Assembly (NCBI GenBank): GCA_023460515.1
Contig: JAEWPS010000038.1
Span: forward strand, 93,338-125,337
Source: Bacillota bacterium
GTDB taxonomy: Bacteria > Bacillota > Clostridia > TANB77 > CAG-465
Direction: 5' to 3'
DNA length: 32,000 nt
Notes under the pieces: generated by a model
Told to the model about the DNA's origin: nothing
Seen by the model: the letters and a program-made list of their open reading frames with translations, nothing else
Databases searched by the model: none
Shown: piece by piece, positions 1 through 32,000 of the stretch
How positions within the stretch are numbered: position 1 is the first letter of the stretch
Layout of the letters: each line of letters opens with the position of its first letter
Made by a program: the position numbers and the translations under genes

Positions 1-594
1 CTTTACCTAATATTGTTGTTGGAATTGTATTAAATATTATATCGAATTTATCCAAATATTCACTTAAATTAGTTAAATTAATAGGTATATATCCCATTGC
101 ACGTATTTCAGCTAAATCTTTTTCTTTTCTTGCCTCTACATATACATTGGAACCTATTCCGTGTAACATTTTACTAAGTATCTTACCTATTCTTCCAAAT
201 CCCATAACCAAGACATTTGATGAACATAAAGTAAAATCTGTTATTTCCATAGCCGTAGCAATAGCCCCTTCTGCCGTTGGTATACCATTTAATATAGCTA
301 TTTCATCTAAATCCATTAAATCATAATATTTTATATTACCTTTATTCATTTTGTCTTTTATATTATTTTGTATCGCCCCTGAAAATATTACTTTATCTTT
401 TATATTAGGTAAAGTGAAAATTTCATCTAAAGTTAAAATTTCTCCATTAATTTTTTCACCATCTCTAGAAAGTGGTATCGGAGCAATTATATAATCTCCA
501 TCGATATAATCTGAAATTTTTTTACCTTCATTCACATATAATTCCCTTAATTTTACGCTTCTACCATCTGTTCCAAGAATACAATATTTTTTCA
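1..594 (-). CDS. dpaA: Dipicolinate synthase subunit A, N-terminal part; the 3' end runs off the window
   Basis: Manual minus-strand translation from ATG at 592-594 gives MKKYCILGTDGRSVKLRELY...NVLVMGFGRIGKILSKMLHGIGSNVYVEARK. This has a Rossmann GxGxxG motif and overall SpoVFA-like layout. The ORF is open to position 1. Confidence 0.75.
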
Positions 595-636
595 TATAAT
601 CACCTAATTAACTATATTCGAAAAAATATATTAATA

Positions 637-1794
637 TTACTTTATTTCTAAGTTTTTAACTAATCTATATATTACCTCATCTAACTTACTCTTATTTTTA
701 ATTCTTATTTTACTTTTTACTAAACTTAAAAAATCCTTAAATTCATATACCTTAAATTGTTCTATATTTTCTTTTAAAGCCACATATTCTACAAGTGCTT
801 GTATTACATCTTTATATGTTGCAGCGCCTTTAAAACCTATTTTATTAATTAAAGCCGGTATAACTATTTCAAGTAAAGGCTTTTTAGAATCATGGCTTGT
901 CAGTTTAAGTAATGTATATATTTTGTTTAATTCTATTTGATTATATTCAATTAAGCTATTTAAATATATTTCTTCTGAAAGTGGATTAAAGTAGTATTCA
1001 AACCCGTCTAAATTATCTAACACTTTTAAGGCATCATAATATCCTAAATTAAGCAGATAATTAGATGTTTTACTTTCAAAATTAAGTATGTTTGGTAAAG
1101 CATTTCTTGGCTCTACAATTTTAAGTGATATATCATTTTGTTTTCTTATCCTATTAATATCTTTAATTTTAAAAAAAGAACCAGTCCTTATGACAAATAT
1201 TTTTTTAAAATTATTATCTGCTAACATATTTAAAGGACAATTGTTATATACACCACCATCTATAAAAAACTTCTCTCCTATTGGTTCTTGCTTAAATCCA
1301 GGTAATCTAGAACTTGCCATTATATAATCTTTAAGCATGCCTTGTGGTATATCTTCTACAAATAGTTCATACGGCTTTTTTTCAGTCAAAGAATATGTAA
1401 CTAAACCAAATTTAATTTTAGAATTTCTTATTTTATCTTCATCAATATGATCATCTAAAAATTTTCTCATTTTTGCAGTATCTACTCCACCATTTTTAAC
1501 CATCTGTGTAAATTTTTTAGACATATATTTTACTATATCCAAATTTATATTTTTCTTAAGTGCAAGTGTAAGTTTATTTTCATCTATATTGAATAAAGTA
1601 GTATATTTTATATTTGCCCAAACATCATATGCTACTTGAAAATCCCCTTGTGCTATCATTGCACCATTTACAGACCCAATTGATGTTCCAGTTACTCCTG
1701 TTATATTATATCCTTTTTCAAGTATAGCTTTAACAGCTCCCATATGGTAAGCTCCTCTTGCTCCACCACCTTCTAAAACAATTCCACAATCCAT
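637..1794 (-). CDS. Patatin-like phospholipase family protein
   Basis: Has the GGGARGAYHMG oxyanion motif, the GTSIGS (GxSxG) nucleophile and a DGG motif later. RBS AAAGGTGA lies 6 nt upstream of the ATG. Confidence 0.85.
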   Translation of the reverse strand: MDCGIVLEGGGARGAYHMGAVKAILEKGYNITGVTGTSIGSVNGAMIAQGDFQVAYDVWANIKYTTLFNIDENKLTLALKKNINLDIVKYMSKKFTQMVKNGGVDTAKMRKFLDDHIDEDKIRNSKIKFGLVTYSLTEKKPYELFVEDIPQGMLKDYIMASSRLPGFKQEPIGEKFFIDGGVYNNCPLNMLADNNFKKIFVIRTGSFFKIKDINRIRKQNDISLKIVEPRNALPNILNFESKTSNYLLNLGYYDALKVLDNLDGFEYYFNPLSEEIYLNSLIEYNQIELNKIYTLLKLTSHDSKKPLLEIVIPALINKIGFKGAATYKDVIQALVEYVALKENIEQFKVYEFKDFLSLVKSKIRIKNKSKLDEVIYRLVKNLEIK

Positions 1795-1823
1795 ATATTA
1801 TCACCTTTTCTTAAAATATATAA

Positions 1824-2963
<1,140 letters not shown>

Positions 2964-3087
2964 TCATAACTAATATAATACTATATTTTTGCAAGTTTTT
3001 CAAGTATTTTATGTTAATTAAGCAAAATTGGTAATAAAACACAGAAAAACAAATTACTATTAAACATAAATCAAAACTTAATTTAAG

Positions 3088-3119
3088 TAAAAACAAACGG
3101 GGAAAATTTTTCCCCGTTT
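3088..3119 (-). terminator. Rho-independent terminator downstream of the 3125-3451 gene
   Basis: Perfect 9-bp stem aaacgggga / tccccgttt (3095-3103 / 3111-3119), followed by a T-run on the minus strand. Confidence 0.7.
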
Positions 3120-3124
3120 AAATA

Positions 3125-3451
3125 TTAAACATTATTAGTAAGTACTGATAATACAGTATAGATAAACATTGTTAATATAATACTCAAACACATTCTTTGC
3201 ATCACATTAGAATAATTATACAATATTTTACCTATACTTTTTTTATTTATCTCTTCAAACAAAATTTCAAAAAAGATTGGAACTATAAATGTTATTACTA
3301 AAACAATTACACTAACAATTTTCATATTCACTTCATGCCTTAAAGATATAATACCTAGTATAGTATAGATAAAACCTATAAAGCCTGGAAATACTAAATA
3401 CAGAAAGTGATGTTTTGTTTTTTCAGTAACATTAATAAAGTTCCGACACAT
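3125..3451 (-). CDS. Small hypothetical integral membrane protein, about 3 hydrophobic helices
   Basis: 108-aa ORF with a GGGGGA RBS 6 nt upstream and its own terminator. I recognise no family. Confidence 0.55.
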   Translation of the reverse strand: MCRNFINVTEKTKHHFLYLVFPGFIGFIYTILGIISLRHEVNMKIVSVIVLVITFIVPIFFEILFEEINKKSIGKILYNYSNVMQRMCLSIILTMFIYTVLSVLTNNV

Positions 3452-3530
3452 TTGAATTCCCCCATAAAATTATTTTAATAAGGAATAATACTAAATTCCA
3501 AACATATTATATCATATATTTGTAATTATG

Positions 3531-4745
3531 TCAACCATTTCTTTTTATTCTATACATTTTCATATCTTTTGTATATAAACCTCTCACAGCATCCTTTAAT
3601 GTTTTTGCACCAATAATACTAAACAATATTCCATTACCTCCATAACCTAAGTTACATAAACAATTTGGCATATCCTCTATTTCATCTATAATAGGTAATG
3701 AATCTACAGTATTTGCAAATGTGCTATTATATGCAAATTCTATTTCTGGACTTTCTACATTATGAAATAATTTATTCAAACATAAATTTAATCTTGCGTA
3801 TTTATCTTTACTAATATTTTTCATATAATTTTCATCAGACATCTTACTACAAACTTTAATATCTTCACCACCAAATATTATCCTATTATCTTTTGTAAAT
3901 CTTATATAATGATGTGGTTCGCACATATCTTTTATAACAAAAGATGTGTCTAGTTTACTAAGTTGTGGCAAAGGCTTAGTTATTATACTAAATGTTTTAT
4001 ATAACTCGACTATATTAGTTTTTATATATTTCAAAGATTCAATTCCACCTGTAAATATTAATTTATCTGATTTTATTTTAAATTTATTGTTAGTAGTACA
4101 AATAACATTATCATAATTACATTTTATATCTTTTACTTCAGTATTTTCAAACACCTTAACATTATCTAATTTTTCCAAATACTCAAATAATTCTGTTGTA
4201 AACTTATACGGATCAATATCTGCACCAGCATTTTTCGTTACAATTCCACAGTTTAGACTTACAGTTGGGTTTTGGTCTATAAAAGTAACATCAAATCCTG
4301 CTTTTTTTCTTGTTTCATATTCTTTTATCATTGAACTTCTTTGCATAAGTTTATTGGTATAGTATAAACTATCCCTTTTTCTAAAATCGGATTTTTTACC
4401 AATTTCTTTTTCTATATTCTCTATATCTGAAATAGCTTCTAAACACAATTCGTATACTCTCTTTGCACTATGAACGCCTAATGCCTTTTCTAATTTATAT
4501 AAATCAATATCTACAGAATAGTCTAGAATTGCCGTAGACGCACTAGTAGTACCATATCCTATTATATTTTTTTCAACTACAACAATATTCATACCCTCTT
4601 TACTTAAATAGTAGGCAGTTATCGCTCCGGCAATTCCTCCACCTACTATTAATACATCACAATAAATATCCTTTGTCAAATATGAATATGTATTTTTTAT
4701 TTCATTTTTTTTAGTCCAAAAAACATTACCATTTGTAAGTTGCAT
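3531..4745 (-). CDS. FAD-dependent oxidoreductase, DAO/glycine-oxidase-like family
   Basis: Has the dinucleotide-binding motif DVLIVGGGIAGAITAYYLSKEG. Start placed at MQLTNGN (ATG 4743-4745) with an AGAGGTG RBS. The upstream 60 codons of the ORF track look non-coding. Confidence 0.8.
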   Translation of the reverse strand: MQLTNGNVFWTKKNEIKNTYSYLTKDIYCDVLIVGGGIAGAITAYYLSKEGMNIVVVEKNIIGYGTTSASTAILDYSVDIDLYKLEKALGVHSAKRVYELCLEAISDIENIEKEIGKKSDFRKRDSLYYTNKLMQRSSMIKEYETRKKAGFDVTFIDQNPTVSLNCGIVTKNAGADIDPYKFTTELFEYLEKLDNVKVFENTEVKDIKCNYDNVICTTNNKFKIKSDKLIFTGGIESLKYIKTNIVELYKTFSIITKPLPQLSKLDTSFVIKDMCEPHHYIRFTKDNRIIFGGEDIKVCSKMSDENYMKNISKDKYARLNLCLNKLFHNVESPEIEFAYNSTFANTVDSLPIIDEIEDMPNCLCNLGYGGNGILFSIIGAKTLKDAVRGLYTKDMKMYRIKRNG

Positions 4746-4857
4746 ATATGTTACACCTCTTACTAATATTTTTACCAAAACATGAAAATTTATACAATAT
4801 TTTTTAATAATATTATATAAATTGCTAATACTATTGTTAAAAGGATGGTGATTTTTA

Positions 4858-5811
4858 GTGATAAAGAAAAGAAAACTAGTTATACTATTCGCATTTGTTT
4901 TGATGATTATACTTATCTCTAACATATTTGCAATAACAGTAAAAAGTTACAAACCTAAATATGGTTTAACAACAGATAATGTGAATTTTAGGTCAAGTAC
5001 ATCATTAGTATATGGTAGTATAATAAAACAAATAAGTAAAAATGTTAATATTAAAATGGTTGGAGAAACTGGTAATTTCTATATTGTACAACTTGCATCA
5101 AATGAAGTTGGTTTTATAGCTAAAGACTATGTGAAAGCAACTACAAATGCTCCCGATGCAAAAGTATATACAAGTTTAACTCCATATACAGCTACTGTTA
5201 CAGCAACTAGTGTAAATGTACGTAGAGGACCATCTACTAACTTTGCTAAAGTAAGTAGTTTAAATAAAGGAACTTCTGTAACCGTTATTGGTAAAATAGA
5301 TAATTTCTATACTGTTATTTATGGAACAAATAAAGTTGGTATGATAGAAGCAAGCTTAATCAAAAAAGGAACAAATACAACTACTTCAACTCCAACTCCC
5401 ACACCAACCAATCCAACTCCAAATACAAATTTATCTCTTGCTGATTTAGTTTTAAAATATATTAACGAAGCTAGAGCTGCTAATAGTCTTCCTGCTTTAA
5501 CAAAAGATTGGAAACTTGCAGACATAGCACAACGTAAATCTAATGAAATGGTTGAAAAAGATTATTTTCTGCATACTTCTCCTACATATGGAACACCTTT
5601 TGATATGATGAAAAATTTCGGAATAACTTATAAAACTGCAGGAGAAAATTTAGCAGGTAATTCAGATATGAAAGCTGCAGTAGATTCTTGGATGAATTCA
5701 GAAGGACATAGAAAAAATATTCTTTCAAATTCATATAATTTTATTGGAATTGGTGTTACAAAAAGTGAAAAGTATGGATATATAATATCAGCTATGTTTA
5801 TTGGTAAATAA
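4858..5811 (+). CDS. Secreted protein with two SH3b-like repeats, a Thr/Pro linker and a C-terminal CAP/SCP (YkwD-like) domain
   Basis: Signal-anchor N-terminus. Two repeats of the type VNFRSS...G.I and VNVRRGPSTNFAKV. TSTPTPTPTNPTPNT linker. The C-terminus (NEARAANSLPAL...GENLA...W.NSEGHRKNIL) is typical of the YkwD/CAP family of spore formers. Confidence 0.8.
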   Translation: MIKKRKLVILFAFVLMIILISNIFAITVKSYKPKYGLTTDNVNFRSSTSLVYGSIIKQISKNVNIKMVGETGNFYIVQLASNEVGFIAKDYVKATTNAPDAKVYTSLTPYTATVTATSVNVRRGPSTNFAKVSSLNKGTSVTVIGKIDNFYTVIYGTNKVGMIEASLIKKGTNTTTSTPTPTPTNPTPNTNLSLADLVLKYINEARAANSLPALTKDWKLADIAQRKSNEMVEKDYFLHTSPTYGTPFDMMKNFGITYKTAGENLAGNSDMKAAVDSWMNSEGHRKNILSNSYNFIGIGVTKSEKYGYIISAMFIGK

Positions 5812-5837
5812 TATAATTACTTAATTATATAAAAAAT

Positions 5838-5875
5838 AAAAAACAATATTATGAAAAATATTGTTTTTTATTTGT
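5838..5875. terminator. Bidirectional hairpin terminator between convergent genes
   Basis: 13-bp perfect stem aaaaaacaatatt / aatattgtttttt with a 6-nt loop. A/T runs on both sides. Confidence 0.6.
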
Positions 5876-5913
5876 ATATTTTATATTATGTATTATTTAA
5901 ATGTAAATACATA

Positions 5914-6844
5914 TTACTTAGAAGCATCCATCATTTTAGGAGCAAGTTGTTTTTTTCTTGATACTACACATGGCAAAAATGCTCTATTAGCAATTAGTTT
6001 TATATTAAATGCTTTTTCAACAACGTCTGTTCTATTTCCTAAAGCAATTATCTCCGAATTACAATTTATAATATCTGTTACTGCAACTAGGAACGTGTCT
6101 AACTTTTTTGATTCAATAATTTTCTTCATAGATACTTCTATTTCACTTTGTCTATCTAAAATATTATTTAAATCAACAGCATTTATTTGAGCAATTTCAA
6201 CCTTTAATCCGGTTGCAATCAAATTCTTTAGAATCTATCTTTATTAATTCATCTGAAGAAAGTTCACTTAAATCTGCTCCTGATTTTAATAGATCTAATC
6301 CATAGGTATTAATATTGATGTTTAATTTATCTGCTAATTCATTTGCAGTTGATATATCAATTGGAGTAGTTGTTGGTGATTTAAATAATAGTGTATCAGA
6401 TATTATTGCACTTAAAAGTAATATGTTAACCTCTTCATTATCTAATCCATTTACTTCTTTTAATAACCCATATAATATAGTAGAAGCACTTCCAAATGGT
6501 TTTGCAATATATTCTAATGGTTCAATTGTTCTAAAATTATCTATTTTATGATGATCTATAACTATTTTTATTTTTGCGTTCTCTATGTTTCCAATACTTT
6601 GTGAAAATTCGTTATGATCTACTAGAGCAACAATATCTCCATCTTCTAACTCTGTAACTACCGGTAACTTAGTTTTTAAACTAAACTTATTAAAAACATA
6701 TTTAGCCTCTTTATTAAGTTCACCTAAAATTAACATTTCCGAATCAACTTCATCTCTTATTTTTAAAAAATGTGCTAATCCAACCGTACACGCTACTGAA
6801 TCTAAATCTGGACATCTATGTCCAAATATTTTTAAATTTCCCAT
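5914..6844 (-). pseudogene. ppaC: Manganese-dependent (family II, DHH-DHHA2) inorganic pyrophosphatase interrupted by a +1 frameshift near 6211-6212
   Basis: The N-terminal ORF (6197-6844) carries the DHH motifs FGHRCPDLDS, DHNE and DHHKI. The C-terminal ORF (5914-6222) carries DHHA2 (VTDIINCNSEIIALG...VSRKKQ). Joined, they give about 310 aa, colinear with family II PPases. Confidence 0.8.
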
Positions 6845-8304
6845 TAATTAATCTCTCCTTTATTTTCTAATACTTTAATTAATAACTCATTTACTGTTTT
6901 AGGGTTTGCTTTTCCTTTAGATAGTTTCATTATTTGACCTACTAAAAATCCGATTGCTTTATCTTTTCCAGCTAAATAATCTGAAACTGATTGATCATTT
7001 TCATTAACTACTTGTTCTACTATTTTTAAAATAGCTGATTCATCAGTTATCTGTACTAATCCTTTTTCTTCAACTATTTCTTTTGCATCTTTTCCTGTTT
7101 CGAACATTTCAATAAATACCTTTTTAGCCATTGCAGAAGATATAACATTAGTATCAATTAATTTTATTAAATTAGCTAAATTAGATTCAGTTATTTTACT
7201 TTGGTTTATTTCAATACCCACTTCATTTAACATTTTAGAAAAATCACTCATAATCCAGTTTGTAACTGCTTTTGGATTATTACATAAACTTACAGTATTA
7301 TCAAAATAATTAGCCAATATTTTTGAGTTTGTTATTTGAGAAGCATCATATTCAGATAACATATATTGCTGCATATATCTTGTTTTTCTCGCATTTGGCA
7401 TTTCTGGTAAATTATTTTTAATATTTTTAACATATTCTTCAGATAATACTATAGGTGCTAGATCTGGTTCTTCAAAGTATCTATAATCATGCGCATCTTC
7501 TTTTGTTCTCATTGCATAACCTATACCTTTACTATCATCAAATCGTCTTGTTTCTTGGTATATTGTTCCACCATTTTCTATTTCTTCTATCTGTCTTCTT
7601 ATTTCAAATTCTATTGATCTTTGAATAGATTTAAACGAATTTAAATTCTTTGTTTCTGTTCTTGTTCCAAACTTAGGAGCTCCATATTTTCTAACAGATA
7701 AGTTAACATCACATCTTAACGAACCTTCTTGCATTTTACAATCACAAACTTCTAAATACTCTAATATACCTTTTAATGTTTGCATATATTCTATAGCTTC
7801 AGCAGCACTTCTTATATCTGGTTCAGATACTATCTCTATTAAAGGTACCGCACATCTATTCATATCTACTAAAGTTGATCCTGTAAATTCATCATGTATT
7901 AACTTACCAGCATCTTCTTCAATATGTATTCTTGTTATACCAATTTTTTTATGTTCTCCGTTTACCAATATATCTACATGTCCATTATTACAAAGTGGCA
8001 AATCATATTGAGATGTTTGATATGCTTTAGGTAAATCTGGATAAAAATAGTTTTTTCTATCTTGTTTAGAAAATTTAGCTATTTCACAATTTGTTGCAAG
8101 ACCCATTTTAACCGCAAACTCCACCACTTTTTCATTAAGCACTGGAAGTACTCCAGGCATACCTGTACATATTGGACAACAATGTGTATTAGGATCTGAT
8201 CCAAATTCTGTACTACAATTACAATATATTTTTGTTTTTGTAGCAAGCTCAGCATGTACTTCTAATCCTATTATTACTTCATATTCTTTTAATTTATCTT
8301 CCAT
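6844..8304 (-). CDS. gatB: Asp-tRNA(Asn)/Glu-tRNA(Gln) amidotransferase subunit B
   Basis: Full-length GatB similarity (VIGLEVHAELATKTKIYC, C-terminal YqeY-like tail). AGGAGG RBS. Confidence 0.96.
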   Translation of the reverse strand: MEDKLKEYEVIIGLEVHAELATKTKIYCNCSTEFGSDPNTHCCPICTGMPGVLPVLNEKVVEFAVKMGLATNCEIAKFSKQDRKNYFYPDLPKAYQTSQYDLPLCNNGHVDILVNGEHKKIGITRIHIEEDAGKLIHDEFTGSTLVDMNRCAVPLIEIVSEPDIRSAAEAIEYMQTLKGILEYLEVCDCKMQEGSLRCDVNLSVRKYGAPKFGTRTETKNLNSFKSIQRSIEFEIRRQIEEIENGGTIYQETRRFDDSKGIGYAMRTKEDAHDYRYFEEPDLAPIVLSEEYVKNIKNNLPEMPNARKTRYMQQYMLSEYDASQITNSKILANYFDNTVSLCNNPKAVTNWIMSDFSKMLNEVGIEINQSKITESNLANLIKLIDTNVISSAMAKKVFIEMFETGKDAKEIVEEKGLVQITDESAILKIVEQVVNENDQSVSDYLAGKDKAIGFLVGQIMKLSKGKANPKTVNELLIKVLENKGEIN

Positions 8305-8314
8305 ATACTGCCTC

Positions 8315-9775
8315 CTATATATTAGGTTTCATTTTATGAAACTCTGTATTTTGTTCAAAAGTGTATGCAGCTTGCAATAACTTTTTCTCTTCAAATGCTG
8401 AAGCTATAAATTGTAGTCCTATAGGCATATTATTGCTATCAAAACCACAAGGAATAGATATTCCAGGAAGACCAGCCATATTTACTGGTACTGTATATAT
8501 ATCCTCTAAATACATTTCTAATGGATTTGTTGTTTTTGCTCCAATTTTAAATGCTGTATTAGGTGCGGTTGGAATTGCTATTATATCACAACTTTCAAAC
8601 ACTCTTTTAAAATCATTTATTATTAATGTTCTAACCTTTTGTGCTTTTTTATAATATGCATCATAATATCCACTACTTAAAACATAAGTACCAAGCATTA
8701 TTCTTCTTTTTACTTCTTCTCCAAATCCTTCTGTTCTAGACTTTTTATATAAATCTAATAAATCTTCAAATTTATCTGTTCTATAACCATATTTTATACC
8801 ATCATATCTACCTAAGTTAGAAGAAGCTTCAGCAGTTGCTATTATATAATAAGTTGCAAGAGAGTATTTTATATAATCTAAATTAACATCTATTACCTTA
8901 GCACCATGTTCTACTAATTTATCTATACTGTTATCAAAAGCTTTCTTAACTTCTGGATTTAATCCTTCTTTTAAAAATTCTCTTGGTACACCAATAGTAA
9001 TATCTTTTACATCATTTATTAAATATTTAGTGTAATCTATTTTATTTAAGTTAACACTAGTTGTATCTTTATCATCATGTCCTACTATACTATTTAGCAT
9101 AATAGCCATATCTGTGACATCTTTTGTAAACGGTCCAATTTGATCTAACGAAGATGCAAAAGCAACTAATCCAAATCTTGATACTAATCCATATGTAGGT
9201 TTCATACCAACTGTACTACAATATGAAGCAGGTTGTCTTATACTACCACCAGTATCGCTACCAAGAGATGCAAATGCCATATCACTTGATACACTCGCTG
9301 CACTTCCACCACTAGATCCACCTGGAACTTTAGTAATATCCCATGGATTAACAGTTTTCTTAAAGTATGAGCTTTCTGTTGAAGAACCCATAGCAAATTC
9401 ATCCATGTTAGTTTTACCAATTATTATTGCACCTAAAGATTCTAGTCTTTCAACAACTGTTGCATCATAGGGAGATACAAAATTTTCTAACATTTTTGAA
9501 CCACATGTAGTTTTGACATCTTTAATACAGATATTGTCTTTTATAGCTATAGGAACCCCTCCTAAAATACCAATATCTTCTCCATCGTTTAGTTGTTTTT
9601 GTAATTTATCTGCACGTATATATGCATATTCTTTAGTTAAATTTATATATGCATTTACTTTAGTTTCAATATCATCTATTCTTGAATAGATACTATCTAA
9701 AACCTCTCTTATTGTTACTTCTTTTGATTTAATTTTATCCGATATTTCATGTATTGTTAAACTATATAATTCCAT
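8315..9775 (-). CDS. gatA: Glutamyl-tRNA(Gln) amidotransferase subunit A
   Basis: Amidase signature [11 protein letters not shown]...[12 protein letters not shown]. Start taken at [10 protein letters not shown] (ATG 9773-9775), just after the gatC stop. Confidence 0.96.
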
Positions 9776-9776
9776 A

Positions 9777-10064
9777 TTACTCCACCACCTTTGGTAAACT
9801 AATGCATCCTGATTCTTTTGTTGGAGCATTTTCTAAAATTCTATCTCTACTATATGAAGGTTTAACTTCATCTTTTCTAAATACGTTTACATTTTCTAAA
9901 ATATGTGCTGTAGGTTTAACATCATCAGTATTTAATTTACTGATTTCATTTGCCATATCTACAATATTAGATAATGTCTCAGCATATTTATCTACCATAT
10001 TATCTTCTACATTAATCCTAGATAAATTAGCTATGTGTTTTATTTCTTCTCTTGATATACTCAT
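9777..10064 (-). CDS. gatC: Asp/Glu-tRNA amidotransferase subunit C
   Basis: 95 aa with the [19 protein letters not shown] motif typical of GatC. GGGAGG RBS. First gene of the gatCAB order. Confidence 0.9.
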
Positions 10065-10094
10065 ATATGGTTCCTCCCTAATTCAATAAGTATT

Positions 10095-10123
10095 ATTATA
10101 TATTAAAAGTAGCAAAAAATCAA
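10095..10123 (-). promoter_or_regulatory. Putative sigma-A promoter of gatCAB
   Basis: Minus strand reads TTGATT, 17 nt, TATAAT, about 30 nt upstream of the gatC RBS. Confidence 0.45.
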
Positions 10124-10162
10124 GGGAATACGCAAAATTAATTAATTATGTAAAAATATGGA

Positions 10163-10197
10163 CAAAAAATGAACTGTATAAGGATTGTATACAGTTC
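10163..10197 (-). terminator. Rho-independent terminator downstream of the 10234-10668 gene
   Basis: Perfect 10-bp stem gaactgtata / tatacagttc, followed by TTTTTT on the minus strand. Confidence 0.7.
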
Positions 10198-10233
10198 ACA
10201 TATATAATATCTATAAAGATTTTTGCATTCGAA

Positions 10234-10668
10234 TTAACTAATTTTAAATGTTTCTTTTTTAACTAAACCAGTTGTATTTATATAATAATCATGTTCCTCT
10301 ATTATTTCTTCTACTTTAACAGAAATATCAAAGATTTCATAACAATTAATAATATAACCATTAAATTCATTTAGTTCCAAATATTTATTTACTTTATTTA
10401 TAAATGATTCTTTACCATTCACTACAAAAACAAAGGTCTCTTTTTCATAATCGTTTATTACACCTTCATTAAGCCACTCTGTAAAGAACGAATTATCTTG
10501 CATTTTTTTATAAAACTTTGAAATTATATTTTTTAATCTTTTCTTTTCACTTTTTTCGTTAATATATACCACCTTTACATTGTTCAATTCATTTGAAATA
10601 AAGTTGTTTGCTATTATACAAGAATGTGTATAATTTACTGTAAAACAACATAACTTAATTTTATTCAT
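10234..10668 (-). CDS. Hypothetical cytoplasmic protein of about 144 aa, no recognisable family
   Basis: ORF with its own terminator. Start chosen at MNKIKL (ATG 10666-10668), 11 nt after a GGGGA motif. The upstream ORF-track start overlaps that RBS. Confidence 0.5.
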   Translation of the reverse strand: MNKIKLCCFTVNYTHSCIIANNFISNELNNVKVVYINEKSEKKRLKNIISKFYKKMQDNSFFTEWLNEGVINDYEKETFVFVVNGKESFINKVNKYLELNEFNGYIINCYEIFDISVKVEEIIEEHDYYINTTGLVKKETFKIS

Positions 10669-10885
10669 CTTTTGTACCATCCCCTTATGTAATAATTTTA
10701 GCACACCAAAAATTATAAGTCAACGAAAAAAAATGACTAATTTTATCCTCTTTTGACTAAAAAAACAGAATAAAATACTAGATTAAAATCTGACACTAAT
10801 TTAAGATTTTTTAATACTTTTTTTGCTATTTTTAGATAGTTTAAATATTTTAAAAATACTAACAATATATGTAGGTGATTTATAA

Positions 10886-11503
10886 ATGAAACAAAAGATT
10901 AAAGGTTTAAATATTCCACTAATAATATGTATATTTTCAGTAATATTACTATCATTATATACTTCAATAGGGTTATATAATAAAAGTAAAACAGTAGAAA
11001 ATTCATTTAGACTGCATGTTGTAGCAAATAGTAATAGTATAGAAGATCAATTAATAAAATTGAAAATAGCAGATAAAATTGAAAATTTCATTAATACTTT
11101 AATAAATAAGGAAAATATAACAAAAAATGAAATATACAATACTTTACATTCTAACATAGACCAAATACTAACAATTTCAAATGAAGAACTAAAAAAAAGT
11201 AATATAACTTACTCTTCTAATGCAAAACTTGGAAAGATATATTATGAAGAAAAGGAGAATATTTATACAACAATGGATGATGGATCTTATGACAGCTTAC
11301 AGATACTTTTGGGTGATGCAAAAGGAAAAAATTATTGGAATCTCATATTTCCTAATAAGGACAAAATAAAAAATTTAGAAGGATTAGAAAATATTCTACC
11401 TGGTATATCTAATCTATACGAAAATGAAGAATCGATAGAAGAAAATAATTTAGAACCTACATATTCTTTTAAAATTTTAGAAATAATTGAAAATATTTTT
11501 TAA
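10886..11503 (+). CDS. spoIIR: Stage II sporulation protein R
   Basis: N-terminal signal anchor followed by the FRLHVVANSNSIEDQLIKLKIADKI motif characteristic of SpoIIR. AGGTGA RBS. Confidence 0.85.
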   Translation: MKQKIKGLNIPLIICIFSVILLSLYTSIGLYNKSKTVENSFRLHVVANSNSIEDQLIKLKIADKIENFINTLINKENITKNEIYNTLHSNIDQILTISNEELKKSNITYSSNAKLGKIYYEEKENIYTTMDDGSYDSLQILLGDAKGKNYWNLIFPNKDKIKNLEGLENILPGISNLYENEESIEENNLEPTYSFKILEIIENIF

Positions 11504-11586
11504 ATTTTTCAAATTAGTTGCATTTGCAACATAAGTTTATCTTAGATATAGTATAATATTAGTGTAAATTTAGGAGGTATAAATAA

Positions 11587-12297
11587 ATGGATAAATTTAA
11601 TAGCAATCAAAAAATAAAAGATATAGTTACAAAATTTCCAAAGGCAGCTGATGTATTAAAAAAATTTAAAATTGACTTTTGTTGTGGTGGTGATAGACCT
11701 TTAATTGTAGCAATAAATAACCAAGACCTTGATGAAAAAGAAATATTAGATACTTTAAATACGATGTATGAAAATTTTGCTAATAATAAAACAAATCAAA
11801 GTAACGATTGGACAAGTGTATCTTTAACAGATTTAATCGACCATATTGTAAATACACATCATTCATATCTTTATGAAAATCTACCGGTAATAAGTGAGCT
11901 TTTAACTAAAACATTAAGAGCACATGGAAACGCTCATCCAGAGATTCAAGAAGTTTACAAATTATTTCATTTGTTAAAAATGGAACTAGATTCTCATTTA
12001 ATAAAAGAAGAAACCGTTCAGTATCCAGCTATAGAAGAATACGAAAAAAGTAACTCAATTGCTGACTTAGAAAATGCTATTCTAATTTCTAAAGAATTAG
12101 AAACTGAACATACTGGGGCTGGAGATATATTAAAAAAATTAAGAAAAATAACTAATGAATATATTATTCCTGCTGATGCGTGTAATACATATAAATTAAC
12201 TTATGAAAAACTAGAAGATTTAGAATCGGATTTATTTGAACATATACATCTAGAAAATAACATATTATTTCCAAGATTATATAGCCTTAAAAAATAA
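11587..12297 (+). CDS. ric: Iron-sulfur cluster repair di-iron protein (RIC; ScdA/YtfE family)
   Basis: N-terminal ScdA_N motif KFKIDFCCGG, followed by hemerythrin-like His/Glu repeats (HH..LYE, H..KEE, EH, H..LEN..LFP). AGGAGG RBS. Confidence 0.85.
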   Translation: MDKFNSNQKIKDIVTKFPKAADVLKKFKIDFCCGGDRPLIVAINNQDLDEKEILDTLNTMYENFANNKTNQSNDWTSVSLTDLIDHIVNTHHSYLYENLPVISELLTKTLRAHGNAHPEIQEVYKLFHLLKMELDSHLIKEETVQYPAIEEYEKSNSIADLENAILISKELETEHTGAGDILKKLRKITNEYIIPADACNTYKLTYEKLEDLESDLFEHIHLENNILFPRLYSLKK

Positions 12298-12306
12298 TTA
12301 TATATA

Positions 12307-12339
12307 AGATGATAGATAATCTCTATCATCTATTTTTTA
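12307..12339 (+). terminator. Rho-independent terminator of ric
   Basis: Perfect 10-bp stem agatgataga / tctatcatct followed by ATTTTTT. Confidence 0.7.
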
Positions 12340-12346
12340 ATTGCAT

Positions 12347-12397
12347 AAAAAAATAGTTGTAATTCAAGTTTTTAAACTTACATACAACTATTTTTTA
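12347..12397. terminator. Second, bidirectional hairpin, probably the terminator for the DUF378 gene
   Basis: Stem aaaaaatagttgta / tacaactatttttt with a nested aagttt/aaactt pairing. Confidence 0.5.
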
Positions 12398-12422
12398 AAT
12401 TATAGTTTTGAATTTATAACAT

Positions 12423-12620
12423 CTAGTCTTCTAGTCTTTTGAAAAAGCTAAGTGCCCATAATCCAGCTAAACCAACTATTGTATATATAACTCTAGTTAG
12501 CATAGAATTAGCTCCACCAAATATAGTAGCAACTAAATCTACATTAAAAAGCCCAATACATCCCCAGTTGATAGCTCCTATTATTACAATTACTAAAACA
12601 ATATTATTTAAAACTCTCAT
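12423..12620 (-). CDS. DUF378 family small membrane protein
   Basis: Has the GAINWGCIGLFNVDLVA motif and two TM helices. Start taken at MRVLNN with a GGAGG RBS 5 nt upstream. Confidence 0.8.
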   Translation of the reverse strand: MRVLNNIVLVIVIIGAINWGCIGLFNVDLVATIFGGANSMLTRVIYTIVGLAGLWALSFFKRLED

Positions 12621-12723
12621 AATTACCTCCAATTGAAATATAACTTTCCATTAATATTTTATGCAAATATATATCAATTATACTTTAAATTGAGTTTTTG
12701 AAAAAATTTAAAAATTTCTATAT

Positions 12724-13536
12724 TTATTTATTTTTAAATTGTTCATATAATAATATAGTAGCAGCGCATGCAACATTTAGAGATTCAACATTTTCTTCCA
12801 TTGGTATTTTAACCAGTTTATCACACTTTTCAATAATTTTTTGAGATATACCATTTGCTTCATTACCTACTACGAAAGCACATTTACCTTTGAACAAATC
12901 ATTAGATATATAATTATCTGTTTGAAGTGATGTTCCAATTATATTATAACCTATATTCTTTATTTTATTTAAAGACTCGTTTAATTCATTATCGTGAACA
13001 TATATAATATTAACTTTAAAAATTGATGCCATAGTTGAACGTAAAACTTTTTGAGAAAATACATCTGTTGTTCCATCTAAACAAATTATATTTTTTACAT
13101 TAAAACTAATAGCAGTTCTTATTATTGTACCAACATTACCTGCATCTTGTAATCTATCTAATATTATTATATTTGAATTTTTATCTATACTATCTATATT
13201 ACTATTTGGAATCTTGAGTACAGCTAAAATTCCTTGTGTGGAAATTGTATCTGTAAGTGATTTGAAAACATTAGATTCAATATTTAATATTTCTAAATCA
13301 TCTATTTTTTCTAATTTATTTATAACCTCAATACCGCCATTTGTTTTATTTAGTATATCATAAGAGCAAGCGATAGACACTATATCTATCGCCTTTTTTT
13401 TATACATATCTAATAATTCACTTACTACTTTTATACCTTCCAAATAGTATTCATTATATTCTTGTCTAAATTTTTTTTCATTTAAACTTTTTATATATTT
13501 TACTTTTTGATTTGATTTACTAGTTATATTTTCCAT
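12724..13536 (-). CDS. TrmH/SpoU family RNA 2'-O-methyltransferase
   Basis: C-terminal SpoU methylase motifs DRLQDAGNVGTIIRTA, FVVGNEANGIS and PMEENVESLNVACAATILLYE. Confidence 0.85.
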   Translation of the reverse strand: MENITSKSNQKVKYIKSLNEKKFRQEYNEYYLEGIKVVSELLDMYKKKAIDIVSIACSYDILNKTNGGIEVINKLEKIDDLEILNIESNVFKSLTDTISTQGILAVLKIPNSNIDSIDKNSNIIILDRLQDAGNVGTIIRTAISFNVKNIICLDGTTDVFSQKVLRSTMASIFKVNIIYVHDNELNESLNKIKNIGYNIIGTSLQTDNYISNDLFKGKCAFVVGNEANGISQKIIEKCDKLVKIPMEENVESLNVACAATILLYEQFKNK

Positions 13537-13549
13537 AGCTCATCCTTTT

Positions 13550-14683
13550 TTACTTTGCAGGTGTTGTATTTTGTGTATCTGTTGTTGTATTTGTGTCTGT
13601 ATTTGTATTACTGTTTGTATTTGTATCAGTTTTTCCTGTAGAATCATCAGTAGTTTTTGCTTTTACTCCAGTTATAGTTTCTACAACTTTAGCAAGTAAA
13701 GCTTCATCAATTTTCATGTTCATACTTTTACCCATTTCATCTATTTTTTTAGAAGCAATATCATTTCTATCTGTATCTGAATGAACTCTTCCACCAGCAA
13801 CTTTTTCATCTAATTTTATTATATGATATCCATAACTAGTTTCAACTAATGCAGTTGTTGTTGCTCCAACAGCTAAAGTTTTAACAGCATCTCTATATTG
13901 TGTTGCTGTATTTTCGTCTAGATACATTTTATATAATCCACCATTTTCTTTTGTTCCAGTGTCTTCACTTAATTCTTTTGCAAGTTTTGCAAAGTCTTCA
14001 CCAGCTAATACTCTAGCAAGTGCTGCTTGTGCTTTAACTTTTACTTCTGCTTTTTTATCATCTGTCATTGCTGCGTTAGTTTGTGGATCTATTGTTGAAA
14101 ATAATATATGACGAGTTATAAACTCATTCATATCTACAGTCTCACCATAAGTTGTTTTCAAATATGTAGCAACTTCTTCATCTGGAAGATCCTTTTTTAT
14201 TTTTTCAATATACGCTGTTATTATATAATCATTATAATATAATTGTTTCATTTTGTTTGGATCTATACCATCTTTAGTAAATTTTTTAATTTGAGCTTCA
14301 TCTTTAAATATTTCTTCTACTTTTGCTTTATCATCATCACTTAAAGTAGTTCCAGCCTCTTTAGCTTTCATAAGTAATATTTTATCTACTCCTGCTTTAT
14401 TTGCAATTTGAGATGGAATATCCGCTGCTGCGTATCCATAATATTCTAACATTGGTGCAAATGTTTTATAGTATATTGTGAATTCTGAAGTTGTTAAACT
14501 TCCTCCATCAAATTTAACTACTGGCTTTAAATTATTATTGTAGTAGAACCATCCAAATAATCCAAGTGCAATAACAATTACAGTTGTAGCAATTATAGTA
14601 ATCACTTTTTTATCACTAGAAGCATCTATCTTTATACTTTTTTTGATATCTACCTCTTTTAATGATTTTTCTTTTTCGTCCAT
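13550..14683 (-). CDS. Membrane-anchored parvulin-type peptidyl-prolyl isomerase (PrsA/SurA-like) with a Thr/Asn-rich tail
   Basis: N-terminal TM anchor. PpiC motifs RHILFS...SYGYHIIKL. C-terminal TDTNTNSNTNTDTNTTTDTQNTT. Lies immediately downstream of mfd, as in many Firmicutes. Confidence 0.85.
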   Translation of the reverse strand: MDEKEKSLKEVDIKKSIKIDASSDKKVITIIATTVIVIALGLFGWFYYNNNLKPVVKFDGGSLTTSEFTIYYKTFAPMLEYYGYAAADIPSQIANKAGVDKILLMKAKEAGTTLSDDDKAKVEEIFKDEAQIKKFTKDGIDPNKMKQLYYNDYIITAYIEKIKKDLPDEEVATYLKTTYGETVDMNEFITRHILFSTIDPQTNAAMTDDKKAEVKVKAQAALARVLAGEDFAKLAKELSEDTGTKENGGLYKMYLDENTATQYRDAVKTLAVGATTTALVETSYGYHIIKLDEKVAGGRVHSDTDRNDIASKKIDEMGKSMNMKIDEALLAKVVETITGVKAKTTDDSTGKTDTNTNSNTNTDTNTTTDTQNTTPAK

Positions 14684-14744
14684 TTTTAATCCCCTTTTCT
14701 TATAAAATTTTTCATATATATCTATATATACAAATTATAAATAA

Positions 14745-14773
14745 AGTATATCATTTTAAACATATTTTGTCAA
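14745..14773 (-). promoter_or_regulatory. Putative sigma-A promoter of the PPIase gene
   Basis: Minus strand reads TTGACA, 17 nt, TATACT, about 60 nt upstream of the start. Confidence 0.5.
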
Positions 14774-14845
14774 CACTACTAGAAAATATATTTAAATTTT
14801 CACCCAATTTTCAAAATCGAAAAAACTTTTTACAATATTTTCTAA

Positions 14846-17800
14846 TTATTTAGATGTTTTTGTCAAAAGTTCTTTTAAATTTATTTGTATAAACAACAAT
14901 AAATCATTAGAGTTTATATAGTATTTTAATGAATTACTATACTTGTCTGACTCCAAGAAAACGTAATTATTTTTAATATATACTTTTGTTATTCCTATTT
15001 TTCTACATAAATTACGAATCTCAACTATCTTAATTAAATTGTTAACTTCTTTTGGTAAATCTCCAAATCTATCTAAGAATTCATCCACGACATTTATTAT
15101 TTCTTGTTCATCTGCGGCTTCAGAAATTTTATGATACATTGTAATCTTTTGCATCAAATTAGGTATATAACTATTTGGAATATATGCAGATATTGGTATA
15201 TCTATTTTAACCTCTTGAAGGTTTATACTATCTTCTAATTTTCCTTCTTTTTCTTGTTTAATAGCTTTTTCAAGCATACTTAAATATAATTCATAACCAA
15301 CAGAAGCCATATGACCATGTTGTGCTTTTCCAAGTATGTTACCAGCTCCACGTATCTCTAAATCTCTCATTGCTATTTTAAAACCACTACCGAATTCGGT
15401 AAAATCTTTAATCGCTTTAAGTCTTTTTTCAGCTACTTCACTCAAACTTTTATTTTTCTTATATGTAATATATGCATATGCAAGTCTACTAGAGCGTCCA
15501 ACTCTTCCTCTTATTTGATAAAGCGCCGCTAAACCTAATTTATCCGCATTTTCAATTATTATTGTATTTGCATTTTGAATATCTATTCCAGATTCTAAAA
15601 TGGTTGTACATATTATTATATCTATTTCATGATTAATATATCTAGACATTATATCTTCAATTTCTCGTGGACTCATTTGACCATGAGCATATTCAACTTT
15701 AGCATATGGTACCAAAGATCTTACCTTATTAGTTATTTCTTCTATATTATCTACTCTATTATTTATGTAAAAAACTTGGCCATCCCTAGACAATTCTCTT
15801 TCTATTGCATTTTTTATTATCTCACTATCGTATTCTAGTACATAAGTATGTACAGGCATTCTCTCAAGAGGTGGGGTTGTTAAACTACTCATTCCCCTTA
15901 TTCCTATCATTGACATATGTAATGTTCTAGGAATAGGTGTTGCTGTCATAGATAAAACATCAATTGTTTCTTTATATGTTTTTATACTCTCTTTATCTTT
16001 AACACCAAATCTATGTTCCTCATCTATTATAAGTAAGCCTAAATCTTTAAAAAATACATCCTTAGATAATATTCTATGTGTACCTACTATAATATCTATT
16101 TTACCGTCTATTAAATCTTCAAGTATTTTTTTCTGCTGCTTTGCTGTTCTAAATCTAGATAACATCTCAACTTTTACACTGAACTTTTCCATTCTTTTTT
16201 TAAATGTATTATATTGTTGAAGAGATAGTACGGTTGTTGGTACTAAGTAAGCAACTTGTTTATTATCCATAACAGCCTTAAATGCTGCTCTAATTGCAAC
16301 TTCTGTTTTACCATAACCAACATCTCCACATAATAACCTATCCATGGGTTTTATATCTTCCATGTCTTTCTTAACTTCATTTATTGAAATCCCTTGATCT
16401 TCAGTAAGTTCATATTCAAAACTTTCTTCAAACTCTTTTTGCCAAGGTGTATCTTTTGAAAATGCAAACCCTCTAGTTTTATCTCTTTTTGCATAAAGTA
16501 ACACTAATTCTTTTGCTATTTCTTCAACATGTTGTTTAACTTTTCTTTTTGTATTAGACCATTCTTTATTTCCAAGACTATTTAATTTTGGTAAAGTATC
16601 ATCATCACACATATATTTTTTAACACTATCTAATCCAGATATAGGGACAAATATATATGATCCGTTTAAATATTCTATTTTAATATAATCTAAAGTAACA
16701 CCTTCTACTTCAACTGTCTCTATTCCTCTATATATACCTATACCATGACTTTCATGAACAACGTAGTCTCCTATTACTAAATCTTCAAAAGAGTTAATAG
16801 TTTGACCTATAAAATTAGATTTTTTTAACTTTCTAACATTACTTAATGTCCCTGATACAGGTTCAGATATAACTGTTAGTTTAAAATCATCATAATCAAA
16901 ACCACCAGATAGTATACCTTGAGTTATATATATTTTTCCAGCTTTAAGTTCGGTTCCAAATATATCATCTAAATAAATTACTTTTATTTTACTGTCTATC
17001 AGCATATTTTGGACTTGATGAACCCTAGCAGCAGATGGATATACAAGAAGAATTACATTTTCTTCCCTGGCTTTGATGTCCTGTATAAGTATATCCATTG
17101 AGCTACGAAAAAAGTTAACTTCCCTACAGCTGAAAATCACCTCTTTTCTTTTTGCATGAAGAACTCTATCTGTATTCATTCTTTCCAAATAAACATTAAC
17201 AAGATGTTTAAACTTAAGTTCAACATCTTCGTACATGTACATTTGATGCGTATATGGTATGTATAAGTGATTTTTTTCACTTAATAATTTTAATGTTTCA
17301 ACATTTTCATATATAATATACTTAGATTTTTCTATACATTTTACTGGCTCATCTATATATATAGTATAATTATCTAAATAATCTATAAACGATACAGTAT
17401 CTTTAAAGAAAAGTTCAAAATATTTATCTACTAAATTTTTGCCTTCCCCATTTTCTAATGTTTCTATATCTTTTAAAACTACATTCTTTAATTCACTATT
17501 AATTTTACTACTCAATAAGTTTTTTAACTTGTCTATAACATTATTTGTTTGAGTTTCCGTTATGTTAAATTCACTAGCAAATTGCAAATTAAATGTTTTA
17601 ACGGTCCCCATACTTCTTTGAGTTTCAACATCAAAGGAAGATATTCTATCAATTGTGTTACCAAATAGTTCTATTCTATTTGGCATATCATTATTTATAC
17701 TAAATATATCAATTATATCTCCACGAATAGCAAATTGACCTTTTCCCTCAACATTAGTACATCTTTCGTAACCTAAATTTGTCAATTTAGTAAGTAAATC

Positions 17801-18250
17801 ATTTATATCTATTTTACTATCTATATTAAACTCTAAACTTAGATTTTTGAATTTTTCTATTGGTAACATCTTTTGAAGTATACTATCTATTGTAGTTATA
17901 ATAATTATATTATCTCCGGAAATTATTCTTTGAATAGCGTACATTCTAGCATTCTCAATTTCTTTACTTTCAGCCTCTACATCGTAATATACAATTTCTC
18001 TTGCTGGAAAATATACTATTTCAATTTCACTATAAAACTTAAGATCTTGCATCATCTTTTTAGCTTGAATATTATTGCTACAAACTATACAAGATGGTTT
18101 ATTACTGTATACGTTTAAACTATATACCATATGAGCTTTTTGACTATCTGTAAGTCCAAAAACACTTAAATCTATTTTATCTGATTTAATATCATTTAAT
18201 AAGTTTAAATATTTACTATGTTTTGGCAGATTAACAACTAACTGATTCAT
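14846..18250 (-). CDS. mfd: Transcription-repair coupling factor
   Basis: 1134 aa. Has the CarD/RNAP-interaction region (GDYVVHESHGIGIY), superfamily-2 helicase motifs (GDVGYGKTEVA, DEEHRFG, SMTATPIPRT, QIRGRVGR) and a TRCF domain. Confidence 0.97.
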   Translation of the reverse strand: MNQLVVNLPKHSKYLNLLNDIKSDKIDLSVFGLTDSQKAHMVYSLNVYSNKPSCIVCSNNIQAKKMMQDLKFYSEIEIVYFPAREIVYYDVEAESKEIENARMYAIQRIISGDNIIIITTIDSILQKMLPIEKFKNLSLEFNIDSKIDINDLLTKLTNLGYERCTNVEGKGQFAIRGDIIDIFSINNDMPNRIELFGNTIDRISSFDVETQRSMGTVKTFNLQFASEFNITETQTNNVIDKLKNLLSSKINSELKNVVLKDIETLENGEGKNLVDKYFELFFKDTVSFIDYLDNYTIYIDEPVKCIEKSKYIIYENVETLKLLSEKNHLYIPYTHQMYMYEDVELKFKHLVNVYLERMNTDRVLHAKRKEVIFSCREVNFFRSSMDILIQDIKAREENVILLVYPSAARVHQVQNMLIDSKIKVIYLDDIFGTELKAGKIYITQGILSGGFDYDDFKLTVISEPVSGTLSNVRKLKKSNFIGQTINSFEDLVIGDYVVHESHGIGIYRGIETVEVEGVTLDYIKIEYLNGSYIFVPISGLDSVKKYMCDDDTLPKLNSLGNKEWSNTKRKVKQHVEEIAKELVLLYAKRDKTRGFAFSKDTPWQKEFEESFEYELTEDQGISINEVKKDMEDIKPMDRLLCGDVGYGKTEVAIRAAFKAVMDNKQVAYLVPTTVLSLQQYNTFKKRMEKFSVKVEMLSRFRTAKQQKKILEDLIDGKIDIIVGTHRILSKDVFFKDLGLLIIDEEHRFGVKDKESIKTYKETIDVLSMTATPIPRTLHMSMIGIRGMSSLTTPPLERMPVHTYVLEYDSEIIKNAIERELSRDGQVFYINNRVDNIEEITNKVRSLVPYAKVEYAHGQMSPREIEDIMSRYINHEIDIIICTTILESGIDIQNANTIIIENADKLGLAALYQIRGRVGRSSRLAYAYITYKKNKSLSEVAEKRLKAIKDFTEFGSGFKIAMRDLEIRGAGNILGKAQHGHMASVGYELYLSMLEKAIKQEKEGKLEDSINLQEVKIDIPISAYIPNSYIPNLMQKITMYHKISEAADEQEIINVVDEFLDRFGDLPKEVNNLIKIVEIRNLCRKIGITKVYIKNNYVFLESDKYSNSLKYYINSNDLLLFIQINLKELLTKTSK

Positions 18251-18284
18251 GACTTCCCCCTTCTAAAAGATTTAAATACCAAAT

Positions 18285-18725
18285 TTAACTCTTGTAAAAA
18301 TCATATTTATTTTCAGATTCTAATATTTCTCTTGCAAATAGTCCTACATTGCCGTATCCTGCTATTAGTTTATTATTTGTATCTAGAACAAAATCTACAT
18401 TCAACCATTCAAAAATTCCTTCTTCGTTTTCTTCAAAATTAGATTCTTTTATAATATCATATAAAACATTTAATTCAATATTAGAATTTTGTTTTAACAT
18501 ATCATTTTCTGGGTATATATGTGTTACTAAAAGTTTAGGATTAAATAAACTTACATTTACCTCTTCCATTGTTTCGCGTATGCAACATTCCAAAACACTT
18601 TCATCACCTTCAATTTTTCCGCCAATTCCATTATATAACCCTATATATGGTTTTTTCTTTCTTTTTATTAATAATATTTTTGACATATCCTCATTAAATA
18701 ATAATATAACTACAAATCTTTTCAT
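18285..18725 (-). CDS. NUDIX hydrolase
   Basis: Nudix box GGKIEGDESVLECCIRETMEEVNV. AGAGGTG RBS. Only 11 nt after the topB stop. Confidence 0.85.
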   Translation of the reverse strand: MKRFVVILLFNEDMSKILLIKRKKKPYIGLYNGIGGKIEGDESVLECCIRETMEEVNVSLFNPKLLVTHIYPENDMLKQNSNIELNVLYDIIKESNFEENEEGIFEWLNVDFVLDTNNKLIAGYGNVGLFAREILESENKYDFYKS

Positions 18726-18736
18726 AAAAACACCTC

Positions 18737-20729
18737 TTAATAACCAATATTTTTAAATTTATTAACTTTTGTACAAATATATTTTTCTAGTTTATTCATA
18801 AACTCTTCTGGCTGTATCTCACCATCTGCGACCATATTTAAACCTTTTTCCCAGCTTGCAGTAAGTTCTGGATTAAGTAAATCGTTCATTGATGACTTAA
18901 CTATATCATATACTGCCTCACCTTTTTTAGTAGGAGTAAGTATTTGAGTTTTTTTATTTGAAGATATATATCCTATTCTTTCTAATTTTTTAATAATTTC
19001 AGCTCTAGTAGCACTTGTGCCAATGCCAGCAGATTTTATTTGTTCCCTTAGTTTATCATCTTCAATAAGTTTACCTGCATTCTCCATAGCAAGAATAATA
19101 GAACCAGAATTATATCTAGTAGAAGGACTTGTCTCACCTGTTTTGATTTCAATACTATTTAAGGCTATTTTCTGACCTTTTTTCAAGCTTTTTAAAATTT
19201 CAATATTGTTTTCAACTTCTGCCTCAGCTTCTTCTTTATTTTCACTAACTTCTTCATCATCTTTTATAATTTTCTTTGAATTTTCTTCTTTTTCTTTATT
19301 TACAACTTCTAAATATCCTTCTTCAATACATACTTTTCCTGATGTATAAAAGCTTTCTTTATTATTTTCAGTACTTACATCTATAACTACATTTATTTTA
19401 CTAAACTGAGCCGGTGGATAAAATATACATAAAAATCTTATTATAACCATATTAAATATATTTTTTTCCAGATCAGATAAACTATTATAGTTTTCAAAAC
19501 CTTGACCAGTTGGAACTAATGCATAGTGATCTGTTACTTTAGAATCATTAACATATTTTGTTTTAAGTAAATCTGTAGAATATTTTTCTACTATCATTTT
19601 ATCTAGTATTTCTTTAATATATTCTTGTTTATTACCTTTTACTATACCATTTAAATTCTTGCTAATTTCTTTTGCTGCTGAAGTAGATAGTACTCTAGCA
19701 TCAGTTCTAGGATAGGTAAGCATCTTTTTTTCATATAAAGTTTGAGCGACTTTTAAAGTATCGTCTGGACTTATTTTAAATCTTCTTGTACACTCATTTT
19801 GAAGTTCTGCTAAGTTAAATAGAAGTGGAGCATTTTCCTTTATAGTTTTTTTAGTGATTTCAGATATACTTGTATTTTCTTTGTTTTTTAATATATATTC
19901 TTTTGCTTCTATTGCAAAATTTTCTTTTAAAAAACCAGATTCATTATATAGTAATGGTGAATTAAAATATGCAGATTTTTCGCTTACTTTCCAATCTGCT
20001 AAAAAATTACTTTCAGCTGAAAAACTACCTTCTAATTTATAAAACTTTAATTTAGTAAAATCTCTTATTTCTCTCTCTCTATTAACTATCATACCTAATA
20101 CACAAGTCATTACTCTACCTATAGATATAACTGCTTTTTCTTCTTCCATTTTCTTAGCTAAACTTTTACCATAAACAACAGATAAAAGCCTAGAAAAATT
20201 TATACCAATTAAATAATCTTCTTTTGCTCTTAAATATGCGCTATTAGCTAAAGCATCGTAATCACTAAGTGCTTTAGCATCTTTTATTCCATTTAATATG
20301 GCTTCTTCTGTTTGAGAATCGATCCAAACTCTTCTTTTATCTTTGCATTTAACATTCGCCATACTATCTACAAGTCTATATATATACTCTCCTTCTCTTC
20401 CTGAGTCGGTACAAACATAAATAGTTTCTATATCTTCTCTATTTAATAATTTACTTACTATATTAAATTGAGCAGAGACACTATCTATTACTTCATATTT
20501 GTATTCTTTAGGTACAAAAGGAAGTGTATATATATTCCAAAACTTTAATTTTTCATCATATTTATCTGGATAACTCATTGTAACTAAATGTCCGTACACA
20601 CCAAGTTATAACGTAATCTTCAGATTCTAAATAACCGTTTTGTACTCTGGCATCTACTTTCAGTACCCTAGCAAATTCTTTAGCTACACTAGGTTTCTCT
20701 GATATTATTAACTTCTTTATATTATTCAC
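18737..20729 (-). pseudogene. topB: DNA topoisomerase III interrupted by a +1 frameshift within 20594-20600
   Basis: The upstream frame gives the Toprim N-terminus KKLIISEKPSVAKEFARVL...YVITWCV. The downstream frame continues GHLVTMSYPDKY... through the full type IA core. GTG start at 20727-20729 with a GAGGT RBS. Confidence 0.85.
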
Positions 20730-20865
20730 CCACTTAACCTCTACATTATACAATAAAAATAGGGTGAAATCAAGTAAACAGTAAAAAAATACCTTTAACA
20801 TAATATAGATTATATCTATATATATATTAAAAGTATTATATGCAAATTAATAATTATATCTCTTC

Positions 20866-22878
20866 TTATATCATATTATTAAAATCATCAATTGTTATTA
20901 CTTTAACTTCTAATGAATTTGCTTTACTAAGTTTACTTCCACCATCTTCACCAGCAATCAAATATGAAGTTTTTTTAGATATTGAAGATGAACTTCTACC
21001 ACCATTTTCTTCAATCAGATTTACTATTTCATCCCTTGAATAATTTTCAAAAGAACCAGTTATACAAAAAGTTAATCCTTCTAATTTATTAGATAATAAT
21101 TCTTTCTTACTACCTTTTAAATTAACTCCCGCACTTTCTAACTTATTAATAATTTCTTTTGTTTTATCTTTCTTAAAAAACTCAACAACCGATTCAGCCA
21201 TAATAAGCCCAAAGTCAGGTAAATTAGATAACTCTTCTGCATCTTTATTCATTATTTCATATATATCTGTATAGCTTTCCGAAAGAACTTTTGCTGCTTT
21301 TTTACCAATATTCCTTATTCCCAAACCAAATATAAGTTTATCTAAGGTGTTATTTTTAGTAGTATTTATTGCATTCATTAAGTTACTTGCAGATTTATCT
21401 TTAAAATTATCTAAGTCTAACAAGTCTTCATATTTCAAATAATATATGTCAGCTACATCTTCTATTTTACCCATATCTATTAACTTTTCTGTTATACTAT
21501 CTCCAAGCCCTCTAATATCCATACAATCTCTAGATGCAAAGTGAAGTATACTTCTATATATAAGCGAAGGACATTCACTATTTGTACAGCGTATATCCAC
21601 TATATCTTCATCTTTTTCTAATTTTTCTCCACATACTGGACATACTGTTGGAGTTTCAATTATTAATTCTTTTCCAGTTCTTTTTTCTTTTATTACATGA
21701 TCTATTTCTGGTATAACATCCCCAGCTTTTTGAATTACACAAATATCTCCAATTCGTATATCCTTTTGTACAATATACTCAAAATTATGAAGGGTTGCAC
21801 TAGCTATAGTAGAACCAGCAACTTTAACAGGCTCTAAAACTGCCATAGGTGTTACTTTACCAGTTCTACCTACTTGCATTATTATATCTGTAATTTTTGT
21901 TTCTTTCTGCTCTGGTGGATATTTATAAGCTACAGCCCATTTAGGAACTTTAACAGTAGTACCTAATCTATTTCTAAGCTTTAAATCATTAACTTTAACA
22001 ACTGCACCATCTATATCGTATTCTAAATCATTTCTTAATTTACCTATTTCTTCAATAGCAGAAATAACATCATCATCTGTTATACATACTTTTGAATAAT
22101 CTAGTATATGGATTCCAAGTTTTTTAGAATACTCTAAACTTTCACTATGTTTTAAAAATTTTTGAGTTGTACATTTTTGTACATTAAATACAAATATATC
22201 TAGATTTCTATGTTTAACTAGATCTGTATTTAGTTGTCTTAAAGTTCCAGCTGCTGCATTTCTAGGATTAGCAAGTAATTTTTTTCCTTCTAATTCTAAT
22301 TCATTATTTAATCTATTAAACTGACTTCTAGGAAGATATACTTCTCCTCTTACTTCTATTGTATCATTAGTTGAAAGTACATTTGGAATACTTTTTATAC
22401 ATAATATATTTTCTGTAACATCTTCACCAACTAAACCATCACCTCTTGTTGATCCTCTAATCAGTTTACCATCTTCATATTCTAAAGATACAGAAAGTCC
22501 ATCAATCTTGGTTTCAACTACAAATTCTATATTTTCTCCATATTCTTTTCTAACTTTATCTGTAAAAGACATAACATCCTCAAAATTAAAAACATCTTGA
22601 AGACTTTGCATAGGAACTTCATGTTTTACATCCGAAAATATATCTTTTTTATTTCCACCTATTTTTTGAGTTGGAGAAGCATTATCTATACTATCCGGAT
22701 ATTTACTTTCCAGTTTTTTTAATTCTTGAGTTAATTTATCATATTCATAATCTGAAATTACTGGCTCATCATTTTCATAATATAGTTTATTATGAAATTT
22801 TATCTCTTCTCTTAGTTTGTTTATTCTATCTAATTCTTTAATCTTTTCATCATTTACAAACATATCTAGTTGTTCCAT
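20866..22878 (-). CDS. ligA: NAD-dependent DNA ligase
   Basis: Adenylation motif VETKIDGLS, OB fold, Zn finger CPVCG...C.N..CP, HhH and BRCT regions. Start taken at MEQLDMF (GAGGT RBS 4 nt upstream) rather than the ORF-track MSEVN. Confidence 0.96.
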   Translation of the reverse strand: MEQLDMFVNDEKIKELDRINKLREEIKFHNKLYYENDEPVISDYEYDKLTQELKKLESKYPDSIDNASPTQKIGGNKKDIFSDVKHEVPMQSLQDVFNFEDVMSFTDKVRKEYGENIEFVVETKIDGLSVSLEYEDGKLIRGSTRGDGLVGEDVTENILCIKSIPNVLSTNDTIEVRGEVYLPRSQFNRLNNELELEGKKLLANPRNAAAGTLRQLNTDLVKHRNLDIFVFNVQKCTTQKFLKHSESLEYSKKLGIHILDYSKVCITDDDVISAIEEIGKLRNDLEYDIDGAVVKVNDLKLRNRLGTTVKVPKWAVAYKYPPEQKETKITDIIMQVGRTGKVTPMAVLEPVKVAGSTIASATLHNFEYIVQKDIRIGDICVIQKAGDVIPEIDHVIKEKRTGKELIIETPTVCPVCGEKLEKDEDIVDIRCTNSECPSLIYRSILHFASRDCMDIRGLGDSITEKLIDMGKIEDVADIYYLKYEDLLDLDNFKDKSASNLMNAINTTKNNTLDKLIFGLGIRNIGKKAAKVLSESYTDIYEIMNKDAEELSNLPDFGLIMAESVVEFFKKDKTKEIINKLESAGVNLKGSKKELLSNKLEGLTFCITGSFENYSRDEIVNLIEENGGRSSSSISKKTSYLIAGEDGGSKLSKANSLEVKVITIDDFNNMI

Positions 22879-23019
22879 ATTTACCTCACTCATTATTTAA
22901 ATATATTATACCATAAAAACAATAAAAATAAAGAGAATTTTAAAATATAAATAAAAAATATAATACACAAGCAAATTTTTACTTATATACTACATTCCTA
23001 TCTCTATATATAATTTTTT

Positions 23020-23274
23020 TTATTTAAAGTTATTATAAAATTCTTTCAATTCTTTTTTCTTATCTTCAGATAACTGTATCTTTGGAATACCTTGTATTGC
23101 ACCCTCTAAACCACATAATCTATTGTAACAAGCAGATTTATCAATATTCTTAATTTTAAGCCACGCTTGCATGCTCCCAATTTTTTTTAATTGTTCATAT
23201 GTTTTAATTCCTACTTTATTTAGTTGTTCTTCAACAACTGAACCTATATTAGGTAAATTAGATAATTTCTCCAT
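23020..23274 (-). CDS. TfoX/Sxy C-terminal-domain-only protein
   Basis: 84 aa: LSNLPNIGSVVEEQLNKVGIKTYEQLKKIGSMQAWLKIK...CYNRLCGLEGAIQGI, matching the TfoX_C helix-hairpin-helix-like pattern. Starts 18 nt after the stop of the pilin-like gene. Confidence 0.7.
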   Translation of the reverse strand: MEKLSNLPNIGSVVEEQLNKVGIKTYEQLKKIGSMQAWLKIKNIDKSACYNRLCGLEGAIQGIPKIQLSEDKKKELKEFYNNFK

Positions 23275-23292
23275 ATAATATCCCCATCTCTT

Positions 23293-24492
23293 CTATAATA
23301 TATATAATACTAATCTAAAAGTAAGATAATAACTACTATTTGTACTATAGTTAAAACCTCTATAGCCTGCTGGATAACCCGCGCCACTAGCAAAACAAAC
23401 TCCACTACGATTAATGGAAGAATCTGATCCATAAGTTTCATTTGTCCATTCCCATGCATTCCCAGCAATATCATATATATTCTTTGCTTTCCAATATTCA
23501 CTATACCCAGTATTTTGCATGTTTCCATAACCTGATGCATTAGCAGGAGAAACAGAATCGCCATAATTTCCCCAAGAACTACTGTCTAAAGAAGTATCTT
23601 TTCCTGAAACTTGCAACCATTTCATTAATGTATCCCATTGTGTTCCTGTTATAAGTCCACTTTTTACTTCTACTGTGTTAAACATGGACTCTGCTTTTGT
23701 TTTTGCATCAGCCCAATTAATATCATTCCAAACTATTGCATTTTTTTTGCTCACTAATGTAGTATCAGATTCTTTTCCTGCTTCATATCTAGCTACATAA
23801 AATCCGCCATAATTTGTTACTTGATCAATTTCATTATTTATACCTAGTGGTAATATCCCATCAGTAGTATTAATAGAGCTTGCAGAAGTTTTAGCAGCAT
23901 CCAATTTTAAATATTTAACACTAGTATTATCTACTGGAACCCAAACAAATTCATTATGTGCTGAATCTTCTATAACTAATCCCGAACGCCAAGTACCCTC
24001 TTTATATGTAAAACCTGTTGGCACATAAGGAAGTTTATACTTTTCTACATTTAATAATTGTGGTTTTATTGTTGTATATGGAAGTGTAATATTTCCAGTT
24101 GGTATTCCCATATCTGTAATCCAGTCTTTTTCCTTTTGATCTGTTCCAACATATATTAATTTACCTTTTTGTATTTCAAATTTTAATGCATCTTTTTCTT
24201 CTATATTTGTTATATATTCTTTAATTGTTCCCTCTTTATTTTCTTCTGTTCCATCCCATACACTAGCATTAAATGAATTTGGATTAAAAGAACCATTTTG
24301 TAAATATTGATTTGATGTATCCATTACAAGTTCAGAATTATATGAAGTAATATTTGCTTTAAATGTCGCTTCATTAGCCTGATTTATTATATTACTATTT
24401 AATAAACTAAGTATTACAGCTCCTGCTAATATTAATATCACAATTATAGTTATAACTAATACTATTAATGTTATTCCTCTCTTGCTTTTCAA
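23293..24492 (-). CDS. Prepilin-like N-terminus fused to an FGE/SUMF1-fold (formylglycine-generating-enzyme-like) domain, paralog A
   Basis: TTG start with an AAGGGGGA RBS. N-terminus MKSKRG-ITLIVLVITIIVILILAGAVIL. C-terminal motifs FVWVPVD, GGFYVARYEAGK, NWADAK, TGTQWDTLMKW, YDIAGNAWEWTNE and FRLVL. Confidence 0.75.
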   Translation of the reverse strand: MKSKRGITLIVLVITIIVILILAGAVILSLLNSNIINQANEATFKANITSYNSELVMDTSNQYLQNGSFNPNSFNASVWDGTEENKEGTIKEYITNIEEKDALKFEIQKGKLIYVGTDQKEKDWITDMGIPTGNITLPYTTIKPQLLNVEKYKLPYVPTGFTYKEGTWRSGLVIEDSAHNEFVWVPVDNTSVKYLKLDAAKTSASSINTTDGILPLGINNEIDQVTNYGGFYVARYEAGKESDTTLVSKKNAIVWNDINWADAKTKAESMFNTVEVKSGLITGTQWDTLMKWLQVSGKDTSLDSSSWGNYGDSVSPANASGYGNMQNTGYSEYWKAKNIYDIAGNAWEWTNETYGSDSSINRSGVCFASGAGYPAGYRGFNYSTNSSYYLTFRLVLYIL

Positions 24493-24536
24493 AGTATAAT
24501 CCCCCTTATTTAAAATAACAATTTTAAGATATTTTA

Positions 24537-24565
24537 ATTATATGTTAAATACCTATTTTTGTCAA
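24537..24565 (-). promoter_or_regulatory. Consensus sigma-A promoter of paralog A
   Basis: Minus strand reads exactly TTGACA, 17 nt, TATAAT, about 45 nt upstream of the TTG start. Confidence 0.55.
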
Positions 24566-24607
24566 TATATTTTTTTATTGTTATAAAAATATATGCTAAT
24601 AATTTAC

Positions 24608-24641
24608 AAAACAAAAAATGTCTAGTATTACTACTAAACAT
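24608..24641 (-). terminator. Rho-independent terminator after dfx
   Basis: 10-bp stem atgtctagta / tactaaacat, with one G-U pair in the minus-strand RNA, followed by UUUUUUGUUUU. Confidence 0.65.
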
Positions 24642-24662
24642 TTTTATTATTTTATTATTTTA

Positions 24663-25040
24663 TTATTTTATATCTGCTTTCCATAAACCATGTAGATTAC
24701 AATAAGCATACACTTCAATATTTTTTGCATCATTTATGCAAAAAGATGCTTCTGGTTTCATTCCAGCTAAAAGTTTAACCATTTGATTTCCACCATCATA
24801 TTTTAGATAAATCCAACTTATATAATGTTCTTCAATCATTGGATGGTCAACACTTCCAACCTTAACGTTAACAATACCATCGTTTATTTCTACAACAGGT
24901 ATATGTTTTTCAAAAGATGCTTCAACTGTATTAGCTTCCAGACCAATCATAGGTTGGTTGCAACAAGTTAATACTCCGCCACCTTCTTCAATTACTTCAA
25001 CAAGGTTACCACATACTTTACAAATGTAAAACTTTTTCAT
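24663..25040 (-). CDS. dfx: Desulfoferrodoxin (2Fe superoxide reductase)
   Basis: 125 aa. Centre I is CKVCGN...CC. Centre II ligands are EKHIP, HPM.EEH and YCNLHGLW. AGGAGG RBS. Confidence 0.92.
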   Translation of the reverse strand: MKKFYICKVCGNLVEVIEEGGGVLTCCNQPMIGLEANTVEASFEKHIPVVEINDGIVNVKVGSVDHPMIEEHYISWIYLKYDGGNQMVKLLAGMKPEASFCINDAKNIEVYAYCNLHGLWKADIK

Positions 25041-25052
25041 ATATTTTACCTC

Positions 25053-25592
25053 CTAATAATTTTTTGATTGTAATTCAAAATAACTTTGAGGATGTTTACA
25101 AACCGGGCAAACTGTTGGAGCTATATTTCCAACATGTATATGACCACAATTTAAACATTTCCAAATTGCAACTCCATCTTTTTCAAAGACTTTACCTTCT
25201 TCTATATTTTTAAGTAATGCTAAATATCTTTCTTCATGTTCTTTTTCAATTTTTGCAACTTTTTCAAATAATGAAGCTATTTGAGTAAATCCTTCTTCTT
25301 TTGCTTCTTTAGCAAATGTAGCATACATATCTGTCCATTCATAGTTTTCACCATTTGCTGCATCTTTTAGATTTTCTATTGTTGATGGAACTTCTTCATT
25401 ATGTAATAATTTAAACCATAATTTAGCATGTTCCTTTTCATTTCCTGCTGTTTCTTCAAATATATTAGCTATTTGTTCATATCCCTCTTTTTTTGCTTTT
25501 GAAGCATAATATGTATATTTATTTCTAGCTTGAGACTCCCCTGCAAATGCAGCCATTAAATTAGCCTCTGTTCTTGTTCCTTTTATATCCAT
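25053..25592 (-). CDS. rbr: Rubrerythrin
   Basis: Di-iron four-helix motifs GESQARNKY...EKEH (twice), plus a C-terminal rubredoxin-like CLNCGH...CPVCKHP. Start at MDIKGT with an AGGAGG RBS. 12 nt upstream of dfx, so a likely operon. Confidence 0.92.
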
Positions 25593-25616
25593 TTTTATTC
25601 CTCCTTTAATAAGTAT

Positions 25617-25645
25617 ATTATATAACAAATATATTATATTGTCAA
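25617..25645 (-). promoter_or_regulatory. Consensus sigma-A promoter of rbr-dfx
   Basis: Minus strand reads exactly TTGACA, 17 nt, TATAAT, ending about 25 nt before the rbr start. Confidence 0.6.
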
Positions 25646-25681
25646 CCTGAAAATATTAATAATCTGTGAATTATTTTACAA

Positions 25682-25722
25682 TAAAAAAGCAAACCAGCAT
25701 TGAAATTAATCAAAACTGATTT
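25682..25722 (-). terminator. Rho-independent terminator of small gene 1
   Basis: 12-bp stem in the minus-strand RNA (AAUCAGUUUUGA / UCAAUGCUGGUU, with two G-U pairs and one mismatch), followed by GCUUUUUU. Confidence 0.6.
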
Positions 25723-25742
25723 ACTTTTTATAGTATAATTTG

Positions 25743-26024
25743 TTAATGATAGACTGCTACTTCTTGTAATGTTTGTCTCTTTAATATAAGTTCTTCATAA
25801 GTATTAACAGCAGAAAAATTTCTTTTCATAAATTTAATACAGTCCTCTGTTTCTGTTAGCTCTTTTTCATATTTATCATTAGCTTTACGTAGATTACTAT
25901 TTTGGAGTATCTGTCTTAAGTTTTTTTCACTTTCTTTTAACATAATCCAAGTATTAATCTCTGAATTGTCTAATATAAATTTTTCAATTCTGCAGTCAAG
26001 TTCGATAATTATATCTTCCTTCAT
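25743..26024 (-). CDS. Small helical hypothetical protein of 93 aa, cassette copy 1
   Basis: AAGGAG RBS, with its own promoter and terminator. About 31 percent identical, by a hand-counted gapless alignment, to the 26204-26500 product. Confidence 0.6.
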   Translation of the reverse strand: MKEDIIIELDCRIEKFILDNSEINTWIMLKESEKNLRQILQNSNLRKANDKYEKELTETEDCIKFMKRNFSAVNTYEELILKRQTLQEVAVYH

Positions 26025-26102
26025 ATTATTCTCCTTTTAATCAATTAAGAGTTGTTTAATGAGTTTATTAAAGCTTACTTATACTGTTATAATATCTTAA
26101 CT

Positions 26103-26121
26103 ATTATAGCATATGTGTCAA
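26103..26121 (-). promoter_or_regulatory. Extended -10 promoter with a conserved upstream block, for small gene 1
   Basis: Minus strand reads CTTGACACATATGCTATAAT (TGnTATAAT). The block is near-identical upstream of small gene 2. Confidence 0.45.
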
Positions 26122-26147
26122 GGATTATAATTGCTATATTATGTGTT

Positions 26148-26193
26148 AAAAAGCAAGCCAGTTTTAAAATTAATCAAAACTGACTTAGACTAT
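26148..26193 (-). terminator. Rho-independent terminator of small gene 2
   Basis: 13-bp stem in the minus-strand RNA (AAGUCAGUUUUGA / UUAAAACUGGCUU, with two G-U pairs), followed by GCUUUUU. Confidence 0.6.
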
Positions 26194-26203
26194 TAACACC
26201 TTA

Positions 26204-26500
26204 TTATAGACTTTTTTCATCTATCTCTTGACTCTTGGACAACATCTTTTGTTTTACACAAATTAATGCATCATAAAGCATAAGTGAAGAGTATTCTTTC
26301 TTCATAGAAGACATTTCACTTTCTACTTTAGTAAGTTCTTCCCGATTTTCGGCACAATTTTCTAGTGGATTATTACTGCTTAGCATTTCTGTTAAAGCTT
26401 TTTGTTTTTCCTTCAGTAAAATCCAACCATATACCTCATTATGGGAGTTTTTAAGTTCTTTGATTTGAAGATCAATTTCTAAAATTCTGTCATTTTCCAT
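26204..26500 (-). CDS. Small helical hypothetical protein of 98 aa, cassette copy 2
   Basis: Start taken at MENDRILE (ATG 26498-26500), 8 nt after AGGAG. The ORF-track GTG overlaps the RBS. Paralog of the 25743-26024 product. Confidence 0.6.
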   Translation of the reverse strand: MENDRILEIDLQIKELKNSHNEVYGWILLKEKQKALTEMLSSNNPLENCAENREELTKVESEMSSMKKEYSSLMLYDALICVKQKMLSKSQEIDEKSL

Positions 26501-26594
26501 ACTCTTCACTCCTTTTTAGGTTATTTTTCATTGCAATATAGCGCCGCTTTAGGTAAATTTAATAAAACTTACCTAACAAATTAAAGATATATAC

Positions 26595-26613
26595 ATTATA
26601 CCATATGTGTCAA
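26595..26613 (-). promoter_or_regulatory. Extended -10 promoter with a conserved upstream block, for small gene 2
   Basis: Minus strand reads CTTGACACATATGGTATAAT. Confidence 0.45.
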
Positions 26614-26664
26614 GTATTACAGCTGCTAAATTTTGTCACTTTTAACGTATTAACTATTTTTAAC

Positions 26665-26693
26665 TTGACATACTTTTTAATTAGTTATATAAT
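26665..26693 (+). promoter_or_regulatory. Consensus sigma-A promoter of the oxidoreductase operon
   Basis: Reads exactly TTGACA (26665-26670), 17 nt, TATAAT (26688-26693), 24 nt before the gamma-subunit ATG. Confidence 0.6.
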
Positions 26694-26717
26694 ATTAGCA
26701 TAAAAGGAGGAAGTTTT

Positions 26718-27290
26718 ATGATTGAAATAAGATGGCACGGCCGTGGTGGTCAAGGTGCAAAAACAGCTTCATTATTACTTGCAGATGCTGCATTCAATAC
26801 AGGAAAATTTATTCAAGGATTTCCAGAATATGGTCCTGAAAGAATGGGTGCTCCAATGACAGCATATAACCGTATAGATGAAAATGAAATTAGAATTCAT
26901 TCAAATGTATATGAACCAGATTACGTTGTTGTTGTTGACGATACTTTAATTGGTACAGTTGATGTTACAAATGGATTAAAAAAAGAAGGTGCAATACTTG
27001 TAAACACAAGTGAGCCTATAGAAAAAATTAGAAAAGAATTAAGCGGATATACTGGTAAAGTATATACACTAGATGCAACTAAAATTAGTTTAGAGTGTTT
27101 AAAAGCTAATTTTCCAAATACTGCACTACTTGCAGCTATTATAAAAATAACAAATATAATGGACAGAGAAACCCTTATAAAGGATATGGAAGGTTCATTT
27201 AAACATAAATTTGCTAGAAAACCTGAAGTTATACCACCTAATATGGAATGTTTAACTAGGGGCTTTGATGAATTGAACGGAGGGGAATAA
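26718..27290 (+). CDS. Pyruvate/2-ketoisovalerate:ferredoxin oxidoreductase, gamma subunit
   Basis: IEIRWHGRGGQGAKTAS motif typical of OFOR gamma subunits. AGGAGG RBS. First gene in the gamma-delta-alpha-beta order. Confidence 0.9.
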   Translation: MIEIRWHGRGGQGAKTASLLLADAAFNTGKFIQGFPEYGPERMGAPMTAYNRIDENEIRIHSNVYEPDYVVVVDDTLIGTVDVTNGLKKEGAILVNTSEPIEKIRKELSGYTGKVYTLDATKISLECLKANFPNTALLAAIIKITNIMDRETLIKDMEGSFKHKFARKPEVIPPNMECLTRGFDELNGGE

Positions 27291-27293
27291 CAA

Positions 27294-27560
27294 ATGAGTA
27301 AATTATCTAGAGTTGGAAGTAATATTTTAAAAGATGGAAATTCTGTAGAAGTATTAACTGGTGATTGGAGAAGTAGAAAACCTATCCACAATAGAGATAA
27401 GTGCACAAATTGTATGATGTGCGTACCTTATTGCCCAGAAAATTGTATTATACAAAAAGATAATATTATACAGGATTTTGATTTAAATTACTGTAAAGGT
27501 TGCGGAGTTTGTGCTAAAGTATGTCCATTCAAAGCAATTGAAATGAAATCAGAGGATTAA
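27294..27560 (+). CDS. 2-oxoacid:ferredoxin oxidoreductase, delta subunit (2x[4Fe-4S] ferredoxin-like)
   Basis: Two cluster motifs: CTNCMMCVPYCP and CKGCGVCAKVCP. Confidence 0.9.
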   Translation: MSKLSRVGSNILKDGNSVEVLTGDWRSRKPIHNRDKCTNCMMCVPYCPENCIIQKDNIIQDFDLNYCKGCGVCAKVCPFKAIEMKSED

Positions 27561-27578
27561 TGAAAGGAGAAATATATT

Positions 27579-28757
27579 ATGGCAATTAGAGAAAGATTAA
27601 GTGGAAACGAAGCAGTTGCTACTGCTATGAAACAAATAAACCCAGATACAGTTGCAGCCTACCCTATTACTCCTGCTACTGAAATACCTCAATATTTTGC
27701 AAACTTTGTATCTAACGGATCAGTAACAACTGAATTTATTCCAGTTGAAAGTGAACACAGTGCTATGTCTGCATGTATTGGTGCATCAGCTGCTGGAGCA
27801 AGAGTTATGACTGCTACTTCATCACAAGGTTTAGCATATATGTTTGAAACTCTTTATATAGCTTCTGGTCTTAGATTACCTATTGTTTTAGTTAATGTAA
27901 ATAGAGCATTATCTGCTCCTATTAATATACATAATGATCATTCAGATTCAATGGGAGCTAGAGATGCAGGCTTTATACAATTATATTGTGAAAGTAATCA
28001 AGAAGCATACGACAACACAATAATGGCTGTAAAAATAGCTGAAAAGGCTAGATTACCTGTTATGGTTTGTTATGATGGATTTATAACATCACATTCAATA
28101 GAAAATATTATGCTTATGGAAAATGATGAAGTTAAAAATTTTGTAGGTGAATATAATCCAGAAGAATATTTACTAGATGATAAAAGAAATATTTCTATTG
28201 GACCTTTATCTCTTCAAAATAGTTACTTTGAACAAAGAAAAGAAATAGCCGATGCTATGGTAGATTCAAAAGAAATTATTAAAGAAGTTTCTGAAGAATT
28301 CTATAATTTAACTGGTAGAAAACATGGTTTATATGAAAAATATATGTTAGATGATGCTGAGTTAGGTATAATAGTATTAAACTCTACAGCTGGAACTGCA
28401 AAAGAAGCTATAGACATATTAAGAGCTAAGGGAATAAAAGCTGGTATGTTAAAGCCAAGATGTTTTAGACCATTACCTTACTTAGAAATTTCAGAAGAAG
28501 TAAAAAATTTAAAAGTTCTAGCTATTATGGATAAAGCAGATAGTGTAAATGGATACTCTGGCCCATTATTTTCAGAGATAACATCTGCAATGTATACAAG
28601 TAACGTAAAAGTTCCTACAGTAAACTATATATATGGTTTAGGTGGTAGAGATGTTAAAATAGATAACATTTTTGAAGTATTTAGTGATTTAGAGACTATC
28701 GCTAAAACTGGTAAAATAACTACATTAACTAATTATTTAGGATTGAGAGGTGAATAA
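27579..28757 (+). CDS. 2-oxoacid:ferredoxin oxidoreductase, alpha subunit
   Basis: LSGNEAVATAMKQINPDTVAAYPITPATE...ESEHSA motif typical of POR/VOR alpha subunits. Confidence 0.9.
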   Translation: MAIRERLSGNEAVATAMKQINPDTVAAYPITPATEIPQYFANFVSNGSVTTEFIPVESEHSAMSACIGASAAGARVMTATSSQGLAYMFETLYIASGLRLPIVLVNVNRALSAPINIHNDHSDSMGARDAGFIQLYCESNQEAYDNTIMAVKIAEKARLPVMVCYDGFITSHSIENIMLMENDEVKNFVGEYNPEEYLLDDKRNISIGPLSLQNSYFEQRKEIADAMVDSKEIIKEVSEEFYNLTGRKHGLYEKYMLDDAELGIIVLNSTAGTAKEAIDILRAKGIKAGMLKPRCFRPLPYLEISEEVKNLKVLAIMDKADSVNGYSGPLFSEITSAMYTSNVKVPTVNYIYGLGGRDVKIDNIFEVFSDLETIAKTGKITTLTNYLGLRGE

Positions 28758-28758
28758 T

Positions 28759-29712
28759 ATGGCATATAGTATAAAAGATATGGTAAATAAAAAAGCAAGA
28801 TTTGTAAGTGGTCATAGAATGTGTGCTGGATGCGGTGCTCCTCCTATTGTGAGAACTGTACTTAGAACACTAAAAGAAGATGATAATGCTTTAATTACCT
28901 CTGCAACTGGTTGTTTAGAAGTATCTAGTTGTATATATCCTTACACATCTTGGGGAAATGCTTCATTTATACATAGTGCATTCGAAAATGCAGGAGCAAC
29001 AATTTCTGGTGCTTCAGCTGCATATACTGCTTTAAAAAGAAGAGGTAAAATTAGTAAAAATACAAAATTTATAGCCTTCGGTGGTGATGGTGGTACTTTA
29101 GATATAGGTTTTCAAGCTTTATCTGGTGCAATGGAAAGAGGTCATGATATAACATACGTATGTTATGATAACGGTGGTTACATGAATACTGGAACACAAC
29201 GTTCTTCTTCTACTCCACATTTTGCAGATACTACAACTACCCCTGCAGGTTCAAAAATTCCTGGTAAAGTCCAAATGAGAAAAGATTTAACAGAAATAAT
29301 GGCAAGACATAATATTCCTTACGTTGCACAAACTGCTGCAATTGGAAATCAAAAGGATTTATATGAAAAAGCTGAAAAAGCTATATATACAGAAGGTCCT
29401 ACTTATATGTCAGTACTTTCTCCTTGCCCAAGAGGCTGGGGTTATCCTACTGATGATTTATTAATTATGAATAAGCTTGCTGTTGATACTTGCTTCTGGC
29501 CTTTATATGAAATTGAAAATGGTGTATATAGAATTACATATAAGCCTGCTAAGAAGTTACCGGTTGAAGAATTTTTAAAAATGCAAAAAAGATTTAAACA
29601 TTTATTTAAAGAAGAAAATAGATGGATGATTGATCAACTTCAAGCAGAAGTAGATAAAAAATGGGATTACCTACTTAAACAAGAAGAATTTACAAACAGT
29701 TTAAATAAATAA
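28759..29712 (+). CDS. 2-oxoacid:ferredoxin oxidoreductase, beta subunit (TPP-binding)
   Basis: CAGCG Fe-S/TPP region and the TPP motif GDGGTLDIG...DNGGYMNTG. ATG at 28759 (8 nt after GAGAGG) preferred over the GTG at 28750. Confidence 0.9.
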   Translation: MAYSIKDMVNKKARFVSGHRMCAGCGAPPIVRTVLRTLKEDDNALITSATGCLEVSSCIYPYTSWGNASFIHSAFENAGATISGASAAYTALKRRGKISKNTKFIAFGGDGGTLDIGFQALSGAMERGHDITYVCYDNGGYMNTGTQRSSSTPHFADTTTTPAGSKIPGKVQMRKDLTEIMARHNIPYVAQTAAIGNQKDLYEKAEKAIYTEGPTYMSVLSPCPRGWGYPTDDLLIMNKLAVDTCFWPLYEIENGVYRITYKPAKKLPVEEFLKMQKRFKHLFKEENRWMIDQLQAEVDKKWDYLLKQEEFTNSLNK

Positions 29713-29716
29713 TATT

Positions 29717-29766
29717 AAAAATAACCTATAAACTTATTGCATAAGCTTATAGGTTATTTATTTTAT
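29717..29766. terminator. Bidirectional terminator between the oxidoreductase operon and paralog B
   Basis: 17-bp stem ataacctataaacttat / ataagcttataggttat (one mismatch), with T-runs on both strands. Confidence 0.65.
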
Positions 29767-29786
29767 CTTATTTTAAATAAAAAGAA

Positions 29787-31010
29787 TTAAATTATATAAA
29801 GTACTACACGAAAAGATAAACAAACACTAGCATTTGTTACACTTGGATAGTCATTACCTCGATATGCAGCTGGTGCGTATCCGCCACCACTAGCATAATG
29901 AACACCCCCACGGCAAACACGAGTAGCTCCATAAATTTCACTTGTCCAATCCCAAGTATTCCCTGCTAGATCGTATATATTATTTGCTTTCCACATTTCA
30001 CTATATCCTGCTACTTGCTTTGTTTTATATCCTGTAACATTTGCAGGGGCTATCGAATCATAAAAATTTCCCCACGATCTACTATCTGTTATATTTTTAC
30101 CTAAATTTTGTACCCATTTCATTATTGTATCCCACTGTGTACCAGTTACAAGTCCACTTTTTACTTTATCTGTATTATACATTGATTCAGATTTTACTTT
30201 TAAATCCGTATATTTTATATTTGCCCATACTATTGCATTTTTTTTACTTACTAATTGATCTACCCCTACTTTTCCAGCTTCATATCTTGCTATATAAAAT
30301 CCACCATATTTTAAAACTTGGTTTTTTTCATTTGTTACACCTACTGGTAATGTATCATCTGTTGTTGATGCATATGATATGTTAGTTGTGCACCATTTTG
30401 TATACGTTACATTTGTTCCATCTACAGGAACCCACACAAATTGGTTTCCATTAACATCCTCTATTACTAATCCTTTATTCCAGTCCGTTGGCCATGTCGC
30501 ACCGTCATTAATTGCTTTAAATCCCTTAGGTATTAACGGATTTTGATATGTTGCTACTTTACCATTTACAGTCGCATTTTCCGTTGCTATTACATTTATA
30601 CCTAATTCTATTTTATTTAATATTCCCATTTCTTTAATATAATCTTTTTCTACTAAAACGTCTCCCACATAAACTAATTCACCTTTTTGTATTTCTAATT
30701 TTGCACCGTCTGCAACTGTTATACTTTTAATATATTCTTTTATTGTTCCTGCTATATTACCCTGTGTACCATCCCATGCAGCTGCGTTAAATAATCTTGG
30801 ATTAAAAGAACTACTCTGCAAATACTTGCCTGATATAACAATTGCAAGCTCTGAATTATATTGTTCTATATTTGTTTTAAATTTTGCTTCATTTGCTTGT
30901 GGTATTATATTGCTATTTGTTAAATTAAGTATAACTGATCCTGCTAGTATTATAATAACTATAATGGTTATTATTAGTACTATTAATGATATTCCTTTAT
31001 TTCTTTTCAT
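29787..31010 (-). CDS. Prepilin-like N-terminus fused to an FGE/SUMF1-fold domain, paralog B
   Basis: Start at MKRNKG-ISLIVLIITIIVIIILAGSVIL (ATG 31008-31010, AGAGGT RBS). C-terminal motifs FVWVPVD, GGFYIARYEAGK, TGTQWDTIMKW, YDLAGNTWDWTSE, RVCRGG and FRVVL. Colinear with paralog A. Confidence 0.75.
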   Translation of the reverse strand: MKRNKGISLIVLIITIIVIIILAGSVILNLTNSNIIPQANEAKFKTNIEQYNSELAIVISGKYLQSSSFNPRLFNAAAWDGTQGNIAGTIKEYIKSITVADGAKLEIQKGELVYVGDVLVEKDYIKEMGILNKIELGINVIATENATVNGKVATYQNPLIPKGFKAINDGATWPTDWNKGLVIEDVNGNQFVWVPVDGTNVTYTKWCTTNISYASTTDDTLPVGVTNEKNQVLKYGGFYIARYEAGKVGVDQLVSKKNAIVWANIKYTDLKVKSESMYNTDKVKSGLVTGTQWDTIMKWVQNLGKNITDSRSWGNFYDSIAPANVTGYKTKQVAGYSEMWKANNIYDLAGNTWDWTSEIYGATRVCRGGVHYASGGGYAPAAYRGNDYPSVTNASVCLSFRVVLYII

Positions 31011-31060
31011 TATTAATATACCTCTTCTTTCTAATTTCAATAAAAATCATTATTTGCTAA

Positions 31061-31089
31061 ATTATACAACATATGTATTTTTTTGTCAA
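31061..31089 (-). promoter_or_regulatory. Consensus sigma-A promoter of paralog B
   Basis: Minus strand reads exactly TTGACA, 17 nt, TATAAT, about 50 nt upstream of the ATG. Confidence 0.55.
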
Positions 31090-31129
31090 TAATTTTAGAA
31101 AAAATTATATATTAAAAATATGTAATTTA

Positions 31130-31168
31130 AAATAAAGAAAAACGCTCTCTGCAACTATACAGAAAGCG
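31130..31168 (-). terminator. Rho-independent terminator of the 31176-31931 membrane protein gene
   Basis: 9-bp GC-containing stem (CGCUUUCUG / CAGAGAGCG in the minus-strand RNA, one G-U pair), followed by UUUUUCUUUAUUUU. Confidence 0.65.
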
Positions 31169-31175
31169 CCTTTTA

Positions 31176-31931
31176 TTATCCTACATATTTTAATTCATTA
31201 TCTTCTAATATAATATCATTTCCTTTTTTATTTAATAAGTATGCAGGTATATATGCAATAAATATTGCAGTTAATGCAACTAGTTCAAGCCAAAATATTG
31301 GAGGCATATATTTAACAAAAGGATATATTCTATATATATGAGATGGTAATTGTCCCATCATTATATAATTAGTATTAAATATTCCATTAAATATAGCCAT
31401 AACAAATACTATAATGTTACCTGTTACATATGCTTTTAATATATCTTTTTTATGTATTTTATATTCTAAAACAACCAATACATATATACTACTAAGTAAC
31501 ATGAAATGATGACTAATTATGAACTGCCAAAATATTAGTCTATCATAATCAAATTTCAAATCAGGCCATATAATTGCAGGTATTGGTCCTACAAAGGTAA
31601 AAAAGTATATTATACTATACAGTTTTCTATTTCCAGTTATTAGTACATACATAAATATATATCCCGTTATAAAACAAAAATGTAATGGTAAGTCTAATCT
31701 CCAATCATAGGTTTTAAGTATTATTTTAGATATATAATATACTGACATATTAATAAATAAAATAGCTGCTAAAATGTATCTAATGTTCTCTTTAAATTTT
31801 AAAGTTCTTAATTTATCCTTATATTTAAAAATGAGTAATGCTATAACAACAGTAGTTACGGATAAAAATATATGCATTGGTCCAAATAGTACAAATGGGG
31901 TACCACCAATCTCAGTAAAAAATTCTTTCAT
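31176..31931 (-). CDS. Polytopic integral membrane protein, probably the TIGR02206/YwaF-like family
   Basis: 251 aa with about 7 hydrophobic helices. The N-terminal F..FGP.H pattern and LPLHFC motif resemble that family from memory. GAGGGGA RBS. Confidence 0.5.
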   Translation of the reverse strand: MKEFFTEIGGTPFVLFGPMHIFLSVTTVVIALLIFKYKDKLRTLKFKENIRYILAAILFINMSVYYISKIILKTYDWRLDLPLHFCFITGYIFMYVLITGNRKLYSIIYFFTFVGPIPAIIWPDLKFDYDRLIFWQFIISHHFMLLSSIYVLVVLEYKIHKKDILKAYVTGNIIVFVMAIFNGIFNTNYIMMGQLPSHIYRIYPFVKYMPPIFWLELVALTAIFIAYIPAYLLNKKGNDIILEDNELKYVG

Positions 31932-31942
31932 TTATTTCCCCT

Positions 31943-32000
31943 CTATTTCATCTTCATTGAAATAACCTTAGATATTCCATATTCCTCCATTGTAATACCA
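31943..32000 (-). CDS. 3' end of an unidentified upstream gene (only 18 codons visible)
   Basis: Minus-strand frame ...GITMEEYGISKVISMKMK* is open to the window edge. Its stop lies 11 nt before the next gene's start. Confidence 0.25.
   Translation of the reverse strand, partial: GITMEEYGISKVISMKMK

Follow-up and report, generated by a model that had tools for sequence, protein, structure and literature searches.

Known systems and the genes under study

TvpA of Treponema denticola, a lipoprotein, and TaqVP of Thermus aquaticus are non-catalytic DGR variable proteins in which the last ~45 residues make up the variable ligand-binding surface, closed by a conserved F-R motif. Families with several paralogs per genome and remote DGR targets have both been described, and diversification in trans by a DGR elsewhere in the genome has been proposed for the remote tvpA paralogs of T. 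denticola (Wu et al., 2018; PMC5758913). Most cellular DGR targets begin with a TM domain or signal peptide; their variable region, of the CLec type, is C-terminal, and they have been read as binders anchored in the membrane and facing extracellular substrates (Roux et al., 2021; PMC8144416). In gut Bacteroides, one preprint reports DGR-diversified adhesins with a demonstrated association with type V pili (bioRxiv 10.1101/2024.11.15.621889).

Minor pilins and pseudopilins of the GspK type have a class III-like N-terminus that lacks Glu at +5, and they are encoded in T2SS operons together with E5-bearing partners. Tip subunits of this type are large and located at the filament tip, and Glu or Asp at +5 is the usual hallmark of assembling pilins. 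In the modular type IV pilins PilB (vWA) and PilC (lectin) of Streptococcus sanguinis, a pilin-type helix is followed by a small module, a short linker and a bulky binding module; their genes belong to a pil locus, both proteins carry the IPR012902 motif and fold as canonical pilins, and the 15 commonest modular pilin architectures listed in the same survey do not include an FGE/CLec module (Raynaud et al., 2021; PMC8179133).

Here we describe gene A and its paralog B, located in a 32,000-nucleotide stretch of DNA (the window) from an uncultured, gut-type Bacillota bacterium of the TANB77 lineage of Clostridia. The features of the locus, all on the minus strand, are as follows.

24537..24565, minus strand: sigma-70-type promoter, TTGACA-17 nt-TATAAT, with a 12/12 match
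24501..24507, minus strand: strong Shine-Dalgarno sequence AAGGGGG, 8 nt upstream of the TTG of gene A
23293-24492, minus strand: gene A, an ORF of 399 aa with start codon TTG (24492-24490)
24475..24492, minus strand: basic leader MKSKRG, residues 1-6, with the family-invariant Gly last; putative class III (prepilin-type) cleavage site
24400..24474, minus strand: hydrophobic helix, residues 7-31, ITLIVLVITIIVILILAGAVILSLL; core of a portable E5-less N-module, resembling pilin alpha1-N
24112..24399, minus strand: predicted extracellular continuation of the helix (to ~residue 65) and small alpha/beta sub-domain (residues 66-127), confidently modelled
24031..24111, minus strand: variable-length linker, residues 128-154, with indel-rich alignment columns and low model confidence (pLDDT <50 at 143-152)
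23296..24030, minus strand: residues 155-399, a predicted non-catalytic CLec domain (FGE-type C-type-lectin-like) of the kind seen in the DGR variable proteins TvpA and TaqVP
23302..23442, minus strand: residues ~351-397, which correspond to the DGR variable region, vary more than any other part of the family and presumably form the ligand-binding surface
29787-31010, minus strand: paralog B, which counts 407 aa from MKRNKG, shares the domain layout of A and is 56% identical to it

An earlier note, made from the DNA letters alone and silent on the strand, had reported gene A with its prepilin-like N-terminus, its C-terminal domain and a set of motifs; ORF, motif and homologue checks showed the observation to be real, and every motif lies at the implied position (MKSKRG at residues 1-6, ITLIV at 7-11, VWVPV at 183-187, ARYEAGK at 234-240, NWADAK at 259-264, TGTQWD at 282-287, GNAWEWT at 344-350 and FRLVL at 392-396). 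Between A and B, nucleotide similarity fades across the final ~135 nt. The family is large, with 2997 homologues at E<=1e-3, 7269 clusters at 50% identity for the C-domain profile and up to ~20 copies in a single MAG (GCA_028704735.1). Some homologues carry the NCBI name "SUMF1/EgtB/PvdO family nonheme iron enzyme". A phage origin was rejected, as relatives are encoded by only 4 of 2.9 M viral contigs and PHROGs gave no match, and PADLOC returned no meaningful match that would indicate a role in defence. All-vs-all clustering of flanking ORFs yielded no genuine recurrent accessory gene; the clusters came down to members of the family, antisense artefacts, the DGR genes and generic ABC ATPases that occur no more often than by chance.

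The C-terminal domain and its link to DGRs

The AF2 model of protein A has a pLDDT of 85.8 overall and >90 over residues 155-399. Foldseek comparison with the PDB returned, with probability 1.0, TaqVP (5vf4, E=6e-6), TvpA (2y3c), PvdO, CarF, SUMF2 and PorK, followed by FGEs and EgtB, and the family profile matched SUMF2 with E=4.7e-4. The FGE-sulfatase profile PF03781 scored 15.8 bits on A and 17.5 bits on B, both below the gathering score of 23.3, and a precomputed match to it is present in about a dozen of 120 homologues. Because these scores fall below the curated cutoff, the fold assignment rests on structure prediction and Foldseek, which bear out the FGE/SUMF1-fold domain that the earlier note had placed at the C-terminus, whereas the Pfam profile does not. 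As modelled, the last 245 residues of A are an FGE-type C-type-lectin fold of the scaffold type used by DGR variable proteins (TvpA/TaqVP class).

The connection with DGR variable proteins, absent from the earlier note, is the most informative fact on protein A. At five loci from other MAGs (L034, L039, L041, L049 and L068), a family gene is followed by Avd (NF033474, E=8e-18 and 3e-20), an RT (RVT_1, E=1e-18 to 1e-22) and a TR, in the order of a canonical DGR cassette. The mismatches between VR and TR fall at TR adenines in 20/20, 15/16 and 20/21 cases in three DGRs, showing that in these homologues, which come from other Clostridia MAGs, a DGR encoded in cis rewrites the final ~45 residues. 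The DGR-locus homologues are 28-44% identical to A, with full-length alignment in several, and their mutated VR maps to residues 351-397 of A. The same C-terminal positions proved to be the most variable among paralogs without a DGR: entropy is 2.57 bits at VR-equivalent positions and 1.35 bits in the remaining C-domain (p=8e-9), and reaches 3.25 bits at positions mutable in all three DGRs.

The A family resembles TvpA and TaqVP in its fold, in its non-catalytic nature, in the position of its variable surface with the terminal F-R motif, in serving as a target of canonical Avd-RT-TR cassettes and, as in the families treated by Wu et al. (2018; PMC5758913), in having several paralogs per genome. 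The sequence identity of A to TvpA or TaqVP is, however, only ~14-15%, the copies in the window have neither a cis DGR nor signs of ongoing mutagenesis, and the anchor is an E5-less pilin-like helix instead of the lipoprotein nature of TvpA. Most family members, including A and B, are not DGR-linked, unlike the targets analyzed by Roux et al. (2021; PMC8144416), and the N-terminus, treated there as a generic TM segment, is in the A family a specific, conserved and probably pilin-related module.

The N-terminal module

Class III signals have been defined by a short charged leader with Gly or Ala as its last residue, placed directly before a hydrophobic stretch, by at least 14 uncharged hydrophobic residues past the cleavage site and, usually, by Glu or Asp at +5 (Imam et al., 2011; PMC3244431). 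Protein A has such a leader with a terminal Gly, and Gly6 is followed by a 25-residue hydrophobic run and 34 uncharged residues, but neither Glu nor Asp is found at +5; position +1 is Ile, neither Phe nor Met. Across 117 homologues, the leader measures 4-21 aa with K/R at -2 and an invariant Gly, and +5 is occupied by Val in 109, Leu in 5, Ile in 2 and Met in 1, with E/D in 0/117, so that the Val remarked on in the earlier note is a trait of the whole family. The core of the module, ISLIVLxxTIIVIIILAG, is nearly invariant. Comparison of codons revealed 8-10 synonymous versus 2-7 nonsynonymous differences per 25 codons, indicating that conservation acts at the protein level; the abundance of synonymous differences rules out gene conversion as its cause.

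The module is also portable. It stands at the start of proteins whose C-termini are unrelated and whose lengths run from 136 to >1500 aa, is carried by at least 6616 database proteins and occurs in its strict form in 59 of 150 diverse C-domain representatives, with variants in many more. Its top matches of 60-118 aa, considered as candidate "minimal pilins", proved to be pieces of genes, left by frameshifts in long-read assemblies or by contig ends, or in one case a family gene with a frameshift.

Compared with the PDB, the N-module profile best matched type IV pilins, in register: Geobacter PilA-N (7.6e-4), MshA (0.0096) and S. sanguinis PilE1 (0.04). These E-values are of marginal significance, and the aligned segment is a hydrophobic helix. 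PF07963 (N_methyl) scored 9.6 bits on A, below its GA of 21.2, and TIGR02532 gave no match, whereas relatives at L054, used as a positive control, scored 23.4 and 25.6 bits on the latter. Three family members carry a canonical prepilin signal (GFTLIE; 23-26 bits on TIGR02532 against a cutoff of 16.3) on a CLec domain that matches A with E=1e-36, and such rare members are bona fide modular pilins. The model of the N-domain (pLDDT 88) consists of a long helix over residues 5-65 followed by a two-strand hairpin only, and Foldseek comparison of the isolated N-domain with the PDB found no pilin, all matches having E>2. Of the prepilin-like N-terminus proposed in the earlier note, the arrangement of leader, Gly and helix has stood, and the likeness to pilins is in register but marginal; the curated profiles, the +5 position and the fold speak against it. 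Judged from its sequence, this N-terminus is probably a portable module related to the class III signal of type IV pilins, to which it matches weakly but in register.

Gene A lies apart from any pilus machinery or A24 peptidase gene over ~51 kb around it, as had been noticed within the window. In 1.3 Mb of flanking sequence at 78 family loci, no T2SSE-type ATPase and no PilB/PilC/PilD-type gene was found, barring one A24 peptidase in a single lineage other than that of gene A; this peptidase (L004, 5981-6724) has both catalytic Asp motifs and is situated 3.3 kb from a homologue. The neighbourhood test is a weak one, because the canonical prepilin-CLec relatives are equally orphan of pilus machinery. 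The operon upstream of the canonical prepilin-CLec genes at L054 consists of housekeeping genes and was discarded as candidate machinery, and a link to the Tad-like pilus described for TANB77 (PMC11680825) was dropped, as that paper concerns a different protein set and prints no sequences in its text.

The layout of A, with a pilin-type helix, a small module, a short linker and a bulky binding module, is that of S. sanguinis PilB and PilC, and the N-module is likewise portable across many C-terminal modules. In contrast to PilB and PilC (PMC8179133), A failed the motif models, has neither Glu5 nor a recognisable pilin head, and is an orphan gene. The missing Glu is shared with GspK-type proteins; however, GspK is an exception within its set, whereas the absence of E5 is universal over at least 6600 N-module carriers, and no E5 partner or machinery is present in any neighbourhood examined for the A family.

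Proposed role, alternatives and significance

We propose that A is a non-enzymatic surface binder carried on a pilin-like helix that is cleaved after Gly6 by an A24 peptidase, a statement to which, taken whole, we assign a probability of about 0.5; that A is a surface binder and a member of a DGR-variable-protein family is by itself very likely. A (and B) would be inserted with the N-terminus in the cytoplasm and the C-terminus outside, and would thus be displayed as a ligand-binding protein outside the cytoplasmic membrane. A methyltransferase-less A24 prepilin-type peptidase may cleave A after Gly6, leaving it held by the pilin-like helix, from which a ~60-residue alpha-helix, the small sub-domain and a flexible linker would lead to the CLec domain. 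Because Glu5 is missing, A would serve not as a body subunit but as a non-polymerising, membrane-embedded "pseudopilin-like" stalk or as a tip or priming subunit of a putative type IV filament; the earlier note had likewise put forward a tethered and a tip-located form. Residues ~351-397 would form the ligand-binding surface, presumably for a surface glycan or protein of a host, food particle, phage or another microbe. Each paralog may represent one fixed specificity from a repertoire that would owe its diversity mainly to gene duplication (one MAG has ~20 copies) and, in certain lineages, also to DGR mutagenesis.

Alternative explanations concern both the binding domain and its anchor. That A is a functional membrane-anchored enzyme of the SUMF1/EgtB/PvdO superfamily would agree with the Foldseek result, the weak PF03781 match and the NCBI name of some homologues, but this is very improbable. 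Protein A has a single Cys (366) and a single His (179), neither of them conserved, and the family alignment contains no invariant Cys or His column, so that the catalytic or copper-binding Cys pair of FGEs, whose absence the earlier note had already remarked on, and the iron-binding His residues of the EgtB/OvoA sulfoxide synthases are both lacking. The best structural matches (TaqVP, TvpA, PvdO, SUMF2 and PorK) are non-catalytic, and the hypervariable part that DGRs mutate in relatives takes the place of the active-site region. Lacking the conserved Cys and His, protein A is not an enzyme, the NCBI enzyme name is misleading, and the original suggestion of a ligand-binding protein is upheld. 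It is likewise improbable, if slightly less so, that A is actively targeted, with a DGR at another place in the genome diversifying it in trans, in the manner proposed for the remote tvpA paralogs of T. denticola. Genuine DGR targets do exist within the family, the tail of A is its most variable region, and remote targets are on record (PMC5758913). However, a search of the window, of ~51 kb of the contig and of the ortholog loci L007 and L008 found neither an RT nor a TR-like copy of the A or B tail, and no hot-spot of change was seen in the variable region between A or B and their close orthologs: the 79 nt differences between A and its 92% ortholog are evenly spread, with 4 amino acid changes in the last 45 residues and 28 in the other 354, and the differences between B and its 95% ortholog are spread in the same way. 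Moreover, the tails of A and B are separated by indels and therefore cannot derive from one TR. The same observations dispose of a cis DGR acting on gene A and make action in trans unlikely. With RT and TR both missing over ~51 kb, and with orthologs that show no hot-spot, A and B are read as fixed paralogs of a variable-binder family in which no ongoing DGR mutagenesis is seen.

The anchor is where a substantial competitor stands, one that we hold at somewhat under an even chance: A may be the same surface binder with an ordinary uncleaved signal anchor, that is, a type II membrane protein, whose N-terminal conservation stems from helix-helix packing, oligomerisation or another partner and not from a peptidase or filament. 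Such an anchor would fit the absence of Glu5 in all members, the failure of the curated prepilin models, the lack of a pilin fold in the N-domain and of a genomic link to filament machinery, and the interpretation of most cellular DGR targets as membrane-anchored binders (Roux et al., 2021; PMC8144416). It leaves unexplained, however, why an invariant Gly, with K/R at -2, marks the precise point where the helix takes over from a leader of variable length (4-21 aa), why the top matches are pilins in register, why the module is portable across unrelated proteins, and why canonical GFTLIE signals substitute for it on the same C-domain. Beyond our proposal of a binder on a cleaved pilin-like helix, a bolder extension is tentative and rather doubtful: K-G-I-[ST]-L-I-[VA]-L...ILAG might mark a distinct Glu5-less class III signal system of uncultured low-GC Clostridia, in which a methyltransferase-less A24 peptidase cuts modular surface proteins by the thousand. 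A type IV filament-like or "bindosome-like" assembly would then display these proteins or prime them.

Were that extension true, the CLec members would be the first Gram-positive type IV pilin-borne adhesins reprogrammable by DGRs, a counterpart to the adhesins that DGRs diversify on the type V pili of Bacteroides. The two cases (bioRxiv 10.1101/2024.11.15.621889) share a concept, in that gut bacteria carry DGR-diversifiable binders on pilus-type carriers, but the Bacteroides pilus is a type V, outer-membrane system of Bacteroidota, its carrier domains are unrelated, and the pilus association demonstrated there is putative for A. More broadly, if our reading of A is right, uncultured gut and digester Clostridia hold large repertoires of variable lectin-fold binders (one MAG has ~20 paralogs, and the clusters overall run into the thousands), and some lineages reprogram these binders by DGRs, which bears on the recognition of hosts, particles, phages and neighbours. 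The N-module, carried by at least 6600 proteins, escapes standard prepilin models, and it sits where rare relatives with the same C-domain carry canonical prepilin signals. If it stays uncleaved, it is a membrane anchor, and the constraint behind its striking conservation calls for an explanation; if a prepilin peptidase does cleave it, then current rules for recognising pilins, by insisting on E5, overlook a major class of type IV pilin-like proteins on the surface of Gram-positive bacteria.

Gene A and its surroundings

Gene A starts at a TTG codon with AAGGGGG eight bases 5' of it, and lies in a window of about 27% G+C. The rest of the window holds housekeeping genes typical of an anaerobic spore-forming Firmicute, including tgt, gatCAB, mfd, ligA and the genes for rubrerythrin, desulfoferrodoxin and a four-subunit 2-oxoacid:ferredoxin oxidoreductase. 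The exact sequence of protein A was found in ENA, Logan and NCBI assemblies, and its nearest GTDB representative is a syntenic, 92% identical protein of an uncultured 'Clostridia bacterium' MAG.

23293-24492, minus strand: gene A, ORF of 399 codons (ORF call)
24565-24537, minus strand: promoter of gene A, a perfect TTGACA-17-TATAAT (sequence match)
29787-31010, minus strand: paralog B, 56% identical to A and 6.5 kb distant

An 84-aa protein consisting of the TfoX C-terminal domain alone (PF04994, E=3.6e-25; 23020-23274, minus strand) is encoded from 18 nt downstream of gene A, with which it is probably co-transcribed; this gene is kept beside identical copies of gene A in other assemblies (L001, L002 and L090) and is missing in the syntenic PHD15 MAG. 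TfoX is a competence regulator in other systems, and by analogy a tie to Com-type pseudopili is conceivable. In addition, two small, helical-looking tandem paralogous ORFs of 93 and 101 aa (25743-26024 and 26204-26509, minus strand) have no Pfam match, and their 5' sequences are duplicated (26103-26144 versus 26595-26636; 25684-25723 versus 26148-26187). The type IA topoisomerase gene (18737-20801, minus strand) is split over two frames, with the shift site at about 20589-20595: the Toprim ORF ends in ...ITWCVRTFSYNELSR and a stop codon, the main ORF starts (GTG)YGHLVTMSYPDKYD, and the conserved ...WCV-GHLV... motif reappears once a base is skipped at GTA-C-GGA. In a different MAG (L003, about 11465-11475) a +1 shift is needed at the same rare CGG codon (ATA-C-GGG), and the gene is called split in independent assemblies; either a +1 frameshift that is programmed and conserved or a gene truly in two pieces may explain this.

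A non-catalytic lectin-like domain and its diversifying relatives

The earlier note had described A as a prepilin-like N-terminus joined to an FGE-sulfatase-type domain, and all the motifs that it quoted are present where expected. The FGE-sulfatase Pfam profile does match A (15.8 bits) and B (17.5 bits), yet below its gathering score of 23.3 bits, and since structure decides where Pfam stays sub-threshold, the C-terminal domain is identified as an FGE-type C-type-lectin (CLec) fold from the AlphaFold2 model (alignment of 37 homologues; pLDDT 85.8, and >90 over residues 155-399). All 39 PDB matches to A found by Foldseek at E<=1e-3 belong to the FGE/C-type-lectin-like superfamily. The best ranks are held by non-catalytic members, namely TaqVP (E=6e-6) and TvpA, then PvdO, CarF, SUMF2 (also matched by sequence with the A-family profile, E=4.7e-4) and PorK, and true FGEs and EgtB/OvoA rank below them. 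Some homologues are named 'SUMF1/EgtB/PvdO family nonheme iron enzyme' by NCBI, which should not be taken as a guide to function: the homologue alignment contains no invariant Cys or His, so that the family has neither the Cys pair of FGEs nor the iron ligands of EgtB/OvoA, and the one Cys and one His of protein A are not conserved. An enzymatic role is therefore unlikely, and the earlier suggestions that A lacks the catalytic Cys pair and binds a ligand are upheld, the latter also by its membership of a family of variable binders.

TaqVP and TvpA are variable proteins of diversity-generating retroelements (DGRs), and these structural matches led us to search for DGRs at 78 homologue loci from species-representative genomes, all uncultured Clostridia or Bacillota MAGs. 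A full cassette was found directly 3' of a family member at five of them (L034, L039, L041, L049 and L068), where the family members, several of them full-length, are 28-44% identical to A. Each cassette comprises a protein of about 130 aa matching the model of the DGR accessory protein Avd (E=8e-18 and 3e-20), an RVT_1 reverse transcriptase (E=1e-18 to 1e-22) and a 112-143-nt repeat of the 3' end of the target gene. The downstream repeat copy is rich in AAC codons, and the differences within repeat pairs fall at its adenines (20/20, 15/16 and 20/21), a pattern that defines mutagenic retrohoming by DGRs. Aligned with protein A, the variable region of these relatives covers residues ~351-397, and its mutable codons lie in loops between the conserved scaffold residues WEWT, RGG, PA and FR. 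Among 115 non-DGR homologues, no part of the C-domain varies more than the DGR-mutable positions (mean entropy 2.57 bits versus 1.35 elsewhere; Mann-Whitney p=8e-9), reaching 3.25 bits at positions mutable in all three DGRs. Because the variable region matches the tail of A and the same positions are the most variable, protein A is a member of a variable-binder family on a TvpA-type scaffold.

The N-terminal module and probable display at the surface

The N-module, a basic leader followed by Gly and a 25-residue hydrophobic helix without Glu5, is present in 117 of 120 homologues and is the best-conserved portion of the protein. In these 117, the leader before the invariant Gly has 4-21 residues, with K or R at -2 and mostly K or N at -3; the nearly invariant I-S-L-I-V-L-[VI]-[IV]-T-I-I-V-I-I-I-L-A-G follows, and +5 is V, L, I or M, never E or D. 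The Val reported at +5 after Gly6 of A was confirmed. Since synonymous differences abound between paralogs (8-10, against 2-7 nonsynonymous, over 25 codons), the module is conserved by selection on the protein. It also heads further proteins of 136 to >1500 residues with unrelated C-terminal parts in the same MAGs, at least 6616 proteins carry it by profile search, and its strict form occurs in 59 of 150 diverse C-domain representatives, with variants in many others. At L094 (665-2069), a family gene is frameshifted into a 96-aa N-module ORF, with a weak Pfam N_methyl match, and an FGE-sulfatase ORF of 370 aa; such assembly or frameshift fragments account for many short database 'N-module proteins' and inflate the apparent counts of small pilin-like proteins. 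A second Glu5-less N-terminus, K-G-S-[IV]-T-[LI]-F-V-L..., is found on CLec proteins P0242, P0271, P0351 and P0359, and presumably resembles PilX_N/TadE-type pseudopilin N-termini.

We favor, with a probability of roughly 0.5, the reading of A as a surface binder on a pilin-like stalk that is cleaved after Gly6 by an A24-type peptidase. Protein A is most likely displayed at the surface without catalytic function, its binding specificity residing in the C-terminal loops and its stalk consisting of the pilin-like helix with a small sub-domain and then a flexible linker; as Glu5 is missing, the cleaved protein may serve as a membrane-embedded stalk or occupy a tip or priming position of a filament. 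The main rival, an N-terminal signal anchor that stays uncleaved yet is specifically conserved, is a serious possibility at somewhat short of even odds. Among 177,635 PDB sequences, the best matches of the N-module profile are type IV pilins, whose cleavage-site Gly is aligned in register with the invariant Gly, at marginally significant E-values (Geobacter PilA-N, 7.6e-4; MshA, 0.0096; S. sanguinis PilE1, 0.04), and the JGI pipeline names some family members PilE or PulG. Moreover, a canonical prepilin signal is joined to this CLec domain in three relatives: two L054 proteins (MKKA/FTLIELL and MKG/FTLIELL; TIGR02532 scores of 23.4 and 25.6 bits, cutoff 16.3), one of which aligns to A 106-398 (E=1e-36, 33% identity), and P0324 (KG/FTLIELL), with a precomputed Pfam N_methyl match. 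At 3.3 kb from homologue P0104 is the gene of an A24 peptidase that has the two catalytic Asp motifs and lacks the Cys-rich methyltransferase part.

Against kinship with pilins stand the absence of Glu5 throughout the N-module homologues and the failure of A's N-terminus to reach the thresholds of Pfam N_methyl and TIGR02532. In addition, residues 1-140 are modeled (pLDDT 88) as a helix of 60 residues with only a hairpin and short helices after it, and Foldseek matched this model to no pilin. The prepilin-like N-terminus proposed earlier stands in its layout, its in-register pilin matches are marginal, and the curated models, residue +5 and the fold speak against it; structure comparison bears out the FGE/CLec part only. 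No assembly ATPase or second A24 peptidase was found in 1.3 Mb around the 78 loci, and no assembly ATPase or peptidase in ~51 kb around gene A, which is weak evidence, given that no such machinery adjoins the canonical prepilin-CLec genes either.

Two of these loci have further features. The L054 proteins are tandem, of about 900 aa (6911-9625 and 9679-12387), and combine the prepilin signal with DUF4434 (E=4e-27 and 2e-31) and CLec; their contig is labeled Muribaculaceae, but its low GC, a Firmicute-style ribosomal protein operon and a gene that looks SpoIID-like point to a Bacillota contig binned in error. At L004 (15535-21221), in the same lineage as the A24 peptidase, P0104 is followed 4-10 kb downstream by genes for a sortase and for TED/SpaA-domain adhesins (sortase-dependent pilus type).

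Fixed copies, family size and known systems

A and B themselves are fixed copies. The window contains no reverse transcriptase or template-like repeat, its only repeats being A versus B (73-78% identity, ending ~135 nt before the stop codon), and no template-like copy of either tail was found in ~51 kb of contig or at ortholog loci. Mutation of A in trans by a DGR elsewhere is unlikely, as the 79 nucleotide differences from the 92% identical ortholog are evenly distributed, and amino-acid changes number 4 among the 45 C-terminal residues and 28 among the 354 before them; B shows the same even pattern. About 20 of the best 120 matches listed come from one related MAG (GCA_028704735.1), several in tandem. 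The C-domain profile matches 7269 clusters of 50% identity, 1087 of them at E<=1e-30, and the giant proteins P0241 (3424 aa), P0242 (6477 aa) and P0243 (5309 aa), with 17-19 tandem CLec copies, may be multivalent binders. A phage origin was rejected, since relatives turned up in only 4 of 2.9 million viral contigs and PHROGs gave no match; PADLOC gave none either, and the family is cellular.

FGE-type CLec domains are the largest category of DGR targets (Wu et al., 2018, PMC5758913), and DGR targets of cellular genomes are as a rule reported to be anchored in the membrane (Roux et al., 2021, PMC8144416). Modular type IV pilins comprise 264 architectures, but the FGE/CLec module is not among the 15 most frequent (Raynaud et al., 2021, PMC8179133); a 2024 survey lists a GspG-type pilin domain as a rare DGR-target domain. 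We found no description of the Glu5-less N-module, nor of how it dominates a CLec family. Protein A is well explained at its C-terminus, and diversity in this lineage probably arises mainly by paralogy.
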